A stretch of 53,115 nucleotides of DNA, from positions 1 to 53,115 of the forward strand of contig CACANC010000005.1 in NCBI GenBank assembly GCA_902533755.1, written 5' to 3'. Position 1 is the first letter of the stretch. The number at the start of each line of letters is the position of its first letter. Position numbers and translations under genes: made by a program. The notes under the pieces were generated by a model. That model ran no database searches. It was given only the letters and a program-made list of their open reading frames with translations, and was not told the origin of the DNA. The stretch is from an uncultured PS1 clade bacterium. Lineage in GTDB: Bacteria; Pseudomonadota; Alphaproteobacteria; MED-G09. Shown here piece by piece: positions 1 to 53,115 of this stretch.

Positions 1-160
1 CAATAGAGCTTAAGTATTCACCATTTGATGAATCTTTTTCTTTGTAAGCCCAATGTGCTGCTACTCCTCTCTCATTAATCTCATGCATTTTATTCGTTCT
101 TATTTGAATTTCAACACGATGATTATTTGGACCATTGAATGTTAAATCCCTAATGGATCT
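1..160 (-). pseudogene. spoT: RelA/SpoT (Rsh) synthetase-domain fragment, inverted relative to the downstream C-terminal fragment; runs off the window start
   Basis: Minus-strand translation of 2..160 reads [53 protein letters not shown]. This contains the RelA_SpoT hallmark (E)IQIRT...[10 protein letters not shown]. The frame is closed on its upstream side by TGA TAG at 161-166. Confidence 0.7.
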
Positions 161-713
161 CTATCAATTAGTAGGTTCAGGAAAATCATCTGGTTCTGAA
201 GTTTATGATCATGTTTATCCAAAAACCAAACGAAAGACAAAGAGAAAAAGATATTACAGTAAGAATATTTCTTTACAGATTTCCGGATTACTTCCTGATA
301 TGGATGTAAGCTTTCAAAAAAATTCCTTGCTTGTTCCTGGAGATAATATAATCGGAATAACTGTCCCAGGTAAGGGAATTACAATCTATCATGCTAAAGA
401 TGAAGAGCTTCATAAACATGAAAACAGCCCTGAAAGATGGTTAAGACTTCAATGGAAAAAAGAAATTGATGTAACATTTACTGCTAGAATTATGTTAAGC
501 ATTATAAATGAGGTTGGTTCCTTGGGCATTATCAGTGCTGCAATTGCTGATTATGGTGGAAATATAACAAATTTAAATTTAGCAGAAAAAGATACTGACT
601 TTTACAACTTAAGGATTGATATTGATGTTGATGATAAAGGTCATATTGATAATATAGTTAAATCTTTGAAGGGCCTTCCAGAGGTTAATTCAGTTGAGAG
701 GTTAATACATTAA
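135..713 (+). CDS. spoT: RelA/SpoT C-terminal region (linker plus ACT/RRM-like domain) with no N-terminal hydrolase/synthetase/TGS part in this frame
   Basis: The segment [27 protein letters not shown]...WLRLQWKK...[33 protein letters not shown] matches the conserved C-terminal layout of RelA/SpoT. An in-frame TGA at 120-122 prevents extension upstream. The track start is a TTG. Confidence 0.7.
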
Positions 714-1294
714 TGAATGAAAAAGAATTAATTGAAGATTTTAAAAACTGTGGTGCCTTATTAGAAGGTCATTTCATATTATCTTCAGGATTACATTCAA
801 CTAAATATCTTCAGTGTGCTTTAGCCCTATCAAACCCAATATTAGCAAAGAAAATTACAAAAGCTCTTGGTGAAAAGATAATTAAAGAGTTTAATAAAAA
901 AATTGATTATGTAATTGCTCCGGCAATGGGCGGTCTGATTATTGGTCATGAAATTGCTATGTTTTTAAATTTACCTTTTATGTTTCTAGAGAGAGTTAAT
1001 GGTGAATTTGAACTAAGAAGAGGCTTTTCTTTTGAAAAAAATTCAAATTTTCTAATGATTGAAGATGTTGTTACTACAGGTCTATCCTCTATGGAAGCAA
1101 TTAAGGTTGTTAATGATATGGGTGGAAATGTGATAGGTGAAGCTGCAATAATAGATCGTTCAGGAGGCGAGGTGGATATTGGTATAGATTTAGTAACCTT
1201 ACTATCTCTCAATATTCCTACATTTGACAAAAATAATATTCCAGATGATTTAAAATCAATCGAAGCTGAGAAACCAGGTAGTAGAAGTTTATAA
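713..1294 (+). CDS. pyrE: orotate phosphoribosyltransferase
   Basis: 193 aa with the PRPP-binding motif FLMIEDVVTTGLS and an N-terminal GALLEGHFILSSGLHS. Confidence 0.93.
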   Translation: MNEKELIEDFKNCGALLEGHFILSSGLHSTKYLQCALALSNPILAKKITKALGEKIIKEFNKKIDYVIAPAMGGLIIGHEIAMFLNLPFMFLERVNGEFELRRGFSFEKNSNFLMIEDVVTTGLSSMEAIKVVNDMGGNVIGEAAIIDRSGGEVDIGIDLVTLLSLNIPTFDKNNIPDDLKSIEAEKPGSRSL

Positions 1295-1297
1295 TCA

Positions 1298-1777
1298 ATG
1301 GAAAATAAAAAAAAATTAAGAAAAATTAATTTTTCAAAATTAATTAAAATTTCTGATACCCCGCATTCTATTTCATTGGGTTTTTCTATTGGTGTATTTG
1401 CTTCTTTTACTCCTTTAATTGGAGTACATATTATTCTTGCAATCCTTTTATCATGGATTCTAAAAGCTAATTATTTTTCTTCTGTTTTAGGAACATTTGT
1501 TGGAACACCGCTAACTTACCCTTTTATTTGGTTCTCCTCTCTTTATGTTGGTAATATCTTTATTCCTATCGAAGATTTTAATTTAATAGAGTTAGGGAAT
1601 TCTTCTTTTTATTCATTAGAGATTTTATCAAATATAAAACCTCTAATACCCTCTTTTTTAATTGGCGCTTTAATGGTAGGTCTAACGTCTGCATTTTTAT
1701 CATATTTTTTTGTTAAGAAATCGATTATTTTTTATCGAAAGAAGAAAAGATTAAGAAAAGGAATTTCTAATGACTGA
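1298..1777 (+). CDS. DUF2062-family small membrane protein
   Basis: TPHSISLGFSIGVFASFTPLIGVHIILAI plus hydrophobic segments. It sits at the conserved position between spoT/pyrE and pdxJ seen in alphaproteobacteria. Confidence 0.75.
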   Translation: MENKKKLRKINFSKLIKISDTPHSISLGFSIGVFASFTPLIGVHIILAILLSWILKANYFSSVLGTFVGTPLTYPFIWFSSLYVGNIFIPIEDFNLIELGNSSFYSLEILSNIKPLIPSFLIGALMVGLTSAFLSYFFVKKSIIFYRKKKRLRKGISND

Positions 1778-2513
1778 AACTCTAGATATAAAGTTAGGTG
1801 TTAATATTGATCATATAGCAACACTTAGAAATGCCAGAGGAGAGAAGTTCCCTGATCCCATAAAAGCTGCTGAGATAGCTCTAAATTCAGGCGCTGACTC
1901 AATAACAGCTCATTTACGTGAAGACAGAAGGCATATTAAAGATGAAGATATTAGCAATATTATAAAAAAATTTCCTGGCAAATTAAATCTTGAGATTGCT
2001 GCAAATGAAGAGATGAAAAATATTGCTTTGGAAGTTAACCCTTTTTCTTGTTGTATTGTCCCAGAAAGAAGAGAAGAGGTAACAACCGAGGGCGGCTTAG
2101 ATGTCTTGAGTAATTCAAATTATTATAAAAAATTAAATAATATTCTTAGAGAGCAGGGCATAAGAACATCTTTTTTTATTGATCCTGTTGTTGACCAAGT
2201 AAAATCTTCTATTGATTGCGACGTTGAATGTGTAGAGTTTCATATGGGAAAATACTGTAAATTATTTTATGAAGATAAAGATCAAGCTGAAATAGAGTTT
2301 AAAAAAATACATGATTTATCTATTTTTGCTTATGAATCAGGTCTTGAAGTCCATCTTGGTCATGGTTTAGATTTTGATACTACAAAAAAAGTTACAGATA
2401 TACCTTGTCTTCAAGAAGTAAATATTGGCTTTTTTCTTATCGCTGACTCAATTTTTTCAGGATTAGAAAATTCTATTAGAAAAATGAAAGACATTTGTAA
2501 TCGTGATTTTTAA
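1770..2513 (+). CDS. pdxJ: pyridoxine 5'-phosphate synthase
   Basis: LGVNIDHIATLRNARG...DSITAHLREDRRHIKDEDI and a C-terminal EVNIGFFLIADSIF. Confidence 0.95.
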   Translation: MTETLDIKLGVNIDHIATLRNARGEKFPDPIKAAEIALNSGADSITAHLREDRRHIKDEDISNIIKKFPGKLNLEIAANEEMKNIALEVNPFSCCIVPERREEVTTEGGLDVLSNSNYYKKLNNILREQGIRTSFFIDPVVDQVKSSIDCDVECVEFHMGKYCKLFYEDKDQAEIEFKKIHDLSIFAYESGLEVHLGHGLDFDTTKKVTDIPCLQEVNIGFFLIADSIFSGLENSIRKMKDICNRDF

Positions 2514-2525
2514 TTGGAGGTGTAA

Positions 2526-2924
2526 TTGATTATCGGTATAGGCAATGATCTTATCAATGTTAATAGAATTGAGAACACTCTTTCAAAATTTGGCGATAGA
2601 TTTATTAAAAGAGTATTTACTGATATAGAAATTAAAAAATCAGAAGGTAGATTAAAAAAATCATCTTCATATGCAAAAAGATTTGCAGCTAAAGAAGCTG
2701 TTACAAAAGCTCTTGGCACAGGGTTAAGTAGTGGCGTATTTTTTAAAGATATAGGGGTAGAAAATGATAAATACGGTAAGCCTTCAATTGTACTAACTGG
2801 CGGAGCTAAATTAAGACTTGAGAATATTATTCCGAAAAATCATAAGGCTAAGATAAATTTAACAATCACAGATGATTTTCCTTGGGCTCAAGCAATAGTA
2901 ATCATTGAAGCAATAACCGAATAA
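2526..2924 (+). CDS. acpS: holo-[acyl-carrier-protein] synthase
   Basis: MIIGIGNDLINVNRIE...FAAKEAVTKALGTG. TTG start with GGAGG 6 nt upstream. Confidence 0.92.
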   Translation: MIIGIGNDLINVNRIENTLSKFGDRFIKRVFTDIEIKKSEGRLKKSSSYAKRFAAKEAVTKALGTGLSSGVFFKDIGVENDKYGKPSIVLTGGAKLRLENIIPKNHKAKINLTITDDFPWAQAIVIIEAITE

Positions 2925-2941
2925 CCATAGATTGTATTTTA

Positions 2942-3694
2942 ATGGCAAAAGCAAAGAAAAAAGAAAATTTTATTTTATCATTTTTATGGATACTTTTACT
3001 TGCCTTACTTTTTCGATCATTTCTTTTTACTAGTTACAATATTCCAACTGGTTCGATGATTAATACCCTTAAAATAGGAGATTATATTTTTGCATCAAAA
3101 TGGACTTATGGTTATTCAAAACATTCATTACCATTCAGTCTGCCATTAATTCCTCATAGATTTTTTTCCTCTTCACCCGAAAGAGGTGATGTAATTATTT
3201 TTAAACTACCTTCAGATAATTCTACAGATTATGTTAAGCGTGTTATAGGTGTTCCTGGTGATAATATTCAAATCGTAAATGGCAAAGTATCACTAAATGG
3301 TAAATTATTATCTTATGAAGTTATTGGAAAAAATATCAATAATCGCTTCGTAAATCCCAACAATCGATCTTTAGGTTGTTATAACCAAGAATCGATTTTA
3401 CTAAAAGAAACTCTTCCAAATGGAAAATCTTATGAAATTCTTGATACTTATCAAAATTTGCCTCAAGATAATTCTCAAATATACAGAGTTCCACCTAATC
3501 ATTATTTTGTGATGGGTGATAACAGAGATAACTCTCAAGATAGTAGATTTCTTAATAAAGTTGGTTTTATACCGCACGATAACCTTGTTGGTAAAGCAGA
3601 GGTAAAGTTTTTTTCATGGCATTGGAGAAAGCTTGGCAAAAAAAATTGTGATGCAAGCGTAAGATGGAAAAGAATATTTAGACCAATTCATTAA
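2942..3694 (+). CDS. lepB: signal peptidase I
   Basis: N-terminal TM segment, catalytic-Ser region IPTGSMINTL, YVKRVIGVPGD, and GDNRDNSQDSRF. Confidence 0.95.
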   Translation: MAKAKKKENFILSFLWILLLALLFRSFLFTSYNIPTGSMINTLKIGDYIFASKWTYGYSKHSLPFSLPLIPHRFFSSSPERGDVIIFKLPSDNSTDYVKRVIGVPGDNIQIVNGKVSLNGKLLSYEVIGKNINNRFVNPNNRSLGCYNQESILLKETLPNGKSYEILDTYQNLPQDNSQIYRVPPNHYFVMGDNRDNSQDSRFLNKVGFIPHDNLVGKAEVKFFSWHWRKLGKKNCDASVRWKRIFRPIH

Positions 3695-4378
3695 ATGAAA
3701 AGTAAATTAAAATATATAAATACCTTAGAACAAAAAATTAATTATAATTTTAATAATAAAGATTTGTTAGAAGAAGCATTAACCCATTCAAGCTTCAAAA
3801 ATAAATCTAATTCAAATCAAGAAAGACTTGAATTCTTAGGTGACAGAGTTTTAGGTCTTGTTATTGCGGAATTCCTGTTTAAAAGTTTTTTAAGTGAAAG
3901 AGAAGGTGTTTTGACTAATAAGTTTCGTTACTTAATCCAAAATAAACAATGCACAAAGATTGCAGAAAAATTAGATATTACTAATTATCTTCAGGTTGGT
4001 AATTCTGAAAAAAACAAAATAACTAATTCAATTTTAGCAGACTCCATAGAGGCTCTTTTAGGAGCTATTTATTTGGATGGGGGATATGATGAGTCTAAAA
4101 AAGTAATCTTATCTTTATGGGATGAATATTTGGACAATGATGAAATGCTTAATGCAACTGTGAGTTCAAAAAATATCTTACAAGAGTATTTGCATGCTAA
4201 TAGTTTAACAGAAGCCACTTATTTAGTTATTTCTAAAGATGGAGAAGATCATAATCCTAACTTTCTAGTTGAGGTCTCTGTAGATAAGCTTGGAAAAACA
4301 GATGCTTTTGGAAAATCTATAAAAGAGGCAGAAATTAATGCTGCCAAAAAATTTATTGATGAGTTTGAAATTGGATAA
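3695..4378 (+). CDS. rnc: ribonuclease III
   Basis: NQERLEFLGDRVLGLVIAEFLF signature and a C-terminal dsRBD (KSIKEAEINAAKKFI). Confidence 0.95.
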   Translation: MKSKLKYINTLEQKINYNFNNKDLLEEALTHSSFKNKSNSNQERLEFLGDRVLGLVIAEFLFKSFLSEREGVLTNKFRYLIQNKQCTKIAEKLDITNYLQVGNSEKNKITNSILADSIEALLGAIYLDGGYDESKKVILSLWDEYLDNDEMLNATVSSKNILQEYLHANSLTEATYLVISKDGEDHNPNFLVEVSVDKLGKTDAFGKSIKEAEINAAKKFIDEFEIG

Positions 4379-5273
4379 AATAAGAAAATCAAATATTGTT
4401 GTTAGTATTATTGGTCCCAGTAATTCAGGAAAATCAACATTATTGAACAAAGTTTTAGGTGAAAAAGTTTCTATTGTAAGTCGAAAAGTTCAAACTACTA
4501 GAATGGGATTAAGAGGAATACTCAACAATAATGAAACTCAAATTATTTTTATTGATACCCCTGGTTTGTTTGAAGCTAAAACTATTTTTGAAAAAGCGAT
4601 GGTCGAAAATGCATTTGCTAATTTAAATGATGCCGATCTTATTTATTTTTTAATAGATGGATCAAGAAAGTTAAGTAATTTTGATAAAAAGGTTTTAAAA
4701 TATTTTAAAAACTTTAAAAAAGAAGCTTTTTTAATAATCAATAAAATTGATCTTATTGAAAAAAAACAATTACTTGAAATCACAAATATTATTAATTCAT
4801 ATTTTCCGTTTAAAAAAACATTCTATATTTCTGCAAAAAACAAAGAAGGTATAAATGACTTACTGTTAGAAACAAATCATGAAGCTAATTCTGAAGGATG
4901 GTTGTATCCAGAGGACCAATATACAAATCTCCAAAGCGCCATTCTATGTGAAGAAATAACTAGAGAGAAAATATTTAATCATGTGCATGAGGAGGTTCCT
5001 TATGGCTCAATAGTAAAAACTGATAGCTGGTCAGATAAGAAGAAAGTTTTAAAAATAGGTCAAACTATCTATGTAAAAAAAAATAATCACAAAGGAATTA
5101 TTCTTGGAAAAGAAGGTTCAAAAATAAAAGAAATAGGTACTGCCTCAAGAATTGATTTAGAAAAAATATTCAATAAAAAGATATTTTTAAGTTTAGATGT
5201 AAAAGTAGATAAAAATTGGGATAAAGATCCAAAATATTTCAATAAGCTAGGCCTTGAGGTGAAGAAAAGATAA
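4338..5273 (+). CDS. era: GTPase Era
   Basis: G1 GPSNSGKSTLLN, G3 DTPG, NKID, and a C-terminal KH domain (GKEGSKIKEIG). The start is uncertain; an alternative ATG lies at 4359. Confidence 0.92.
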   Translation: MLPKNLLMSLKLDKIRKSNIVVSIIGPSNSGKSTLLNKVLGEKVSIVSRKVQTTRMGLRGILNNNETQIIFIDTPGLFEAKTIFEKAMVENAFANLNDADLIYFLIDGSRKLSNFDKKVLKYFKNFKKEAFLIINKIDLIEKKQLLEITNIINSYFPFKKTFYISAKNKEGINDLLLETNHEANSEGWLYPEDQYTNLQSAILCEEITREKIFNHVHEEVPYGSIVKTDSWSDKKKVLKIGQTIYVKKNNHKGIILGKEGSKIKEIGTASRIDLEKIFNKKIFLSLDVKVDKNWDKDPKYFNKLGLEVKKR

Positions 5274-5274
5274 G

Positions 5275-5994
5275 ATGCAATTAAATGATACTGCAATAGT
5301 CTTAAATACCAGAAAATACAATGATAGCTCGATAATAATGAAAGTTATTACTGAAAACAACGGTATTTATTCTGGTTTAGTTAGAATAAAAAAAAATCAA
5401 GGTGGTTTTGGAGTAAATATAACCGGAAATAAACTAAATTTAATGTGGAGAGCTAGGTTATCTGAGCATTTAGGTTTTTTTACAACTGAATTAAATAAAT
5501 CCAGAGCTCATGAAATCATGAAAGATCAAATTTTCTTATCTGGCATTAATTTAATTTGTTCTCATCTCGATCTTTACCCTGAAAGGGAGCCTTGCCAAAA
5601 TATTTATATTGAATTTGATAATTTAATTGATAATTTTAATAAAAAAGAGAAGATTTGGATAAAGAAACTTATTGAATTTGAATTTAATTACCTAGAATTT
5701 ATGGGTTTTGGAATTGATTTATCAGAATGTGCTCTAACGGGAACAACAGATTCATTGGAATGGGTTTCACCAAAATCTGGTAGAGCTGTAAACTCTAAAG
5801 CTGGAAAAAAATGGTCAAAAAAGCTTCTTAAACTACCTCCCTTCCTCTTAGATAAAAAAATAGATGCAGATAAAAATGATCTTATTGATGGATTAAATTT
5901 AACCGGTCATTTTTTGAGAAAACAAATTTATTCTGATTTAAATAAAGACTTACCCTCTTCAAGAAAAAAAATAATTGATTCACTAAAAAATTAG
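5275..5994 (+). CDS. recO: DNA repair protein RecO
   Basis: Size, position after era, and an internal C..TG motif region (LSECALTGT). The sequence is divergent. Confidence 0.8.
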   Translation: MQLNDTAIVLNTRKYNDSSIIMKVITENNGIYSGLVRIKKNQGGFGVNITGNKLNLMWRARLSEHLGFFTTELNKSRAHEIMKDQIFLSGINLICSHLDLYPEREPCQNIYIEFDNLIDNFNKKEKIWIKKLIEFEFNYLEFMGFGIDLSECALTGTTDSLEWVSPKSGRAVNSKAGKKWSKKLLKLPPFLLDKKIDADKNDLIDGLNLTGHFLRKQIYSDLNKDLPSSRKKIIDSLKN

Positions 5995-6022
5995 GAATCT
6001 ATGTATAAAATTTTTATTACAA

Positions 6023-8227
6023 ATGAATTTAATAGATCAATATAAAGATATAGAAATAGTTGATGCCCTTGAAGAAAGGTACTTAGCATATGCATTAACA
6101 ACGATAATGGATAGAGCTCTTCCCGATGTAAAAGATGGCCTAAAACCAGTACACAGAAGACTTCTTTTTGCAATGAGACAACTAAATTTATCTCCTAATT
6201 CTTCATTTAAAAAATCCGCAAGAATAGTAGGGGAGGTAATGGGAAGATTTCATCCCCACGGTGATCAAGCAATTTATGATACATTGGTAAGATTAGCTCA
6301 AGATTTTTCTGTAAGATGGCCATTAATTAATGGGCAGGGGAATTTTGGGAATATTGATGGCGATAATGCTGCTGCAATGCGTTATACAGAATCAAAATTA
6401 ACTACAATTTCTGAGTTATTATTATCTGGAATTGATGAAGAATCTGTTGATTTTAGATTAACATACGATGAAGTTGATAAAGAGCCTATTGTTTTACCTG
6501 CAAATTTCCCTAATCTTCTTGCAAATGGATCATCAGGAATTGCTGTTGGTATGGCGACATCGATACCTCCGCACAATGTTGAAGAGATATGCAATGCATC
6601 ACTCCATCTTATAAAACATAGAAATATGCATTTTGATAAACTAATTGATTTTATTCCTGGGCCTGATTTTCCTACTGGAGGAGAAATTTTTGAATCTAAA
6701 GATTCAATCCTTAATATTTATAAAACAGGGAAAGGAAATATAAGGATAAGAGCTAAGTGGGAAATTGAAAAAGAAAAAAGAGGGGTATGGAAGATTGTTG
6801 TTAATGAAATACCATACCAAGTTAATAAGGGTAAATTAATTGAAAAAATAGCTCAACTTATTATAGATAAAAAAATACCCATACTTGACGATATTCGTGA
6901 TGAATCTGATGAAAGTATTAGATTAATTTTAGTTCCCAGAAATAGAGATGTAGATCCCGAGCAATTAATGGAAGCTTTATTTAGTCTATCAGATTTAGAA
7001 ACTAGGTTTTCAGTTAATTTAAATGCAATAAACAATAATATACCTAAGGTACACAATCTTCGTGATTTACTTCTTGCTTGGATTGATCACAGAAGGGATG
7101 TGCTTGTAAGAAGAAGTACATTTAAGTTAAATCAAATTAAAACCCGAATGGAAATATTAAGTGGCTATTTAATTGTTTATGTAAATCTTGATGAGGTTAT
7201 CAAAATTATTAGAGAAGAAGATGAGCCAAAAATTAAATTAAAAAAGAAATTTGATTTAAATGATAATCAAGCCAATTCAATTTTAAATATGCGTCTTAGG
7301 TCATTAAGGAAGTTAGAAGAACTAAAAATTAAAGAAGAATATGACTCATTAAAAATAGAGAAATCAATTTTAGGTAAACTAATTAAATCAGATGATATTC
7401 AATGGAAGGAGGTATCAAAAGAAATTAAAGAAATAAAAAAAGATTTTTCTAAAAAAACAGACTTAGGAAAAAGAAGAACAAAAATTAACTATAATGCAGA
7501 AATTTTAGATATTGATCTTAATTTTTCTGAACCTGCAGAACCTATTACTGTTGTCTTATCAAAAGAGGGTTGGATCAAGACACTAAAAGGCCTTGATAAT
7601 GATGTTGCAGAAATTAAATTTAAAGATGGAGATGACTTACTTTTTATTCATGAAACAATGAGTGATGAAAAGCTTTTAATTTTTTCTTCAAATGGAAAAT
7701 TTTATACAATTGATGCAAGTCAACTTCCTTCTGGAAGAGGTTATGGAGATCCGTTAAAGCTCTTAATTGATCTACAAGATGATGATAAAATTATTTCCTT
7801 ATATTCGTTTTCTCAAGCTGGAGAACTAGTTATAGCTTCAAAATTTGGATATGGTTTTATAGTATCTTTTGAGGATTTGATTTCAAATAGAAAAGCTGGA
7901 AAACAAATATTAAACTTATCAAGCGATGATGAGGCTATTAGTTCAGATTATTTAAAAGGAACCAATATTGCGGTTATTGGCGAAAATAAAAAAATGTTAT
8001 TATTTAATCAAGAAGAACTCCCTAGGATGTCAAAAGGCAAAGGAGTTAGACTTCAGAAATATAAAGAAGGAAATCTTAAATCGATTATAAGTTTTAATTA
8101 TAGCGAAGGATTAAACATTGTTGATAATAATGGAAGAAATAGAAATTTTGATGATATTGAAAATTGGCTAGGAAAAAGAGGCCAAGCAGGCAAAAAAGCT
8201 CCTAAGGGCTTTCCTAGAAACTTCTAA
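6023..8227 (+). CDS. parC: DNA topoisomerase IV subunit A
   Basis: 734 aa with [31 protein letters not shown] and AAMRYTE. It is shorter than the gyrA paralog at 38594. Confidence 0.92.
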   Translation: MNLIDQYKDIEIVDALEERYLAYALTTIMDRALPDVKDGLKPVHRRLLFAMRQLNLSPNSSFKKSARIVGEVMGRFHPHGDQAIYDTLVRLAQDFSVRWPLINGQGNFGNIDGDNAAAMRYTESKLTTISELLLSGIDEESVDFRLTYDEVDKEPIVLPANFPNLLANGSSGIAVGMATSIPPHNVEEICNASLHLIKHRNMHFDKLIDFIPGPDFPTGGEIFESKDSILNIYKTGKGNIRIRAKWEIEKEKRGVWKIVVNEIPYQVNKGKLIEKIAQLIIDKKIPILDDIRDESDESIRLILVPRNRDVDPEQLMEALFSLSDLETRFSVNLNAINNNIPKVHNLRDLLLAWIDHRRDVLVRRSTFKLNQIKTRMEILSGYLIVYVNLDEVIKIIREEDEPKIKLKKKFDLNDNQANSILNMRLRSLRKLEELKIKEEYDSLKIEKSILGKLIKSDDIQWKEVSKEIKEIKKDFSKKTDLGKRRTKINYNAEILDIDLNFSEPAEPITVVLSKEGWIKTLKGLDNDVAEIKFKDGDDLLFIHETMSDEKLLIFSSNGKFYTIDASQLPSGRGYGDPLKLLIDLQDDDKIISLYSFSQAGELVIASKFGYGFIVSFEDLISNRKAGKQILNLSSDDEAISSDYLKGTNIAVIGENKKMLLFNQEELPRMSKGKGVRLQKYKEGNLKSIISFNYSEGLNIVDNNGRNRNFDDIENWLGKRGQAGKKAPKGFPRNF

Positions 8228-9777
8228 TTAAATATATAACTTGGTAACCATGTTGCTACCCCTGGGAATACTGATAACAAAATTAGCACCATCATTTGTA
8301 TAAGAATAAACGGGATTACTCCTTTATATATATCTGAAGTTTTTACTGAGTCTGGTGCAACTCCTCTTAAATAAAAGAGAGCAAATCCAAATGGAGGCGT
8401 TAAGAAGCTTGTCTGAAGATTAATAGCCATCATAACACCCAGCCAAACCGGGTCTATACCCATTTGAAGAATGATTGGAGCTACTATAGGTACCACAACA
8501 AAAGTTATCTCAATAAAATCTAAGAAGAAACCAAGTAAGAACATTGATATCATAACTATAAGTATTGCACTAAAAGTTCCTCCAGGAAGACTTGTAAGAA
8601 AATGCTCTATAGTTTCATCTCCACCCAAACCCCTAAAAACAAGACTAAAGAATGTTGCTCCAATTAATATAATAAAGACCATAGAAGTAATTTTGGTAGA
8701 TGATCTTGCTGCATCAATTAAAACACCACTTAAATACAACTTATATATACTTAAAAGTGTAGAGATTATGAAGATAACAAAAATTATTACTGCTAAAAAT
8801 ATATTAAAAGTTTCATAAAGATTTAAATCGACTCTATTAAGCCTTAAATCAAATAAAAAATTAAGAACCAAAAGGGCGATAAATGAAAATGTTGATACTA
8901 ATGTCCAAAAATTTTCTTTAGCTATTCTATTTGCGGCCAATAAAATTGAACCAATTGCTCCAACTGAAGCTGCCTCAGTAGGCGTTGCAAAACCTGTTAA
9001 TATTGATCCTAGAACAGCAATGATTAATGCCAGAGGAGGAAATAAGGTTTTGAATAGCTCTTTATAACTTATTTCATTTTCTTCAATGAGAATTTCAGGG
9101 GTAGAATTAGGATCAAATAATGCTTTCAAAAATTGATAAAAAATATAAAGAGAAACGAGTAACAATCCTGGAAAAAGTGACCCTGCAAATAAATCACCTA
9201 CAGAAACTGTATCTGGTGAAAAAATTCCCATTTGTAATTGTGATTGCTGATAAGCATTTGAAATAACATCACCAAGAAGAATTAATACAATTGAGGGTGG
9301 AATTATTTGTCCTAATGTTCCTGCTGCAGTTATTACTCCAGTAGCTAATTTTGGGTTATAGCCATTTTTTAACATTGTAGGTAATGATAAAAGCCCCATT
9401 GTTACTACTGTTGCACCCACAATTCCAGTTGAAGCAGCTAATAATGCTCCTACAAGGGTAACTGATATACCAAGCCCACCCTTTACATGTCTTAATAATT
9501 TACTCATATTTTCAAGTAAATCTTCAGCCACCTTCGATTTTTCTAAAATTGTTCCCATGAAAATAAATAAAGGAACTGCCATTAAGACTTCATTTGTCAT
9601 TGTTCCAAAAATTCTTTGTGGAATAGCTTTTAAGAATTGTATTGGAAAAACACCAAAATAGTCCCCAACTAAAGCAAAAATAATTGCAATACCTGCTAAA
9701 GAGAATGCTACTGGAAAACCTAAAAGAAGGACCAAGATTGCTACAGCAAACATCAATAAATCTAAATATTCTATCAT
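8224..9777 (-). CDS. dctM: TRAP transporter large permease subunit (DctM family), unusually long at 517 aa
   Basis: Polytopic membrane protein in an operon with DctQ- and DctP-like genes (4-nt and 1-nt overlaps). Confidence 0.88.
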   Translation of the reverse strand: MIEYLDLLMFAVAILVLLLGFPVAFSLAGIAIIFALVGDYFGVFPIQFLKAIPQRIFGTMTNEVLMAVPLFIFMGTILEKSKVAEDLLENMSKLLRHVKGGLGISVTLVGALLAASTGIVGATVVTMGLLSLPTMLKNGYNPKLATGVITAAGTLGQIIPPSIVLILLGDVISNAYQQSQLQMGIFSPDTVSVGDLFAGSLFPGLLLVSLYIFYQFLKALFDPNSTPEILIEENEISYKELFKTLFPPLALIIAVLGSILTGFATPTEAASVGAIGSILLAANRIAKENFWTLVSTFSFIALLVLNFLFDLRLNRVDLNLYETFNIFLAVIIFVIFIISTLLSIYKLYLSGVLIDAARSSTKITSMVFIILIGATFFSLVFRGLGGDETIEHFLTSLPGGTFSAILIVMISMFLLGFFLDFIEITFVVVPIVAPIILQMGIDPVWLGVMMAINLQTSFLTPPFGFALFYLRGVAPDSVKTSDIYKGVIPFILIQMMVLILLSVFPGVATWLPSYIFN

Positions 9778-10262
9778 TTTTTTATTTTTAAATTATTAAT
9801 TGAGCTGAATAAAATAACTAGGGCTTGAATAAATAGTAGAATTGGAAAAATTATCAAAGTAGTTTTATATATATATGTAGCATTTAAACCGCTTGTTTCA
9901 GGCGATCCTTCCAAAATTTTCCAAGATCTAATAACGTATGGGTAGCTCATTAAAAATGTAACTATTATAAATGGCATAAGAAGAGTTAATGTTCCGATTA
10001 AATTGACAACATTTTTAAATTTTTTAGATGACTCTCTATAAAATGAATCAACTCTTACATGTTCATCATATAACAATGTATAACCTGCAGCTACAGTAAA
10101 TAATGTTCCATGCATATAGATCATTAATTCTTGAAGTTTGATAAACCCTAATCCAAATACATATCTTGAAAGTACGGTTACTATTTGTACAATAACCATT
10201 ATAATTATTAGCCAAGAAATATAACGACCAATATATTCGTTAATTGATTTCAGGATATGCAT
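9774..10262 (-). CDS. dctQ: TRAP transporter small permease subunit (DctQ family)
   Basis: 162 aa with 4 predicted TM segments, lying between DctP-like and DctM-like genes. Confidence 0.85.
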   Translation of the reverse strand: MHILKSINEYIGRYISWLIIIMVIVQIVTVLSRYVFGLGFIKLQELMIYMHGTLFTVAAGYTLLYDEHVRVDSFYRESSKKFKNVVNLIGTLTLLMPFIIVTFLMSYPYVIRSWKILEGSPETSGLNATYIYKTTLIIFPILLFIQALVILFSSINNLKIKK

Positions 10263-11371
10263 CAGTCTTCTCTTGAGCCCATATAAGCCAATTCAGAATG
10301 TTTAGACCAGTTTCTTAATCTTTTTAGATTATCCATAAAAGATAAGTAGATTTCATTTGAAATTGGATCTTTTGTTGCTACATCTTCAAGTACTTCACTA
10401 GACTTTAATTTTAACTCATCCATGATTTCTTTTGAAAAACTCCTCATTTGAACACCATGTTTATTAATTAAAGTATTTAAAGCAATTGAGTTATGATGAT
10501 TAAATTCTGCTAATGTATATGTATTTTCATGAGAGAATACATTCTTAAATATCTCTCTTTGTGTATTTGTTAATGAATTCCAGGTATCAAGATTTACACC
10601 TGTAGCTAAACCAGCTCCTGGTTCATGAAAACCTGGCCAGTAATAGAATTTAGCAACTTGATAAAAGGCAAATGCTAGGTCATTCCATGGCCCCACCCAT
10701 TCAGTTGCATCAATAGCACCTGATTGAAGCGCTGGATAAATTTCACCTCCAGGAATGGCAACTGCAGCTGATCCTACTCTTCTTAGAACTTCACCACCCA
10801 GGCCGGGCATCCTAATTTTTAGACCTTTTAAATCATCTATATTAGTTATTTCTTTATTAAACCATCCCCCCATTTGTACTCCGGTATTAGCGGACTGAAA
10901 TGAAATCACATTAAACTGAGCACTTAGCTTGTTCCAAAGCTCTTTTCCACCTCCATGATCAATCCATGCATTTAATTCATTTGCTGTCATACCAAATGGA
11001 ACTGATGTAAAAAAATTAAAACCTATATTTTTACCTTGAAAGTAATATTCGGCACCATTGTACATGTCAGCAACCCCTATTGAGGCAGCATCTAGAGCTT
11101 CAAAAGCTGGGACTAACTCTCCTGCGGAGTAAACCTTTATCTCAATCTCACCATCAGTTGCTTGATTTATGAGTTTAGCTATTCTTTCAGGTGATGTGCC
11201 TAGGCCAGGAAAATTTTTAGGCCAAGTGTGAGTCATAGTTAATCTTCTAATACCTTTTGAAATTGCAGGTTTTGCTAAAGCACTGGATAACAATATTGAT
11301 GAAGCCCCACCAATTAAAGCATTTCTTCTACTAATTTTAATATTTCTTTTATTTTTTATTTTCTTTTTCAT
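10262..11371 (-). CDS. dctP: TRAP transporter substrate-binding protein (DctP family) with a Tat-type signal
   Basis: N-terminal SRRNALIGGASS twin-arginine signal. Periplasmic binding-protein size and operon context. Confidence 0.85.
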   Translation of the reverse strand: MKKKIKNKRNIKISRRNALIGGASSILLSSALAKPAISKGIRRLTMTHTWPKNFPGLGTSPERIAKLINQATDGEIEIKVYSAGELVPAFEALDAASIGVADMYNGAEYYFQGKNIGFNFFTSVPFGMTANELNAWIDHGGGKELWNKLSAQFNVISFQSANTGVQMGGWFNKEITNIDDLKGLKIRMPGLGGEVLRRVGSAAVAIPGGEIYPALQSGAIDATEWVGPWNDLAFAFYQVAKFYYWPGFHEPGAGLATGVNLDTWNSLTNTQREIFKNVFSHENTYTLAEFNHHNSIALNTLINKHGVQMRSFSKEIMDELKLKSSEVLEDVATKDPISNEIYLSFMDNLKRLRNWSKHSELAYMGSRED

Positions 11372-12089
11372 AGCTTATCCACTCACCATTAATAAGAATT
11401 TCAGAAGATATAAAATCTTTTTTATATTCCATTTCCTTACAGCCGCTTATCCAATAACCCAAGTATATTAATTCTTTGTTATATTTCTCACCAAATGCAA
11501 TATGATCAAGAATCATGAATTTACCTAAAGAATATTTTTTTAAATAAGGACTATAAAAAGAATATACCATTGATAATGCATCATCTAAAAAATCAGTTAT
11601 ACAGGAAGAAATTAGAATATTATCTAATCTATATTCAATAATTTTTGTATCTATGCCAGAATTTTTGATCATTGAATAATAATCAGCAAAAATCATATCA
11701 TTCATTTCGCTATCAGGATGCTTATAATTTAAATATTCTTTAAATAAGTAGAATTGTTCATAAGTAGCTTTTTCCGTAATATTTCTTTGAAAAATTTTTC
11801 CTTTACTTAAAATTCTTTTTTGGTTTTTCTTTGCCTTGAAATTATTAGTTTTTATTCTAATTGGTATACATTTATTACAGCCTTCGCATACTTGATTATA
11901 AAGGATATTTTGACTTCTTCTAAAACCTCTTGATATTAAAAGATTATAAAAATCTTTATCCTTAGATCCCTTAATAAATGTAAATAATTTTCTTTCCTTT
12001 TGATCAGGCTGATAAACACATTCAGTTGAGTCTGAGATATAAAAATCTTCTTTATGAGTATTTTCTAATTTATTCAATTTAGTAACCAA
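11349..12089 (-). CDS. bpt: arginyl/leucyl-tRNA--protein transferase (ATE/Bpt family)
   Basis: The Cys cluster CEGCNKCIPIRI and a C-terminal YLGYWI motif are typical of bacterial ATE-like transferases. Confidence 0.85.
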   Translation of the reverse strand: MVTKLNKLENTHKEDFYISDSTECVYQPDQKERKLFTFIKGSKDKDFYNLLISRGFRRSQNILYNQVCEGCNKCIPIRIKTNNFKAKKNQKRILSKGKIFQRNITEKATYEQFYLFKEYLNYKHPDSEMNDMIFADYYSMIKNSGIDTKIIEYRLDNILISSCITDFLDDALSMVYSFYSPYLKKYSLGKFMILDHIAFGEKYNKELIYLGYWISGCKEMEYKKDFISSEILINGEWISYEKENKK

Positions 12090-13896
12090 AAAAACTAATC
12101 ATAACTGTATAGCTTAACCACATTAATAAAACTAGTGGGATTCCTGAAGTAAGATAATCTTTAAATTGATAATTTCCTGGACCCATAACCAAGAGATTTG
12201 TTTTGTAACCAATGGGTGTAGCAAAAGAGCAATTAGCCGCAAAAATTAAACAATAAATAAATGGTTCAGGTTGAATATTAAAATCACTAGCAAGATTAAT
12301 TGCTATTGGAGCAAATAATACTGCAGTTGCGTTATTACTTAAGAAATTTGTAATTATTGCAATAAAAATAAAAAAGAATGACAATACTGTTATCATATCA
12401 AAGTTTATTAAAAGATTTTTTAAAAAATCGGCAATATAGAGGGCTCCGCCTGTTTCCTGAAGTGCCGTAGATAGCATTATTGATGAAGCAACTAATAAAA
12501 ATATTTTTGTATCGAGAGCAGATACAGCATCCCTTATAGTAAGTACATTTGTTAATAACATTAAAATTACTCCAAGCAATGCTGCTACTGTAATGTTTAA
12601 CAGACCAGTTGCAGCAGATAAAATTGTAACAGCAAAAATGATTCTGGATCGAAGAATAAATTGTTTTGCCGGTAGGTATATAGCTGACCATTCAATTGGA
12701 AAAATTTCTTTTTTCCCTCTTAAATTTTTAATATCCTCTTCCTCACCTTTTATTAATAATATATGTCCTGCTTCCATTTTTTGATATCGAGGTAAATTTC
12801 TTAAGAATTTTTTATCATTTTTAATTCCAATGATTTTACAATTCGTTTCTGCTTCAAAGTTAGTTTGTGTTAGATTTCTTCCAATAAAAAACGATCTTGG
12901 TGTAACTGAGGCTTCGATTAAAACTCCTCTTTCTGATGAAAAATTACTATCGTCTATAGAGTTAAAAATATTATCGTTAGATCTTATTTTTTCAGTTAGT
13001 TGATTTTTTGTAATCTCAAGAACTAACTTATCACCAGTTTTTATTGTAATATCCTCAAATGGAGGTAGGATTTTTTCACCATCTCTTAATATTACATTCA
13101 CTGCTATATCTTTTATGTCAGATAGGATACCAGAGGTAAATTTTTTGCCAATTAAGGGGTTTTCTTCGTTAACTGCAATTTCTACCAAATAAATTCTACC
13201 GCTTTCAAAATTTTCTTTGTTATCTTCAACAACACCTTTGTTCTTTTTTTCAAGTATTCTAGGTAAAATAAAAATTGCATATATAAAACCTACCGAAGCT
13301 AATATTATTCCTTGATTTGTGAACTCAAAAAAACCTAGCTCACGTCCAATCAGATTAGAGGTGGTTCCTGAAACTAGTAAATTTGTGGATGACCCTATTA
13401 ATGTTGTCATACCACCTAATATTGAGACATAGGAAAGCGGAATTAAAATTGATCGTGAAGATACATCCATTTGCTTGCTAATTGCTATTATTATTGGAAT
13501 AAACATTATAATAATAGGCGTATTATTTAATGTTGCGCTTAAAATAAAGACCAAGACCATAATTCCATAAAATTTATAAATTGTATTCTTGTCTCTATCC
13601 CCCGATAACCAAACCGCTATATCTTCAAGAGCGCCCGTAACTAGTAAACCATGTCCAATAACCAATAAACTCATTAAAGCTATTAGTGCTGGATTAGCAA
13701 AACCCTGTAATAATAAATTAATATTTATTGGTCCTCCTGAAGAAAGCCCTAAAATAGGACTGTTTTGAAAGACTAATAAAAGAACAACGATTGAAAATAG
13801 AGAAATTATCTCCATTCTTATTTTATCTAATGAATACAATATCATAGTTAGCAATGTTAATCCAAAAACTATCCACATATAAAATTCTTGTGTCAT
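12079..13896 (-). CDS. SLC13/DASS-family permease with central TrkA-C (RCK_C) domains
   Basis: 605 aa. Hydrophobic N- and C-terminal halves flank a soluble about 200-aa segment resembling two TrkA-C repeats. Confidence 0.8.
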   Translation of the reverse strand: MTQEFYMWIVFGLTLLTMILYSLDKIRMEIISLFSIVVLLLVFQNSPILGLSSGGPININLLLQGFANPALIALMSLLVIGHGLLVTGALEDIAVWLSGDRDKNTIYKFYGIMVLVFILSATLNNTPIIIMFIPIIIAISKQMDVSSRSILIPLSYVSILGGMTTLIGSSTNLLVSGTTSNLIGRELGFFEFTNQGIILASVGFIYAIFILPRILEKKNKGVVEDNKENFESGRIYLVEIAVNEENPLIGKKFTSGILSDIKDIAVNVILRDGEKILPPFEDITIKTGDKLVLEITKNQLTEKIRSNDNIFNSIDDSNFSSERGVLIEASVTPRSFFIGRNLTQTNFEAETNCKIIGIKNDKKFLRNLPRYQKMEAGHILLIKGEEEDIKNLRGKKEIFPIEWSAIYLPAKQFILRSRIIFAVTILSAATGLLNITVAALLGVILMLLTNVLTIRDAVSALDTKIFLLVASSIMLSTALQETGGALYIADFLKNLLINFDMITVLSFFFIFIAIITNFLSNNATAVLFAPIAINLASDFNIQPEPFIYCLIFAANCSFATPIGYKTNLLVMGPGNYQFKDYLTSGIPLVLLMWLSYTVMISFFGY

Positions 13897-14333
13897 TAAG
13901 AAATCTCTCCTAAATCTTTAAAACGAACCTTATAAAGCAAATCATGAATACAGGCTCTTTTGTCATTTAATAAAGGGTAAATAAAGTAAGTTAAAGTAAT
14001 TACTCCAAGAGGAAGAATTGCAAAGAAAAGGAAAGAGTGGATAAAAGCATGTTTTTTTGTGAAATTATCTCCTTTTTTAAGGCATAAATTGAATTTCATT
14101 ATCATCATCCCGTATGTTGCTTGTTTTTTTCCGCCTAAAGTTAAAATAAAATATGATGAAATAACCACAGGAATGATAAAATAATATGAAGTGTAAAATA
14201 AATTAAAAATAAAGAAATTAATTATTTTAATAGACAAAAAAACTAGCAAAGATAGATTTAGTACAATTACTATATCTATTATTGATGCTATAATTCTTCT
14301 AATTAGTTGCCTATCATATCCTGTAGTTTCCAT
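13896..14333 (-). CDS. RDD-family membrane protein
   Basis: RRIIASIIDIVIV at the N-terminus and CIHDLL near the C-terminus, with 3 TM segments. Confidence 0.65.
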   Translation of the reverse strand: METTGYDRQLIRRIIASIIDIVIVLNLSLLVFLSIKIINFFIFNLFYTSYYFIIPVVISSYFILTLGGKKQATYGMMIMKFNLCLKKGDNFTKKHAFIHSFLFFAILPLGVITLTYFIYPLLNDKRACIHDLLYKVRFKDLGEIS

Positions 14334-14407
14334 AGGTATAATTTTAATTAAATTAAAATATAATTAATAGTATAAGTTTTTAATTGATTTTTTATAAGGC
14401 ATTAAAA

Positions 14408-15160
14408 ATGCATATATCTTTTAATAAGAGTAAATTTATGGCTTTTGCTCATCGAGGTGGTACCGAATTTGCACCAGAAAATACTTACGAAGCTTTTTCC
14501 GCTGCTGTAGAAACTGGTTACAAATATCTTGAAACAGATGTTCATCCTAATGCCGATGAAAAGTTAATGGCATTTCATGATCCCACCTTAGATAGAGTAA
14601 CAAATTATACAGGAAAAATTAGAGATTTTACTTCGCAAGAATTAAAAAAAATTAGAGTTAATGATAAATTCCAGATACCTTTTTTAGAAGATCTATTAGA
14701 TTCTTTTTCTCAGAATTATTTTTCAATAGACATGAAGTCAGATGAAAGTGTAAGACCTTTAATAAAATTAGTTAGAAAAATGAATGCTATTGATAGGGTA
14801 TGTTTTGCATCATTTAATCAACAGAGATTGGATTATGTCCGTGAAGAATTTAATAATAAGTGCATTTCATCAATGGGGCCAAAAGAAATAGTAAAAACAA
14901 AATTCTGTTCAATATTTAATATAAAGCATAATGTTTTGCCTTTGATATCCTCACTTCCAATTAAAAGATATAAAATTGAATTGTTAAATAAAAAACATGT
15001 AGATTTTTTAAAATCATTAAATATTAAAGTTATTGCATGGACAATAAATGATGCAAACGAAATTATTAGACTTATAGACCTTGGAGTAGAAGGAATAATG
15101 ACAGACAAAATTTCAGTTTTAAAAGAAATTTTAATTAAAAAAAATCTTTGGCAACATTAA
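14408..15160 (+). CDS. ugpQ: glycerophosphodiester phosphodiesterase family protein
   Basis: FAHRGG...PENT...LETDVH...AFHDPTLDRVTN. The track start at 14384 is TTG; the ATG at 14408 is preferred. Confidence 0.85.
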   Translation: MHISFNKSKFMAFAHRGGTEFAPENTYEAFSAAVETGYKYLETDVHPNADEKLMAFHDPTLDRVTNYTGKIRDFTSQELKKIRVNDKFQIPFLEDLLDSFSQNYFSIDMKSDESVRPLIKLVRKMNAIDRVCFASFNQQRLDYVREEFNNKCISSMGPKEIVKTKFCSIFNIKHNVLPLISSLPIKRYKIELLNKKHVDFLKSLNIKVIAWTINDANEIIRLIDLGVEGIMTDKISVLKEILIKKNLWQH

Positions 15161-15229
15161 AAATATTTGTGTTATTACATAAACCGATATACAAAATATT
15201 GTATTTATTTAGAAAGATTATTCAAAATT

Positions 15230-16540
15230 ATGTCAGAAACAACAAAAACAGCACAATATGAAGATTTTGAAAATTTCTTCTCAAGAAGCTTAAAAGAAGC
15301 TGATCCAAAATTATACGAATCTTTATCTCAGGAATTTGATAGGCAACAAGAGCATATTGAATTAATAGCATCAGAAAATATTGTTTCTAGATCTGTTTTA
15401 GATGCCCAAGGCTCCATTATGACAAATAAATATGCTGAAGGATATTCAGGAAGAAGATATTATGGAGGATGTGAGTATGTTGATCTAGCAGAGGATCTCG
15501 CTATTTCAAGAGCATGTGAATTATTTGATTCAAAATACGCCAATGTCCAACCTCATTCAGGATCTCAAGCTAATCAAGCGGTTTTTCAAGCTCTTCTAAA
15601 GCCTGGAGATACAATTTTAGGTATGAGCTTAGATGCTGGAGGTCATTTAACTCATGGCGCAAAACCCAATCAATCAGGTAAGTTATTTAATGCGATTCAA
15701 TATGGTGTAAAAAAAGAAGACAGCTTAATAGATTTTAATGAATTAGAGTCGCTTGCAAATCAGCATAAACCAAAACTAATTATTGCTGGAGGATCTGCTT
15801 ACCCAAGAGTAATAGATTTTGCAAAATTTAGAGAAATAGCAAATAATATAAATGCTTATTTGTTAGTTGATATGGCTCATTTTGCAGGTCTTGTGGCCTC
15901 CAAAACCTACCCATCACCAATACATTTTGCAGATATTGTTACCACAACCACACATAAAACCTTAAGGGGCCCAAGGGGTGGATTAATTCTCACTAATAAT
16001 GAGGATATTTCTAAAAAAATAAACTCAGCAATTTTTCCTGGAATACAAGGTGGACCACTCATGCATACAATTTTAGCGAAGGCTGTAGCTTTTGGTGAAG
16101 CATTGAGACCAGAATTTGTAAATTATTCACAAAATGTAATAGATAATGCAAAAATATTATCTCAAACACTTCTTGAGGATGGTTTTGATATAGTTTCTGG
16201 AGGTACAGACAGTCACCTTGTTCTTCTAGATCTTAGACCAAAAGGAATAAAAGGTAATGAAGCTGAGGATGCATTAGGAAAAGCAAATATAACTTGTAAT
16301 AAAAACGGTGTTCCGTTTGATCCTGAAAAACCAACTATAACATCTGGCATAAGGCTAGGAACTCCTGCAGGTACAACTAGAGGGTTTGGACAGGCGGAGT
16401 TTCATAAAGTTGGAACTTATATTTGTGAAGTCCTAAATGGATTTCAATCAGATGGTTTTGATACAAAAGCTATTTTAGAAGTTCAGAAAAAAGTAATAGA
16501 TCTTTGCAAAAAATTTCCTATTTATGGGGGAAATTTATGA
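15230..16540 (+). CDS. glyA: serine hydroxymethyltransferase
   Basis: [10 protein letters not shown], the PLP-site [14 protein letters not shown]. The likely start is the ATG at 15230, because the track ORF adds 21 non-homologous residues. Confidence 0.95.
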
Positions 16541-17007
16541 GGTGCCCTTTCTGCGGAAATGAAGATACCCAAGTAAGGGATTCTCGTCCGACAGAGGAAG
16601 CATCATCAATTAGACGAAGAAGACAATGCCTTGCATGTGGCGGAAGATTTACAACTTTTGAAAGAATACAGATGAGAGATTTAACTGTTGTTAAAAGATC
16701 AGGAAGAAGAACCCCTTTTGATAGAGATAAATTGATGAGGTCTGTTCAAATTGCCATTAGAAAAAGGGATATAGATCCTGAAAAAATTGAAAGAATGGTA
16801 ACAGGTATTATTCGTCAATTAGAAAGTACTGGCGAGTCAGATATTCCCTCAAACTTGATTGGAAGTTTAATTATGGCAGCACTAAGAGAATTAGATATGG
16901 TTGCATATGTAAGATTTGCTTCAGTTTATAAGAATTTTAGAGCGGTTGGCGATTTTGAAGATTTTGTTGGCGAACTTGATAATCCTCCAAATAAAATTGA
17001 TGATTGA
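16537..17007 (+). CDS. nrdR: transcriptional repressor NrdR
   Basis: MRCPFCG...[12 protein letters not shown] zinc ribbon plus an ATP-cone. ATGA overlap with the glyA stop codon. Confidence 0.95.
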
Positions 17008-17041
17008 ATTGCTCTGCAATCTATTTTAAGAAATAAATACT

Positions 17042-18148
17042 ATGAAAATAATAAGGGATGATAATTTCTTTATGAATCTAGCTATTAATATAGCTAAGAG
17101 GAATAGGGGAATGACAGGAGTTAACCCTTCAGTGGGATGTGTCGTTGTTTCAAAGGATAAAACTATTATTTCCACTGGAAGTACCGGGACAAATGGATCA
17201 CCTCATGCTGAAAAAGTAGCATTGAATGGTATAAATATTGAAGCTGGTTCAACATTATATACAACGCTAGAGCCATGTTTTCATTCAGGTAAAAACCCTC
17301 CCTGTGTTAATGAAATAATTAAAAGTGGAGTCAAAAGAGTTGTTGTTGCTTCTATAGATAAAAATCCATTAGTTAATGGAAAAGGTATCAAGAAATTAAA
17401 AAATTCTGGAATAACTGTTTTGCAAGGTGTGTTAACAGAGGAAACAGAAGATCTTTATAATGAGTTTTTTAATAGAGTTAGTTATGGTGTTCCAGGAATA
17501 AATATTAAGATAGCAAGTTCGGCTGATGGAAAAACAGCATTAAAAAATGGTAAATCAAAGTGGATAACCAATAATTTATCAAGAAATTATGGTCATAAAT
17601 TAAGATTGTTTAATGATGGCATAATGGTAGGAATAAATACAATTTTAAAAGATAACCCATCATTAACTTGTAGGTTACCAGGACTTAAAAGTTTTTCACC
17701 TTCAAGAATAGTTATGGATACCAATCTTAAAGTTCCAATTAATTCTAAAATTATCAATACAGCAGAAAAAAATGAAACGATTATTTTTACTTCAAAATTT
17801 TCATCTGAAAGAAAAATTAAAATTTTAAAAAATAAAGGAGTTAAAGTGATAAGAATACCAAAAACAAAAAAAGGAATATCACTAAATAGTGCAATAAAAT
17901 TTCTTGGTAAAAAAGAATACAATAGTCTCTTAATTGAGGGAGGAAATAAACTTATAGCCTCTGCAATTACTTCCTCTTATTTGAATAAAATTTTTTGGTT
18001 TTCATCGGAAAAAATTATAGGTGAAGAGGGAAAACCAAGTATTGGTAAACTTAACATTAATAATCTAGACAATAGCCCAAATTTGTTTCTTCAAAATATG
18101 ATTAATTTGGATAATAATTATCTTAAAGTTTATAGGGTAAAAAAATAA
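17042..18148 (+). CDS. ribD: bifunctional riboflavin biosynthesis deaminase/reductase RibD
   Basis: Deaminase motifs HAEKVAL and PCFHSGKNPPC, with a C-terminal reductase domain. Confidence 0.93.
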   Translation: MKIIRDDNFFMNLAINIAKRNRGMTGVNPSVGCVVVSKDKTIISTGSTGTNGSPHAEKVALNGINIEAGSTLYTTLEPCFHSGKNPPCVNEIIKSGVKRVVVASIDKNPLVNGKGIKKLKNSGITVLQGVLTEETEDLYNEFFNRVSYGVPGINIKIASSADGKTALKNGKSKWITNNLSRNYGHKLRLFNDGIMVGINTILKDNPSLTCRLPGLKSFSPSRIVMDTNLKVPINSKIINTAEKNETIIFTSKFSSERKIKILKNKGVKVIRIPKTKKGISLNSAIKFLGKKEYNSLLIEGGNKLIASAITSSYLNKIFWFSSEKIIGEEGKPSIGKLNINNLDNSPNLFLQNMINLDNNYLKVYRVKK

Positions 18149-18747
18149 TGTTTACTGGAATAATTACTGATATAGGGAAAATTATTGATATTAAAGATAA
18201 TGATCATCGATTAATTAAAGTTGCTTGTTCATATGATAGTAAAGAAATTGATATTGGTGCTTCGATATCTTGTTCAGGTGTATGCTTAACTGTTACAAAT
18301 AAAGGGTTTGAGCAAAGTCAAAATTTTTTCGAAGTTGAAGTATCAAAAGAAACTGATGATAAAACAACTACAAAATTTTGGAGAGAGGGAACTAAAATAA
18401 ATTTAGAGAAAAGCTTAAAGGTAGGTGATGAGATAGGAGGACATTTTGTATATGGCCATGTTGATTGTTTAGGTGAGTTATCTGAAATTCATGAAGATAA
18501 AAACAGCAACATATATATAGTAAAGTATCCCAAAAAATTCAGTAAATTTATTGTTAAAAAAGGTTCTGTTTCTCTAGATGGAATTTCATTAACAGTTAAT
18601 CAGGTAAATGATAATGATGAACCAAACTTTTCAGTAAATATTATCCCACATACTAAGGAGTTTACCACATGGTCTGATATTGCTATAAACTCGAAAATTA
18701 ATTTAGAAGTAGACCCCATTGCAAGGTATGTTTTGAAAAGTAAGTAA
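18148..18747 (+). CDS. ribE: riboflavin synthase (alpha chain)
   Basis: MFTGII...GASISCSGVCLTV and a second repeat SVSLDGISLTV. Confidence 0.93.
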   Translation: MFTGIITDIGKIIDIKDNDHRLIKVACSYDSKEIDIGASISCSGVCLTVTNKGFEQSQNFFEVEVSKETDDKTTTKFWREGTKINLEKSLKVGDEIGGHFVYGHVDCLGELSEIHEDKNSNIYIVKYPKKFSKFIVKKGSVSLDGISLTVNQVNDNDEPNFSVNIIPHTKEFTTWSDIAINSKINLEVDPIARYVLKSK

Positions 18748-18748
18748 T

Positions 18749-19849
18749 ATGAAAAATTATCTATCACCTATTGAAGATATTATTGAAGAAGCAAAAACAG
18801 GAAAAATGTTTATTCTTGTTGATGCTGAAGATAGAGAAAATGAGGGTGATTTAGTAATTCCCGCAGTTGATGCTACTCCTGATATGGTTAATTTTATGGC
18901 TAAATATGGCCGAGGCCTTGTCTGCCTTCCTCTTTCAGAGGAAAAAGCGGATCACTTAAATCTTAAGTTAATGTCAGATGATAATAAATCAAGACACAAA
19001 ACACCTTTTACAGTCTCTATTGAGGCTAAAGAAGGCATATCAACTGGTATTTCAGCTAAAGATAGATCAACAACTATACAAACGGCAATTAATCCCCAAG
19101 CTCGAGAAGAAGACATTGTAACTCCTGGTCATATTTTTCCTTTAAAGGCTAAAGATGGAGGTGTTCTTGTTAGAGCCGGACATACAGAAGCGGCAGTAGA
19201 TATTAGTAGGCTAGCCGGAAAAGACCCATCTGCAGTTATATGCGAAATAATGAATGATGATGGAACAATGGCTAGATTACCTGAATTAATCGAGTTTGCA
19301 AAAATTCATGACTTAAAAATTGGTACTATTGCTGACTTAATAAATTACAGAATTAGAAACGACCATATAATTTCAAAAGTTTTAACAAAAGAGATAGATA
19401 TTCCTAAGTTTGGAGCATGGAATTGTTCAGTTTATAAAAATAATATTGATAAATCAGAGCATATTGCTTTTGTAAAAGGCGATATTGCTCAAAGTAAAAT
19501 TACACCTGTAAGAGTCCATGTTGTAAATGTTTTTCAAGATTTAGTGGGTATAGAATCTTCAAGAGAAAACCTTATTAATAAAGGTTTTAAGAAAATTAAT
19601 GATATAGGTTTTGGTGTTTTCATTTTTATAAGAGATACAAATCAAAATGTTATATCTAATAATTTAAAAAAAATTAATAATAATAATCCTTCAAAAGAGA
19701 TTGAATTAAGAGAGTATGGGGTAGGTGCTCAAATTTTATTAGATATAGGGGTAAGAAATATTAAATTAATTTCAGATTCAAAAAGTACTTTATTAAATAT
19801 CGAAGGATATAATTTAGAAATTAATGAAAGAGTACCTTTGGTTGATTAG
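18749..19849 (+). CDS. ribB: 3,4-dihydroxy-2-butanone-4-phosphate synthase with a GTP-cyclohydrolase-II-like C-terminal domain that appears degenerate
   Basis: DHBP synthase motifs DAEDRENEGDLV and RAGHTEAAVD. The C-terminal half aligns in length with RibA, but I cannot find the Cys-x-Cys zinc motif. Confidence 0.88.
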   Translation: MKNYLSPIEDIIEEAKTGKMFILVDAEDRENEGDLVIPAVDATPDMVNFMAKYGRGLVCLPLSEEKADHLNLKLMSDDNKSRHKTPFTVSIEAKEGISTGISAKDRSTTIQTAINPQAREEDIVTPGHIFPLKAKDGGVLVRAGHTEAAVDISRLAGKDPSAVICEIMNDDGTMARLPELIEFAKIHDLKIGTIADLINYRIRNDHIISKVLTKEIDIPKFGAWNCSVYKNNIDKSEHIAFVKGDIAQSKITPVRVHVVNVFQDLVGIESSRENLINKGFKKINDIGFGVFIFIRDTNQNVISNNLKKINNNNPSKEIELREYGVGAQILLDIGVRNIKLISDSKSTLLNIEGYNLEINERVPLVD

Positions 19850-19852
19850 ATA

Positions 19853-20290
19853 ATGACAAAAAAAATATATATAATTAATGCAAATTATTATGAAGAAATA
19901 AGTGATAGATTAGTTAGTGGAGCTAAATTTTTTTTAAATGAAAATGATATTGAACATGAAATAGTTAATGTTCCAGGCGCATTAGAGATCTCAACAGTTA
20001 TTAATTTAATCCACGATAAAATTAATACTGACAATGTTGACATTGGTTTTATTGCTATTGGTTGTGTAATTAAAGGAGAAACATCACATTATGACATAGT
20101 GGTTAATGAATCTGCCTCTGGAATAACTCAATTATCAATTTTAAAGAATATCATAATAACAAACTCAATATTAACTGTTGAGAATAAAAAGCAAGCTTTA
20201 GACAGAAGTCTAAATGATACAACCAATAAAGGATATCATGCCGCGTATGCGTGTAATTTATTAATAGATATTAAGAATGGGAAATTCTAG
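19853..20290 (+). CDS. ribH: 6,7-dimethyl-8-ribityllumazine synthase
   Basis: VPGALEI...IGCVIKGETSHYD. Confidence 0.92.
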   Translation: MTKKIYIINANYYEEISDRLVSGAKFFLNENDIEHEIVNVPGALEISTVINLIHDKINTDNVDIGFIAIGCVIKGETSHYDIVVNESASGITQLSILKNIIITNSILTVENKKQALDRSLNDTTNKGYHAAYACNLLIDIKNGKF

Positions 20291-20717
20291 CAAAAGCTCA
20301 TCAAGATTATTTGCCGTCCAAATTCTCTATGAAATGGAATTAAGCGGAAAATCATTTGAAGTTATTCAAAAACGTTTTTCTGATGATTCTTTTGTAGAGT
20401 TAGAAAAAATAAATAATCAAGGTAAACCAAATAAGAGTTATATAGAAAAACTTGTAAAAGGCGCTTCAAAAAATCAAAAAAAGATTGATGACCTTATTAA
20501 TAAAAATTTAAAAAATTGGAAATTATCTAGAATAGAGTCACTTGTTAGATCTATTTTAAGAATATCTGTATATGAATTAATTCATGAGGAAAATATTCCA
20601 AAAAAAGTAATTTTTAATGAGTACATTGAGATAGCCAAATTATTTTTTGATGGAGATGAGCCGGCTTTAATTAATGCTGTATTAGATGCAGTTTCAAAAA
20701 GGGTAATTAAATTGTAG
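20277..20717 (+). CDS. nusB: transcription antitermination factor NusB
   Basis: SRLFAVQILYEMEL...EYIEIAKLFF...LINAVLD. Confidence 0.9.
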   Translation: MGNSSKSSSRLFAVQILYEMELSGKSFEVIQKRFSDDSFVELEKINNQGKPNKSYIEKLVKGASKNQKKIDDLINKNLKNWKLSRIESLVRSILRISVYELIHEENIPKKVIFNEYIEIAKLFFDGDEPALINAVLDAVSKRVIKL

Positions 20718-20725
20718 ATTTTATC

Positions 20726-21652
20726 ATGCTTAAAGAAACACAGTTTATAAAAAATTATATAAAAAAGAGTACGATGCAAACTAAACATTCATTAAATTTT
20801 GAAGATGATGTAGCTGTAGTTAATAACTTTGCATATTCAACAGATACCATTGCAGAAGATATACATTTCTTTAGAGATGATAACCCTAAAACAATAGCTA
20901 AGAAATTAATACGAGTTAACATCAGCGACTTAATCTCTAAGGGAGTTAAGCCAAAGTTTTGTTTATTAAATTTTTCCTCAGGGAAATCAATTAATCAAAG
21001 ATGGTTGGATTCTTTTTTTAGATCTTTTCATGAAGATCTGAAGCATTATAACCTTAATCTTATTGGCGGTGATACTATTGCAACAAAAAATAAGACTGTT
21101 TTAAGCCTTACAATATTTGGACCAGTTAAATCAAAAAAAATTATAAAAAGATCATCAGCAAAATTATCAGATCTGGTTTATGTAAGCGGAACAATTGGTG
21201 ATGCCTTTATTGGAATGAGTATTAAAAAGAAACAAATTAAATTTGATAAAAGTGCAAAAGAAAAATTGATATTAAAATATCTTGTGCCTCAACCACAAAC
21301 AAACTTAATTAATTTAATTAGAAATAAAGCAAATGCCTCCACTGATATTTCCGATGGATTATTAAATGATTTAAATAATATTTGTACAATGAGTAAACTA
21401 GGCGCTGAAATTCAATTTTCATCAATTCCAAAATCAAACGAAGTTATTGAATTTTTAAATTCTTATAAAAGATATGAAAAATTAATTCTAATAGGCGGCG
21501 ATGATTATCAAATTTTATTTACAGGGCCAAAAGGATTAGATAAGCACAAAAATGTTACAAAGATTGGTCGAATGACTAGAAAAAAAGGGATAAAAATTAT
21601 TGATAAAAATTTTAATAATTTATTAGGAGGCTTTTCTCATTCATTATATTAA
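20726..21652 (+). CDS. thiL: thiamine-monophosphate kinase
   Basis: EDDVAVV...STDTIAEDIHF...GGDT. AIR-synthase-like fold pattern, located after nusB. Confidence 0.88.
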   Translation: MLKETQFIKNYIKKSTMQTKHSLNFEDDVAVVNNFAYSTDTIAEDIHFFRDDNPKTIAKKLIRVNISDLISKGVKPKFCLLNFSSGKSINQRWLDSFFRSFHEDLKHYNLNLIGGDTIATKNKTVLSLTIFGPVKSKKIIKRSSAKLSDLVYVSGTIGDAFIGMSIKKKQIKFDKSAKEKLILKYLVPQPQTNLINLIRNKANASTDISDGLLNDLNNICTMSKLGAEIQFSSIPKSNEVIEFLNSYKRYEKLILIGGDDYQILFTGPKGLDKHKNVTKIGRMTRKKGIKIIDKNFNNLLGGFSHSLY

Positions 21653-21723
21653 GCTTTAACTTGATATTTATATTAACTTTTGGCATGTTCGCTCAGTATT
21701 TATATAAGGATTCGGAGGATTAA

Positions 21724-23826
21724 ATGGAAATCATTCACTTAATAATAGGAGCAGGTGTTTTAGCTGTAGTCTATGGTATTTTTACATCGATTTCAGTGCT
21801 TTCAGCGGATACTGGAAATGAAAAAATGCAGGAAATTGCTGGCGCGATTCAAGAGGGTGCAAGCGCATATTTATCTAGGCAATACTCTACTATTGCTATA
21901 GTTGGTTTAGTAATATTGGTGATTTCATATTTTCTACTTGGATTAGAGGTTTCTGTAGGTTTTCTTATTGGAGCAGTGCTATCTGGAATTGCTGGATACA
22001 TTGGAATGCTTGTATCAGTTAGAGCAAATGTAAGAACAACTCAAGCAGCCTCAAACAGTTTGGCTGAAGGCTTAAGTATTGCATTCAAATCAGGAGCCGT
22101 AACGGGTATGCTTGTTGCTGGCCTGGCATTACTTGCCGTTGCCGTTTATTATTATGTTTTAACAACTCTATGGATTCCTCAAAATGACAGAATAGTTATA
22201 GATGCTCTAGTAGCTTTAGGTTTCGGTTCTTCTTTAATTTCTATTTTTGCTAGACTTGGAGGCGGTATTTTTACAAAAGGTGCTGATGTTGGCGGTGATT
22301 TAGTTGGTAAGGTTGAAGCCGGAATACCTGAAGACGATCCTAGAAACCCTGCAACAATTGCTGATAATGTTGGTGATAATGTTGGCGATTGTGCTGGTAT
22401 GGCAGCTGATTTATTTGAAACTTATGCTGTAACAGTTGTTGCCACAATGGTTTTGGCTTCAATATTTTTTGCAGGAAATGAAACCATGATGATTTATCCT
22501 TTATCAATATGTGGAGCTTGTGTAATTACATCTATTCTTGGAACATATTTTGTTAAATTAGGAAAAAGCAACTCTATTATGGGTGCTCTTTATAAAGGAT
22601 TTATTGCAACTGCAATTCTTTCATTATTTGTTCTTTATTTTGTTACTGATTTAGTTGTTGGTTTTGGAACCTCTCTAACTATATCAGGAAAGAGTTTTAA
22701 TGGTTTAGATTTATACATATGTGGTGTAACAGGATTAGCAATAACAGGTTTAATCATTTGGATTACAGAATATTATACAGGCGTAGACTATAGACCGGTT
22801 AAATCAATTGCAAAATCTTCTGAAACAGGACATGGAACAAATGTCATACAGGGATTAGCAATTTCAATGGAATCAACAGCTCTTCCTGCTTTAGTGATTG
22901 TTTTTGGGATTATTATTACTTATTCATTAGCGGGGCTTTTTGGTATTGCTATTGCAGTAACTACAATGTTGGCGCTAGCAGGTATGGTTGTTGCTTTAGA
23001 TGCTTTTGGTCCCGTTACAGATAATGCGGGCGGTATAGCCGAAATGTCTGAACTTCCTGAAGAAGTTAGAAACACAACTGATTCTTTAGATGCTGTTGGT
23101 AATACAACAAAAGCAGTTACAAAAGGTTATGCAATTGGATCAGCTGGTTTAGGTGCATTAGTTCTTTTTGGTGCTTATACTGCAGATTTAGAATATTTCT
23201 CATCTAATGCTGCTGAGGGAAGTTATTTCTTTGGAGTGAATCCTGACTTTTCTCTTTCAAACCCTTATGTTGTTGTTGGTTTATTAGTTGGTGGTATGCT
23301 TCCTTACTTATTTGCGGCATTAGGAATGACTGCAGTTGGGCGTGCAGGCTCAGCTATTGTTGAAGAAGTAAGAAAGCAGTTTAAGGAAAAACCAGGAATT
23401 ATGACTGGAGAAGATAAACCTGATTATAGTTCGGCTGTTGATCTACTAACAAAATCTGCAATTAAAGAGATGATTGTGCCATCTTTACTACCTTTATTAT
23501 CGCCAATAGTCCTTTTTTATACTGTTAATTTTATTGCTACAAAAAGTGATGCATTTTCAGCTCTTGGAGCAATGCTTCTAGGCGTTATTGTTACAGGATT
23601 ATTTGTTGCTCTTTCTATGACTGCCGGAGGTGGCGCATGGGATAATGCAAAAAAATATATTGAAGATGGTAATTATGGTGGAAAAGGCTCTGAAGCTCAT
23701 AAAGCTGCAGTAACGGGCGATACGGTTGGTGACCCTTATAAGGACACCGCAGGACCAGCTGTTAACCCTATGATCAAGATAACTAATATTGTAGCTTTAT
23801 TATTATTGGCAGTTTTAGCGCATTAA
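21724..23826 (+). CDS. hppA: membrane-bound proton/sodium-translocating pyrophosphatase
   Basis: 700 aa, polytopic, with [29 protein letters not shown] and [14 protein letters not shown]. Confidence 0.96.
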
Positions 23827-23878
23827 GTGCTTAATAAAATTTTATAATTATACTAAGTATATCTATTAATGATTCTTT

Positions 23879-25063
23879 TTGTTAATGGATATACTCGTGT
23901 ATAAAAAAGCTAAATATGCAACCGATTTTCATAATAGCAGGGGAAGATTTTATTCTGAACCAGAAAGCGAACATCGAAATCCCTTTCACAGGGATAAGGA
24001 TAGAGTTATTCACTCAGAACATTTTCGTTTATTAAAGCATAAAACTCAGGTTTTTATCGCTCATACTGAAGACTACTATAGAACCAGACTTACTCATTCA
24101 ATTGAAGTTAGCCAAATAGCCCGAACTATTGCTCGTATTTTGAGATTAGACGAAGATTTATCAGAGGTATTAGCCTTGTCACATGATTTAGGACATCCGC
24201 CTTTTTCACATTCTGGTGAGGAAGCCTTAGATGAATGTATGAGAGATTTCGGAGGATTTGATCATAATGTCCAGACACTTAAAATTGTTACTGGATTGGA
24301 AAAAAGATATCCTGATTTTGGTGGATTAAATCTTTCTTGGGAAACATTAGAAGGAATATTAAAGCATAATGGCCCAATTAAAGATTATAAAAATAAATCT
24401 CCAATAGGGTTTTTTGTAAAAGATTTTATTTCAAATTATGATTTAGAGATTTCTACTTTTGCAAGTTTAGAGGCACAGATTTCTTCTTTATCAGATGATA
24501 TAGCGTATAATAATCATGATATTGATGACGGCTTTAGAGCAAAGAAATTCAAAATAAAAGATATATGTGAAATTGAATTAATTGATAAGATTTATCAAGA
24601 TATAATAGAGGAATATATTGGTCTCGATGATTTTATGATAATTCAAGAATTAGTCCGCAGACTGATCGGGTTTATGGTTAATGACTTATTAGCGCAAACA
24701 AACAATAATTTAGGAATATTAAAACCGCAAAGCGTCGAAGATATTAGATGTCATGATTATCCCATTGCAGCATTTTCTAATAAAATGAAAAAGCAAGACA
24801 AGGAGCTAAGAAAATTTTTACATGAAAGAGTTTATTCGCACTCTTCAATGGATAGCGATAGGAATAATGGACGCAAAATAATAAAAGAGCTTTTTGATGA
24901 ATTATTAACTAACAATGACCTTCTTCCTGTAAAAATAAAACAAGAATGTTATGATCAAAATATATCTAAAAAAGCAATTATTATATGTGATTTTATAGCG
25001 TCTATGACTGATCGATCTGCAACTGCGAATCATGCAAAGGTTATTGAACAAAAGAACTTATAG
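23879..25063 (+). CDS. dgt: dGTPase-like HD-domain triphosphohydrolase
   Basis: FHRDKDRVIHSEHFRLLKHKTQVF, RLTHSIEVSQIAR and HDLGHPPFSH. The track start is TTG; an ATG at 23885 is an alternative. Confidence 0.9.
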   Translation: MLMDILVYKKAKYATDFHNSRGRFYSEPESEHRNPFHRDKDRVIHSEHFRLLKHKTQVFIAHTEDYYRTRLTHSIEVSQIARTIARILRLDEDLSEVLALSHDLGHPPFSHSGEEALDECMRDFGGFDHNVQTLKIVTGLEKRYPDFGGLNLSWETLEGILKHNGPIKDYKNKSPIGFFVKDFISNYDLEISTFASLEAQISSLSDDIAYNNHDIDDGFRAKKFKIKDICEIELIDKIYQDIIEEYIGLDDFMIIQELVRRLIGFMVNDLLAQTNNNLGILKPQSVEDIRCHDYPIAAFSNKMKKQDKELRKFLHERVYSHSSMDSDRNNGRKIIKELFDELLTNNDLLPVKIKQECYDQNISKKAIIICDFIASMTDRSATANHAKVIEQKNL

Positions 25064-26794
25064 ATGGATATACTAGAAAAATATAAGAATATTTTAATTG
25101 TGGAGCTTAATAAATCTTATTCAAATGAAGATTTATCGAATATATCTTTTGAATTTCCAAGAGATACTTCTCACGGTGATTTTTCTACGAATGCGGCACT
25201 TGTTTTATCAAAAAAATTAAAAATGGACTCAGAACAGATATTTCTGGAAGTTAAAAAGTTTTTTGAAGATAGTGGCGATTTCAAAGATATCGTATTAGCA
25301 AAATCAGGTTTTATTAATTTTTTCGTTAAAGATTATGTTTTACATGATTTTATTCGAGAGGTTTTAAAAAATAGAGAAAATTTTGGAAAAAAAGACCTTG
25401 GGAAAGGAGAAAAGATTAACATTGAGTATGTTTCAGCTAACCCAACAGGACCTTTACATGTTGGTCATACAAGGGGAGCAGTTTTTGGTGATACGCTAGC
25501 TAATATATTTGATTTTGTGGGTTTTGATGTTTGTAGAGAATATTATATTAATGACTCAGGCGAGCAAATAAGAAATTTAGCAAAATCTGTTTATTTAAGA
25601 TATTTACAAAATTTTTCAGATAAAGAAATTGTAATACCTGATAACCTTTATCCTGGAGAGTATTTAATTCCTATAGCAAAAAAAATCAGTGACGAGCATG
25701 GAGAAAAATTCCTAGATAAAGCTGAGAGTGATTGGTTAGATTTTTTTATGAAAGAATCGATATCTAGTGTAATGAATATTATTAAAAGCGACCTTAAGTC
25801 TCTTGAAATAGATCATGATGTATTTATCTCAGAAAAAACGTTATTGGAAGAAGGTCATGTAAATAAAGCATATAAACACCTAGAGGATAAAAAACTGCTT
25901 TATAAGGGCAATACAAACCCACCTAAAGGAAGCAAAAAAGATGAATGGAGTGAAAAGCAGCATATTCTTTTTAAATCAAAAAATTTTGGAGATGATGAAG
26001 ATAGAGTTGTAAAAAAACATGATGGGCAATGGACTTATTTTATGCCAGATATTGCCTATCATTTGAATAAATATGAAAGAGGATTTATTCGGATGATAAA
26101 TATCTTTGGAGCTGATCATTCAGGATATATAGCCAGAATGAAGGCCGCTGTTAAAGCTGTAACTAATGAAAATGCAAATCTCGAAATCAAAACTTGTCAA
26201 TTGGTTCGTTTATCAAGAGGTGGAAGGCCTGTTAAGATGTCAAAAAGGGCAGGAAGTTTTATTACATTAAAAGAAATCGTTAATGAGGTTGGTAAGGATG
26301 CGGTCAGATTTATGATGGTTTCAAGAAAAAATGACGCACAATTAGATTTTGATTTCGAAGTTTTTAAAAATGAAAATAATGATAATCCTATCTTTTATAT
26401 CCAATATGCAAATGCAAGAATATCTTCGCTAATTAGAAATTCGAAAGAAAAACTTGGAAGAGATATTGAAGATAAAGATTTAATAAATGCCGATTTAGCT
26501 TTTTTGCAAAATGAAAATGAAAAAAAGATAATATTTCAAATAGCTAATTTTCCAAAAGTAATTGAGCAGTCAGTTACATTTATGGAGCCTCATAGGTTAT
26601 CATACTATTTAAGAGATCTCGCTTCTTCTTTTCATCAATATTGGAATTTAAAAATAGATAACAAACGCATTCATATATTAGATAAAAGTGAAATGGACCT
26701 ATCATTAGCTAGGGTAGCTCTGCTTTTTGCTGTTTCAATCACAATCCAAACTGGTTTAGGATTACTTGGAATTGAAGCAATCGAGGAGCTATAA
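25064..26794 (+). CDS. argS: arginine--tRNA ligase
   Basis: SANPTGPLHVGHTRG (HIGH-type motif), the MSKR loop, and a C-terminal anticodon-binding domain. Confidence 0.95.
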   Translation: MDILEKYKNILIVELNKSYSNEDLSNISFEFPRDTSHGDFSTNAALVLSKKLKMDSEQIFLEVKKFFEDSGDFKDIVLAKSGFINFFVKDYVLHDFIREVLKNRENFGKKDLGKGEKINIEYVSANPTGPLHVGHTRGAVFGDTLANIFDFVGFDVCREYYINDSGEQIRNLAKSVYLRYLQNFSDKEIVIPDNLYPGEYLIPIAKKISDEHGEKFLDKAESDWLDFFMKESISSVMNIIKSDLKSLEIDHDVFISEKTLLEEGHVNKAYKHLEDKKLLYKGNTNPPKGSKKDEWSEKQHILFKSKNFGDDEDRVVKKHDGQWTYFMPDIAYHLNKYERGFIRMINIFGADHSGYIARMKAAVKAVTNENANLEIKTCQLVRLSRGGRPVKMSKRAGSFITLKEIVNEVGKDAVRFMMVSRKNDAQLDFDFEVFKNENNDNPIFYIQYANARISSLIRNSKEKLGRDIEDKDLINADLAFLQNENEKKIIFQIANFPKVIEQSVTFMEPHRLSYYLRDLASSFHQYWNLKIDNKRIHILDKSEMDLSLARVALLFAVSITIQTGLGLLGIEAIEEL

Positions 26795-27424
26795 ATGAAT
26801 TTAATAAAATATATTAAATATGTTCTTTTAATATTTATAATTTTTGTATCTTTTTTAATTTATAAGATATTGTTCGATGAGAATGAGGTTTTAATTTTAA
26901 CAAATAATGACTCAATAAAAGAACAACCTATTAATCCTCCTGAAATGAAAGATCCAGAAATAACTCCATGTGTATATTCCCTTTGGAATGAAAATACCCC
27001 ATGTCAAAGTACTGAAGATTTATTAAATGCAAGAAAAGAAAAAAAGGGATTTTTTACAATTAGATATGCAACTTTTGAAAATTACAAAGATGCTCAATTA
27101 CATATAAAAAAGTTAAAAACTTTAAATGAGATTAATAAACTCAGGTTGGAAATTGAATCAATTCAGCAAGAAAAGAGCATAAGAATTAAGAAGGGTGATA
27201 CATTATCAAGAATTGCTGCATTATATAGAGTTTCTATCGATGATTTAACGCTTTTGAATTCAATAAAAGATCCAAGTAGAATAACTTTGAATCAAAAGCT
27301 ATTAATACCTATGAAAGAAAAATACCGAATCATATCAATTAACATTGATGGCTATAAAGAAGCAAAGAAGATTTGCGATATCCTTATTGATAATCAATTT
27401 ACCTGTTTAATCAAATCACAATAA
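26795..27424 (+). CDS. membrane-anchored SPOR-like protein with an embedded LysM motif
   Basis: N-terminal TM segment. LysM-like IKKGDTLSRIAALYRVSIDDLTLLNSI...LNQKLLIP. Flanking FTIRYATFENYKDAQ and YRIISINIDGYKEAKKICD look like SPOR half-repeats. Confidence 0.7.
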   Translation: MNLIKYIKYVLLIFIIFVSFLIYKILFDENEVLILTNNDSIKEQPINPPEMKDPEITPCVYSLWNENTPCQSTEDLLNARKEKKGFFTIRYATFENYKDAQLHIKKLKTLNEINKLRLEIESIQQEKSIRIKKGDTLSRIAALYRVSIDDLTLLNSIKDPSRITLNQKLLIPMKEKYRIISINIDGYKEAKKICDILIDNQFTCLIKSQ

Positions 27425-27573
27425 ATAAAATATAACTTAAAGCATTAATTTTTATTTATAAAGTATTGTTAATATTAAATTAATTATATTTAAAATAAGA
27501 TTTTTTTAGATACTCTTTTCTTAAATAGCATTTAATTAGTGTTTTTAGTAATGATAGGCGCTATATATAGTGC

Positions 27574-28356
27574 ATGGATAGCAATGGTCAATTAAATTTC
27601 TTTGTTGATTTAGATGGATTCGAGGGACCATTAGATCTTCTTTTATCTTTAGCTAAAGAACAAAAAGTTGATTTACTAGAAATTTCAATTTTGGAATTAG
27701 CAAGTCAGTATTTAGATTTTCTTACTGAAATGGATTCCCGCGATATTGAACTTGCCGCTGATTATTTAGTTATGGCCTCATGGCTTGCTTATCTTAAATC
27801 CAAGCTATTACTTCCTATTGAGGAAATAGAACCTGGCGCAGAAGAAATGGCTGCAATTTTAGCTTTCAGACTAAGGCGATTAGAAGCAATGCGAAATGCT
27901 GGTAATAACCTTATGAATAGAAATCGTATTGGTGAAAGATTGTTTAGACGGGGAATGCCTGAAATAATTAAGACTGTAAAAACATATTCACAAAAAGATA
28001 AAATGTTTGATATTTTGAAATCATATAGTGAAGTCAGAAATAGAAATTATGTAGTAAATTGGTCGCCAAAACCTTTACCAATTCTTTCAATAGAGGATGC
28101 TCGAAAAAGATTAGAAGCAATGTTAGGCGTATCAATTGAATGGATAAATTTTTTAGATTTTATACCATCTTCCAAAGACACTAGTGAGAGAGCAACCGCT
28201 TTTAGAAGAAGTTCAGCTGCATCAATTTTTAATGTTAGTTTAGAAATGTCAAAAAAAGGATTAATAGAAATAAGCCAAAATAAGAACTTTGGCAATATAA
28301 GATTCAAGAACCTAGACAAGGAAGAAAGTAAAAATAAAGAGGAGATAAGAGCCTGA
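27574..28356 (+). CDS. scpA: segregation and condensation protein A
   Basis: GFEGPLDLLLSLAKEQKVDLLEISILELASQYL. Confidence 0.92.
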   Translation: MDSNGQLNFFVDLDGFEGPLDLLLSLAKEQKVDLLEISILELASQYLDFLTEMDSRDIELAADYLVMASWLAYLKSKLLLPIEEIEPGAEEMAAILAFRLRRLEAMRNAGNNLMNRNRIGERLFRRGMPEIIKTVKTYSQKDKMFDILKSYSEVRNRNYVVNWSPKPLPILSIEDARKRLEAMLGVSIEWINFLDFIPSSKDTSERATAFRRSSAASIFNVSLEMSKKGLIEISQNKNFGNIRFKNLDKEESKNKEEIRA

Positions 28357-29012
28357 TGAAAGAAAATAATTTTGATAACATTAAAGCGTCAATTAGCCAG
28401 AATGATCAATTAAGAATAGTTGAGGCGTTATTATTTGCCTCATCTGATCCTTTAGATAAGAAAACTTTATCTGAAAAATTACCTAAAAATTCAAATATAG
28501 ATGAAATAATTAATAGACTTGAAGATATTTATCAGAATAGAGGATTAGAATTAAAAAAAGTTGGTAATAAGTTTATGTTTAAAACAGCTGAAGATTTATC
28601 TTTTATAATGCAAAGAGAAGCTAAGGCCCAAAAGAAACTATCTAAAGCTGCTATAGAAACATTATCTATAATTGCATATCATCAACCAGTAACTAGAGCA
28701 GAAATAGAGGATATAAGAGGTGTTAATGTTTCACCTGGAACGATTGACACACTTTTGCAAATGAATTGGGTTAAAATTAAAGGTCGAAGAAAAGTTCTAG
28801 GTAATCCAATTGTATATGGAACAACAGATGAATTTTTGGTTCATTTTGACCTTGAGAACATTAAAGATCTTCCAGATATGAAAGAATTAAAATCAATGGG
28901 TCTTTTAGATAATAATCTTCCCACAGATTTATATCCTGAAAATATAATAAATGATAACGACATAGAAGAAATTGATGCTATAAATTCAATTGAGGTTAAT
29001 GGAGAAATTTAA
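28356..29012 (+). CDS. scpB: segregation and condensation protein B
   Basis: [13 protein letters not shown]...[23 protein letters not shown]. Confidence 0.92.
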
Positions 29013-29185
29013 TGTTTCCAAGTTGGTTACAGATTTTACTTGTTGTAATGTTGGCGCTTATTTTTTTTGGTAGAGGTAAGATTTCAGATTTTATGACAGA
29101 TTTGGCTAGTGGTATTAAAAGTTTTAGAAAAGGTATGTCTGATGATGATGATACTGCTATCGAGGATAACGAAGATAAAGAATAA
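29012..29185 (+). CDS. tatA: Sec-independent translocase protein TatA (57 aa, below the ORF-track cutoff)
   Basis: Manual translation gives [47 protein letters not shown]..., which is a TM segment, FG(R)GK, an amphipathic helix and an acidic tail. TAATG overlap with scpB; located upstream of tatB and tatC. Confidence 0.85.
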
Positions 29186-29193
29186 TTTCCATT

Positions 29194-29451
29194 ATGTTTG
29201 ATTTTGGATTTAACGAGTTATTACTTTTAAGTATTTTGATAATTGTTTTTTTTGGACCTAAAGAATTACCAGTTGTTTTAAGGGCCATACACAATTTTTT
29301 TTCAAAATTATGGGTCTATTCAAAGGAGATAAGAACCTCTATCGAATCTCTTGTGGATGATATAGATATCCCAAATAAGAAAGAACTTAAAGATGTTGAA
29401 AAAGAAATCAATAGTATTGCCGAGGATATCGAGAACAAAAATAAAGAGTAA
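29194..29451 (+). CDS. tatB: Sec-independent translocase protein TatB
   Basis: MFDFGFNELLLLSILIIVFFGPKELPVVLR. Confidence 0.88.
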   Translation: MFDFGFNELLLLSILIIVFFGPKELPVVLRAIHNFFSKLWVYSKEIRTSIESLVDDIDIPNKKELKDVEKEINSIAEDIENKNKE

Positions 29452-29457
29452 TAGTTT

Positions 29458-30216
29458 ATGAATGAAGAAAGCATAGAAACTTCTAAAGCACCCTTAATCG
29501 ATCACTTTATCGAGCTAAGAACTAGAATATTAAGATCAATTTTTATTTTATCAGTAACATTTATATTTGCATTTATTTTTTCAGAAAATATTTATCTTTT
29601 TTTGGTTAATCCATATGAAGAAATAATGGGATCAAATAGTCAAATGATATACACAGCTCCTCAAGAATTTTTAATGGTAAAACTAAAAATTGCTTTGTTC
29701 GGAGGTTTATTGATCACCTTTCCTTATTTTTGTCTAGAAATATATTCTTTCATATCTCCAGGGCTTTATAAAAAAGAAAAGATTGCGATGGCGCCATATT
29801 TTATTTTTTCACCAATATTATTTTTAATTGGTGCTGTCACTGTTCAATTTTTTATTATGCCATTAGCTCTCAATTTTTTTTCTGATATGCAAATAAAAGA
29901 CTCAGATAGTATATCTGTATTAATGATGCCAAAGGTAAGTGAATATCTTAATCTAATTACATCACTTATAATTGCCTTTGGTTTGTGTTTTCAATTACCA
30001 GTTTTACTATCATTACTTGCTAGAGTTGGTTTTATTACTTCAGCTTATCTAAAAAAAGGAAGAAAATATGCAATTGTTTTAGTTTTTTTAATTGCAGCTT
30101 TTCTTACTCCCCCTGATCTTGTTAGTCAAATCGGTCTTGCTATACCAACATTAATTTTATATGAGATATCAATTTTAATTGTTTCAATGATTGAAAAAAA
30201 AAATAATAATGATTAA
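29458..30216 (+). CDS. tatC: Sec-independent translocase protein TatC
   Basis: LIDHFIELRTRIL with 6 TM segments and LTPPD. Confidence 0.93.
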   Translation: MNEESIETSKAPLIDHFIELRTRILRSIFILSVTFIFAFIFSENIYLFLVNPYEEIMGSNSQMIYTAPQEFLMVKLKIALFGGLLITFPYFCLEIYSFISPGLYKKEKIAMAPYFIFSPILFLIGAVTVQFFIMPLALNFFSDMQIKDSDSISVLMMPKVSEYLNLITSLIIAFGLCFQLPVLLSLLARVGFITSAYLKKGRKYAIVLVFLIAAFLTPPDLVSQIGLAIPTLILYEISILIVSMIEKKNNND

Positions 30217-30239
30217 GAAAAAAGGAAACATTTCAATTT

Positions 30240-31511
30240 ATGCACGATATTAATAAAATAAGACAAGAACCCGATGGGTTTTGTGATGGTTTAAAAAAAA
30301 GAGGCCTTGAAGTTGATATAGAAAAGATATTAGAGATTGATAGTAACTTAAGAGATAGTATTTCTGAAATTCAAAGTTTTCAAGAACGAAGAAATCAGAT
30401 TTCTAAAGAAGCTGGAAAAGCTAAGTCAGAAGGCAATGAGTCTGAATTTCTTAAACTTAATAAAGAGTCCCAAGAAATAAAAGATTCAATTAACAAAATT
30501 GAAGAGAATAAATTAGAAACCGAAAAAGAACTTAAAGATATTTTGTCTTCACTGCCAAATATTCCTTCAAATGATTTGCCTGTTGGAGACGATGAAAGTT
30601 TTAATGTTGAAATAAAAAAAGAAGGAGAGTTAATAAACAAAAAATCTCCTCATCACTATGAAATAGGCGAAGAATTGAATGAGCTTGATTTTGAAACTGC
30701 AGCTGAGTTATCTGGATCAAGATTTGTTATATCATCTGGAAAACTTGCTAAACTGGAAAGGGCGTTATCAAATTTTATGATAGATATCCATACTATTGAG
30801 CATGGCTATAAAGAAATAAACATTCCTTATTTGGTTAAGGAGGACTCAATGTTTGGAACAGGTCAATTACCAAAATTTAGTGAAGATCAGTATAAAACAG
30901 ATAATGATTTATGGTTAATACCTACTGCAGAAGTTCCTCTTACAAATCTTGTTAGAAAAAAAATTATAAGTGAAGAAGAACTGCCTTTGAGGTATACGGC
31001 ATTTTCTCAGTGTTTTAGAAAAGAAGCTGGTGCAGCTGGAAGAGATACTCGAGGAATGATTAGGCTTCATCAATTTCCTAAGGTTGAGCTAGTTAGCATA
31101 ACAAAACCAGAGGACTCTAATGATGAGCTAGAAAGAATGTTATCTTGTGCTGAGAAGATACTACAATTACTTGAATTACCTTATAGAGTTGTTTTGTTAG
31201 CAACTGGTGATATTGGTTTTTCAGCTCATAAAACATATGATTTAGAGGTCTGGTTTCCTTCCGAAAAAAAATACAGAGAAATTTCATCTTGCTCAAATTG
31301 TTTGGACTTTCAGTCCAGAAGAATGAATGCAAAATATAAAAGCAAAAATGATAAAAAAAATATCTTTTTACATACTTTGAATGGTTCTGGTGTTGCTGTT
31401 GGAAGGGCGTTGGCTGCAATTTTAGAGAATAATTATGATGAAACTGGACACATAAATATTCCTAAAGTTCTACAACCATACATGAATAATGAAAAGGTAG
31501 TAAAAATATAA
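30240..31511 (+). CDS. serS: serine--tRNA ligase
   Basis: N-terminal coiled coil and class II motifs (FRKEAGAAGRDTRGMIRLHQF, GSGVAVGR). Confidence 0.95.
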   Translation: MHDINKIRQEPDGFCDGLKKRGLEVDIEKILEIDSNLRDSISEIQSFQERRNQISKEAGKAKSEGNESEFLKLNKESQEIKDSINKIEENKLETEKELKDILSSLPNIPSNDLPVGDDESFNVEIKKEGELINKKSPHHYEIGEELNELDFETAAELSGSRFVISSGKLAKLERALSNFMIDIHTIEHGYKEINIPYLVKEDSMFGTGQLPKFSEDQYKTDNDLWLIPTAEVPLTNLVRKKIISEEELPLRYTAFSQCFRKEAGAAGRDTRGMIRLHQFPKVELVSITKPEDSNDELERMLSCAEKILQLLELPYRVVLLATGDIGFSAHKTYDLEVWFPSEKKYREISSCSNCLDFQSRRMNAKYKSKNDKKNIFLHTLNGSGVAVGRALAAILENNYDETGHINIPKVLQPYMNNEKVVKI

Positions 31512-31577
31512 ATTTTTTATATTTGATCTTTTTATATAACAAGATTATTGATCAAATATCTTAGAAAAGAGGATAAA

Positions 31578-31874
31578 ATGGAAAATAGTTTTTTAATTGC
31601 GCAATCATCAGGTGGTTTTTTTGTTCAAATCATACCATTAATTCTTATTTTTGCTATTTTTTGGTTTCTAATAATAAGGCCTCAGCAAAAAAAGATTAAA
31701 GACCACAATGCTATGGTTAGCAATGTGAAAAAGGGTGATCGTGTAGTTACAGGTGGAGGATTAATCGGAACAGTTACTGATGTTTCAGAAAATGAAGTAG
31801 ATGTTGATTTTGGTAATAATGTAAAAATTAAATCTCTTAAATCTACTTTAGCAGATGTGAAGTCAAAAGATTAA
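31578..31874 (+). CDS. yajC: preprotein translocase subunit YajC
   Basis: IIRPQQKKIKDHNAMVSNVKKGDRVVTGGGLIGTV. The ATG at 31578 with GAGGA upstream is preferred over the TTG at 31548. Confidence 0.9.
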   Translation: MENSFLIAQSSGGFFVQIIPLILIFAIFWFLIIRPQQKKIKDHNAMVSNVKKGDRVVTGGGLIGTVTDVSENEVDVDFGNNVKIKSLKSTLADVKSKD

Positions 31875-31883
31875 TAAACCTAA

Positions 31884-33470
31884 ATGCTCTATTTTTCTCT
31901 TACAAAAAAAATATTAATTGTAGTTTTTTGTTCATTTTTAGGCTTATTAGCTCTTCCAAATTTTGTTGAATTAGATAAAGAAGTTCCGCTATTACCTAAA
32001 AATACCCTTAATTTAGGATTGGACCTACGAGGGGGATCTTATCTTTTATTAGAGGTTGATACTGAAACCATTAAAAAAGAAAAAGGAGAATTTTTATTAG
32101 ATGATATTCGTTCTGCTTTAAGAAAAAATAGGATCAAATATTCAAATTTAAAACTAATTAATGATGGTGTAAGTTTGATTATAATTAATGAAGAGCAGAT
32201 TAGTGAAGCAAAAAATATTATTAATTCAGTTGATCAAGGCGGATCAAATCTTTTTTTAAATCAAAGTGTATCTGAACTTAATATTACTAATTCAGAGAAT
32301 ATTTTTAACGTAACATTTACTGAAGACGCCTTAAGAAGTAAATATCGTTCTGCAGTTAATCAATCTATTGAGATTGTTCGAAGAAGAATTGATGGGTTAG
32401 GAGTAACAGAGCCATCCATTCAAAGACAAGGCAACAATAGAATTCTTCTTGAGGTTCCTGGACTTGATGATCCCAAGAGATTAAAAGATTTACTTGGTCA
32501 AACAGCAAAACTTAATTTTAGAATGGTTGATACATCAACTTCTGCTTCAGATGCTTTAAGAGGGAAGATTCCTCCAAGATCAGAAGTTATTTATGATAAA
32601 GATTCAATTCCATGGCTTGTTAACAAAAAAATATTAGTTTCAGGTGAGAGATTGGCTGATGCTCAGGCTAGTTTTGACCAAATGACAAATACTCCTGTCG
32701 TGAATTTTCGTTTTGATGTTGCTGGCGGAAAATCTTTTGCAAGAGCAACATCAGAAAATGTAGGAAGACCTTTTGCTATTGTTTTAGATGATCAAGTAAT
32801 TTCTGCTCCTACTATAAGGCAGCCTATTTTGGGAGGTTCAGGCCAAATTGAAGGTGGTTTTACTGTAGAAAGCGCAAATGATTTGGCGGTACTTTTAAGA
32901 GCAGGGGCTTTACCAGCTCCTTTAAATATTTTAGAGGAAAGAACAATTGGACCTGGTCTTGGTGCAGACTCAATTAACTCCGGGACAATAGCAACTATTA
33001 TTGGAATGCTTTTAGTTTTAGCATTTATTTTTCTTAGTTATGGAAGATTTGGTTTATATGCAAATATTGCTCTCACTCTAAATCTTGTTTTTATAGTTGG
33101 AGTATTATCTTTAATTCAAGCAACTTTAACTCTACCCGGTATAGCCGGAATAGTTCTAACCATAGGCATGGCAGTTGATGCTAATGTTATAATTTTCGAG
33201 AGAATTAGAGAAGAGTATGATAGTGGTAAAACACCTTTCTCTTCTGTCGAGGCAGGCTACAGCAGAGCATTCAGAACAATCTTAGACGCAAATATTACAA
33301 CACTAATTGCGTCATTAATCTTAATTTTTTTGGGAACAGGGCCCGTTAAGGGATTTGCGGTAACTTTATCAATAGGTGTTATTACATCATTTTTTACTGC
33401 TTTCGTGATCACAAGGTTAATTGTTGCGAATTGGCTTCTTAAAAGAAAACCTGAGGAGCTTCCAATATGA
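31884..33470 (+). CDS. secD: protein translocase subunit SecD
   Basis: LGLDLRGGSYLLLEV...LPAPLNILEERTIGPGLG and C-terminal TM segments. Confidence 0.95.
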   Translation: MLYFSLTKKILIVVFCSFLGLLALPNFVELDKEVPLLPKNTLNLGLDLRGGSYLLLEVDTETIKKEKGEFLLDDIRSALRKNRIKYSNLKLINDGVSLIIINEEQISEAKNIINSVDQGGSNLFLNQSVSELNITNSENIFNVTFTEDALRSKYRSAVNQSIEIVRRRIDGLGVTEPSIQRQGNNRILLEVPGLDDPKRLKDLLGQTAKLNFRMVDTSTSASDALRGKIPPRSEVIYDKDSIPWLVNKKILVSGERLADAQASFDQMTNTPVVNFRFDVAGGKSFARATSENVGRPFAIVLDDQVISAPTIRQPILGGSGQIEGGFTVESANDLAVLLRAGALPAPLNILEERTIGPGLGADSINSGTIATIIGMLLVLAFIFLSYGRFGLYANIALTLNLVFIVGVLSLIQATLTLPGIAGIVLTIGMAVDANVIIFERIREEYDSGKTPFSSVEAGYSRAFRTILDANITTLIASLILIFLGTGPVKGFAVTLSIGVITSFFTAFVITRLIVANWLLKRKPEELPI

Positions 33471-34375
33471 GTTCAATAAGGTGGATAAAAAAAGATCTAA
33501 AAATTAATTTTTTAAGAGTTAAAAATATTGCTACTATTTTATCTATATTAGCGATAATTTCTTCTTTGTTTTTTTTAGTTTATAAAAATCTTAATTTTGG
33601 CATCGATTTTAAAGGCGGAACTTTAATTGAAATAAAAAAAAATCCGGAACTATCAATCGCTGAAATAAGAAATCAATTATCTGAATTAAGTATCGGAGAT
33701 ATTCAGATTCAAACATTTGGTTCAGATGATATAATATTAATTAGAATTGAAAATTCTACAAATCTAACCACCAATGCTGACATGAGCTCTATAGAACTTA
33801 TTCGGTCAAGCTTGGGTAATGATGTAATTATTCAAAGAACAGAAATCGTTGGTCCTAAAGTTAGTTCTGAGTTGATTCAAAAAGGGATAATTGCAATCAT
33901 TATAGCCGTTCTCTTAATGCTTTTTTACATTTGGATAAGATTTGAATGGCAGTTTTCAATTGGGGCTGTAACTGCTCTTATCCATGATGTAATGATAACA
34001 ATGGGAATTTTTTCATTTCTTCAAATTGAATTTAATTTATCTATAATTGCTGCATTGCTAACCATTATTGGTTACTCAATGAATGATACCGTTGTTGTCT
34101 ATGATAGAATAAGAGAAAACCTTAGAAAATATAAGCAAATGAATATCTTTGATTTAATCAATCAATCCTTAAATGAAACTATGTCTAGAACTCTCCTTAC
34201 ATCCGTTACTACATTGTTAGCTCTTTTCTCATTATATTTTCTAGGAGGAGAGGTCCTTAAAGGCTTTACTTTAGCCATGATAATAGGCGTTTTTATTGGG
34301 ACATATTCCTCTGTTTTTATTGCCTCTCAGATAATCTTATATTTGAATGTAAAAAGAGATTGGTCAAAAAATTAA
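33467..34375 (+). CDS. secF: protein translocase subunit SecF
   Basis: LNFGIDFKGGTLIE...GYSMNDTVVVYDRIRE. Confidence 0.95.
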   Translation: MSSIRWIKKDLKINFLRVKNIATILSILAIISSLFFLVYKNLNFGIDFKGGTLIEIKKNPELSIAEIRNQLSELSIGDIQIQTFGSDDIILIRIENSTNLTTNADMSSIELIRSSLGNDVIIQRTEIVGPKVSSELIQKGIIAIIIAVLLMLFYIWIRFEWQFSIGAVTALIHDVMITMGIFSFLQIEFNLSIIAALLTIIGYSMNDTVVVYDRIRENLRKYKQMNIFDLINQSLNETMSRTLLTSVTTLLALFSLYFLGGEVLKGFTLAMIIGVFIGTYSSVFIASQIILYLNVKRDWSKN

Positions 34376-34439
34376 TTTTTAAATTGGTTATTTTTTTATA
34401 TAATAAATAATTATTAATGATTCTTTGGGGGAAGATATT

Positions 34440-35063
34440 ATGAGTTCTATTTTATCATCTTTAAGAAATACAGTAACAGCTGGATTCTTGTTAGCTTTTT
34501 TACTTATGTTCGTTTCTTTTATTACGACATATGGGTCTATAGATATAGGTGAGGGTTTTAAATATAACCCTTTTTGGATGTTTGTATTTAGATGGCTTCA
34601 TGTTTTATCGGGTGTAATGTGGATAGGTTTGCTATGGTATTTTAATTTTGTTCAGATACCAAATATGCCAAATATTCCTGACGATCAAAAACCTGCAGTC
34701 TCAAAAGTAATTGCCCCTGCTGCCTTATGGTGGTTCCGTTGGGGAGCTATGGCAACTATTATTACTGGTTTAATTTTAGGATATATAAATGGATATCTTC
34801 ACACAGCTATGACTTTGACGCTTATGGGTGGTGGATCACCTAATGAATTATTTATTGGCATTGGAATGTGGTTAGGTATAATAATGTGGTTTAATGTATG
34901 GTTTGTTATTTGGCCAAATCAAAAGAAAGCTCTAGGTATTGTTGAGGCCGATGCAGATGTTAAAGCAGCTTCAGCTAGAACAGCTATGTTATTTTCAAGA
35001 ACAAATACTATGTTAAGCATACCCATGCTTTTCAGTATGGTTATTGCACAAAATATTTATTAA
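34440..35063 (+). CDS. conserved integral membrane protein, tentatively related to the N-terminal membrane domain of PuuD-type urate hydroxylases
   Basis: About 5 TM segments. The motif RWLHVLSGVMWIGLLWYFNFVQIP recalls that family from memory and is unverified. The ATG at 34440 is preferred. Confidence 0.5.
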   Translation: MSSILSSLRNTVTAGFLLAFLLMFVSFITTYGSIDIGEGFKYNPFWMFVFRWLHVLSGVMWIGLLWYFNFVQIPNMPNIPDDQKPAVSKVIAPAALWWFRWGAMATIITGLILGYINGYLHTAMTLTLMGGGSPNELFIGIGMWLGIIMWFNVWFVIWPNQKKALGIVEADADVKAASARTAMLFSRTNTMLSIPMLFSMVIAQNIY

Positions 35064-35066
35064 TTG

Positions 35067-37931
35067 TTACTCGTATATTTCTTTAAGGAATTTACCAGTA
35101 TAGCTTTTTTTAGTTTTGATTATTTCCTCAGGCGTACCTTGGGCAACAATTAATCCTCCGTTATCGCCACCTTCTGGACCGACGTCAATAATCCAATCAG
35201 ATGTCTTAATTACATCAAGATTATGTTCTATTATAGCTACCGTATTGCCTTGATCCACAAGCTCATGTAAAACGCTTAGTAATTTTTTCACATCATGAAA
35301 ATGCAATCCAGTTGTTGGTTCATCAAGAACATAAAAAGTTCTTCCTGTTGCTTTTTTTGCAAGTTCTTTAGCCAATTTTATTCTTTGAGCTTCACCGCCG
35401 GATAATGTAGTGGCTTGTTGACCAACTTTTATATAACCAAGGCCAACTCTTTTTAATGTTTCCATTTTTTCTCTTATACTTGGAACAGCTTTAAAGAGTT
35501 CATGTGCTTCATCTACAGTCATCTCTAAAACATCAGAGATAGAGTTTTCTCTATATTTAATTTCTAGAGTCTCTCTGTTATATCTTTTCCCTTTGCATTG
35601 ATCACACTGAACATATACATCTGGAAGAAAATGCATTTCTATTTTTATTAAACCATCACCCTGACAAGCTTCACATCTTCCACCCTTAACATTGAATGAA
35701 AAGCGCCCAGGTTTATATCCTCTTGCCTTTGATTCAGGTAAACCACAAAACCAATCTCTTATAGGTGAGAATGCGCCAGTATAGGTAGCAGGATTTGACC
35801 TTGGGGTTCTACCAATTGGTGATTGATTGATGTTTATTATTTTATCAATTAAATGCATTCCATCTATTGAATCATACTTCATAGGTGAGTTTTGTGAGTT
35901 ATTTAAGGTCCTGTTCATGGCCCTATATAGGGTTTGAAATAGTAATGTTGATTTTCCAGATCCTGAAACACCAGTAACACAAATAAATCTTGCAAGAGGA
36001 AATTCTGCATTTATTTTTTTTAAATTATTACCTGATGCACCTTTAATTGTAATTTTTTTATCATTATCAATTTTTCTCTTTTTTCTTACTTCAATAGATT
36101 TTTTTCCTGAAAGGTATTGACCAGTGATGCTGTTTTTATTTTTTTTGATTTGCTCGATATTTCCTTCTGCAACTAAATGACCTCCATGAATACCTGCCTT
36201 TGGCCCAACATCAATAATATAATCTGCAAAGTTCATAGTTTCTTCATCATGCTCAACAATAATGACTGTGTTTCCAAGATCTTTTAGTCTTTTAAGTGTT
36301 GATAATAATTTCTTATTATCTCTTTGATGTAATCCTATTGAAGGCTCATCCAAAACATACAAAACACCTGTTAATCCTGACCCGATTTGAGAAGCCAATC
36401 TTATTCTTTGTGATTCACCTCCAGATAGAGTTCCCGATGTTCTTGAAAGAGTTAAATACCCTAAACCAACATTCTCCAAAAAAGATAATCTTTCCATAAT
36501 CTCTTTGATGATATTTTTAGCAATTTCTTTTTCTTTTTTATTTAATTTTTTTTCTAGCTTAACAAACCAATTTTTAGCATCTTTTATGCTTAATGAGGTT
36601 ACTTGACCTATATGCATATTGTTAATTTTTACACTTAAAGCTTCATCATTTAATCTATAGCCAGAACAACTTTCACAATCTGAAATAGATTGAAATTTTT
36701 CTATCTCATTCCTCATCCAACTACTATCAGTTTCAAGATATCTTCTTTTTAAATTATTAATTATGCCCTCAAAAGGTTTTTTAGTTTTAAAAGTTCTTGA
36801 ACCATCATCATATAGAAACTCTATTTCATCATTTTCAGATCCATTGAGAATTATATTTTTAAAATCTTTTGGTAGATCTTTCCATTTAATATCTAAGGAG
36901 ACATTGTAATGATTTGATAAGGCAAATAATGTTTGAAAATAATAGGGTGAGGGCGTAGATTTTTTTGACCAAGGAGCAATAGCACCATCATTTATACTTA
37001 AATTTTTATCTGGAATAACTAATTCTTCATCAATGAAATATTGTGTTCCGAGCCCATCACACTTATTGCATGCCCCTTTAGGGTTATTAAAGGAAAAAAG
37101 TCTTGGCTCTATCTCTTCAATAGTAAAACCAGATACTGGACATGCATAATTAGCAGAAAATAATATTCTTTCAGCTTCCTCTTTTTTGTTGCTTTGAATT
37201 TCTATTACAGCTAATCCATCTGATAATGTGGTAGCTAACTCAAAACTATCAGCTAATCTTGATTTAATTTCATCATTAATAACGAGTCTATCCACCACAA
37301 CATCAATATTATGTTTAAAATTCTTTTTTAGGTTTGGGACATCTGAAATTTCATAAAATTCACCATCAACCTTAACTCTTTGAAAGCCTTTTTTTAGTAG
37401 CTCAGAAAATTCCTTTCTGTATTCACCTTTTCTTTCTCTTATGATTGGGGCTAGTAAATATACCTTACTATTTTTTTTTAACTTTAAAGCCTGATCAACC
37501 ATTTCAGTTATAGTTTGGCTTTTAATTGGGAGGCCAGTCTCAGGTGAATGAGGAATACCTATTCTTGCAAACATTAATCTTAAGTAATCATGAATTTCTG
37601 TTACCGTCCCAACAGTAGATCTAGGATTGCGTGAAGTGGTTTTTTGTTCAATAGATATCGCTGGCGATAGTCCTTCAATTTGATCAACATCAGGTTTTTG
37701 CATCATTTCCAAAAATTGTCTTGCATACGCAGATAAACTTTCAACATATCTTCTTTGACCTTCAGCATATATTGTATCGAAAGCTAAGGATGATTTACCA
37801 GATCCTGATAAACCAGTAATTACTGTAATTTCCTCCTTAGGTATGTTAACGCTAAGGTCTTTTAGATTATGCTCTCTAGATCCATAAACTTTAATAAATT
37901 TCTTGGAGTTTTTTTTAGATACTTCTCTCAC
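35067..37931 (-). CDS. uvrA: excinuclease ABC subunit A
   Basis: 954 aa, two ABC modules ([14 protein letters not shown]; [10 protein letters not shown]) and zinc-finger Cys clusters. Confidence 0.97.
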
Positions 37932-38023
37932 AGTTTTTCCTGTATTTAAATCAAAATAACTTATATCATAAGATTTTATGCTATCTATATCTTTTTAAAA
38001 AAAGTCATTAAATTGGAGTTATT

Positions 38024-38470
38024 ATGTCAGGAAGTTTAAATAAAGTGATGCTAATTGGTAGGTTGGGACAGGACCCAGAAGTCAGAAATACCCAAGATGG
38101 AAGATCATTATGTACCTTTTCTATTGCTACAAGTGAATCTTGGAACGATAAAAATACTGGTGAAAAAAGAGAAAAAACTGAATGGCATCGTGTAGTAGTG
38201 TTTAATGAAGGTTTGGTTAATATTATTCAACAATATGTAAAAAAAGGTTCAAATGTCTTTATTGAAGGTCAACTTCAAACTCGTAAATGGGAAGATAAAG
38301 ATGGTATCGAAAAATATACTACTGAAGTAGTGCTTCAGGGTTTTAATTCAACTTTTAAAATGCTTGATAATAGAAATTCTGGTTCAGTTGATAATAATTT
38401 CTCACAGGATAATGCAATTTCAGACTCTAATAATTTTGACTCTGAAATCGACGATGATATTCCCTTCTAA
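38024..38470 (+). CDS. ssb: single-stranded DNA-binding protein
   Basis: LNKVMLIGRLGQDPEVR...TEWHRVVVF and an acidic tail DDDIPF. Confidence 0.95.
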   Translation: MSGSLNKVMLIGRLGQDPEVRNTQDGRSLCTFSIATSESWNDKNTGEKREKTEWHRVVVFNEGLVNIIQQYVKKGSNVFIEGQLQTRKWEDKDGIEKYTTEVVLQGFNSTFKMLDNRNSGSVDNNFSQDNAISDSNNFDSEIDDDIPF

Positions 38471-38593
38471 CTTATTGATTATTAATAACTAATAGTTATA
38501 AAATAACATATTAATATTTTGTAGATATAGCCATAAAATGGTAAAATATCCCTTTAAGAATCAATATTTGATTCGTGTTTAAAGGCGAGGTAA

Positions 38594-41311
38594 ATGTCAG
38601 ATACAACTGACGAAGATCCAATTGATAGCAAGGATATCTCTAATACTAATTTAGATCAGGAAATGCGTCAGTCATATCTAGATTACGCAATGAGCGTTAT
38701 AGTATCTAGAGCCTTACCAGATGCCCGTGATGGTTTAAAACCAGTTCACAGAAGAATTCTTTATGCAATGCATGAAGATGGGTATGATTACAATAAGCAA
38801 TATAGAAAATCTGCAAGAGTTGTTGGTTCAGTTATTGGTAAATACCATCCCCACGGTGATCAAAGTATCTATGATGCACTTGTAAGAATGGCTCAACCTT
38901 TTTCGCTTCATCTACCATTAGTTGATGGACAAGGGAATTTTGGCTCTGTCGATGGCGATCCACCAGCTGCAATGAGATATACAGAAGTAAGGATGGAAAA
39001 AATTGCTCATCACCTTCTTAATGACATCAATTTAGATACAGTAGATTTTCAAGAAAACTATGATAACTCTGAAAGTGAGCCTATTGTTCTGCCTGCCGAA
39101 TTTCCAAATCTACTTGTAAATGGTGCTGGCGGAATTGCTGTAGGTATGGCTACAAATATTCCTCCTCATAATTTAAATGAAATTACAGAAGCATGTATGT
39201 TTATGATTGATAATCCTGAGACTGATGATCAAGAAATGGATCAAAGATTATGTGAAATTGTTCCAGGTCCTGATTTTCCAACTGGAGGAATAATTTTAGG
39301 TAAAAGTGGCGCTAGAAGCGCTTATACAACTGGAAGGGGTTCGGTGGTAATTAGGGCTAAAGTAGAAATTGAGGAAATACGTAAGGATAGAGAGGCGCTA
39401 ATTGTTACAGAAATACCATATCAGTTAAATAAGGTACTACTAATACAGAAGATTGCTGATTTAGTAAGAAATAAAACAATTGAAGGTATATCTGATTTAA
39501 GGGATGAAAGCGATCGTCATGGAATGCGAATAGTTATAGAACTAAAACGTGACTCAGTCGCAGAAGTAATTTTAAATCAACTTTATAAATTTACTCAACT
39601 TCAAACTTCATTTGGCGCAAACATGGTTGCTTTAGATAAAGGAACCCCTAAGCCAATGAAGTTAAGAGAAATGCTTGCTTGTTTTATTGATTTTAGAGAA
39701 GAAGTTGTAACGCGAAGATTAAAATTTAAATTAAACAAGGCTAGAGATAGAGCCCATCTCTTGGTTGGCCTAGCTATTGCAGTTTCAAATATAGATGAAA
39801 TTATAAAACTTATCCGATCTTCTAAATCACCTGCTGAGGCAAGAGAGGATTTAATGGATCGTGAATGGCCCGCCAAAGATGTTAAATCACTTATAAAGCT
39901 AATTGATGATCCTAGACATGGTATTACTGCTAAGGGCAATTGTTCATTTACTGAAGAGCAGGCCAGAGCAATTTTAGAACTAAGACTTCAAAGATTAACT
40001 GCGATGGGTATTGACGAAATCAAATCAGAATTAGATGATTTAAAAGGAACAATAGAAGATTTACTGTCTACTCTGGGTGATAAAAGTAAAATTTATGACA
40101 TAATTAAAGATGAGTTAACTTATGTTAAAGATAACTTTGCCGTTGAAAGAAGAACAGAAATCCTTGGGGAATTGGATGATGTTGAAGATGAAGATTTAAT
40201 AAAGAAGGAAGATATGGCTGTTACTGTTACCAGATCAGGCTATATCAAGCGTGTACCTTTATCAACTTATAGAGCTCAAAATAGAGGCGGTAAAGGTAGA
40301 GCAGGCATGCAAACAAAAGATGATGATTTTGTGAGACATATTTTTATTTCTAATACTCATCAACCAATTTTATTTTTTTCATCGAAAGGAATGGTTTACA
40401 GATTAAAGACATGGAAATTACCACTTTCTAGCCCTCAAGCAAAAGGAAAGGCCATGGTTAATCTTCTTCCGTTGGATGAAGACGAGAGAATAACAACAGT
40501 AATGTCTTTACCGGAAAATCAAGATGAATGGGAAGATTTATATGTAATATTTGCAACTTCCTCTGGCGGCATAAGAAGAAATTCATTAGCAGATTTTTGG
40601 CGTATTAATAAAAATGGTAAAATTGCCATGAAGTTAGATTCTAAAGAAAGAATTATTTCTGTTCAAACATGTACAGAAGATAACGACATACTTTTAGCAA
40701 GTAAGAAAGGCCAAAGCATTAGGTTTAATGTAGATAAAGTTAGAGTATTTGCGTCTAGATCTTCTACAGGCGTTAGAGGTATTAGATTATCAAAAAATGA
40801 CAGTGTTGTTGGTATGGCGGTATTAAACAGAGTAAAAGCATCAAATGATGAGCTTAGGGCTTATCTAAAGATGTCATCTATGATGCGTAAAGCGACAACA
40901 GATGATAGCAATGATGATGATGATCTGGACTTTGAAGGAAATGATATAGAGCTTTCAACAGAAAGGTATTCAGAATTAGCTGCAAGTGAAGAAATAATTC
41001 TAACCGTTGCTTCTAATGGACAAGGAAAAAGATCTTCTGCATATGAGTATAGAACTACAAACAGAGGTGGGAAGGGTGTTATAGGAATTAAAATGACTAA
41101 ATCACATGGTGATTTGGTTGCTTCCTTTGTAGTTGATGAAAATGATCAAATTATGCTTATAGATAATAGCGGAAAATTAATTAGATGTCCTATTACAGAT
41201 ATAAGAATAATGGGAAGAACAACTCAAGGTGTTAAAATATTTAATATAGACAAAAATGCACATGTTGTTAGTGTAGAAAGAATTTTCGAAAGTGAGGGAG
41301 AGGAAGAATGA
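38594..41311 (+). CDS. gyrA: DNA gyrase subunit A
   Basis: 905 aa with [38 protein letters not shown], and a C-terminal beta-pinwheel containing a GyrA-box-like [10 protein letters not shown]. Confidence 0.96.
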
Positions 41312-41790
41312 AGATAGCTGTTTATCCAGGTTCCTTCGATCCATTTACCTTAGGTCATAAAGATATATTATTAAGAAGTTCAAGGATTTTTGATAAAGTT
41401 ATAGTTGCCATTGGCGAGAACCACGGTAAACAAAATCTTTTTACTATTGAAGAAAGAATTAAAGATATATTTAATGAAATCAATGATATAGGAATTAAAG
41501 ATAATGTTTTAGTTGAATCTTTTAGTGGTTTAATAGTTGATTTTGCAAGATCTAAAAATGCTAATATTTTAATTAAGGGTGTAAGAGGTCCGGTAGATTA
41601 TGACTATGAATTACAGATGGCAGGAATGAATTCAACCATGAATCCTGATATCGAGACTATTTTTCTTATATCAAGACCTGAATTTAGCTACATTTCTTCA
41701 TCTTTAGTTAAGCAAATTGCCTTAATGAAAGGTGATTATTCAAGTTTTGTTAGTCCAATCATTGAGAAATCTATTAAAAGTAAAATATAA
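41308..41790 (+). CDS. coaD: pantetheine-phosphate adenylyltransferase
   Basis: [19 protein letters not shown]...ISSSLVKQI. Confidence 0.94.
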
Positions 41791-41791
41791 A

Positions 41792-42367
41792 ATGCCTATA
41801 ATTAATAGTTTTTCAATACTTAGTTTCTTTTTATTTTTTATGGGGATGCCAATGTCAGATATAAATGCAGAGAATATTAAATCTCAAAATCTAGTGATGG
41901 AAGTAACACAGAATTCAGAAATAACAGATCCCTCTGAGAATCCTCCAATTGGTAAGGTTGTTATAAAGCTCTACCCAGATGTAGCCCCTAAACATGTTGC
42001 ACAAATTACAATGTTGGCTAAAGAAGGTTTTTATGACGATATAATTTTTCATAGAGTTATTGAAGGTTTTATGGCGCAAACCGGTGATCCTACTGGAACA
42101 GGTATGGGTGGTTCAGATCTGCCAGACATAAGAGCAGAATTTAGTGATGAACCATTTGTAAGAGGAACTTTAGGTATGGCTCGATCACAACATCCAGATA
42201 GCGCAAACTCACAATTTTTTATTTGTTTTGAAGAAGCTTCATTCTTAAATGGTCAATACACTGTTTTTGGAAAAGTAGTTGAAGGAATGGATTATATAGA
42301 CAAAGTTATGCGCGGTGAACCACCTGACTACCCTGATAAAATAGTATCAATGATGTTGTCTGATTAG
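41792..42367 (+). CDS. ppiB: cyclophilin-type peptidyl-prolyl cis-trans isomerase, probably exported
   Basis: FHRVIEGFMAQTGDPTGTGMGGS...ANSQFFI. Hydrophobic N-terminus. The ATG at 41792 immediately follows the coaD stop. Confidence 0.9.
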   Translation: MPIINSFSILSFFLFFMGMPMSDINAENIKSQNLVMEVTQNSEITDPSENPPIGKVVIKLYPDVAPKHVAQITMLAKEGFYDDIIFHRVIEGFMAQTGDPTGTGMGGSDLPDIRAEFSDEPFVRGTLGMARSQHPDSANSQFFICFEEASFLNGQYTVFGKVVEGMDYIDKVMRGEPPDYPDKIVSMMLSD

Positions 42368-42372
42368 GGTTT

Positions 42373-43419
42373 ATGTTTCTTAAAGATTTTTCCTTTGAAC
42401 TACCTGAGGATTTAATAGCAGTTAAGCCAGTCTTTCCAAGAGACTCATCTAAATTACTTGTTTTAAAATCTCTTAACTCTTATCAAAATTGTCTATTTTC
42501 TGATATCTGCGATTATTTATTACCCGGAGATTTATTGGTGGTTAATAATACTAAAGTTAATGCTTCTAAAATTATAGGTATAAAAAAAGACACAAAATCA
42601 AAAATAGAATTTACTTTCATTTCCAACGAAAAAAATGGTGTTTGGTTATGCTTTGCCTTACCAGGAAAAAAAGTTTCTATAGGTAATTTATTTGTTTTTA
42701 GAGATGTTGAGGGAAAAGTCATTAATAAAGACAAAGAAAAGATATATATAGATTTTGGAACTAAAAATAATGAATTTACAGCCATTCTTACATCTTTTGG
42801 TGAAATTACACTTCCTCCATATATATCAAAGTTAAGAAAGTTTGAAGATCAAGATAATGAAGATTATCAAACCATATATGCACAAAAAAGAGGTTCAATA
42901 GCTGCTCCAACAGCAGGACTTCATTTTACAGATAATCTTCTAAAAAAAATTAAAAGAAAAAAAATTGATATTGAGAGTATTACTTTGAATATTGGTCCAG
43001 GCACATTTTTGCCTTTAAGGAATGACAAGGTTGAGGATAATAATTTACATTCAGAAAAATTTTATATTTCTGAGGAATCATCAGGTATTCTTAATGATGC
43101 ATATCATAATAAAGAGAGGAGGATTATATCTGTTGGAACAACTTCTCTAAGAGCTCTAGAGTCTTCCTTTGACAGTAAAAATTTTTTTAAACCTTTAGAT
43201 ACATCTACTAATATATTTATTTATCCTGGTAAAAAAATTAAATCAATTGATGGCTTGATAACAAACTTTCATTTACCTCAATCATCACTTTTTTTGTTAA
43301 TATGCGCCTTAATAGGTAAGAAAACAGCATTAGATATGTATAATTATGCTATAGAAAACAAATATAGATTCTACTCTTATGGAGATGCATGTTTTTTATT
43401 AAATAAAAATTATGGATAA
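42373..43419 (+). CDS. queA: S-adenosylmethionine:tRNA ribosyltransferase-isomerase
   Basis: FDFELPEDLIA-type N-terminus (FSFELPEDLIAVKP), GSIAAPTAGLHFT, VGTTSLRALES. Confidence 0.94.
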   Translation: MFLKDFSFELPEDLIAVKPVFPRDSSKLLVLKSLNSYQNCLFSDICDYLLPGDLLVVNNTKVNASKIIGIKKDTKSKIEFTFISNEKNGVWLCFALPGKKVSIGNLFVFRDVEGKVINKDKEKIYIDFGTKNNEFTAILTSFGEITLPPYISKLRKFEDQDNEDYQTIYAQKRGSIAAPTAGLHFTDNLLKKIKRKKIDIESITLNIGPGTFLPLRNDKVEDNNLHSEKFYISEESSGILNDAYHNKERRIISVGTTSLRALESSFDSKNFFKPLDTSTNIFIYPGKKIKSIDGLITNFHLPQSSLFLLICALIGKKTALDMYNYAIENKYRFYSYGDACFLLNKNYG

Positions 43420-44518
43420 ATTTAAGTTTAAAGTATTAAAAAAAGATGGCTATGCCCGCAAAGGTCTTATTGAAACCAAAAGAGGCAATATTAAAACACC
43501 TGCATTTATGCCTATAGCTACTCAAGGGGCAGTTAAGTTTACTCCGATAGAGTTTATAGAACAGATTGGATATGAATTAACGCTCTCAAATACCTATCAC
43601 TTATTATTAAGACCTGGATTAGAAAAGCTTTCTAGTATTGATGGTATTTCAGAGTTTATGGGATGGAATAAGCCCGTGTTAACAGACTCTGGAGGCTTTC
43701 AGGTGATGTCTCTATCAAAATTAAGAAAAATATCTGAAGAGGGAGTAAAATTCCAATCTCATATTGATGGAACATCACATTTTTTGACTCCTGAAAATGT
43801 AATTGATTATCAGAATATAATTAAGTCTGATATTCAAATGGTTTTAGATGAATGCATTCAATACCCCGAAACTTACGAAAATGTTAAAAAGTCAATGGAG
43901 CTGTCACTCAGATGGGCTGAGAGATCCAGAAAATATTATAATGAAAATAAAATTTATGGAGCTCAATTTGGAATAATTCAAGGAGGTGTATTTGAAGATT
44001 TAAGAGAGATATCAATTTCTGAAACAGTTAATTTTGATTTTGAGGGATATGCTATCGGCGGACTAGCTGTTGGTGAAGGTCATAAAAAAATGATTGAGGT
44101 TGTTGATTATACTGCTCCTCAATTACCTGAAGATAAGGTGAGATATCTGATGGGGGTTGGAAAACCTAATGATATTATTGAGGCAGTTTATAGAGGTATT
44201 GATATTTTTGATTGTGTTATCCCAACCAGAGAAGGAAGACATGGTATCGCTTATATTGGTTCTAGCTCTATTAATATAAAGAATTCTAAATTTGAGAATG
44301 ATTTAACTCCGTTAGATAAAGGCAGTGATTACTTTGTTTCAAAAAAATATTCAAAAAGTTATTTAAATCATTTGTTAAAAATTAAAGACCCTTTAGGACC
44401 AATGTTAATTTCTCTTCATAATCTTAATTATTACTTCAATTTGATGACTGATCTAGGAATATCCATTGAAGAAGGTAGATTAGATAGTTTTCGAGAAGAT
44501 TTTTATAAGGATAATTAA
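43412..44518 (+). CDS. tgt: tRNA-guanine transglycosylase
   Basis: TPAFMPIATQGAVK...LTDSGGFQV...GGLAVGE. Confidence 0.95.
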   Translation: MDKFKFKVLKKDGYARKGLIETKRGNIKTPAFMPIATQGAVKFTPIEFIEQIGYELTLSNTYHLLLRPGLEKLSSIDGISEFMGWNKPVLTDSGGFQVMSLSKLRKISEEGVKFQSHIDGTSHFLTPENVIDYQNIIKSDIQMVLDECIQYPETYENVKKSMELSLRWAERSRKYYNENKIYGAQFGIIQGGVFEDLREISISETVNFDFEGYAIGGLAVGEGHKKMIEVVDYTAPQLPEDKVRYLMGVGKPNDIIEAVYRGIDIFDCVIPTREGRHGIAYIGSSSINIKNSKFENDLTPLDKGSDYFVSKKYSKSYLNHLLKIKDPLGPMLISLHNLNYYFNLMTDLGISIEEGRLDSFREDFYKDN

Positions 44519-44694
44519 TCTTGTGAGGACTCTTTGCTGTCTTCTTTATCAATTTTAGCGGCTTTTACGCATTCTTCTCTTTCAACTCCCGCAGCTGTGC
44601 AAATTAATTCACCTGCAACAGGAATTTCCTCTTTTACTGACGAACAAGAAGTTAACAGTAAAAAAACAAATAAAGAAAAAAAATAGCTTTTCAT
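44515..44694 (-). CDS. small lipoprotein
   Basis: MKSYFFSLFVFLLLTSCSS lipobox. The track ORF extends to 44721; the ATG at 44694 gives a canonical signal peptide. Confidence 0.6.
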   Translation of the reverse strand: MKSYFFSLFVFLLLTSCSSVKEEIPVAGELICTAAGVEREECVKAAKIDKEDSKESSQD

Positions 44695-44804
44695 AAATGC
44701 CCTCTTTTTTGAAATTAGCATATTTAAATGAAATTCAAAATATCTTAATTTTAATCGATTTTATTTGATTTGACCTTAGCAAACATTTAAAAGGTATCTT
44801 GTGT

Positions 44805-44880
44805 GGGCCCGTAGCTCAGTAGGTAGAGCACCTCCCTTTTAAGGAGATTGTCACAGGTTCGATCCCTGTCGGGCTCACCA
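44805..44880 (+). tRNA. tRNA-Lys (anticodon UUU), CCA encoded
   Basis: Manual cloverleaf. Acceptor GGGCCCG/CGGGCTC, D arm GCTC-AGTAGGTA-GAGC, anticodon arm CCTCC-CTTTTAA-GGAGA (one C-A mismatch at 27:43), variable loop TTGTC, T arm ACAGG-TTCGATC-CCTGT, discriminator A, then CCA. Confidence 0.93.
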
Positions 44881-44881
44881 T

Positions 44882-44911
44882 CCTTAAACCAAGGTCAGCC
44901 TTAGTTTTAAG
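44882..44911 (+). terminator. Hairpin immediately 3' of tRNA-Lys (possible tRNA terminator or processing element), conserved in all long module copies
   Basis: CCTTAAACCAAGG-TCAG-CCTTAGTTTTAAG followed by a T-rich stretch. In copy C (48872-48901) a C-to-T change converts the C-A mismatch into a T-A pair. Confidence 0.45.
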
Positions 44912-44948
44912 AAATTTTCCACTCAAATTATATTTCCTGAATTTATAA

Positions 44949-44970
44949 GTTTTCGCAAAGTTTTCGCAAA
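44949..44970 (+). promoter_or_regulatory. Tandem 11-bp direct repeat GTTTTCGCAAA x2 (candidate protein-binding site)
   Basis: Exact tandem duplication with 11-bp periodicity. The same position in other module copies carries variant pairs. Confidence 0.5.
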
Positions 44971-45021
44971 AAAATTTGTGCTAGGTGAAAAAAGAGATAA
45001 GATTTACTCTGGAGCTAACAA

Positions 45022-45630
45022 ATGACAAAGATAGTATATGTTTTAACAAACCCCGCAATGCCTGGCTATGTAAAGATTGGAAAAACAGATAACCTAGTGG
45101 AAAGATTAAAGAGTCTTGATAGAACATCCACTCCTTTGCCTTTTCAGTGTGAATATGCAGCCGAGGTTAATGATGCAGACAAAGTTGAGAAGATTCTTCA
45201 TGATATTTTTGCTGATAAACGCGTAAGAACGAATAGAGAGTTTTTTGAAGTAGACCCTCACCAGATAATTCGTGCCTTCGATCTGCAGGATCATAAAGAT
45301 GTTACGCCAAAAGATGATATCTTTGAAACTGAAGAAGATAAAAAAGCAGTTTTTAAAAAGACTGAATTAAGATCGAGGTTCAATTTTGAAATGGTTAAAA
45401 TTAAACCCGGAATAGAATTATATTTTGCAAAAGATGAAAATATTAAATGTATAGTTAAAGATAAATTTCAGATAGAATTTGAGGGTGAAATACAATCTTT
45501 ATCTCAATCAGCTAAGATAATAATGGATAGACTTGGTTATAATTGGAAACAAATACAGGGTCCCGGCTATTGGATGTATGATAATGAAACTCTTCACGAA
45601 AGAAGAATAAGAATGGAAACCAATGAATAA
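45022..45630 (+). CDS. T5orf172 / GIY-YIG-superfamily (MUG113-like) domain protein with a small C-terminal domain of unknown function (DUF4357-like pattern)
   Basis: N-terminus IVYVLTNPAMPGYVKIGKTDNLVERLKSL...EKILHDIFADKRVRTNREFFEV fits the T5orf172 pattern. C-terminal part: IEFEGEIQSLSQSAKIIMDRLGYNWKQIQGPGYWMY. Confidence 0.75.
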   Translation: MTKIVYVLTNPAMPGYVKIGKTDNLVERLKSLDRTSTPLPFQCEYAAEVNDADKVEKILHDIFADKRVRTNREFFEVDPHQIIRAFDLQDHKDVTPKDDIFETEEDKKAVFKKTELRSRFNFEMVKIKPGIELYFAKDENIKCIVKDKFQIEFEGEIQSLSQSAKIIMDRLGYNWKQIQGPGYWMYDNETLHERRIRMETNE

Positions 45631-45632
45631 AT

Positions 45633-46967
45633 ATGTTTGAGGACTGGCTTAAAAAAGAAAAGAACTTAACAAACACATCTATATCTAAATATTTAAGTGC
45701 TATAGAAAAAATTAATTCTGATTTATTGAGTAAAGAAATTATAAAATCCTCTATTGAAGATTTAAATGAATATGAATTAAGAAAAATAAAGAATAATTAT
45801 TTTAATATCCCTGAAATAGAAGAATTAGATAGCAAAGGTCATAGAATGTATTCTGTGGCATTCAATCATTATATTTCTTACAAAGTCTCTTATAAAACTA
45901 AAATTAAAAATGAAAGCCTAGGTTATGTTTTAAAAGAAATTATTACTAAATATCCCGACGCAATTAAAGAACCAATTCACAATCATAGTTTAGCTGCATT
46001 TATCAGAACAACTGCAGTAGAAATTATCAAAAGTAATCTACCTGAAAAATTTAAATCATTTAAAGTAAAGGGATCAGCTGGAGAAGGGCGATGGATTGGT
46101 ACAGGGAAATCAGAAAGAAATCCATGGATTGCTGTATTAAATAAGAATATCACTAGTGGTGCATCTAAAGGGTACTACACAACTTATTCGTTCATTCATA
46201 AAAGTGATTTTATAATATTAAGTGTTGCTCAATCTGATCAAGAGATGGAATCTAAATATTCTAATAATAAAATTCCTAAGGTTTTGAATAATTATGCAGA
46301 TCTTATGAGGTTACAGCTAAATTCAAAAAAATATTCAAAATTCGACTCAGGTATCCCAGAGGTACTGGATAAAAATGGAGATAAGTTATTTTTAAATCGT
46401 ATTGGTGCGGTTTATCATAAAAAGTATAATATAAATGAACTTCCAAGCGATAAAGAGTTAAAGGAAGACCTTTCTTTAATGTTAGAAGCTTATTGGGATA
46501 TTTATAAAAATGGTGGACGACCAGGTTTAGAAAATGAAATAATTCAAAATAACGAATTCGATCCTAACAATATTGATTCTGAAAAAGAAAAAGTTCTTAG
46601 AAGTGTCACCTATAGAAGAGGTCAAAAAAAATTTCGTGATAACCTTCTTAGAGCATATGATTCAGAATGTGTGATGTCTGGATGTAGGGAAGAAGAGGTA
46701 TTACAAGCAGCGCATATTCTTCCATATACTGATGCTGAAACAAATAAGATAGATAACGGGTTACTTTTAAGAGCTGATCTTCATAACTTATTTGATTTAG
46801 ATTTAATATCAATTAATCCTAAAGATTTTACTATTTTAGTTTCAAGAGAGATTAAGGATTCAGATTATATAAAATTACATGGAAAAGAAATAAAGATGCC
46901 CAAGAGTAAAATTAAAAGTCCTAGTAAAAAAGCTTTAAAAATACATTTTAAGAATTTTAAGGGGTAA
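45633..46967 (+). CDS. three-part protein with an N-terminal helical domain, a DUF3578 (McrB N-terminal-like DNA-binding) domain and a C-terminal HNH nuclease; putative Type IV (modification-dependent) restriction-like enzyme
   Basis: FKVKGSAGEGRWIGTGKSERNPWIAVLNKN...GYYTTYSF resembles the DUF3578 core. C-terminus: YRRGQKKFRDNLLRAYDSECVMSGCREEEVLQAAHILPY...NGLLLRADLHNLFDLDLISI, an HNH_2-type motif. It starts 2 nt after the upstream stop. Confidence 0.75.
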   Translation: MFEDWLKKEKNLTNTSISKYLSAIEKINSDLLSKEIIKSSIEDLNEYELRKIKNNYFNIPEIEELDSKGHRMYSVAFNHYISYKVSYKTKIKNESLGYVLKEIITKYPDAIKEPIHNHSLAAFIRTTAVEIIKSNLPEKFKSFKVKGSAGEGRWIGTGKSERNPWIAVLNKNITSGASKGYYTTYSFIHKSDFIILSVAQSDQEMESKYSNNKIPKVLNNYADLMRLQLNSKKYSKFDSGIPEVLDKNGDKLFLNRIGAVYHKKYNINELPSDKELKEDLSLMLEAYWDIYKNGGRPGLENEIIQNNEFDPNNIDSEKEKVLRSVTYRRGQKKFRDNLLRAYDSECVMSGCREEEVLQAAHILPYTDAETNKIDNGLLLRADLHNLFDLDLISINPKDFTILVSREIKDSDYIKLHGKEIKMPKSKIKSPSKKALKIHFKNFKG

Positions 46968-46968
46968 G

Positions 46969-47050
46969 TTCCTTATTAGGAAGAGTGTCACATTCTAACT
47001 TAATTTATCAAAAAATATGATGAATAGTTTTCGCAAAGTTTTCGCAAAAA
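46969..47050 (+). repeat. Degenerate, internally deleted boundary module (E1): tRNA core-like TTAGGAAGAGTGTCAC plus GTTTTCGCAAA x2
   Basis: 46976-46991 resembles the tRNA segment TTAAGGAGATTGTCAC. 47027-47048 is identical to the tandem motif of copy A. About 75% identical by eye to 50262-50331. Confidence 0.7.
47027..47048 (+). promoter_or_regulatory. Tandem 11-bp direct repeat GTTTTCGCAAA x2
   Basis: Exact tandem, identical to 44949-44970. Confidence 0.5.
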
Positions 47051-47177
47051 TAGTTTTACTACATCTTTTTTACTCTTTTCTACTCTTTCGTTTTTTTAAT
47101 ACTAAACATAGGGTTTACTTAGGTTTCAAGGTAAATAACTGTATTTATTAAACATATAAAATATACTACACCAATGG

Positions 47178-47417
47178 CTTTTAAGGAGATTGTCACAGGT
47201 TCGATCCCTGTCGGGCTCACCATCCTTAAACCAAGGTCAGCCTTAGTTTTAAGAGATTTTCCACTCAAATTATATTTATCTAATTTCTTGGTTTCCGCAA
47301 AGTTTCCGCAAAAAAATTTGTGCTAGGTGAAAAAAGTATTACTCTTTGGTTAGCAAGGAGGAACTTATGAAGAAAGTTTTATTAGGTTTAGTTATCGCCG
47401 TAATGATGACTGGTAGT
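47178..47417 (+). repeat. Boundary module copy B: orphan tRNA-Lys 3' half plus leader, RBS and the first 17 codons of a lipoprotein signal peptide
   Basis: 47178-47222 is identical to tRNA positions 32-76. Similarity to copy C continues through AAGGAGGAACTTATGAAGAAAGTTTTATTAGGTTT...ATGATGACTGG. Confidence 0.9.
47291..47312 (+). promoter_or_regulatory. Tandem 11-bp direct repeat GTTTCCGCAAA x2 (variant)
   Basis: Both units carry the same T-to-C change relative to copy A. Confidence 0.5.
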
Positions 47418-47438
47418 GGGAATAGTTTAAGGAACTAA
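47367..47438 (+). pseudogene. Orphan 5' fragment (signal peptide only) of the NTF2-like lipoprotein gene
   Basis: MKKVLLGLVIAVMMTGSGNSLRN*. The first 17 residues are near-identical to the N-terminus of the 49014 gene, after which the sequence diverges and stops. Confidence 0.7.
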
Positions 47439-47446
47439 TAAGTTAA

Positions 47447-48193
47447 ATGAGCGGAACAATAACTCTTTTAATTATTCTTCTTGCTACTCTAAGTACAGCA
47501 TTTTTGTCGTCAATTTTTGGAATGTTAGGCGGCCTCATTTTAATAGGTGTATTGATTACTATAATGCCTGTAAGTCAGGCAATGGTCTTACATGGATTAA
47601 TTCAATTAACATCAAATGGTTATCGAGCATGGCTTAATAAAACAGATATTAAATGGAATATTGTTTCTACATTAATTATCGGTAATATTATCTCACTAGT
47701 TTGTTTATTCTCATTAGCTTTTGTACCTGATAAAATAACTGTACTTTTAGTATTAGGTTTATTGCCATACATAGCTTGGGCGATTCCTAAAAATAACTCC
47801 TTAGATGTAAGCAAAAAACCAATTGGTATTTTAGCTGGCATGGTGGTGGTGGGTAGTAATCTTCTATCTGGTACAGGAGGCCCTTTATTAGATATTTTTT
47901 TCCAGCGAGTAAATATGAATCGCCATCAGGTTGTTGCAACCAAAGCTGTAGCTCAAAGTTTAGGCCATATATCTAAGATAATATTTTTTGGTTTTCTTAC
48001 AACATCTAAATTTAATACTTGGCCAAGTTTTTGGCTAATTTTTTTTGCTGTGATAGCTTCTGTTATCGGAACTACTTTAGGAAAAATAATATTAGATAAA
48101 ATTGACGATAGAACCTTCTTTGTATGGACACAAAGCATCTTACTAACTATTGGTGCTGTGTTTATAGCCTATGCACTCTATCTAATGAAATGA
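47447..48193 (+). CDS. TauE/SafE (TSUP, DUF81) family anion exporter
   Basis: 248 aa, about 7-8 TM segments, with glycine-rich motifs FGMLGGLILIGVL and GSNLLSGTGGPLL typical of the family. Confidence 0.75.
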   Translation: MSGTITLLIILLATLSTAFLSSIFGMLGGLILIGVLITIMPVSQAMVLHGLIQLTSNGYRAWLNKTDIKWNIVSTLIIGNIISLVCLFSLAFVPDKITVLLVLGLLPYIAWAIPKNNSLDVSKKPIGILAGMVVVGSNLLSGTGGPLLDIFFQRVNMNRHQVVATKAVAQSLGHISKIIFFGFLTTSKFNTWPSFWLIFFAVIASVIGTTLGKIILDKIDDRTFFVWTQSILLTIGAVFIAYALYLMK

Positions 48194-48261
48194 GCTATAT
48201 AAGGAAGGTTTAATACTTACAGAGATTGGAGCAAAGAAACTGATGCAACTGTTTTTTTATA

Positions 48262-48798
48262 TCAATTTTCAAAATTACCCTCTAAAGGCCAGGGATCGCA
48301 TTTATATTCTTTTTCACCAAAAAAATCAGTCAAAGTATCTTTATTTCTATCGTAAAACCAAACTGCAATAATATTTTCTATTTTTAAATCTGGAGTAGGA
48401 GTTAAAGGTTGATTGCAATAGGTTATCACATCATGAATATGATCCTCTAGATGAGTATTAGAAAGGCAATTTGGATCTGCATGTTCTTTGATATATTGAA
48501 GCTTTCCTGAAACTCTCTCTTGAACCCTGAAATGAAGATATGTATCCCCATTATATTTTTCTAATAACAAAACTACATAACGGCTTTCATGATTTTGTGC
48601 GCATCTGAGCATATGACTTAGAGAGAAATTATTTAAATCTTGTTTTGCGTAAGCTCTATTGTTTAAAAAGAAATAAGCAATAAGGGATAGGAAAAGTAAA
48701 ATTATAAGTGAAATTAAGCCACCCTTTATAATTTGCCTCCAAAACATTCCTACAAGAATTAATGTTACTATTATTATTAAAACTGTCATTATATTCAT
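48262..48798 (-). CDS. hypothetical membrane-anchored protein (2 N-terminal TM segments plus a Cys-containing soluble domain)
   Basis: Long ORF with a hydrophobic N-terminus and 4 Cys in the C-terminal domain. I recognise no family. Confidence 0.55.
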   Translation of the reverse strand: MNIMTVLIIIVTLILVGMFWRQIIKGGLISLIILLFLSLIAYFFLNNRAYAKQDLNNFSLSHMLRCAQNHESRYVVLLLEKYNGDTYLHFRVQERVSGKLQYIKEHADPNCLSNTHLEDHIHDVITYCNQPLTPTPDLKIENIIAVWFYDRNKDTLTDFFGEKEYKCDPWPLEGNFEN

Positions 48799-48825
48799 AT
48801 ATCAATAAATAAACCCAATATCTAT

Positions 48826-49064
48826 CTTTTAAGGAAATTGTCACAGGTTCGATCCCTGTCGGGCTCACCATCCTTAAACTAAGGCCAGCCTTAGTTTCAA
48901 GAGATTTTCCACTCAAAATATATTTATCTAATTCTTTGGTTTGCACAAGGTTTGCACAAAAAATTTGTGCTAGGTAAAAAAAGAGTTACTCTTTGGTTAA
49001 CAAGGAGGAACTTATGAAGAAAGTTTTATTAGGTTTGGTTATCGCCTCAATGATGACTGGAAGT
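48826..49064 (+). repeat. Boundary module copy C: orphan tRNA-Lys 3' half plus leader, here joined to a full-length lipoprotein gene (probably the ancestral tRNA flank)
   Basis: 48826-48870 matches tRNA positions 32-76 with 1 mismatch (GGAGA to GGAAA). The hairpin, tandem motif, TTTGTGCTAGGT box and RBS are all present. Confidence 0.9.
48939..48960 (+). promoter_or_regulatory. Tandem 11-bp direct repeat GTTTGCACAAG / GTTTGCACAAA (variant)
   Basis: Both units share the GCAC core change relative to copies A and B. Confidence 0.5.
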
Positions 49065-49457
49065 ATTTATGCATGCAAAACGCCTGAAGAGTTAATGGAT
49101 AATTATTTTAATGACTTTAGTTCTGGCGATATAAAAAAAGTTGAGAGAAATTATTCATTTCCATTAATCGTTATTCAAAACGGTAATAAAACCATTCACG
49201 ATGAAATTTCAACTTTTTTAAATTTTAAAGAAATTAAAAAAACTGGATGGAAAGAGTCAGTTATTAATTCAGTAATGATTATTTTAAAAAAAGATAAATC
49301 AGCTGTTACACAAGTGAATTTTTCAAGAGTTAATAACAAGGGTGATATATATTTAACAACAGATGCAAATTATATTCTTATAAAAGAAGATGAAGATTGG
49401 TACATCTCAGGAGTAATTATTGATAGCGATGTTCCACTTGGTATAGAAAATTATTAA
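49014..49457 (+). CDS. exported or lipoprotein-type NTF2-like (SnoaL/DUF4440-like) protein
   Basis: MKKVLLGLVIASMMTGSIYAC signal or lipobox-like sequence. AAGGAGGA lies 6 nt upstream of the ATG. Paralog of the 51208 gene (shared ending DEDWYISGVI versus DEEWLISGVF). Confidence 0.7.
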   Translation: MKKVLLGLVIASMMTGSIYACKTPEELMDNYFNDFSSGDIKKVERNYSFPLIVIQNGNKTIHDEISTFLNFKEIKKTGWKESVINSVMIILKKDKSAVTQVNFSRVNNKGDIYLTTDANYILIKEDEDWYISGVIIDSDVPLGIENY

Positions 49458-49530
49458 GGGAAATCGGATATTTAGAATATAGTCTGTTATATTTTAATGC
49501 TTGGTCTACATTGTGTGATTAGGAGGATTT

Positions 49531-50223
49531 TTAAGGTTTAAGTATTTTATTTAAATCTCTTACTTCTTTATCAACCATACAGATGGCATCAATTATTGTA
49601 GCGTTAGGGGAATCCTCTATCCTATACATCCATATATTATCACTTTTTTCAGTTAACTCTATTTCTTCACCATCACCCATTAAACCCGAGTAACCGAAGA
49701 TACGAACAGACCTCATTCTAAACTTATTACAATCTATTTGATTTAAAAATTTTACAGATTTGAAATCCTTCTCTTGTGTAGAGGTATCATGCATTGTGAT
49801 AATGTATCTAATATTATTATGTCGAGCGTAACTATTAAGATCAATATATACTTTGACACCATCTTTACTCTCACCTAATAATTCCCAAATTTCTGGATAG
49901 GTTTCCGCCTTAATCTTTAAATTATATTGTTCACTTACACTCGCAATACCACCAATATTTGTTGCATTGGTATAACCAAGTTCATCTAAGATTACTTTTG
50001 CTCTACCTGATCTATTACCGCTTCTGCAATACAATAAAATTTCTTCATCTTTTGAAATTTCATAATTTTCGATATCAGTTTTAATCTCTGATAAGGGAAT
50101 ATGAATAGCACCTTCTATATGCCCAGCATTCCATTCTTCATCAGTTCTAACATCTATCATTACGGAATAAGCATTCCCACTAAACCCAAATATCAAAACT
50201 AACGCTATAAGTATTTTATTCAT
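49531..50223 (-). CDS. periplasmic rhodanese-domain protein fused to a C-terminal domain of unknown function (adhesin-E-like pattern, tentative)
   Basis: Signal peptide MNKILIALVLIFGFSGNAYS. Rhodanese segment IDVRTDEEWNAGHIEGAIHIP...LLYCRSGNRSGRA with the active-site Cys loop. An about 120-aa C-terminal extension contains 2 Cys. Confidence 0.75.
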   Translation of the reverse strand: MNKILIALVLIFGFSGNAYSVMIDVRTDEEWNAGHIEGAIHIPLSEIKTDIENYEISKDEEILLYCRSGNRSGRAKVILDELGYTNATNIGGIASVSEQYNLKIKAETYPEIWELLGESKDGVKVYIDLNSYARHNNIRYIITMHDTSTQEKDFKSVKFLNQIDCNKFRMRSVRIFGYSGLMGDGEEIELTEKSDNIWMYRIEDSPNATIIDAICMVDKEVRDLNKILKP

Positions 50224-50261
50224 TAGAAAAATATAGCATAAAAAAATAAACCTGCGGCCAT

Positions 50262-50331
50262 TTCCTTATTAAGGAGAGTGTCAAACCTTAAATTAATTTA
50301 TAGATAAACATGATGACTATTTTTAACAAAG
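50262..50331 (+). repeat. Degenerate, internally deleted boundary module (E2): core-like TTAAGGAGAGTGTCA
   Basis: 50269-50283 matches the tRNA segment TTAAGGAGATTGTCA at 14/15 positions. The overall stretch is about 75% identical by eye to 46969-47038. Confidence 0.65.
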
Positions 50332-50443
50332 AGAATTTAGTTGTTACTATTGAATTTTTTAAAGAAAACACCAAATATAGTATATCATTCAAGTAGTAAG
50401 ATAATTCTTACAAAATGCCCTAATTTTCGTAATAGGAGTATTT

Positions 50444-51052
50444 ATGAAAAGAATTTGTTTAATATTTGGTCACCACAATACAAAAGACTCTTTTAATGCT
50501 GCTATAAGAGATGCTTTCATTGATGAGGCTGAAAAAATTGGTCATAAAATTGATCTAATAAATTTGTTCGATGAAGAAGAACAATTACCTTTTTACAGAA
50601 CAGATATTAATCCTCCTCCGCAAAAAGTACTAGATTATAGAGAAAGACTTGAAAAATCTGATGTTATGTTTTTGATGAGTGCATGTCATAATTTAAGAAT
50701 GAGTGGAATTACAGAAAATTGGATTGATTGGGTTTTACATCCAAAATGGTTCTTTTCATATAGATCGCTTTTACCCGATAGTAAATTTTTTGGGAACTAC
50801 GGTTATCCAGTTCCAGGCGCTATGAAAAATAAAATTGGAGTAGTTTCTATGACTTATGGAGGCCCAATGATAAGTTATTTTAACTTTTCCTTGTTTGATA
50901 ACATTCCATACAGAAGATTAAAAAAATCTGTTTTTTCTTTGGGCGGTTTAAAAATTAAATATTTAAGATTTTACTCTGTTCTTCCAATCATGACTAAAAA
51001 AATGTTTGATAAAAATATAAAAAAAGTAAGAAAATTTGCTCAAAGTTTATGA
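50444..51052 (+). CDS. flavodoxin-like fold NAD(P)H-dependent oxidoreductase (Flavodoxin_2 / quinone reductase-like)
   Basis: MKRICLIFGHHNTKDSFNAAIRDAFIDEAEKIGHKIDLINLF...ERLEKSDVMFL resembles the N-terminus of MdaB/KefG/NQO-type proteins. Confidence 0.7.
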   Translation: MKRICLIFGHHNTKDSFNAAIRDAFIDEAEKIGHKIDLINLFDEEEQLPFYRTDINPPPQKVLDYRERLEKSDVMFLMSACHNLRMSGITENWIDWVLHPKWFFSYRSLLPDSKFFGNYGYPVPGAMKNKIGVVSMTYGGPMISYFNFSLFDNIPYRRLKKSVFSLGGLKIKYLRFYSVLPIMTKKMFDKNIKKVRKFAQSL

Positions 51053-51055
51053 TAA

Positions 51056-51095
51056 GAGTAACTTATGAAGAAAGTTTTATTAGGTTTAGTCATTG
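51056..51095 (+). repeat. Leader-only fragment (D) of the boundary module: RBS-proximal sequence plus the first signal-peptide codons
   Basis: AACTTATGAAGAAAGTTTTATTAGGTTTAGT is identical to the copy B segment 47362-47392. Confidence 0.75.
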
Positions 51096-51181
51096 TAATA
51101 ATTATGGCAATATTATTCTTATTTTTTGGTAATTGGCTGGACGAACTAAAACATCTAATTAATGTCAATCATGTTCACTAA
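51065..51181 (+). CDS. 38-aa hydrophobic peptide whose first 9 codons derive from the repeated leader; may be a remnant rather than a gene
   Basis: MKKVLLGLVIVIIMAILFLFFGNWLDELKHLINVNHVH*, from manual translation. Confidence 0.3.
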   Translation: MKKVLLGLVIVIIMAILFLFFGNWLDELKHLINVNHVH

Positions 51182-51207
51182 TTTTACCTTTATTATTGGA
51201 GTATATA

Positions 51208-51675
51208 ATGAAAAAAATTTTATTAAGTTTAGTCATGACTTTAATAATGACGGCTAATGGATACGCAGATGAAATTGAAATTAAAAAAATAAAAGATAAA
51301 CATGATACTTATTATAAATACCTTTTTGAAAATGATATGAATAGTTTGGCTAAATTATTCTCTTTCCCCGCCGTTTTTAAGGGGTTCGTAAATGAAGTCC
51401 AAATTGCAAAAAATAAAAAAGAAATAAAAAATATCTACGAAAACCTTATTAAAGCAGCCCCTCAATCAAAATTTGCTAACAAAGGTATAAATTATACCGA
51501 AATAAACACAAAAGTTGAAAATAAATCAATTTTTAAAATGCGTGAAGATACATATATGCTTATAGTAAAGTATACTCAGAGTGATAAAAAAGATAATTCA
51601 TTAATTTTTTCTGGAAGAGCATCATATTTATTTATAAAAGATGATGAAGAGTGGTTAATATCAGGTGTATTTTAG
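51208..51675 (+). CDS. exported NTF2-like protein, paralog of 49014..49457
   Basis: MKKILLSLVMTLIMTANGYA signal peptide. Same length class and C-terminal DEEWLISGVF. GGAG lies upstream of the ATG at 51208. Confidence 0.7.
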   Translation: MKKILLSLVMTLIMTANGYADEIEIKKIKDKHDTYYKYLFENDMNSLAKLFSFPAVFKGFVNEVQIAKNKKEIKNIYENLIKAAPQSKFANKGINYTEINTKVENKSIFKMREDTYMLIVKYTQSDKKDNSLIFSGRASYLFIKDDEEWLISGVF

Positions 51676-51769
51676 CTCTATAATGATAAATATCCTCAAA
51701 AAATAATGTATCAAATCGATTAAACTAAAATATTATAAAAGAATTTTCATAACTGATCAGGAGAAAATA

Positions 51770-52018
51770 ATGAATTTATCTATGGAACTAACAGCTTATC
51801 CATTGGAAGACAAATATCTTCCAGTAATAGAAAAATATATTGAACATTTAAGAGGTTATAAAAAAATTAAGCTAGAAGTCTTTCCGACTTGTTCAGTATT
51901 ATTTGGCAAACATGATGATGTTGTGGAAGCATTAAGCTCATCAATCAAGTGGAGTGTTGAGCATAAAAATAAAGTTGTCTTTATATCTAAATTTTTACCA
52001 AATTATGAAGCAATATAA
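51770..52018 (+). CDS. small hypothetical protein (possibly YkoF/MTH1187-like fold, tentative)
   Basis: 82 aa with GGAG upstream. The pattern ELTAYPLED..LPVIEKYIEHLR...LEVFPTCSVLFGKHDDVVEAL recalls DUF77-type proteins but is unverified. Confidence 0.5.
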   Translation: MNLSMELTAYPLEDKYLPVIEKYIEHLRGYKKIKLEVFPTCSVLFGKHDDVVEALSSSIKWSVEHKNKVVFISKFLPNYEAI

Positions 52019-52029
52019 AGGAGAATAAC

Positions 52030-52380
52030 ATGAAAGGCGCTAAGGAAATTATTGAAACTTTTTGGAAAATCCAAGATGGAGGAGATTATACTAAGGTGGT
52101 AGAATTATTTGCAGAAGATGCTGTTTTAGTTGATCCCTTTTTTGGAACATTTGAGGGTAAAAAAGCAATTGGAGGATTTATGAAGAAAATGAACAAAGAA
52201 ATGACCTCAAGAGAGACAAGTTTTATTGCAAAAGAAATAGATGGAGGCGGGGAGGTTGCTTGGGCACAATGGACTGCTAAAACTCCAAATGGGGATGTAG
52301 AAGGCTGTGGTTTATATAGAGTCAAGAATGGAATGATGACTTATTATAAAGACTATATGAATGCGCCTAAAGAGAACTAA
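52030..52380 (+). CDS. SnoaL-like / NTF2-superfamily protein
   Basis: IIETFWKIQDGGDYTKVVELFAEDAVLVDPFFGTFEGKKAIGGFM...GCGLYRVKNGMMTYYKDY. Confidence 0.75.
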   Translation: MKGAKEIIETFWKIQDGGDYTKVVELFAEDAVLVDPFFGTFEGKKAIGGFMKKMNKEMTSRETSFIAKEIDGGGEVAWAQWTAKTPNGDVEGCGLYRVKNGMMTYYKDYMNAPKEN

Positions 52381-52469
52381 ATATAATAATAATTAAATTT
52401 AATTAAACAAATACTATCTTTAATTAGATTTTTATCCTATAAGCTTTTTAAATTTTAAGGAGACTAAAT

Positions 52470-52688
52470 ATGCCATCAGGTAAAGTTAAATGGTTCAATG
52501 CCAATAAAGGTTTTGGATTTATTGAAAATGATGAAGGCGGCGATGATGTATTCGTACATATTTCTGCTGTTCAAGAATCAGGATTGGGAACTCTAAATGA
52601 TAACGATCATATAAATTTTGAGATTGTTGAAAATAGAGGAAAAAATGCTGCTGCAAATCTAACAAGAGTAGAATCAAGCGAAGAGTAA
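52470..52688 (+). CDS. cspA: cold-shock protein (CspA family)
   Basis: [31 protein letters not shown] (RNP1 and RNP2 motifs). Confidence 0.93.
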
Positions 52689-52780
52689 AACTAAATAATA
52701 TAGCTATCTTTAAGAATTATCAAAATTTAATCACTATCGAACTTAACGACCTTAATAAGGGTCAATCAAAATATTTTTAA

Positions 52781-53115
52781 ATGGAAAATTTTATGAGTGA
52801 ATTATCAGATATAGCTGAATCTATTCGTAATTATAAATTAAATGCAGACGGTGGATATGAAGAATGGGCAAAAGTTCCATGTTCTGAAGATTATAGAATG
52901 TATGTTCCTTCAATGGGTTTTGATGTTACTGGAGCTGATGAAGTAAAGGAAGTGATCTTCGGTTGGTTAACTGATATAGAAGCTGTACAAGAACTAGTAA
53001 ATATTATTGAATTTGAAAATACCGTTACAACATTTCTGCACATATCAAATAAAGACGACGAAATATTAAATATTGTTGAAGTCTTTAAAATTGATGATGA
53101 TGGAAAAGTTTTTGA
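52781..53115 (+). CDS. hypothetical protein, 3'-truncated by the window end (possibly another NTF2-like paralog)
   Basis: Open frame with no stop from ATG 52781 (alternative ATG at 52793) to the window end. It ends ...VEVFKIDDDGKVF, a typical SnoaL-like C-terminal pattern. Confidence 0.5.
   Translation, partial: MENFMSELSDIAESIRNYKLNADGGYEEWAKVPCSEDYRMYVPSMGFDVTGADEVKEVIFGWLTDIEAVQELVNIIEFENTVTTFLHISNKDDEILNIVEVFKIDDDGKVF

Follow-up and report, generated by a model that had tools for sequence, protein, structure and literature searches.

How does a bacterial chromosome come to hold a row of small gene cassettes beside a tRNA gene, with no recombinase gene among them? The question is raised by a 53,115-nucleotide stretch of DNA (contig CACANC010000005.1 of assembly GCA_902533755.1; hereafter the window) from a marine alphaproteobacterium of the PS1/OCS116 clade, in which a tRNA-Lys gene is followed by partial copies of itself with unrelated genes between them. 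An initial annotation, made from these letters alone, took the partial copies for scars of serial integration, and attributed them to a recombinase that acts in trans or has been lost, or else to an uncharacterised exchange mechanism. Our analysis suggests that the locus is probably a phage integration hotspot at tRNA-Lys, where integrase-less cassettes were inserted in series by trans-acting integrases from a family of uncultured temperate phages and later rearranged through homologous recombination and decay.

The tRNA-Lys gene, its partial copies and the cargo

ARAGORN and Rfam identify one intact tRNA-Lys(UUU) gene at 44805-44880, the only such gene found (features are on the forward strand unless stated otherwise). 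Its last 45 nt, positions 32-76 of the tRNA, occur three times in the window: within the gene itself (44836-44880, copy 1), and as orphan halves at 47178-47222 (copy 2; 45/45, no mismatches) and 48826-48870 (copy 3; 44/45, with G to A at 48836). None is expected by chance (0 in 100 shuffles), which bears out the two long orphan halves described initially. The repeat exceeds the tRNA half, with 159 nt common to all three copies (94% and 80% identity) and an extension to about 245 nt between copies 2 and 3. Beyond the tRNA half it comprises a hairpin, a tandem 11-mer pair, a ribosome-binding site and about 17 signal-peptide codons, and all three copies run on into a right arm ("S") of 120-200 nt. 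Rfam detected nothing in the repeats besides the tRNA.

A shorter core, TTAAGGAGAKTGTCA, has five matches in the window against 0.24 expected; the two extra matches lie at 46976-46990 (two mismatches) and 50269-50283 (none). The short degenerate copies of the initial annotation are therefore both present, but they are not scars of the same kind: they align to tRNA positions ~22-50, a stretch that takes in the 5′ strand of the anticodon stem, and so are not displaced halves starting at position 32. Each belongs to a segment that we call 'm'. The first (46939-47026, with a pseudo anticodon stem-loop at 46969-46995, resembling tRNA positions ~22-50) is not an independent scar, being the left end of a conserved left arm of about 170-240 nt directly upstream of copy 2 (46939-47177). 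The second (50229-50331, pseudo anticodon stem-loop at 50262-50293) has neither 11-mers nor a phage arm; in most relatives it goes together with the rhodanese gene.

The cargo matches the initial gene calls. Cassette A encodes a T5orf172 protein (45022-45630) that matches the PADLOC candidate system PDC-S57, followed by an MrcB_N+HNH restriction-like protein (45633-46967). Cassette B encodes a TauE-family permease (47447-48193) and an unannotated membrane protein (48262-48798, reverse strand). To the right of copy 3 lie genes for an NTF2-like (DUF6841) lipoprotein that begins with the shared leader (49014-49457), a rhodanese/Adhesin_E protein (49531-50223, reverse strand), a flavodoxin-like/FMN reductase (50444-51052) that varies among relatives and has no flanking tRNA halves, and orf38, a 38-aa membrane peptide (51065-51181). 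The equation of each interval with a cassette between tRNA halves fails for those of the rhodanese and the flavodoxin. In the empty-site genome L001, orf38 directly follows the tRNA and its right arm, and hence marks the old right border. A further NTF2-like gene (51208-51675) and an 82-aa ORF (51770-52018) are variable and absent from L001, and the conserved core flank starts at 52030 with SnoaL and then cspA. The island therefore ends inside the window, and this core flank, lying right after it, rules out an integrase-bearing element just beyond, which had been raised initially as a way to account for the region. ORF searches likewise confirmed the lack of a recombinase between the tRNA and the window end, and found none among the upstream ORFs tested; no integrase, excisionase or transfer gene was detected in the cargo proteins with Pfam, PADLOC and NCBIfam.

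Phage attachment sites and the integrase family

The exact 45-nt core also occurs as an orphan, without a tRNA, in the IMG/VR contigs L051 and L052. L051 is an uncultured siphovirus contig with tape-measure, distal tail and tail-fibre genes, and its Phage_integrase gene sits 350 nt to the right of the core. Window positions 47010-47222 match the L051 attP with 93.9% identity over 213 nt, a region that comprises a type I left (P) arm (47010-47177) and the adjoining tRNA half. L052 represents a second phage type, to which 48807-48873 is 94% identical over 67 nt; here a 19-nt type II left-arm remnant (48807-48825) matches the last bases before the core (phage L052 attP, contig L031). The orphan halves and their flanks are thus homologous to the attP of integrase-bearing phages, which supports the earlier view of them as scars of site-specific integration and places the crossover in the block from anticodon loop to 3′ end, in keeping with the anticodon-loop class that had been proposed.

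All phage loci are in attP form. Wherever both arms were readable (L051/L053, L054, L055, L057, L059, L062, L064/L065, L072 and, with another family of 11-mers, L052), one tandem pair lies about 150 nt left of the core and one about 65 nt right of it. Changes in the 11-mer go together with changes in the N-terminal domain of the integrase (first ~45 residues). The L051 and L054 integrases are 64% identical over residues 1-45 and 98.3% over residues 46-449, and their 11-mers differ; those of L051 and L055 are 80% and 65.8% identical over the same ranges, and their 11-mers are the same. Moreover, P0007 was predicted to have GTTGTGCCAAA from the N-terminus that it has in common with P0008, and this prediction was confirmed. 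Given a pair on both arms of every phage attP and this co-variation, we read the 11-mers as predicted arm-type integrase sites. In Cluster K mycobacteriophages, a tRNA/tmRNA core likewise lies between pairs of 11-bp arm-type sites whose sequence varies together with the N-terminus of Int (PMC3203893). The integrase has a Phage_integrase match (2e-18) and a weak Arm-DNA-bind_4 match, and its AlphaFold model features a three-stranded sheet plus a helix at residues 3-59; full-length lambda Int (1z1b/1z1g) is the only structure to which the model aligns from end to end. It is accordingly modelled as a lambda-type tyrosine integrase with N-terminal arm-binding, core-binding and catalytic domains. 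None of its 21 homologues comes from an NCBI genome, and we infer the phage hosts from core identity alone.

The same architecture can be read in the window. S1, the right (P′-type) arm of cassette A (44881-45015), contains a terminator-like hairpin (44889-44904), a promoter-like TTAAGA-16-TATATT (44907-44934) and a tandem pair of the 11-mer GTTTTCGCAAA (44949-44970). On the left arm, a second tandem pair of GTTTTCGCAAA (47027-47048) has its first base 151 nt ahead of the core, the same spacing as in the phage. The 11-mers of cassette A are therefore identical on its attL and attR arms, whose cores are copies 1 and 2, and the same pair is found in phage L057. S2, the right arm of cassette B (47223-47438), carries GTTTCCGCAAA twice (47291-47312) and a truncated leader ORF of 23 codons (MKKVLLGLVIAVMMTGS...; 47367-47438), and S3 (48871-49013) carries the pair GTTTGCACAAG/GTTTGCACAAA (48939-48960), giving three 11-mer types within one array. 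By sequence, the repeated modules are putative lambda-type attachment sites composed of a 45-nt core, a left (P) arm and a right (P′-like, 'S') arm, and the newest cassettes retain every predicted integrase-binding site with the integrase absent.

Cassette turnover and the origin of the array

Among relatives, the site after tgt-tRNA-Lys is empty (L001), begins with TauE (L003, L021, L045) or carries other cargo (L004, L020, L027, L040, L042, L044). Cassette content is variable, as the initial annotation had anticipated, and the empty-site allele that it proposed to look for exists. The flanks of L020 are 99.97% and 99.3% identical to those of the window and its cargo is different, a pattern that points to recent cassette turnover. 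Insertions have their borders at the core: L040 has the array of L042 with a single unit added precisely there, and the resident right arm persists after the orphan half. In L003, L021 and L045 the TauE cassette follows the tRNA immediately, as one would expect of an allele that lacks cassette A. Independent SAGs, MAGs and metagenome contigs from different projects contain the same modules, which excludes the assembly artefact that had been a concern. Many metagenome contigs end at the repeat module, and L023 holds two complete tRNA-Lys copies.

We propose that the island arose through serial integrase-mediated insertion at the intact tRNA, such that the newest unit adjoins it. Cassette A (44881-47222), with its defence genes, would be a complete integrase-less unit, CIME-like or satellite-like, that a phage with a cognate integrase, whether infecting or resident, can probably still excise and integrate in trans. 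Cassettes B and C would be older, and fixed by the truncation (19 nt, type II) or loss of their left arms. RecA-type recombination between shared right arms and leaders, together with deletion, would subsequently remove, swap and fuse cassettes, generating mosaic arrays among strains. The cassettes are most likely CIME-like, and it is their mobility itself that we infer. A trans-acting or lost recombinase, as proposed initially, is supported by these data, and an uncharacterised exchange mechanism is not needed.

The principal alternative, which we judge unlikely, is that the cassettes are the remains of complete prophages or integrative elements that lost their integrase by deletion and have no site-specific mobility left, with strains differing only through deletion and homologous recombination with the DNA of other strains. 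Several observations are consistent with this. Neither integrase nor excisionase nor circular form was found in about 50 related loci, nor was any circular junction, excised form or lysogen, and 0 metagenome contigs were circular. The left arms of B and C are truncated or missing, the right arms are mosaic, and streamlined genomes are quick to delete. Several breakpoints also lie away from the core: differences between the window and L020 stop at 49037, within the leader; L045 and S2 of the window differ only in the spacer-plus-11-mer block; and in L044 a right arm is joined to the 3′ end of the rhodanese gene. Homologous and illegitimate recombination thus clearly contribute to the array.

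The structure of the cassettes nevertheless argues against independent decay. Other cassettes likewise have a conserved 'm' segment left of their phage-type arm, phages lack this segment, and the S arm has only distant similarity to the phage right arm; no sequenced phage carries S, no complete parent element with S was found, and a prophage of the sequenced phages would not leave such an arm beside the tRNA. These non-phage junctions, 'm' to the left of the P arm and right arm plus leader on the other side, are common to all cassettes despite differences in cargo and 11-mers, which suggests a cassette family rather than independent prophage wrecks; separate deletions would not recreate them. 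Moreover, no cassette contains a phage gene fragment. Arm identity between lineages (left 84%, right 90%) exceeds that of the core genes tgt and queA (only 70-73%). Cassette A keeps core, arm and 11-mer pair at both ends (44836-44970 and 47010-47222), as do the cassettes of L027, L028 and L040, and in these the left-end and right-end 11-mers match: four of only five cassettes with both ends sequenced (chance probability 6e-4). Matched 11-mers could be inherited from a single ancestral element, and would equally follow from any single decayed element; here, however, full arms and cognate 11-mers are kept in four of the five while neighbouring sequence has been replaced. In total, 15 11-mer types occur in islands, and all 5 phage types recur among them.

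It is highly improbable that a host recombinase encoded elsewhere (e.g. of Xer type) exchanges cassettes at tRNA-derived sites in an integron-like or uncharacterised chromosomal system. Arrays of small cassettes without a recombinase in cis do resemble those of integrons and the pdif modules of Acinetobacter. The sites, however, are neither attC-like nor dif-like, being long att sites of lambda type whose arms share homology with phage attP. Their 11-mers follow phage integrase N-terminal domains, the three types in one array would require three specificities, and no integrase homologue was found from NCBI genomes. Barely credible, finally, is an origin without any site-specific step, through tandem duplication of the tRNA-proximal region, RecA homology anchors or misassembly: repeats of 159-245 nt are long enough for homologous recombination, many metagenome contigs break at the module and L023 has its two tRNA copies, but such an origin is already contradicted by the phage attP matches, in which the sharp left edge at tRNA position 32 is the edge of the identity block in two phage types and the left arms are phage DNA rather than duplicated chromosome, and by the recurrence of the structures in independent assemblies.

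Relation to known elements and biological meaning

Small integrase-less cassettes are less unusual than first supposed, as additive flexible genomic islands have been described at tRNA genes of Alteromonas, 'Ca. Actinomarinales' and 'Ca. Methylopumilus' (PMC4898812, PMC7771536, PMC10872708). Like these, the present island has a fixed tRNA-adjacent position, direct repeats of part of the tRNA after its cassettes, and a number of small cassettes that varies even among near-identical strains, usually without an integrase, in streamlined marine or freshwater plankton. Those reports note only a tRNA fragment (e.g. 20 bp), with the recombinase unknown, whereas here the full att site is resolved (two arms, arm-type sites and a terminator hairpin) and tied to a phage integrase family. 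CIMEs of streptococci similarly keep attL and attR, lack integration and transfer genes, and occur by accretion in tandem with other elements at gene 3′ ends, including tRNA-Lys, but derive from ICEs/IMEs and move in cis once an ICE integrates beside them (PMC5704250). The present cassettes also retain both att sites without integrase, excisionase or transfer genes; in contrast, their att sites are of phage type, they measure 2-3 kb, conjugation plays no part, and a phage integrase in trans would have to mobilise them, if they move at all. The attP sites of lambda and mycobacteriophages L5, Giles and Cluster K have cores in the 3′ part of a tRNA or tmRNA, 11-bp repeat pairs on both arms, a stem-loop terminator between core and right-arm sites, arm sites that co-vary with integrase N-terminal residues, and a three-domain integrase fold (PMC3203893, PMC4880445). 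In phage loci L051-L072, correspondingly, the core is the same as the 3′ part of the tRNA and each arm carries predicted integrase-binding repeats. The present family differs in its at least 5 phage and 15 island arm-site variants on otherwise near-identical backbones, and in the persistence of its sites on integrase-less chromosomal cassettes.

Other classes fit less well. Tycheposons of Prochlorococcus, to which the island was initially likened, are also marine and tRNA-targeted, with tandem insertions parted by partial tRNAs, newcomers that push older elements inward, degenerate remnants, and defence and niche-adaptation cargo, but they span 4-200 kb and encode their own tyrosine or serine recombinase and replication module (bioRxiv 10.1101/2020.12.28.424599). 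The island has no element recombinase beside the tRNA and no helicase/primase module, and we reject this assignment. Integron arrays share serial small cassettes without their own recombinase, the newest adjoining the primary site, and a tyrosine recombinase in trans. An integron is likewise rejected: no integrase was found in the window, intI, attI and attC hairpin sites are absent, the repeats are tRNA and phage att sequence (~400-bp lambda-type sites), and promoter-like and ribosome-binding sequences come with the cassettes themselves. Phage satellites (PICI, P4-like, PLE, PICMI) are small, chromosomal and dependent on a helper phage, and defence genes are often among their cargo; unlike them, the cassettes encode no integrase, regulators or packaging-hijack functions, and do not qualify as PICI, P4 or PLE elements.

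Much of the gene variation between strains of abundant streamlined marine bacteria resides in additive tRNA islands, yet integrases are rare in these genomes and the recombination machinery has so far gone unnamed. In the present island the complete sites are legible and lead back to a sequenced phage integrase family, and the code linking 11-mer to integrase N-terminus predicts which phage should move which cassette. Searching for phage attP arms around tRNA fragments offers a general strategy for other tRNA islands. Tentatively, we suggest a phage-dependent, integron-like cassette system in which every cassette retains a full lambda-type attachment site, and the 11-mers on its arms are an address code for one of many swappable integrase N-terminal domains within a temperate phage family. 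If so, its units would be 2-3 kb long, integrase-less and often equipped with anti-phage defence genes; phages and their hitch-hiking cassettes would co-evolve lock-and-key sites; and phage integrases would be shared machinery that moves cassettes through streamlined marine bacteria without mobile-element genes of their own. Defence genes, it seems, travel on attachment sites taken from the very phages.

Extent and variability of the tRNA-Lys island

The sole tRNA-Lys(UUU) gene in the window lies at 44805-44880 (ARAGORN and Rfam), and the 45 nt from its anticodon-loop position 32 to its 3' end (the core, or half) recur, as the initial annotation reported, at 47178-47222 (45/45) and 48826-48870 (44/45), where chance predicts no match. 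The description of these repeats as tRNA halves holds for their presence but not for their extent: 159 nt are common to all three copies (94% and 80% identity), and copies 2 and 3 share ~245 nt, a stretch that takes in a hairpin, two 11-mers in tandem, a ribosome-binding site and the start (~17 codons) of a signal-peptide sequence. The cargo originally assigned also stands, comprising cassette A (44881-47222; T5orf172 and MrcB_N+HNH proteins), cassette B (TauE and a membrane protein), cassette C (NTF2-like protein and rhodanese) and, beyond these, a flavodoxin-like protein. An Rfam search of the island returned the tRNA only.

The DNA of the window has a GC content of ~30%, and the genes upstream of the island are uvrA, ssb, gyrA, coaD, a PPIase gene, queA and tgt, the product of the last being 92-95% identical to Tgt of OCS116/PS1-clade SAGs and MAGs. 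The low GC content had suggested SAR11 as the source, a reading discarded because tgt is 95% identical to that of OCS116/PS1 SAGs. In the related locus L001, a single right arm (S, the segment flanking the core on the right) comes directly after the tRNA, and then orf38 (encoding a 38-aa membrane peptide; window 51065-51181), SnoaL and cspA, making L001 essentially an empty site. Because these right-flank genes all fall inside the window, the island is bounded, from 44881 to about 52018, and has no recombinase; the same succession, wholly inside the window, rules out an integrase just past the window end. The recombinase search covered the 53-kb window and related loci of at most 21 kb. Ten upstream ORFs of recombinase-plausible size are housekeeping genes, and the MrcB_N/HNH protein has a weak N-terminal match to Phage_int_SAM_5 (E=0.005, below cut-off) that was not read as a recombinase; this domain is also found C-terminally in a helicase-nuclease of the related locus L027. 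The end of tgt is overlapped on the opposite strand (44515-44721, minus strand) by an ORF of 59-68 aa whose N-terminus looks like a signal peptide; this ORF is a gene call in related assemblies and has no family match.

Gene content is not fixed among relatives, in keeping with the accretion first proposed; cassette content varies on very short time scales. The SAG locus L020 matches the window at 99.97% identity across 10 kb of upstream sequence and at 99.3% downstream; despite these near-identical flanks it carries seven different small ORFs between the tRNA and copy 3, the differences starting 9 nt after the tRNA (44890) and stopping at 49037, within a leader sequence. The TauE cassette sits directly at the tRNA in L003, L021 and L045, and other short arrays occur in L004, L044 and L046. 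Further cassettes were found on metagenome contigs, several with restriction-like genes, including a 774-aa ORF with Mrr_cat_2 and ResIII helicase domains in L027 and an MrcB_N protein in L040 (6913-8010). At 45022-46967 of the window, a PADLOC PDC-S57 protein (E=7e-72) lies beside the MrcB_N+HNH protein, for which an exact-sequence look-up gave no record. Candidate anti-phage genes thus occupy the tRNA-proximal (newest) cassettes of the window, L027 and L040. In a more distant lineage (L023), complete tRNA-Lys genes at 4304-4379 and 6408-6481 lie 2.1 kb apart with a cassette between them, and a second, Glu-like tRNA just precedes the second copy.

Anatomy of the repeated modules

The left arm that precedes the orphan halves in window copy 2, L020, L027, L028, L036 and L040 is conserved, measures about 240 nt and comprises an m segment, a tandem 11-mer pair and ~130 nt leading up to the half. 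The two short cores TTAAGGAGAKTGTCA at 46976-46990 and 50269-50283, initially described as degenerate copies of the half, are present but belong to m, a conserved pseudo anticodon stem-loop (GACCACCTCC TTATTAA GGAGAGTGTCACA) located at 46969-46995 and 50262-50293 in the window, at 7960 in L004, at 14208 in L020 and elsewhere. This segment resembles tRNA positions ~22-50. A displaced half beginning at position 32 would lack the 5' stem strand, which the segment has, and so cannot explain it.

The right arm carries its own tandem 11-mer pair, 68 nt past the half. Island 11-mers follow the pattern GT-x6-AAA; 29 modules yielded 15 variants, and the two members of a pair hardly ever differ. In four of the five cassettes sequenced at both ends (window A, L027, L028 and L040), the right-arm pair at the left end of the cassette is the same as the left-arm pair at its right end, a match that holds despite differing surrounding sequence and has a chance probability of 6e-4. 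The arms are 84-90% identical between lineages in which tgt and queA DNA is 70-73% identical.

Just past the half, hairpins followed by a T run (44889-44904, 47231-47246, 48879-48894 and homologues) show compensatory variants (CCAAGG/CCTTGG, CTAAGG/CCTTAG, CTAATG/CATTAG), and the hairpin is probably a terminator that the right arm supplies to the rebuilt tRNA. In a scan for promoters and terminators, counts did not exceed those of shuffled sequence, and the only element noted was a conserved promoter-like TTAAGA-16-TATATT in the right arm. A leader, consisting of a ribosome-binding site and signal-peptide start (MKKVLLGLVIA...), is common to unrelated genes and highly similar at the nucleotide level (window 47367-47438, 49014-49070, 51065-51110 and 51208-51250; L020 11614). 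It contains recombination breakpoints, and upstream of TauE it is just a 23-codon truncated ORF.

Phage attachment sites and their integrases

The exact 45-nt half is present as an orphan in two IMG/VR contigs, L051 and L052. L051 resembles a siphovirus genome, carrying genes for tape-measure, distal tail and tail-fibre proteins; in it the end of a 99-aa ORF is followed by two copies of GTATTCACAAA and by a stretch that, together with the half, is 93.9% identical to window 47010-47222; after the half come 64 nt, GTATTCACAAG/GTATTCACAAA, a small ORF that is a candidate excisionase gene, and a 449-aa tyrosine integrase. In L052 the left arm differs and the 11-mers belong to another family, with TTTTCCGTCTT twice on both arms; the final ~20 nt of its left arm match the junctions of window copy 3 (48807-48825) and L031. 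Because these contigs share the half and adjoining arm sequence with the island, the repeated modules are phage attachment sites; there are at least two types, and their identity blocks begin at tRNA position 32. In a further phage locus, L057, the 11-mer is exactly that of the cassette A pair (44949-44970 and 47027-47048) and the left arm aligns closely with that of the window. All five phage 11-mer types were found again among the island types. Searches of viral contigs for the right arm S or the m segment gave no matches, or chance matches in coding sequence; the island proteins have no homologue in the phage DNA compared, and no cultured phage relative exceeds 32% integrase identity.

We collected integrase homologues and read their genomic contexts for attP, and every attP read carries an 11-mer pair on both arms. 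The N-terminal motif MKGK.HTFWQVD accompanies GTAT(T/C)CACAAA (L051, L055, L059 and L072), VKGIKYPYWIVD accompanies GTTTCTGCAAA (L054), VKGIIYVYWSVD accompanies GTTTTCGCAAA (L057) and VKGFKYNNWTVD accompanies GTTGTGCCAAA (L062). We predicted the last pairing for the integrase P0007, and L064/L065 bore this out although the backbone and the core tRNA differ. The integrases of L051 and L054 share 64% identity in residues 1-45 and 98.3% over the remainder, and have different 11-mers; those of L051 and L055 share 80% and 65.8% in these two regions, and have the same 11-mers. A structural model of P0002 predicts a three-stranded sheet and helix in residues 3-59, and full-length lambda Int was the only match to the model aligning over about 455 columns. 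These comparisons identify the 11-mers as predicted arm-type integrase sites. The phage loci share their design with Cluster K mycobacteriophages, in which a tRNA/tmRNA core is flanked by two pairs of 11-bp repeats, a terminator lies between core and right-hand sites, and arm-site sequence co-varies with the Int N-terminus (PMC3203893). Readings of the 11-mers as target-site duplications or excision footprints, lox-like crossover spacers, RNA pairing elements or gene conversion products were dropped, since the same pairs lie on both phage attP arms and co-vary with the integrase N-terminus.

Across L051/L053, L054, L055, L057, L059, L062, L064/L065 and L072 (P0001-P0019), the N-terminal ~45 residues and the four 11-mers are swapped together on backbones that otherwise differ little, and the same N-terminal module also occurs on backbones only 52-66% identical. 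This phage family looks like a case of modular swapping of arm-binding specificity, and we infer that the joint change would come from recombinational exchange of attP and int as one contiguous "specificity module". Within the same family and 11-mer arrangement, with arms partly conserved, the cores also differ (L062 1200-1250; L055 2782-2826; L059; L064), one being a tRNA 3' part with a CTTCTAA loop (Arg-UCU-like) and others a different tRNA-Lys variant, which points to retargeting to other tRNAs or hosts.

Probable origin of the array and possible mobility of the cassettes

In two comparisons of occupied with empty arrangements, the difference is bounded at the core. L040 has the arrangement of L042 with one unit added, with the resident right arm and its own 11-mer kept after the orphan half, and the window differs from the tRNA-TauE arrangement of L003, L021 and L045 by exactly the unit containing cassette A. 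Such differences are the expected product of integrase-mediated insertion of a circle whose attP comprises left arm, core and right arm. Decay increases away from the tRNA: A is complete, in B the left arm (type II) is reduced to 19 nt, C is without a right-end site, and the far m copy (50229-50331) is without 11-mers or arm. Homologous recombination also acts on the array. The two right arms of L020 are identical over ~150 nt with different hairpins, and L045 differs from the right arm after window copy 2 (S2) solely in the spacer-plus-11-mer block. In one plausible route, a unit integrates at the core and RecA-mediated recombination between right arms then deletes the DNA between them, which would account for swapped 11-mers beside unchanged cargo. 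In L044 (4054-4240) and L046, which share this orf38, only ~45 nt of the right arm remain before a join to the 3' end of the rhodanese gene, whose product has 220 aa in this arrangement rather than 230; the join is evidence of illegitimate deletion within the island.

We moderately favor the reading that the cassettes are mobilized in trans in the manner of CIMEs, att-flanked elements without their own recombination genes, with use of the S-type arm by a phage integrase as a putative step. That they are instead immobile remnants, or dead scars, seems rather unlikely. Neither circular form nor lysogen was found, which counts against mobility and for remnants: 22 metagenome contigs showed no terminal overlaps, the two ends of L028 being different right arms, and integrase homologue searches with eight locus contexts gave attP-form phage contigs only, L073 being an uninformative junction. 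Simple prophage wrecks, however, fit poorly with a right arm of S type, carried by no sequenced phage, with the same non-phage junctions in all cassettes despite differing cargo and 11-mers, with the absence of phage gene fragments from every cassette, and with the persistence of complete cognate arms. Tycheposons, integrons and classical satellites were ruled out, the cassettes having none of the defining features tested.

The tRNA-Lys island shares its general pattern with additive flexible genomic islands (PMC4898812, PMC7771536, PMC10872708), and its cassettes match CIMEs as these are defined (PMC5704250), except in their origin and in how they would be transferred. What is new here is the resolved att architecture, the identified phage integrase family, and an apparent arm-site code common to phages and integrase-less cassettes.

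Follow-up and report, generated by a model that had tools for sequence, protein, structure and literature searches.

Paired 11-bp repeats beside tRNA-Lys in a PS1 clade genomic island as probable arm-type sites of phage tyrosine integrases

The tandem 2x11-bp unit pairs beside tRNA-Lys sequences in an uncultured PS1 clade alphaproteobacterium are very probably arm-type sites, i.e. sites for the N-terminal domain of a heterobivalent (lambda-type) phage tyrosine integrase targeting tRNA-Lys. The assignment was made because the pairs are present on both arms of phage attP sites, next to the integrase gene, and because they covary with the integrase N-terminus; that the N-domain binds the units is inferred from anatomy, geometry and covariation. 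The original prediction of a site for a protein binding in tandem with element-specific specificity, e.g. an arm-type recombinase, is thereby supported at the sequence level. Its alternative reading as a repressor operator finds no support, given the pairs on both attP arms and their covariation with the integrase N-terminus.

The window, i.e. the whole 53,115-nt stretch of DNA that was analysed, contained 10 matches to GTTTNCNCAAR, when 1.15 were expected by chance (sd 0.94, maximum 4). Eight of these made up four abutting 2x11-bp pairs, starting at 44949, 47027, 47291 and 48939, which confirms the pairs and positions originally predicted; the proposed search for further pairs, extended over the 1.08-Mb assembly, returned only these four. 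As had been claimed, the units were alike within each copy, exactly so in the first three pairs, and in the fourth after a shift of the register by one base to the left, which results in an exact 2x11 duplication (GGTTTGCACAA x2). The claim that each pair has the same position in its module held for three pairs, which were located 68 nt past the 3′-end of tRNA-Lys or of a 45-nt fragment of it. It did not hold for the pair at 47027, which belongs to a separate conserved module, 129 nt 5′ of the next tRNA fragment and without a preceding one. Nor was the surrounding module nearly invariant, as first described: copy B was 94% and copy C 80–87% identical, and the ca. 16 nt immediately 5′ of the unit pair also sorted into subtypes.

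Features of the tRNA-Lys region in the window (positions of the whole stretch).
Feature	Position	Strand	Evidence and remarks
tRNA-Lys(UUU) gene	44805..44880	+	ARAGORN; Rfam tRNA, 68 bits
tRNA-Lys 3′ 45 nt, core common to phage attP	44836..44880	+	Begins in anticodon loop; recurs at 47178, 48826 and phage attP sites
Module A, P′-type arm (type L1): 68-nt spacer, unit pair, conserved AAAAATTTGTGCTAGGTG stretch	44881..44994	+	Direct-repeat family D1
Element A P′-arm pair, GTTTTCGCAAA x2, predicted arm-type site	44949..44970	+	Identical pair on both arms of phage attP L150 (integrase P0002)
Element A cargo: T5orf172 protein (45022–45630), MrcB_N + HNH nuclease (45633–46967)	45022..46967	+	Pfam scan
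P-arm module, left part	46969..47026	+	Five modules of this kind from other contigs, aligned; comparison with phage sequences
Element A P-arm pair, GTTTTCGCAAA x2, predicted arm-type site	47027..47048	+	129 nt to tRNA fragment, as in seven phage attP sites
P-arm spacer, 129 nt	47049..47177	+	96.1–96.9% identity to P-arm spacers of attP L144, L145 and L150
tRNA-Lys 3′ fragment, 45 nt; attR core (element A) and attL core (element B)	47178..47222	+	Sequence repeat
Module B, L1-type P′ arm, pair GTTTCCGCAAA x2 at 47291–47312	47223..47336	+	Motif and repeat analysis
Second 45-nt tRNA-Lys 3′ fragment, one mismatch	48826..48870	+	Sequence comparison
Module C, L1-type P′ arm, pair GTTTGCACAAG/GTTTGCACAAA at 48939–48960	48871..48984	+	Motif and repeat analysis
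Decayed remnant of P-arm-module left part	50262..50331	+	Repeat family D6; 79% identity to 46969–47038

The L1 module 3′ of tRNA-Lys was also present in same-genus genomes and in ca. 25 metagenome contigs. The left part of the P-arm module contains a degenerate hairpin resembling a tRNA anticodon arm (TTCCTTATTAGGAAGAGTGTCAC), followed by AAATATGATGAATAG, which resembles the final codons and stop of a phage 99-aa gene abutting the P pair. The decayed remnant has a degraded unit, TTTTTAACAAAG, and lacks the 129-nt spacer and the tRNA fragment. The cargo of element A included no integrase gene in the Pfam scan.

In a larger sample, the predicted concerted change of the two units within a copy was upheld: the same variable core was found in both units in 21 of 22 window-type double-unit arms, representing 14 core types, when shuffling gave a mean of 2.3 (maximum 11). 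Moreover, the P pair equalled the P′ pair in all 15 cases compared, covering ten unit types, i.e. five integrase-less elements and ten phage attP sites (shuffled mean 1.7, maximum 9). These comparisons bear on the reading that the pairs arose by replication slippage and local gene conversion and have no function, which is extremely improbable. Some units (GTATCTGCAAA, GTTTCTGCAAA and GTTGTGCCAAA) were single in one contig and double in another, and A-runs beside the unit might promote slipping. However, the agreement of P and P′ pairs extends across ca. 260 bp of non-repeated DNA, and the 2+2 layout with its spacing was retained in integrase lineages down to 38% identity despite unrelated units; single-unit arms were confined to loci without a P-arm module, which suits decay after loss of function. 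The suggestion of mere local duplication or conversion is left unsupported by the 15/15 agreement and by the covariation of the units with the integrase N-terminus.

The arm-type reading draws on uninterrupted attP sites of uncultivated tailed phages. A 20-mer of the 129-nt spacer of the window, used as query, retrieved two IMG/VR contigs with such an attP. On contig L142, attP adjoins the gene of a 449-aa tyrosine integrase, and genes for a tape-measure protein and tail fibres are also present. The order in these sites is unit pair, 129 nt, 45-nt tRNA-like core, 65 nt and the same pair, with the integrase gene beginning 87–606 nt 3′ of attP. The units number exactly four per attP and share one strand; in ten attP sites, two units were located on each side of the 45-nt core and well away from it. 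The 129/45/65 spacing was fixed in seven attP sites, placing the pair starts 261 bp apart, despite spacers that were only ca. 65% identical; its counterpart in the window is 129/45/68. Such strictly kept arm spacing is compatible with a folded intasome. The attP core was identical to the 3′ part of the window tRNA-Lys in L144 and differed by 1 nt in L145, and the window pair GTTTTCGCAAA matched the unit of the P0002-encoding phage exactly. Additionally, the GT-type phage units with A as the tenth base were all (7/7) present in PS1/OCS116 contigs, within modules of the window type. The window-type P′ arm (L1) and the phage P′ arm differ in sequence; an integrase-bearing element with an L1 arm was looked for and not found, and searches of deposited phage genomes produced no relatives of this phage lineage.

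With the attP anatomy at hand, it is hardly credible that a cassette-insertion system uses the unit pair itself as its crossover site (core). Such a role could be read from the 2-kb cassette at 44971–47026, which lies between 25-bp direct repeats (AGTTTTCGCAAAGTTTTCGCAAAAA), and from the truncated modules L083, L084, L093 and L073, which end at or just past the units. The uninterrupted phage attP, however, has both pairs with the tRNA-like core in between, the repeats flanking the cassette belong to a single element as its P′ and P arms, and it is the 45-nt tRNA fragment that recurs at the boundaries within the arrays. An integron attC cassette site was rejected as well, the units being one-strand direct repeats and not a folding inverted repeat; as to IntI, the genus search identified no third tyrosine recombinase in any genome.

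The proposed correlation of motif variants with recombinase alleles was carried out on the phage integrases, and the units tracked integrase residues 4–34 and not the remainder of the protein. In Mantel tests, the distance of this N-terminal segment was correlated with unit distance (r=0.52, p=2.5e-4), when the value for the C-terminal part, from residue 60 to the end, was r=0.21 (p=0.09). At least ten unit types were found among the 12 sampled integrases. The integrases of L142 and L143 were 95% identical, with 17 of the 23 differences within residues 1–46, and had units GTATTCACAAA and GTTTCTGCAAA, respectively; in the DNA alignment of the two, mismatches were concentrated in the four units and the first 120 nt of int. 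Likewise, P0011 and P0012 showed no differences from residue 60 on, differed by 42% over residues 4–34, and had units GTTTCCACAAA and GTTGTCCCAAA. Conversely, integrases only 52–66% identical had the same units where their N-termini were identical or very similar, e.g. L142 and L146 (66% identity overall, similar N-termini, one unit in common). P0007 and P0008, 47% different past residue 60 and with unlike tRNA cores, had identical N-termini and shared unit GTTGTGCCAAA, which had been predicted from the N-termini ahead of the look-up. For P0004, the blind prediction from the N-terminus was GTATTCACAAA, and the actual unit GTATCCACAAA was one base off.

This covariation is also relevant to whether the pairs bind another phage accessory protein, i.e. 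an excisionase/recombination directionality factor or a repressor, which switches alongside the integrase N-terminus. Excisionase sites are typically tandem direct repeats, as for lambda Xis, and the pairs resemble them in this respect; moreover, a small ORF is located between attP and int in L142. We nevertheless consider this unlikely, when the attP–int ORFs of L142 and L143 are unrelated, no such ORF is present where int starts 87–90 nt past the pair, the pairs are on both arms and not on one, and integrase residues 4–34 were the sole covarying segment seen within the integrase and the attP–int interval. A period of 11 bp is typical of response-regulator boxes, and in many copies, the P′ pair precedes a ribosome-binding site and ATG by 45–90 nt. 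Both observations would suit a promoter/operator, with OmpR/PhoB-like direct repeats over a -35 box, for the downstream gene of each cassette. This is highly unlikely, however, as the P-arm pair directly follows a stop codon and is itself followed by 129 nt and the tRNA fragment without a downstream gene, at least 15 unit variants would require equally many regulators, and the units covary with the integrase N-terminus. The P′ pair may have a secondary promoter role.

The tyrosine recombinase domain PF00589 was matched at E=2e-18 in the phage relatives, with hits in 22 of 22 members of the phage-integrase family, and not in the window, and the full integrase model matched lambda Int, XerD and Tn1549 Int in Foldseek (probability 1.00). 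In the AlphaFold models (AF2, pLDDT 84.5), the N-domain has strands at residues 3–11, 14–23 and 29–31 and a helix at 44–60; this predicted topology fits that described for arm-binding domains, i.e. three strands plus a helix (PMC8138268). Pfam Arm-DNA-bind_4 was sub-threshold (19.8 bits, cut-off 22.3), in 13 of 22 members and over the strand-3/helix part only, and the isolated N-domain model gave no significant Foldseek match in the PDB (none with E<1). The same-genus genomes encode at most two tyrosine recombinases each, in two length classes and none on the tRNA-Lys contigs. Both classes are taken to be Xer-type, and the 433-aa ORF in the genome of the window looks Xer-like. Since the genus genomes encode only such Xer-like tyrosine recombinases, the cognate integrase would not be available in the host.

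Integration at the tRNA core would divide attP, leaving the P′ arm after the rebuilt tRNA and the P arm before the displaced tRNA fragment, and the window would thus represent a tandem pile of such integrations at tRNA-Lys. Element A (44881–47222) has retained both arms and carries a defence-like cargo without an integrase, and elements B and C have P′ arms alone. The pair at 47027 would be exactly that at 44949 because it is the P arm of that element, and the units would vary in concert because one integrase variant must read all four of an element. The first ca. 35 integrase residues and the four units switch jointly in this phage family, with the catalytic body, tRNA core and spacers constant or varying independently. 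We infer that the integrase-less element A is mobilised in trans by a phage integrase of the matching arm type.

The arrangement is similar to lambda attP (P1, P2, P′1–P′3) in that a tyrosine integrase adjoins an attP of several hundred bp, with short direct repeats on both arms, distant from the crossover core, and neighbouring units about one helical turn apart. It differs from lambda in its symmetric 2+2 layout of 11-bp units on one strand with a fixed pair distance of 261 bp, in its core, which is the 3′ 45 nt of a tRNA gene, and in the arm specificity, which varies greatly even between integrases whose catalytic parts are nearly or fully the same. In lambda and HK022, core specificity differs and arm recognition is common to both. 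The small N-terminal domain, modelled with three strands and a helix, may also be like that of lambda Int (domain description in PMC8138268). The mechanism, being of lambda type, is already known, and the interesting part is the fine-scale switching of arm specificity.

Decayed integrated elements that have kept attL and attR and lost the integrase, forming tandem accretions at tRNA genes, are known as CIMEs (PMC5704250). Element A is like these in having both att sites, with a core plus P′ arm at 44836–44994 and a P arm plus core at 46969–47222, identical pairs on the two arms, and cargo without integration or transfer genes, in tandem with other elements at tRNA-Lys; unlike in CIMEs, the donor lineage here is a phage and not an ICE or IME. 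Five small integrase-less elements from separate metagenomes had common arm modules, unlike cargo and unlike but matched unit types, which looks like a maintained family and not random decay. Two reports (bioRxiv 10.1101/2020.12.28.424599; PMC10872708) describe tRNA genes of streamlined marine bacteria as the site of additive flexible genomic islands and of tycheposon-shaped islands. The likeness is in partial tRNA repeats that partition an island of small cassettes in a small-genome marine bacterium, and in later insertions displacing earlier ones outward from the tRNA. The tycheposon hallmarks, i.e. an inward-facing tRNA-associated integrase and a replication module, were absent from the window in the Pfam scan, and here, in difference to tycheposon-shaped islands, the recombinase source was identified as a tailed phage. 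Arm-type sites or their covariation with the integrase did not come up in term searches of either report.

It is tentatively possible that arm specificity is a fast-switching modular address, the N-domain and the four units being swapped as a set among phages with a common catalytic body and tRNA target, when the integrase-less cassettes of PS1/OCS116, such as element A with its defence-like cargo, keep matched arms for excision and movement by any phage integrase with the same address. The diversification would then reflect either orthogonality of elements stacked at one tRNA or an arms race between phages and arm-mimicking cassettes.

The finding explains how, in PS1/OCS116, a streamlined marine alphaproteobacterium, an additive genomic island is built up: its building blocks are the attachment arms of a temperate, uncultivated phage lineage, and the host genomes encode no island integrase. 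The phages represent a natural experiment on arm-site recognition, with at least ten unit types matched by distinct N-terminal domains, in some cases joined to identical catalytic bodies, and thereby a ready data set for how the three-stranded arm-binding sheet reads DNA. This phage integrase family could supply mutually orthogonal integrase sets. In bacteria without plasmids and conjugation, defence genes and other cargo might spread by way of such integrase-less cassettes whose arms match.

In total, four abutting pairs of an 11-bp unit were identified in the window, which is the whole 53-kb contig of a 1.08 Mb assembly (62% complete, G+C content ca. 30%), and their positions agreed exactly with the original prediction. 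The motif was strongly enriched (10 matches in the window versus 1.15 expected), and no pairs beyond these four were found in the assembly. A common position within a repeated module, as first proposed, held for three of the pairs, located 68 nt past a tRNA 3′ end in the ca. 115-nt conserved module (family D1) directly after each tRNA-Lys 3′ copy, but not for the 47027 pair, which lies in a different conserved module, 129 nt ahead of the tRNA fragment at 47178. The Rfam scan of 44700-50500 returned nothing except the tRNA.

Features of the tRNA-Lys island in the window and unit pairs of the complete elements (positions in elements L074 to L118 refer to their own contigs).
Feature	Position	Unit (twice per arm)	Remarks
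tRNA-Lys(UUU) gene	44805-44880		downstream of queA and tgt
Copies of last 45 nt of tRNA-Lys	47178-47222 and 48826-48870		from the anticodon loop on
Element A	44881-47222		both arms, matched units, two defence-like genes, without integrase
Element A, pairs	44949 / 47027	GTTTTCGCAAA	
Element A, cargo	45022-46967		T5orf172/MUG113 protein (202 aa), then MrcB_N + HNH_2 nuclease (444 aa)
Elements B and C	pairs at 47291 and 48939		P′ arms alone retained
Decayed left part of P arm	50262-50331		
Element L074, pairs	116 / 1177	GTATTCGCAAA	
Element L085, pairs	146 / 2585	GTTTGGACAAA	
Element L091, pairs	50 / 2581	GTATCTGCAAA	
Element L118, pairs	6834 / 8596	GTTTCTGCAAA	

Complete elements, i.e. those bounded by two tRNA 3′ copies, carry an identical pair twice, 68 nt past the left tRNA end and ca. 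129 nt ahead of the tRNA fragment that follows, and the following element of each array has a pair different from its neighbour's. The right-hand pair sits in a ca. 250-nt conserved module common to these contigs. Among the five complete elements, from different metagenomes, the cargo is not the same although the arm modules are common, and the unit types differ too.

A 20-mer of the right-hand module matched two IMG/VR viral contigs, both with an uninterrupted phage attachment site (attP) in the order stop codon of a 99-aa gene, pair, 129 nt, 45-nt tRNA-Lys 3′ segment, 65 nt, and the same pair. One of the phage contigs, L142, includes genes for a tape-measure protein, tail fibres and a methylase, with a 449-aa tyrosine integrase just behind attP. 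The 129-nt spacer of the window shares 96-97% identity with those of three phages, and the final codons of the phage 99-aa gene are still recognisable left of 47027. Because this sequence of the window matches the uninterrupted attP, its two module types are the two attP arms: the module behind each tRNA copy is a P′-type arm, and the module ahead of the 47178 fragment is the P arm. The 44949 and 47027 pairs are equal because both are arms of one element. Phage-type integration at the tRNA core would put the P′ arm behind the tRNA and the P arm ahead of the tRNA fragment, with the cargo between the two arms. In seven attP sites with spacers only ca. 65% identical, the geometry of 129 nt, 45-nt core and 65 nt was constant, with pair starts 261 bp apart and exactly four units on a single strand. 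In family genomes, the P-arm module was found only in the window's own genome. Searches for the window-type P′ arm module (L1) in IMG/VR and for the integrase among GenBank phages gave no match, leaving the phage lineage without a relative in the latter.

The variable centre of the units could also be read as the overlap region of a lox/dif-like core between inverted AAATTT arms, or the double units as a target-site duplication or excision footprint. Both readings were rejected, since the uninterrupted attP has both pairs around the tRNA core, and the second one also because the double units occur on both flanks. A hairpin or terminator was likewise rejected: the second unit pairs with a downstream TTTGTGC in some copies, but units such as GTTGTGCCAAA cannot, and the box is constant.

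Between the P′ pair and the integrase gene (int), the 95%-identical phages L144 and L145 carry unrelated small ORFs of 59 aa and 172 aa (L144 2234-2500 and L145 1895-2500, respectively). Other relatives have no ORF there, and int begins 87-90 nt past the pair. This stretch is a moron-like insertion spot.

The L1 sample comprised ca. 25 further copies behind tRNA-Lys, obtained from same-genus genomes (PS1 clade or OCS116 cluster bacteria) and one metagenome scan. A separate scan of genome contigs yielded chance matches for the most part, with real modules at just 7 of 25 loci. The unit consensus was GT[TA][TG]NNN[CAT]CAAA with at least 14 distinct cores. The predicted concerted change within pairs was borne out, with equal cores in 21 of 22 double-unit arms (shuffled mean 2.3, maximum 11). 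The first ca. 53 nt of L1 are nearly invariant even between genomes with flanks 76% identical, and therefore the module either moves horizontally or is strongly constrained.

One and the same unit was found single in some contigs and double in others. Single-unit arms (e.g. GTATCTGCAAA once) occurred at L050, L060, L079, L111 and L121, only where the P-arm module is absent, which is consistent with slippage removing one unit after an arm falls out of use. The ca. 16 nt before the pair (44925-44948, 47267-47290, 48915-48938 and metagenome copies) fall into few subtypes, TTTCCTGAATTTATAA, TTTATCTAATTTCTTG and TTTATCTATTTTTTAA, partly associated with particular unit types. Some L1 modules (metagenome contigs L083, L084 and L093, and L073) end exactly at the first-unit start (after TTTATAAGTAT) or just behind the pair, with unrelated DNA beyond the break; such breaks seem to occur preferentially at the arm units. 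In two same-genus genomes (loci L015 of G011 and L016 of G003), quite different sequences behind tRNA-Lys again contained 11-bp-spaced direct repeats, TGTGCACCTTT twice and CAGAGACctga/CAGAGACtaaa, respectively, which probably derive from different integrase lineages that follow the same arm logic.

The units covary with the integrase N-terminus. Between the L142 and L143 integrases (95% identity overall), 17 of the 23 differences are in residues 1-46, and the respective units are GTATTCACAAA and GTTTCTGCAAA. L142 and L146, 66% identical overall, have similar N-termini and both carry GTATTCACAAA. The homologues P0011 and P0012 are identical from residue 60 but 42% different in residues 4-34, with GTTTCCACAAA versus GTTGTCCCAAA, and P0002, 91% identical to L142, has a distinct N-terminus and the unit GTTTTCGCAAA, the one paired in window element A. 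P0007 and P0008 differ by 47% past residue 60 and in their tRNA cores; their N-termini are identical, and their shared unit GTTGTGCCAAA was correctly foretold from these before look-up. For P0004, GTATTCACAAA was foretold from the N-terminus and GTATCCACAAA observed, one base off. More distant integrases (38% identity) have unrelated units, TTGTGTCCCA and AAAGTTGCACA, in an unchanged 2+2 layout.

In the DNA alignment of the L142 and L143 attP regions, mismatches were concentrated in the four units and at the start of int, whose first 120 nt account for 39 of its 62 mismatches, the DNA between these patches being nearly identical. As three separate patches (P pair, P′ pair and codons 4-46) switch jointly and the DNA between them does not, simple linkage fails to explain the association. 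The N-termini of 19 further integrase homologues were mosaic relative to the remaining protein. The attP was retrieved for eleven of these, and in the small sample of 12 integrase/unit pairs, unit distance correlated with that of residues 4-34 (Mantel r=0.52, p=2.5e-4) and not with that of residues 60-end (r=0.21, p=0.09). For the eight closest integrases, the respective values were r=0.67 versus r=0.10.

The attP core of L155 (integrase P0008) is not tRNA-Lys-like but Arg(UCU)-like with the loop CTTCTAA, and its arms and N-terminal domain match those of the tRNA-Lys-targeting phage with P0007; core and arm specificities therefore reassort independently.

AlphaFold models of the integrase had three strands (residues 3-11, 14-23 and 29-31) and a helix (residues 44-60), the topology reported for arm-binding domains (PMC8138268); the variable residues are located in strands one and two. 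With Foldseek, the full model matched lambda Int, XerD and Tn1549 Int, and the isolated N-domain gave no significant match; Pfam Arm-DNA-bind_4 matched 13 of 22 family members, only below threshold. On account of these last two results, membership of the modelled N-domain in the arm-binding fold is likely rather than proven.

The two-gene cargo of element A looks like an anti-phage defence pair. The 3′ part of its HNH gene has an 84% identical homologue in the small element L118, which has different arm units. In the genus-wide search for island integrases, every genome had at most two tyrosine recombinases, of two length classes, and the one from the window's own genome looked Xer-like on inspection; a cognate integrase would thus need to be supplied by an infecting phage.

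A near-copy of the tRNA-Lys anticodon arm (ACCTCCTTATTAAGGAGAGTGTCAC versus ACCTCCCTTTTAAGGAGATTGTCAC in the tRNA) lies within the left part of the P-arm module (46969-46995, 50262-50285, and in L085, L091, L105 and L118); its stem is intact and two loop bases are altered. It may represent a pseudo-core site or the scar of an old crossover. Modules B and C, the P′ arms of elements B and C, run on into the 5′ UTR of a gene for a small exported NTF2-like protein (MKKVLLGLVIA...) and through its first ca. 17 codons. Such sequences are located at 47368-47439, 48993-49457, 51066-51170 and 51196-51675; the copy behind module B is incomplete, and several paralogues follow further downstream.

Judged from sequence, the mechanism is that of the lambda paradigm, with a heterobivalent integrase and putative arm-type sites, and the island has the architecture of additive islands at tRNA genes. 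To our knowledge, and in the literature searched, there is no description of N-domain and arm units switching together in a fine-grained, modular way while the remainder of the integrase and attP stays constant, of the trace of this switching in integrase-less cassettes, or of the present phage lineage. All seven GT-type phage unit types with A as the tenth base recur in L1 modules. Together with the common arm modules and the differing cargo and units, this suggests that the integrase-less cassettes may be kept compatible with phage integrases, in the manner of CIMEs (PMC5704250).

Follow-up and report, generated by a model that had tools for sequence, protein, structure and literature searches.

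The DUF3578 (ADAM) domain is the methylcytosine reader of McrB (PMC3874153, PMC11090510), and ADAM/DUF3578-HNH proteins are mentioned as a class among the reader-HNH Type IV restriction enzymes. In the GIY-YIG superfamily, nuclease activity has been proven for one T5orf172 protein (PMC8263062), and CMoRE, which consists of a GIY-YIG nuclease and a C-terminal 5hmC sensor, has been proven to be a Type IV enzyme made of a single protein (PMC12923530). Among candidate restriction enzymes, RAMA-T5orf172 and GIY-YIG-RAMA fusions have been pointed out (PMC4738411, PMC11037411). SAR11 and other streamlined marine bacteria carry tRNA-linked gene-cassette islands (PMC11796062).

Here we describe a two-gene cassette in the window, that is, the whole 53,115-nt stretch of DNA that was analyzed. 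The initial annotation had presented it as a candidate new defense module in which a GIY-YIG-like protein is obligatorily paired with a DUF3578-HNH nuclease. Both proteins look like phage-defense, restriction-type nucleases, an activity that is predicted from their sequences. We give somewhat better than an even chance to the reading that they are two self-sufficient, co-transcribed nucleases of this type on one cassette, and not an obligate two-component system. Within this explanation, the two genes stacked on a tRNA-Lys-linked cassette are a miniature defense island in a streamlined marine genome.

The tRNA-Lys-linked Cassette

A tRNA-Lys gene with the anticodon TTT (44805-44880, + strand; ARAGORN) heads an array of cassettes and is an integration hotspot; the genes on its 5' side are queA and tgt. 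The first copy of the module A repeat (44836-44994, + strand; direct-repeat families D1 and D4) comprises the 3' 45 nt of the tRNA and a leader of ~115 nt, and contains a tandemly doubled 11-mer (GTTTTCGCAAA twice) followed by AAAAATTTGTGCTAGGTGAAAAAAG. This 159-nt direct repeat is present in three copies, at 44836-44994, 47178-47336 (94% identity) and 48826-48984 (80%), and the tRNA-Lys 3' 45 nt recur at 47178 and 48826. The second copy (D1, + strand), a partial tRNA-Lys 3' repeat with module A, is the start of the next cassette. The right-hand boundary is the module E1 repeat (46969-47038, + strand; family D6), which opens with the hairpin TTCC-TTATTA-GGAA 1 nt past the gene 2 stop codon and has a second copy at 50262-50331. 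Between module A and module E1 lie two genes, as initially annotated: gene 1 (45022-45630, + strand) and gene 2 (45633-46967, + strand), both with an ATG start. Partial copies of the tRNA 3' end (D1) border the cassette, as in a tRNA-linked cassette island, which bears out the placement of the two genes on a mobile cassette. In a second contig (L001), module A precedes the cassette in the same form, and the repeat found there is a partial one, not a full tRNA. A variant of module A lies 5' of a stand-alone gene in two other contigs (L002 and L101), and the module E1 sequence is found 3' of the alternative cassette in L101 with 91% identity.

A Pfam scan of ten ORFs (nine downstream at 47.4-52.7 kb and a small ORF at 44518-44721) revealed no DNA methyltransferase and no integrase; with queA and tgt upstream, the locus is, as had been claimed, without an adjacent methyltransferase. 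Promoter-like hexamers at 44907-44934 were no better than chance, and a promoter and terminator scan gave no signal above chance. The 2-nt spacing of the two genes, which had been taken as a sign of translational coupling, is real but not distinctive, since same-strand genes in the window are separated by a median of 3 nt, with 26 of the 43 gaps at 10 nt or less; it was dropped as evidence for special coupling.

Gene 1 and its Family

Gene 1, which has a GGAG Shine-Dalgarno sequence 11 nt upstream, encodes 202 aa (AF2 pLDDT 85.8). The GIY-YIG-like N-terminal domain of the initial annotation was confirmed: residues 4-86 (45031-45279, + strand) match Pfam T5orf172 (4.3e-18, 66.1 bits; cut-off 20), and MUG113 is matched at 7.8e-18 (65.3 bits; cut-off 22.3). 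Y6, K18-I19-G20, R28 and E73 are conserved; among 116 homologs, E73 and G20 are invariant, and Y6 and R28 are kept in at least 90%. The AF2 model resembles the Slx1 GIY-YIG nuclease (Foldseek probability 0.97-0.99, E about 0.13). PDB sequence searches with the gene 1 and gene 2 proteins gave no useful match.

The PADLOC profile PDC-S57 (PDLC05041), an existing single-gene candidate, matches gene 1 end to end (6.8e-72; aa 2-200 against positions 5-208 of 212). PDC-S57 and PD-Lambda-1 were the only PADLOC models to match at E<=1. The idea of a new two-gene module was not upheld, because gene 1 belongs to this existing family over its full length. The literature searched did not mention PDC-S57 and contained no experimental characterization of the family.

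The C-terminal domain (aa about 118-202; 45373-45627, + strand) is probably RAMA-like, on the basis of fold similarity and one sub-threshold Pfam match in a relative. F120, F122, D138, G172, G180, W184 and R195 are conserved in it, and the GY.W...GP.YW string reported earlier is present in the gene 1 translation. In Foldseek, the model matched chain 6pbd_B of CcrM (E 2.9e-3, probability 1.00) over only 95 aligned columns, which would fall on the C-terminal domain, and the MPND-DNA complex 7ydw_B (probability 0.85, TM(target) 0.59). MPND contains a solved RAMA domain, and its fold is presumably common to the CcrM C-terminal domain. The family member P0234 matches Pfam RAMA (PF18755) at 7.3e-6 and 26.3 bits, below the cut-off of 35.2; gene 1 itself gave no RAMA match, either as a whole protein at E<=1 or with the C-terminal domain alone at E<=10. 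DUF4357 (PF14267), the earlier suggestion for this end of the protein, was absent from gene 1 and 20 relatives at E<=1 and from the isolated C-terminal domain at E<=10, and the assignment gives way to a RAMA-like domain. Because the reading of methyl-adenine by RAMA is unconfirmed for MPND (PMC11037411), the target of gene 1 is a guess. In the preferred reading, this combination of a GIY-YIG/T5orf172 domain with a RAMA-like DNA-binding domain would most likely be a second, independent nuclease with another DNA or modification preference.

The gene-1 family occurs in at least 561 species-level genome stretches from many phyla. At 80 species-level loci the same-strand neighbors are mixed and rich in restriction-modification (R-M) genes (N6_Mtase/HsdM_N, EcoRI_methylase, ResIII, HSDR_N, and Tsp45I), and the R-M partners of the family elsewhere belong most often to adenine-methylase systems (HsdM, EcoRI methylase, Eco57I-type). 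RAMA-nuclease fusions have been described as restriction components of adenine-methylating R-M systems (Iyer et al., 2016; PMC4738411). Such relatives, often directly beside an N6-adenine methyltransferase, would fit an account in which gene 1 is a methylation-sensitive restriction nuclease or toxin that lost its methyltransferase and is now silenced, or checked by gene 2 or by a host methylase elsewhere. We regard this account as quite improbable: no methyltransferase was found among the ten Pfam-scanned ORFs of the array, and gene 1 is intact, keeps its catalytic residues and is 99% identical in L001, which argues for an active, tolerated protein.

Phage T5orf172 genes are putative homing endonucleases at recombination boundaries (PMC10448857, PMC8263062), and gene 1 might likewise be a selfish or mobility nuclease, homing-endonuclease-like or a mover of cassettes, that hitchhikes while gene 2 alone provides defense. 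Three observations are consistent with this idea: some two dozen viral contigs carry full-length members of the gene-1 family, gene 1 lies at the left end of the block with 95-100% identity to L001, and no integrase was found among the ten Pfam-scanned ORFs of the cassette array. It is nevertheless very doubtful, since family members from very different cellular genomes are conserved over their full length, share one fixed two-domain architecture and lie preferentially beside R-M genes; homing into conserved target genes does not give this pattern. Moreover, no such gene is present in other cassettes of the array, and PADLOC lists the family as a defense candidate. A phage origin of the pair was rejected: the relatives of gene 1 on viral contigs are only distant, and the gene 2 architecture was not found on viral contigs, where HNH_2 parts alone match.

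Gene 2, a Reader-HNH Protein

Gene 2 encodes 444 aa (AF2 pLDDT 77). Its McrB-N/DUF3578/ADAM reader (aa 103-290; 45939-46502, + strand) matches Pfam MrcB_N, which is DUF3578, at 8.8e-29 (100.9 bits; cut-off 25). The HNH_2 nuclease with its flanking helices (aa about 311-444; 46563-46964, + strand; Pfam core aa 346-395, 46668-46817) follows with 3.3e-12 (46.5 bits; cut-off 21). Both domain calls of the initial annotation therefore stand, and the strings AAHILPY, NGLLL and LHNLFD are all in the translation. The catalytic residues are H361, N375 and H384; among 40 gene-2 homologs, H361 is invariant, and N375, H384 and D388 are kept in at least 90%. The AF2 pLDDT exceeds 90 across the HNH_2 region. 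Structure prediction had been recommended for each protein; the gene 1 model resembles CcrM, Slx1 and MPND, and the best PDB matches of the gene 2 model in Foldseek are VcaM4I (5e-5), the EcoK McrB-N-DNA complexes and TagI. The match to the E. coli McrB DNA-binding domain on modified-cytosine DNA (8ijo, 6gcd, 3ssc) has E-values of 8e-4 to 1e-2 and a probability of about 1.0.

By its domains, gene 2 is laid out like TagI, VcaM4I and similar reader-HNH enzymes of Type IV, and modification dependence is predicted. This agrees with the Type IV-like logic proposed at the outset, namely an McrB-N reader and an HNH nuclease with no methyltransferase nearby. No characterized MrcB_N-HNH enzyme, and none of gene 2's exact architecture, was found in the literature searched. 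A phosphorothioate-dependent, ScoMcrA-like enzyme was also considered; gene 2 matches NCBIfam PT-DNA_restrict (NF045808) at 1.3e-12 with only the HNH part aligned, and this candidate was rejected since its 47.5 bits miss the cut-off of 180.

The N-terminal helical domain (aa 1-95; 45633-45917, + strand), correctly recognized before, is SAM-like and widespread among restriction-type nucleases. Its relatives form 101 representative clusters at E<=1e-3. Among 54 multidomain carriers, the partner is HNH_2 in 18, HNH in 9, AAA_5 in 5 and T5orf172 in 3, with single members for MrcB_N, Mrr_cat_2 and EVE; five members match Phage_int_SAM_5 and three match Phage_int_SAM_1. The N-domain is a general nuclease accessory and not an adaptor for gene 1, because it is fused to many nuclease types, HNH_2 most commonly, and is present in P0242 without gene 1 upstream; a dedicated gene-1 adaptor was rejected on these grounds. 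The adaptor idea had its first appeal in the fact that the domain was there with gene 1, missing without it, and fused in the L053 and L055 relatives.

DNA comparison with L001 revealed a recombinant, allele-swapped segment (45878-46527, + strand) that spans the reader. Identity is 95-100% over 44978-45877, from gene 1 through the end of the N-domain, drops to 38-73% in the segment, and is back to 83-97% by 46528-46947. At the protein level, alleles share 35-60% identity in the reader versus 77-100% in the HNH part. These values show that reader alleles are swapped through recombination among strains, with flanks that stay alike. A word-indexed search with the reader alone found one relative only.

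In E. coli McrB, the bound base is a flipped-out methyl- or hydroxymethyl-cytosine. In the preferred reading, both genes would be expressed from the module A leader, and the McrB-N/ADAM domain of gene 2 would bind a modified base and so bring the HNH_2 nuclease to cut nearby, probably as a homodimer like TagI and VcaM4I. The SAM-like N-domain would add DNA contacts, and swapping of the reader would change what is recognized.

One System or Two

The pairing with gene 1 was not found to be obligatory. In four contigs (L002, L099, L100, and L101), the McrB-N-HNH_2 core forms a cassette by itself, with no gene 1. In L002, a stand-alone gene of this kind (349-365 aa) has its own AAGGAGG Shine-Dalgarno sequence directly 3' of module A, and in L101 the same gene lies behind tRNA-Lys at a queA-tgt site that is syntenic with this one. 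The reader allele of the window is also present in L099 (93%), where both the N-domain and gene 1 are missing. A co-occurrence analysis had been set beforehand as a check that could refute the pairing, and the two families proved not to be general neighbors: none of the 80 species-level gene-1 loci has an McrB-N or HNH_2 neighbor. In the opposite direction, a gene-1 relative within 5 kb is missing at 11 of 12 further N-domain-HNH loci and present at one. A well-characterized stand-alone Type IV enzyme with gene 1 as an unrelated passenger had been named as another outcome that would count against the pair; gene 2, as a stand-alone Type IV-like enzyme, comes close to it.

A genuine two-component restriction system, in which the two proteins cooperate, for example with one strand cut by each or one protein licensing the other, and gene 1 serves as a portable co-nuclease, has to be weighed here. 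The same pair is kept in L001 despite the replaced reader. In about 15 contigs, a 225-aa HNH protein overlaps the start of gene-1 homologs that are 86% identical. Its N-terminal domain has no Pfam, PADLOC or PDB-sequence match, and a sequence-based guess of an SRA-like domain there was discarded for lack of such support. At another tRNA, close gene-1 homologs and a convergent McrB-N-PD-(D/E)XK-like gene share one cassette, and in L193 the distance between an N-domain-HNH_2 gene and a distant relative of gene 1 is 1.1 kb. In this marine lineage, gene 1 adjoins a nuclease gene above the expectation of an independence model, in four arrangements that include the distant L193 pair; those with gene 1 beside the nuclease are two McrB-N fusions and the one HNH protein. 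L053, L055 and P0267 have fusions of the gene 2 type of N-domain with PDC-S57 proteins, the gene-1 family is embedded in R-M operons across phyla, and gene 2 has no Shine-Dalgarno sequence of its own 2 nt past the gene 1 stop, so that its translation may depend on gene 1.

These findings make a functional partnership possible. The two-component system remains rather unlikely in our judgment, given the counts above, the reader-HNH core alone at the same chromosomal slot, the N-domain of P0242 without gene 1, and the homodimeric nature of known reader-HNH enzymes. The gene 1-gene 2 pairing itself was confined to a few related marine contigs; the marine examples are small in number, phylogenetically close and from one island family, so that co-location may reflect a shared insertion hotspot. 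A broader version is unlikely as well, and distinctly so: PDC-S57 GIY-YIG-RAMA proteins would be portable co-nucleases that team physically with McrB-N-HNH proteins, the 225-aa HNH protein, McrB-N-PD-(D/E)XK proteins and, in other phyla, classical R-M enzymes, forming here a heteromeric modification-dependent enzyme with GIY-YIG and HNH active sites, re-programmed by swapping of the McrB-N allele. On present evidence, each gene is of an already recognized candidate kind, and the cassette does not define a new two-gene defense system.

Comparison with Known Systems

Gene 1 has the same T5orf172 plus RAMA-like layout as PDC-S57 relatives and the GIY-YIG-RAMA fusions (Iyer et al., 2016; Helbrecht et al., 2024). 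It differs in having no R-M partner here; the gene that comes after it on the tRNA-linked cassette is instead of the Type IV-like reader-HNH kind, and the cassette gives a defined context for probing this family. The layout is also that of CMoRE and PD-T4-3, in which a GIY-YIG-superfamily nuclease at the N-terminus is combined with a small C-terminal domain that binds DNA or a modification, in about 200-250 aa. However, L8 of gene 1 occupies a position at which the GIYxY motif requires tyrosine, and the C-terminal fold of gene 1 is a different, RAMA-like one. CMoRE (PDB 9U7U and related) was absent among the best 50 of 111 Foldseek matches of gene 1 and from the PDB sequence searches, and the PD-T4-3 profile gave no match in the PADLOC scan at E<=1. 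Homology to CMoRE/PD-T4-3 was therefore rejected, as sequence, motif and fold do not support it.

Gene 2 shares its DUF3578/ADAM N-terminal DNA reader with McrBC of E. coli K-12, by Pfam (8.8e-29) and by fold. Unlike McrBC, it has neither an AAA+ GTPase nor an McrC partner, and the fused HNH domain would cut in place of the translocation-dependent McrC. AAA_5 and McrC were detected neither in gene 2 nor in the ten Pfam-scanned ORFs, and gene 1 gave only T5orf172/MUG113.

The cassette resembles the islands of SAR11 type in that they likewise begin at a tRNA, have partial tRNA 3' repeats between cassettes, and lack an integrase or canonical mobile element. The paper describing those islands (PMC11796062) does not mention restriction or defense cargo, unlike what is proposed for this cassette. 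If our reading holds, compact Type IV-like restriction cassettes are part of the tRNA-linked flexible islands of a low-GC, streamlined and seemingly SAR11-like marine bacterium, and the exchange of the reader with a constant nuclease is a testable case of small genomes diversifying phage defense at the population level.

The closest counterparts of gene 2 are the reader-HNH Type IV enzymes TagI (SRA-HNH), VcaM4I (EVE-HNH) and ScoMcrA (SBD-SRA-HNH). Like these, it is a single polypeptide with a reader followed by a C-terminal HNH domain, likewise without a methyltransferase among the ten Pfam-scanned ORFs, and its HNH region has relatives in the phosphorothioate/ScoMcrA-type family. In contrast to TagI and VcaM4I, the reader is McrB-N and not SRA or EVE. 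Gene 2 further differs from the known reader-HNH enzymes by the extra SAM-like helical N-domain of about 95 aa and by a hypervariable reader between otherwise near-identical alleles. The cassettes thus provide natural reader-swap variants of the McrB-N-HNH enzyme class, which may serve as modification-specific nucleases.

Cassette Array at tRNA-Lys

The window has a G+C content of ~30%, a coding fraction of ~90% and a median same-strand gap of 3 nt. tRNA-Lys(TTT) (44805-44880) follows queA (42373-43419) and tgt (43412-44518). A 159-nt direct repeat, module A, joins the 3'-terminal 45 nt of the tRNA to ~115 nt lying downstream, with copies at 44836, 47178 (94%) and 48826 (80%). A repeat of this kind carrying a tRNA 3' end is the signature of serial gene-cassette insertion at the tRNA. 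The first cassette contains exactly two ORFs, gene 1 (45022-45630, 202 aa) and gene 2 (45633-46967, 444 aa), separated by 2 nt; the two-gene cassette described in the initial annotation is confirmed, and repeat analysis agrees that it ends 1 nt before a second repeat, module E1 (46969-47038; other copy, 50262-50331). Nine ORFs 3' of the cassette and a small ORF (44518-44721) were scanned against Pfam. Matches were to a TauE-type permease, NTF2-like lipoproteins, rhodanese-AdhesinE, flavodoxin-like, SnoaL-like and cold-shock proteins, three of these ORFs had no Pfam match, and no methyltransferase, integrase or further defence gene was found among them.

Module A invariably contains a short motif twice in tandem, followed by an A-run, and the window copies carry AAAAATTTGTGCTAGGTG. 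Tandem sites are found in the window at 44948-44983, 47026-47061, 47290-47325 and 48937-48972, and on other contigs in L002 (1-30), L100 (~100-125) and L190 (~100-125 and 2500-2530). The motif varies among module A copies as GTTTTCGCAAA, GTTTCCGCAAA, GGTTTGCACAA, GTGCCAAA, ATTTATCACAA and GTTGTACCAAA, each present twice. This joint variation of the halves suggests a paired site to which a regulator or a recombinase would bind. In both copies of module E1, GAGTGTCACA comes after an initial perfect hairpin, TTCC-TTATTA-GGAA; on visual inspection, this start is similar to the adjacent tRNA-Lys over its anticodon arm and variable region (CTCC-CTTTTAA-GGAG-ATTGTCACA). Module E1 may be a decayed tRNA or an attachment-site remnant marking cassette ends. 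Several downstream cassettes have in common a conserved leader, a ribosome-binding site and a lipoprotein-type signal peptide start (MKKVLLGLVIA...), with copies at 47348-47408, 48995-49055, 51046-51106 and 51189-51249, and seem to possess one common 5' expression module. The ORF of the signal-peptide copy at 47368 is apparently truncated.

GIY-YIG Nuclease with a Probable RAMA Domain

Gene 1 matches Pfam T5orf172 (4.3e-18, aa 4-86) and MUG113, both of the GIY-YIG superfamily, and, over its full length, the single-gene PADLOC candidate PDC-S57 (6.8e-72); NCBIfam gave no match. Its family is large and is conserved across both halves of the protein, with E73 and G20 invariant and Y6 and R28 nearly so. 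The AlphaFold model is of good quality (pLDDT 85.8), and its best PDB matches include CcrM (6pbd_B, E 2.9e-3, probability 1.00), over 95 columns only. Judging by how short the alignment is, the matched part is probably the C-terminal DNA-binding domain of CcrM, which would be a RAMA. The other best matches are the GIY-YIG nuclease Slx1 and the MPND-DNA complex, and the DNA-binding domain of MPND is a RAMA (PMC11037411). P0234, a member of the gene 1 family, matches Pfam RAMA at 7.3e-6, which is under the curated cut-off. A C-terminal DUF4357 domain, considered earlier, was unsupported in Pfam searches. Because of these profile and model matches, gene 1 is described as a T5orf172/GIY-YIG nuclease with a probable RAMA domain. 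This fusion is among the restriction-associated RAMA architectures of Iyer, Zhang and Aravind (PMC4738411) and Helbrecht et al. pointed to it as a candidate enzyme, still uncharacterised, that would depend on adenine methylation (PMC11037411). That a T5orf172 domain can be a real nuclease is known from ICP1 Odn (PMC8263062).

Reader-HNH Protein with an Additional N-Domain

Gene 2 matches Pfam MrcB_N (= DUF3578; 8.8e-29, aa 103-290) and HNH_2 (3.3e-12). Most of the domains first assigned by reading (T5orf172, DUF3578, HNH_2) proved correct. Among homologues H361 is invariant and N375 and H384 are nearly so; the AlphaFold pLDDT is 77, exceeding 90 in the HNH region. DUF3578, for which the name ADAM has lately been introduced, reads methylcytosine in EcoKMcrB (PMC3874153, PMC7641849, PMC11090510), and a preprint already names 'ADAM/DUF3578' as one of the readers through which modification-dependent enzymes recruit dimeric HNH domains.

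Residues 1-95 form a separate helical domain (N-domain), which a full HMMER search across 1.84 billion representatives detected in 101 clusters. Many carriers are stand-alone proteins of ~90 aa. The 54 multidomain carriers include HNH_2 (18), HNH (9), McrB-type AAA_5 (5) and T5orf172 (3), with one each for MrcB_N, Mrr_cat_2 and EVE, and several match integrase SAM-like N-terminal domains. Because its carriers span so many nuclease types, the N-domain is predicted to be a general DNA-binding accessory of restriction nucleases. The description that suits gene 2 best is a Type IV-like reader-HNH enzyme carrying this extra domain.

The most interesting concrete result of the analysis is that the reader appears to be swapped between alleles. 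Compared with the Tara contig L001, the window is 95-100% identical in DNA over gene 1 and on through the N-domain (44978-45877), only 38-73% identical over the reader (~45878-46527), and 83-97% identical again through the HNH domain. At the protein level, identity among six alleles is 35-60% between the readers and 77-100% between the HNH domains, and the nuclease of two alleles is a wholly different one. Such a mosaic is as would be expected for a specificity module exchanged by recombination.

Association of the Two Genes

The initial annotation proposed an obligatory two-gene defence module, a claim that the census contradicts from both sides. Scanning one genome per species gave at least 561 relatives of gene 1, in Proteobacteria, Patescibacteria, Chloroflexota, archaea and others. 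Among the best 80 of these loci, same-strand genes lying no more than 100 nt away are of mixed families; those that recur are restriction-modification parts (N6_Mtase/HsdM_N, EcoRI_methylase, ResIII, HSDR_N, Tsp45I, Eco57I), and a McrB-N or HNH_2 gene is close by in none of the 80. The full architecture of gene 2 is rare, and reader-HNH proteins occur alone: three of the five clusters (P0001, P0003, P0004) start with 'MIRNA...' without the N-domain, and genes of this type are stand-alone cassettes. Such a gene lies directly 3' of a module A variant in L002, with its own AAGGAGG ribosome-binding site, and 3' of another tRNA 3' end in L100; in L101, where the queA-tgt site is syntenic, it is the first cassette 3' of tRNA-Lys and is followed by module E1 (91% identity). 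L099 carries the reader allele of the window (93%) without either the N-domain or gene 1. In P0242, which has no gene 1 upstream, the N-domain and McrB-N are joined to another type of nuclease domain, assigned as PD-(D/E)XK-like solely from its motif and a faint XisH match. In 12 further loci with N-domain-HNH genes, a gene 1 relative was close in one (L193).

A true two-component system, which we consider unlikely, draws on several linked cases. The pair recurs in L001. In ~15 contigs, gene 1 homologues of 86% identity overlap by one base the stop of an upstream gene (L003 4809-5486; the same gene in L004-L018) for a 225-aa protein with a C-terminal classical HNH domain, whose N-terminal ~150 aa gave no domain identity. 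At another tRNA, one cassette (L190 254-2435, and L191) contains an 82% gene 1 homologue, ORFs of 57 and 95 aa, and a convergent gene for a McrB-N-PD-(D/E)XK-like protein. In some genomes the N-domain is fused N-terminally to PDC-S57-type T5orf172 proteins (L053 5683-6603, L055, P0267, P0241, P0243), of 303-306 aa with a RAMA-like part or 210 aa without it. These cases, few, closely related and from one island family, raise the likelihood of a functional partnership without establishing it. The most likely reading, held with moderate confidence, is that the cassette encodes two restriction-type nucleases that act autonomously, gene 1 as a PDC-S57 GIY-YIG-RAMA protein and gene 2 as a Type IV-like McrB-N-HNH enzyme, and that would be co-expressed from one leader.

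Several of these loci have further features. L005, one of the ~15 contigs, shares cargo cassettes with the window (81-87% identical to 49004-49457, 50442-51017 and 52783-53115). In L013 (6817-12609) and L014, from a MAG labelled Hyphomicrobiales, the 225-aa-type HNH and gene 1 pair adjoins a complete Type I restriction-modification system (HsdR, HsdS, HsdM) and a phage-type integrase, forming a small defence island. In L190, the nuclease domain of the 365-aa convergent protein and the C-terminus of P0242 share 46% identity. L193, a low-coverage long-read contig, has an N-domain-HNH_2 gene between two gene-1-family genes (genes at 2204-2887, 4001-4705 and 7536-8240); one family copy is apparently frameshifted and the other bears a doubtful precomputed label, 'Ferritin'.

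Relation to Known Systems

Proteins of both kinds are already recognised in databases or the literature, as uncharacterised; what is new here is their combination and the reader-swap population structure. The array is of a kind reported for SAR11, islands that have partial tRNA repeats and lack an integrase (PMC11796062). CMoRE/PD-T4-3, a GIY-YIG-plus-sensor protein, has been proven to be a Type IV enzyme made of a single protein (PMC12923530). Gene 1 did not match that family by profile, by motif or, among the top 50 of 111 Foldseek matches, by fold. The model of gene 2 matches VcaM4I (EVE-HNH) and TagI (SRA-HNH), although its own reader is McrB-N, and it also matches the complex that the E. 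coli McrB DNA-binding domain forms with modified-cytosine DNA.

Follow-up and report, generated by a model that had tools for sequence, protein, structure and literature searches.

The island behind tRNA-Lys(UUU) in an uncultured PS1 clade bacterium has probably grown by site-specific integration of cassettes with phage-type attachment arms

We analyzed a window of 53,115 nt, the whole of a stretch from an uncultured PS1 clade bacterium (assembly GCA_902533755.1, contig CACANC010000005.1, positions 1 to 53,115), with a GC content of ~30%. Behind its tRNA-Lys(UUU) gene lies an island that is probably additive: it would have grown by site-specific integrations at the anticodon loop of the tRNA gene, the long repeats found along it would be the att scars of these events, and cassettes that lack an integrase would use phage-type arms. 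The repeat is neither a target duplication nor a captured resident leader. Its copies and their parts are the following.

44805-44880, + strand: intact tRNA-Lys(UUU) (ARAGORN, Rfam), the sole tRNA gene of the window
44836-44842, + strand: anticodon loop CTTTTAA, the crossover core; its start base is common to all fragments
44836-45021, + strand: copy A, the P'-arm-type module of cassette 1 (repeat and six-way alignments)
44881-44912, in copy A: hairpin
44948-44969, in copy A: 11-mer pair, AGTTTTCGCAA twice
44970-44994, in copy A: A-tract and box
44995-45021, + strand: cassette-specific leader of copy A
47178-47366, + strand: copy B, with the tRNA 3' half at 47178-47222 and then the hairpin
47290-47311, + strand: 11-mer pair of copy B, GGTTTCCGCAA AGTTTCCGCAA, followed by an A-tract
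47318-47323, 47340-47345 and 47355-47362, + strand: TTGTGC, TACTCT and AAGGAGGA of copy B
48826-49013, + strand: copy C, with tRNA 3' half, hairpin, box and leader
48938-48959, + strand: 11-mer pair of copy C, GGTTTGCACAA twice, the same 11-mer as on the P' arm of phage L105

An earlier note on this DNA had proposed that the repeated unit runs well past the tRNA. Indeed, we found three direct-repeat copies, starting at 44836 (A), 47178 (B) and 48826 (C), with a unit of 160-240 nt that contains a hairpin, a tandem 11-mer, a box and an RBS. In each copy the order is tRNA 3' half, hairpin, two tandem 11-mers, the box AAATTTGTGCTAGGT and a leader with AAGGAGGA; the box occurs exactly three times in the window, against 0.39 occurrences expected by chance. 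Over 159 nt compared ungapped, B is 94% and C 80% identical to A, and C contains a 1-nt indel. Copies A and B are identical through the hairpin, diverge in the spacer and the 11-mers, and are identical again in the box. As the note had suggested, we aligned the leader copies. Copies B and C share 93% identity over 107 nt (47311-47417 versus 48958-49064), reaching codon 17 of MKKVLLGLVIA.MMTGS, and these 17 common signal-peptide codons are present in B and C only. Copy A diverges after the box: solid homology stops at 44994 and gives way to the cassette-specific leader with 7 extra bases, which is found in L036 as well. The view that copy A reaches exactly to the ATG at 45022 thus holds only in the sense that TTACTCT and a weak match extend up to this ATG. 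In an Rfam search of 44000-53115 the tRNA alone scored meaningfully, with two other matches far below gathering scores.

We compared the window to related loci. Three came from a genome scan and 20 from a metagenome scan, and others were reached by looking up window proteins. The genome scan was an exact-pattern search of species-representative genomes, and two of its three loci come from single-cell genomes labelled OCS116 cluster bacterium; single-cell genomes with this label are the nearest to the window, which belongs to a marine alphaproteobacterium of low GC. Together we collected 41 module copies representing 27 distinct sequences. A three-way alignment places the start of copies A, B and C on one identical base of the anticodon loop CTTTTAA, and all tRNA fragments in L014, L017, L021 and L046 begin at CTTTTAA as well. 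Another fragment type, seen in L013 and L036, starts at TTTTAA and has an 11-nt internal deletion. Modules with a single 11-mer unit and with two units both occur. One locus, L002, contains the tRNA, a module, a homologue of a 38-aa ORF, SnoaL and Csp; in L041 and L043 the module is cut at the 11-mer, where the rhodanese gene follows; a module is missing from L005; and a second full tRNA-Lys in a related species (L024) is not followed by one. Among ~30 module contexts we found no integrase gene behind the module.

The counterpart of this arrangement is found in phages. A scan of viral contigs with the 45-nt tRNA 3' half yielded L047 and L048, and integrase homologues together with a degenerate 11-mer scan yielded five further attP sites (L049/L050, L051-L053, L105, L112 and L124), which gives seven temperate tailed-phage contigs with the tRNA 3' half in attP. 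The P arm, core, P' arm and their spacing match the window type in six of the seven, with L048 carrying a different arm repeat. Both L047 and L048 encode a tape measure protein, a distal tail protein, a tail fibre and, by attP, an integrase, which was assigned from Pfam for L047 (PF00589, 2e-18) and from PHROG integrase matches for both; homologous integrases adjoin attP in L049, L051, L105 and L124. To the left of the core, L047 has the same arm as window positions 47026-47177. To its right follow the tRNA half, a hairpin, an 11-mer pair at the offset of the window modules, A7 then CTTG, and int. In L048 the left flank is the one found before window copy C and in L014, and TTCCGTCTTTT is present twice on both arms. 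In the six type-1 phage attP sites the starts of the two pairs are 261 nt apart, as measured from exact pair matches for L047, L105, L112 and L124 and from coordinates for L049 and L051. The 11-mer is the same on both arms in L047, L049/L050, L112, L124 and L048 and is off by a base or two in L051 and L105.

L047 and L112: 11-mer TATTCACAA on both arms
L049/L050: 11-mer TTTTCGCAA on both arms, as in window cassette 1
L124: 11-mer TTTCTGCAA on both arms, as in the L021 cassette
L051: 11-mer TATCCACAA on both arms, apart from the junction bases in the second pair (P')
L105: TTTGGACAA on P and TTTGCACAA on P', the arms being 1 nt apart

The island modules are related to these phage arms in a restricted way. 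Their hairpin and spacer differ from those of the phage P' arm, and in the viral scan no viral contig had the module hairpin after the tRNA. Outside the 11-mers the similarity between module and phage P' arm is marginal: a local alignment with L047 was equalled or beaten by 10 of 500 shuffles, and one with the P' arm of L048 was not significant against shuffles. The type-3 11-mer had no match in the viral scan, and a collection of cultured phages contained no integrase relative above ~32% identity.

What modules and phages do share are the tandem 11-mers. The pairs are located 64-67 nt after the tRNA end (CCA) in island modules, and the phage P' arms have them at that offset. In a six-way alignment the pairs of modules A-C share columns with those of three phage P' arms, each followed by A7 and YTTG. 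Island modules contain 14 variants of the 11-mer, among them all six type-1 phage variants, and the two units within one module are nearly always alike. In the L021 cassette the left and right pairs are identical to each other, in a variant (TTTCTGCAA) unlike that of the window. The left module and the right P arm of L046 carry different 11-mers; we attribute this to a probable later conversion, because its modules 1 and 2 are identical over ~150 nt.

The 11-mers vary together with one part of the phage integrase. Overall identity between the L047 and L049 integrases is 91%, with 32/50 identities in residues 1-50 and 49-50/50 in most later stretches. Among L047, L049 and L124, residues 1-45 have 27-33/45 identities, and residues 46-95 have 45-49/50 (90-98%). 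L047 and L051 are 66% identical overall and 36/45 in residues 1-45, and their 11-mers are 1 base apart. A weak Pfam match to an arm-DNA-binding domain at residues 41-62 adjoins the variable N-terminal stretch. Lambda-type integrases have their arm-binding domain at the N terminus. Given the N-terminal variation and the neighboring arm-DNA-binding match, the tandem 11-mers are read as arm-type sites of a tyrosine integrase, which at the level of sequence co-vary with integrase residues 1-45. We dropped DnaA boxes as an identity for the 11-mers, which are paired on both attP arms and vary with the integrase N terminus; on the same evidence we dropped a target-site duplication or excision footprint and the core of a second recombinase. 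Slippage may contribute to the agreement of the two units of a pair, given that single-unit modules exist, but on its own leaves the match between the arms unexplained.

The unit next to the intact tRNA, cassette 1 (44836-47177), retains a functional-looking attL and attR, formed by module A and by a P arm located directly to the left of copy B.

45022-45630, + strand: T5orf172/MUG113 protein, cargo of cassette 1 (Pfam; PADLOC candidate PDC-S57, 7e-72)
45633-46967, + strand: MrcB_N + HNH protein, cargo of cassette 1 (Pfam; PADLOC HNH, 6e-20)
46969-47008, + strand: anticodon-arm-like palindrome segment TTCCTTATTAGGAA GAGTGTCAC..., the junction where island P arms are truncated
47009-47177, + strand: P-arm relic of a phage attP, with the 11-mer pair AGTTTTCGCAA twice at 47026-47047

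The 169 nt left of copy B are ~96% identical to a phage P arm, and between the 11-mers and the core the window P arm and phage L047 are identical at 123 of 128 nt. A 210-nt stretch that ends just before copy B (46969-47177) is found again ahead of tRNA fragments in L021, L017 and L046. Its palindrome junction is found in the same three loci and at window position 50262; in the viral-contig scan and the phage attP comparison we did not find the palindrome segment in phages. The pair at 47026-47047 is identical to the module A pair at 44948-44969, so that all four 11-mers of the cassette are alike, and the L021 cassette is built in the same way. As the 11-mers of module A match the right arm of cassette 1 and one phage, module A would have arrived with the cassette. 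Pfam and PADLOC searches revealed no integrase or transfer genes in the cargo, which consists of two genes only, both defence-like; phage-satellite genes of the PICI or P4-like kind, namely an integrase, a regulator and genes for replication and for hijacking packaging, are absent from cassette 1. We found no integrase in the island of the window (Pfam) and none in the precomputed Pfam lists for the island genes of L021, L037 and L046. The two genes represent a candidate defence pair. They recur in L036, L038 and L039. In the window, L038 and L039 they follow the intact tRNA, and in L036 they follow a tRNA fragment of a different type. L003, L004 and L042, in which tRNA and module are followed by the TauE cassette, show the state before the arrival of cassette 1. 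Since all four of its 11-mers belong to a single phage lineage, cassette 1 is most likely a hitcher resembling a CIME or a satellite, which the matching phage integrase would have moved in trans. Such mobilization may continue today.

The next unit and the inner parts of the island are less regular.

47367-47438, + strand: orphan signal-peptide ORF of 23 codons, which forms a short upstream ORF before TauE
47447-48193, + strand: TauE/SafE-family permease, cargo of unit 2
48262-48798, - strand: 178-aa membrane protein, cargo of unit 2
48804-48825, + strand: P-arm remnant of ~22 nt, AATAAATAAACCCAATATCTAT, from another phage type (the second), matching the left flank of the core in L048 and L014
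49014-49457, + strand: NTF2-like putative lipoprotein, its first 17 codons inside the repeat
50262-50440, + strand: old degenerate palindrome and P-arm relic (D6b), after the rhodanese gene
51052-51181, + strand: truncated leader and conserved 38-aa ORF, which opens with a signal-peptide-like piece at 51065-51095

Unit 2, from module B to 48825, is not coherent, having a type-1 11-mer in its module and a type-2 phage relic at its right end. The 23-codon orphan ORF that had been described for copy B is present, and its junction ...TGSG|NSLRN* precedes TauE in L003 and L004 as well, with the same gene order in L042. An exact protein look-up returned no match on record for the window TauE and a single genome, from a single cell, for the lipoprotein. 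The palindrome of the 50262 relic is in the same place in L040-L045, and the relic is present in all same-species loci examined. The leader-only piece described before as fused to a 38-aa ORF is real; the ORF itself is no fusion artefact, as the identical protein is found on 8 contigs, and in L002 a close homologue lies directly behind a complete module by the intact tRNA. Other cargo of the island includes a rhodanese-AdhesinE protein and a flavodoxin-like protein.

We located the positions at which modules are joined to cargo. There are at least seven: right after the tRNA (L005), before the 11-mers (L009, L012), after the 11-mers (L006), after the box (L007, L019), inside the leader (L001, L018, L023, L010), between RBS and ATG (L013, L014, L017, L021, L037 and window copy A), and after signal-peptide codon 17-20 (window copies B and C, L003, L004, L008, L020, L046). 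New cassettes thus do not always join at one nucleotide, a point that the earlier note had raised; for genes on the + strand, joins between RBS and ATG and after codon 17-20 do dominate. Behind the 27 distinct module sequences lie a dozen or more unrelated first genes. The statement that every cassette follows a common expression leader is therefore apt as a description, and it is the capture of cargo by a resident promoter that falls away. Island genes share leader and signal peptide because the att arm includes the leader, and recombination inside the leader would place new genes behind it.

Promoter-like hexamers, read by eye, are found at the cargo end of the module: TTGTGC-N16-TACTCT is followed by the RBS and the cargo gene. 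The phages have TTGTAA-N16-TATTAT (L051), TTGAAA-N17-TAATAA (L049) and TTGTAA-N17-TAATTT (L047), with RBS and int ~45 nt after the hexamer pair, and the box is placed where related phages have the -35-like hexamer upstream of int. In copy A the 7 extra bases put TTGTGC and TACTCT 23 nt apart. A scan for sigma-70 promoters and terminators gave 31 promoter-like sites, against 36.9 expected in shuffled sequence, and did not flag pairs of the TTGTGC/TACTCT type; it flagged TTAAGA-N16-TATATT inside the module (44907-44934, 47249-47276), which we keep as an alternative promoter. From position and hexamers we infer that the module may have promoter activity, with the box as the putative -35 region of the cargo promoter, and the hairpin presumably has a role as well. 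A conserved leader RNA structure (TGCTA with TAGCA) was rejected, its pairing being broken in L002 and L021 without compensating changes.

The comparisons establish the position of the crossover, the layout of the arm sites, a phage source for the arms and the co-variation of 11-mers with the integrase N terminus. We propose that each repeat copy is an att scar comprising the crossover core and a P' arm, whose tRNA 3' half would rebuild the gene. Cargo genes of the island would take the place held by int in phages, and the module would represent the P' arm of elements that lack an integrase, form their own lineage and have only the arm sites in common with phages, because its hairpin and spacer are not those of phages, no viral contig has the hairpin and no integrase lies behind the modules. 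Each copy would have adjoined the tRNA until a later arrival displaced it inward, and the great length of the repeat may reflect the homology of the P' arms that members of one family brought in one after another. Later, homologous recombination between modules would have shuffled left and right parts into mosaics and deleted cassettes, with solo modules like the one in L002 as the result; new genes may have come to lie behind the leader by illegitimate joining or by recombination in signal-peptide codons that are similar. It may instead be that the units are simply prophages stripped of their genes, with the cargo brought in later by unrelated events and no small mobilized element involved. 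No integrase was seen in any island locus and no circular or excised junction was observed, as such decay would have it; unit 2 joins a type-1 module to a type-2 phage relic; the 50262 relic is shared by the same-species loci; and the common truncation junction could have spread via homologous recombination. We nevertheless regard decay alone as unlikely. A decaying attL cannot give a module A that has phage 11-mers without the phage hairpin and spacer, one truncated right end is combined with four 11-mer variants, two of which match their own left module, and the cassette 1 genes occur with their own leader at different array positions.

Homologous recombination has clearly left traces: the mosaic relation of modules A and B, identical in hairpin and box and divergent in spacer and 11-mers, the stretch of ~150 nt common to modules 1 and 2 of L046 with their differing hairpins, and one and the same TauE cassette found behind three different left module parts. 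The earlier note had considered homologous recombination over the long module, rather than an integrase reaction, as the route of insertion. Such an origin is very improbable, as it accounts for reshuffling and not for the fragments themselves, which all start in the anticodon loop with phage attP arms at their left; three types of left flank end at one anticodon-loop position, and two of them are phage attP arms located by integrase genes. A host origin, with the module as native intergenic DNA and the 11-mers as host regulatory repeats imitated by phages, would fit the presence of the module even at 'empty' sites such as L002. It is hard to reconcile with the lack of a module in L005 and after the second tRNA-Lys of L024, with 11-mer variants that track integrase N-terminal variants, and with single- and double-unit modules, as solo scars would give, and we consider it highly implausible. 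Finally, the note had invoked integron-like logic, in which a single resident promoter by the tRNA drives promoterless incoming cassettes. Many unrelated genes do lie behind one leader and are joined near the ATG. Yet each cassette has its own module copy, the tRNA-adjacent copy belongs to the newest element, as its 11-mers match the right arm of cassette 1, no IntI-type integrase gene is present, no attC-like ends could be recognized by eye, and the cassette ends are phage P arms. We thus give this last explanation almost no credence. A bolder extension of the att-scar model is that cassettes are obligate hitchers on particular phage integrases, with the 11-mer as a specificity code whose diversification would go hand in hand with that of integrase residues 1-45. 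We put it forward tentatively and think it somewhat unlikely. Since the 11-mers directly adjoin the putative -35 of the cargo promoter, expression of the cargo, such as the defence pair, could then be linked to the presence of the phage through binding of the integrase, and an 11-mer code could limit cross-reaction between phages or help them escape hitchers.

The proposed architecture resembles known systems to different degrees. With lambda-type attP sites, the seven phage contigs compared share a crossover in the tRNA anticodon loop, an element that carries the tRNA 3' part, tandem arm sites on both arms, int located by P', and core direct repeats that flank integrated copies. They differ in that the 11-mer pairs are at fixed positions, 261 nt apart in the six type-1 attP sites, and in that the central bases of the 11-mer differ between near-identical phages along with integrase residues 1-45. 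Temperate phages and satellites of the P2/P4 type carry hotspots of defence genes by att and int, and the candidate pair here (PDC-S57 + HNH) is likewise directly beside an att arm; the carrier, in contrast, is without any phage or satellite genes. Integron arrays, too, are rows of cassettes at one site, many of them behind the same upstream sequence. Here, however, there is no IntI-type integrase, no attC or attI recognizable by eye or with Rfam and no single Pc, but one module per cassette.

The closest parallels are integrase-less elements and tRNA-adjacent islands. CIMEs, known from work on streptococcal ICEs and IMEs, keep attL and attR, have no integration genes of their own and form tandem arrays at the tRNA 3' part that grow by further integration at the same site (PMC5704250). 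The island studied here is alike in its tandem array of att-flanked, integrase-less elements at the 3' part of a tRNA. The putative helper would be a temperate phage rather than an ICE, and the left arm of the small elements is a separate lineage rather than a decayed helper arm, with only the arm sites in common. The tycheposons of Prochlorococcus carry integrases, with integration and replication modules, and have an att motif of typically ~40 nt (bioRxiv 10.1101/2020.12.28.424599). Their islands are likewise tRNA-adjacent in a streamlined marine host and contain partial tRNAs from serial integrations (bioRxiv 10.1101/2020.12.28.424599); in both, newer elements push older ones inward and degraded remnants stay. 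The cargo genes examined here include neither a tyrosine recombinase nor a replication module, by which tycheposons are recognized, and the homologous unit is 160-240 nt, longer than the ~40-nt tycheposon att because the P' arms are related.

Growth of an island by accretion of att sites is thus of a known kind; what is unusual is the clear match between integrase variants and their binding sites. Beyond the known cases are a phage as the putative helper, a hitcher arm of its own lineage and the fine-scale co-variation of arm sites with the integrase N terminus. The gain and loss of flexible genes in streamlined marine bacteria is only partly understood, and this locus represents a concrete and testable system, with identified candidate helper phages, a defined attP layout and natural variants of integrase and arm sites. 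Small cassettes, one of them with candidate defence genes, appear to use a phage integrase. Localized variation of the integrase N terminus along with four matching sites may provide a clean natural example of co-evolution between a recombinase and its sites.

Upstream of the tRNA the genes of the window are core genes, namely gyrA, coaD, a peptidyl-prolyl isomerase gene, queA and tgt. Following homologues of tgt led to a species with 78% identity that has a fixed island, and to contigs of the window's own species, which break at the tRNA.

The hairpin of the module, the repeat unit that continues from the tRNA-Lys 3' half through a tandem pair of 11-mers and a box to the leader, is exemplified by two copies:

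Window 44884-44911, module hairpin.
L046:7805-7832, module hairpin in a comparator locus.

Its variants differ by pair-making or pair-breaking changes (CCAAGG/CCTTAG, CTAAGG/CCTTAG, CCAAGG/CCTTGG), and a double compensatory change was found once (CTAATG/CATTAG). No T-run follows the hairpin on its 3' side, and it is thus not a typical terminator.

The sequence 5' of the tRNA fragment (the left flank) occurs in a third type at two comparator loci:

L013:1-260, reverse strand, third left-flank type.
L036:640-830, third left-flank type.

In both, the flank carries a tandem 11-mer of its own (AGAGAGTAAAT AGAGAGTAAAC), and the tRNA fragment starts with TTTTAA and lacks the following 11 nucleotides. 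This flank type returned no matches among viral contigs. The attachment site of a temperate phage whose integrase belongs to the same family as those of the related phages was located as follows:

L105, about 12930-13300, reverse strand, attP.

Its core, CTTCTAA, looks like the anticodon loop of another tRNA (a tentative reading by eye). Its arm layout is preserved.

A species whose tgt is 78% identical (L024-L032) has a second full-length tRNA-Lys 2.1 kb downstream of the first, for example:

L024:11420-13580, paired tRNA-Lys locus.

A gene for a 435-residue protein and a DCC1-like gene lie between the two tRNAs; the hairpin and 11-mer pair follow the first, and the second has no module. This layout is unchanged in all 10 places read.

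Cargo is also joined at other points of the module. In L001 (1860-2938), L018 and L023, cargo of visibly higher GC content sits on the reverse strand within the leader, flanked in L001 by direct copies of ~15 nucleotides (TTAYTCTTTGGTTAG), and represents a different route into the island. The rhodanese gene in L009, L012, L041 and L043 joins the module at a 9-nucleotide stretch, TATAAGTAT; by comparison with window 50200-50223, this stretch is common to the module and the start of that gene on the reverse strand.

Behind copy B, the orphan signal-peptide ORF ends 8 nucleotides before the start of the permease gene TauE (window 47367-47446; also L003 and L004), and no good ribosome-binding site was found at the usual distance before TauE in these loci. 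TauE translation may be coupled to the short ORF. The window island also contains two paralogous NTF2-like putative lipoproteins (49014-49457 and 51208-51675), whose signal-peptide codons are ~75% identical at the DNA level; this similarity could provide homology for attaching new genes to the leader.
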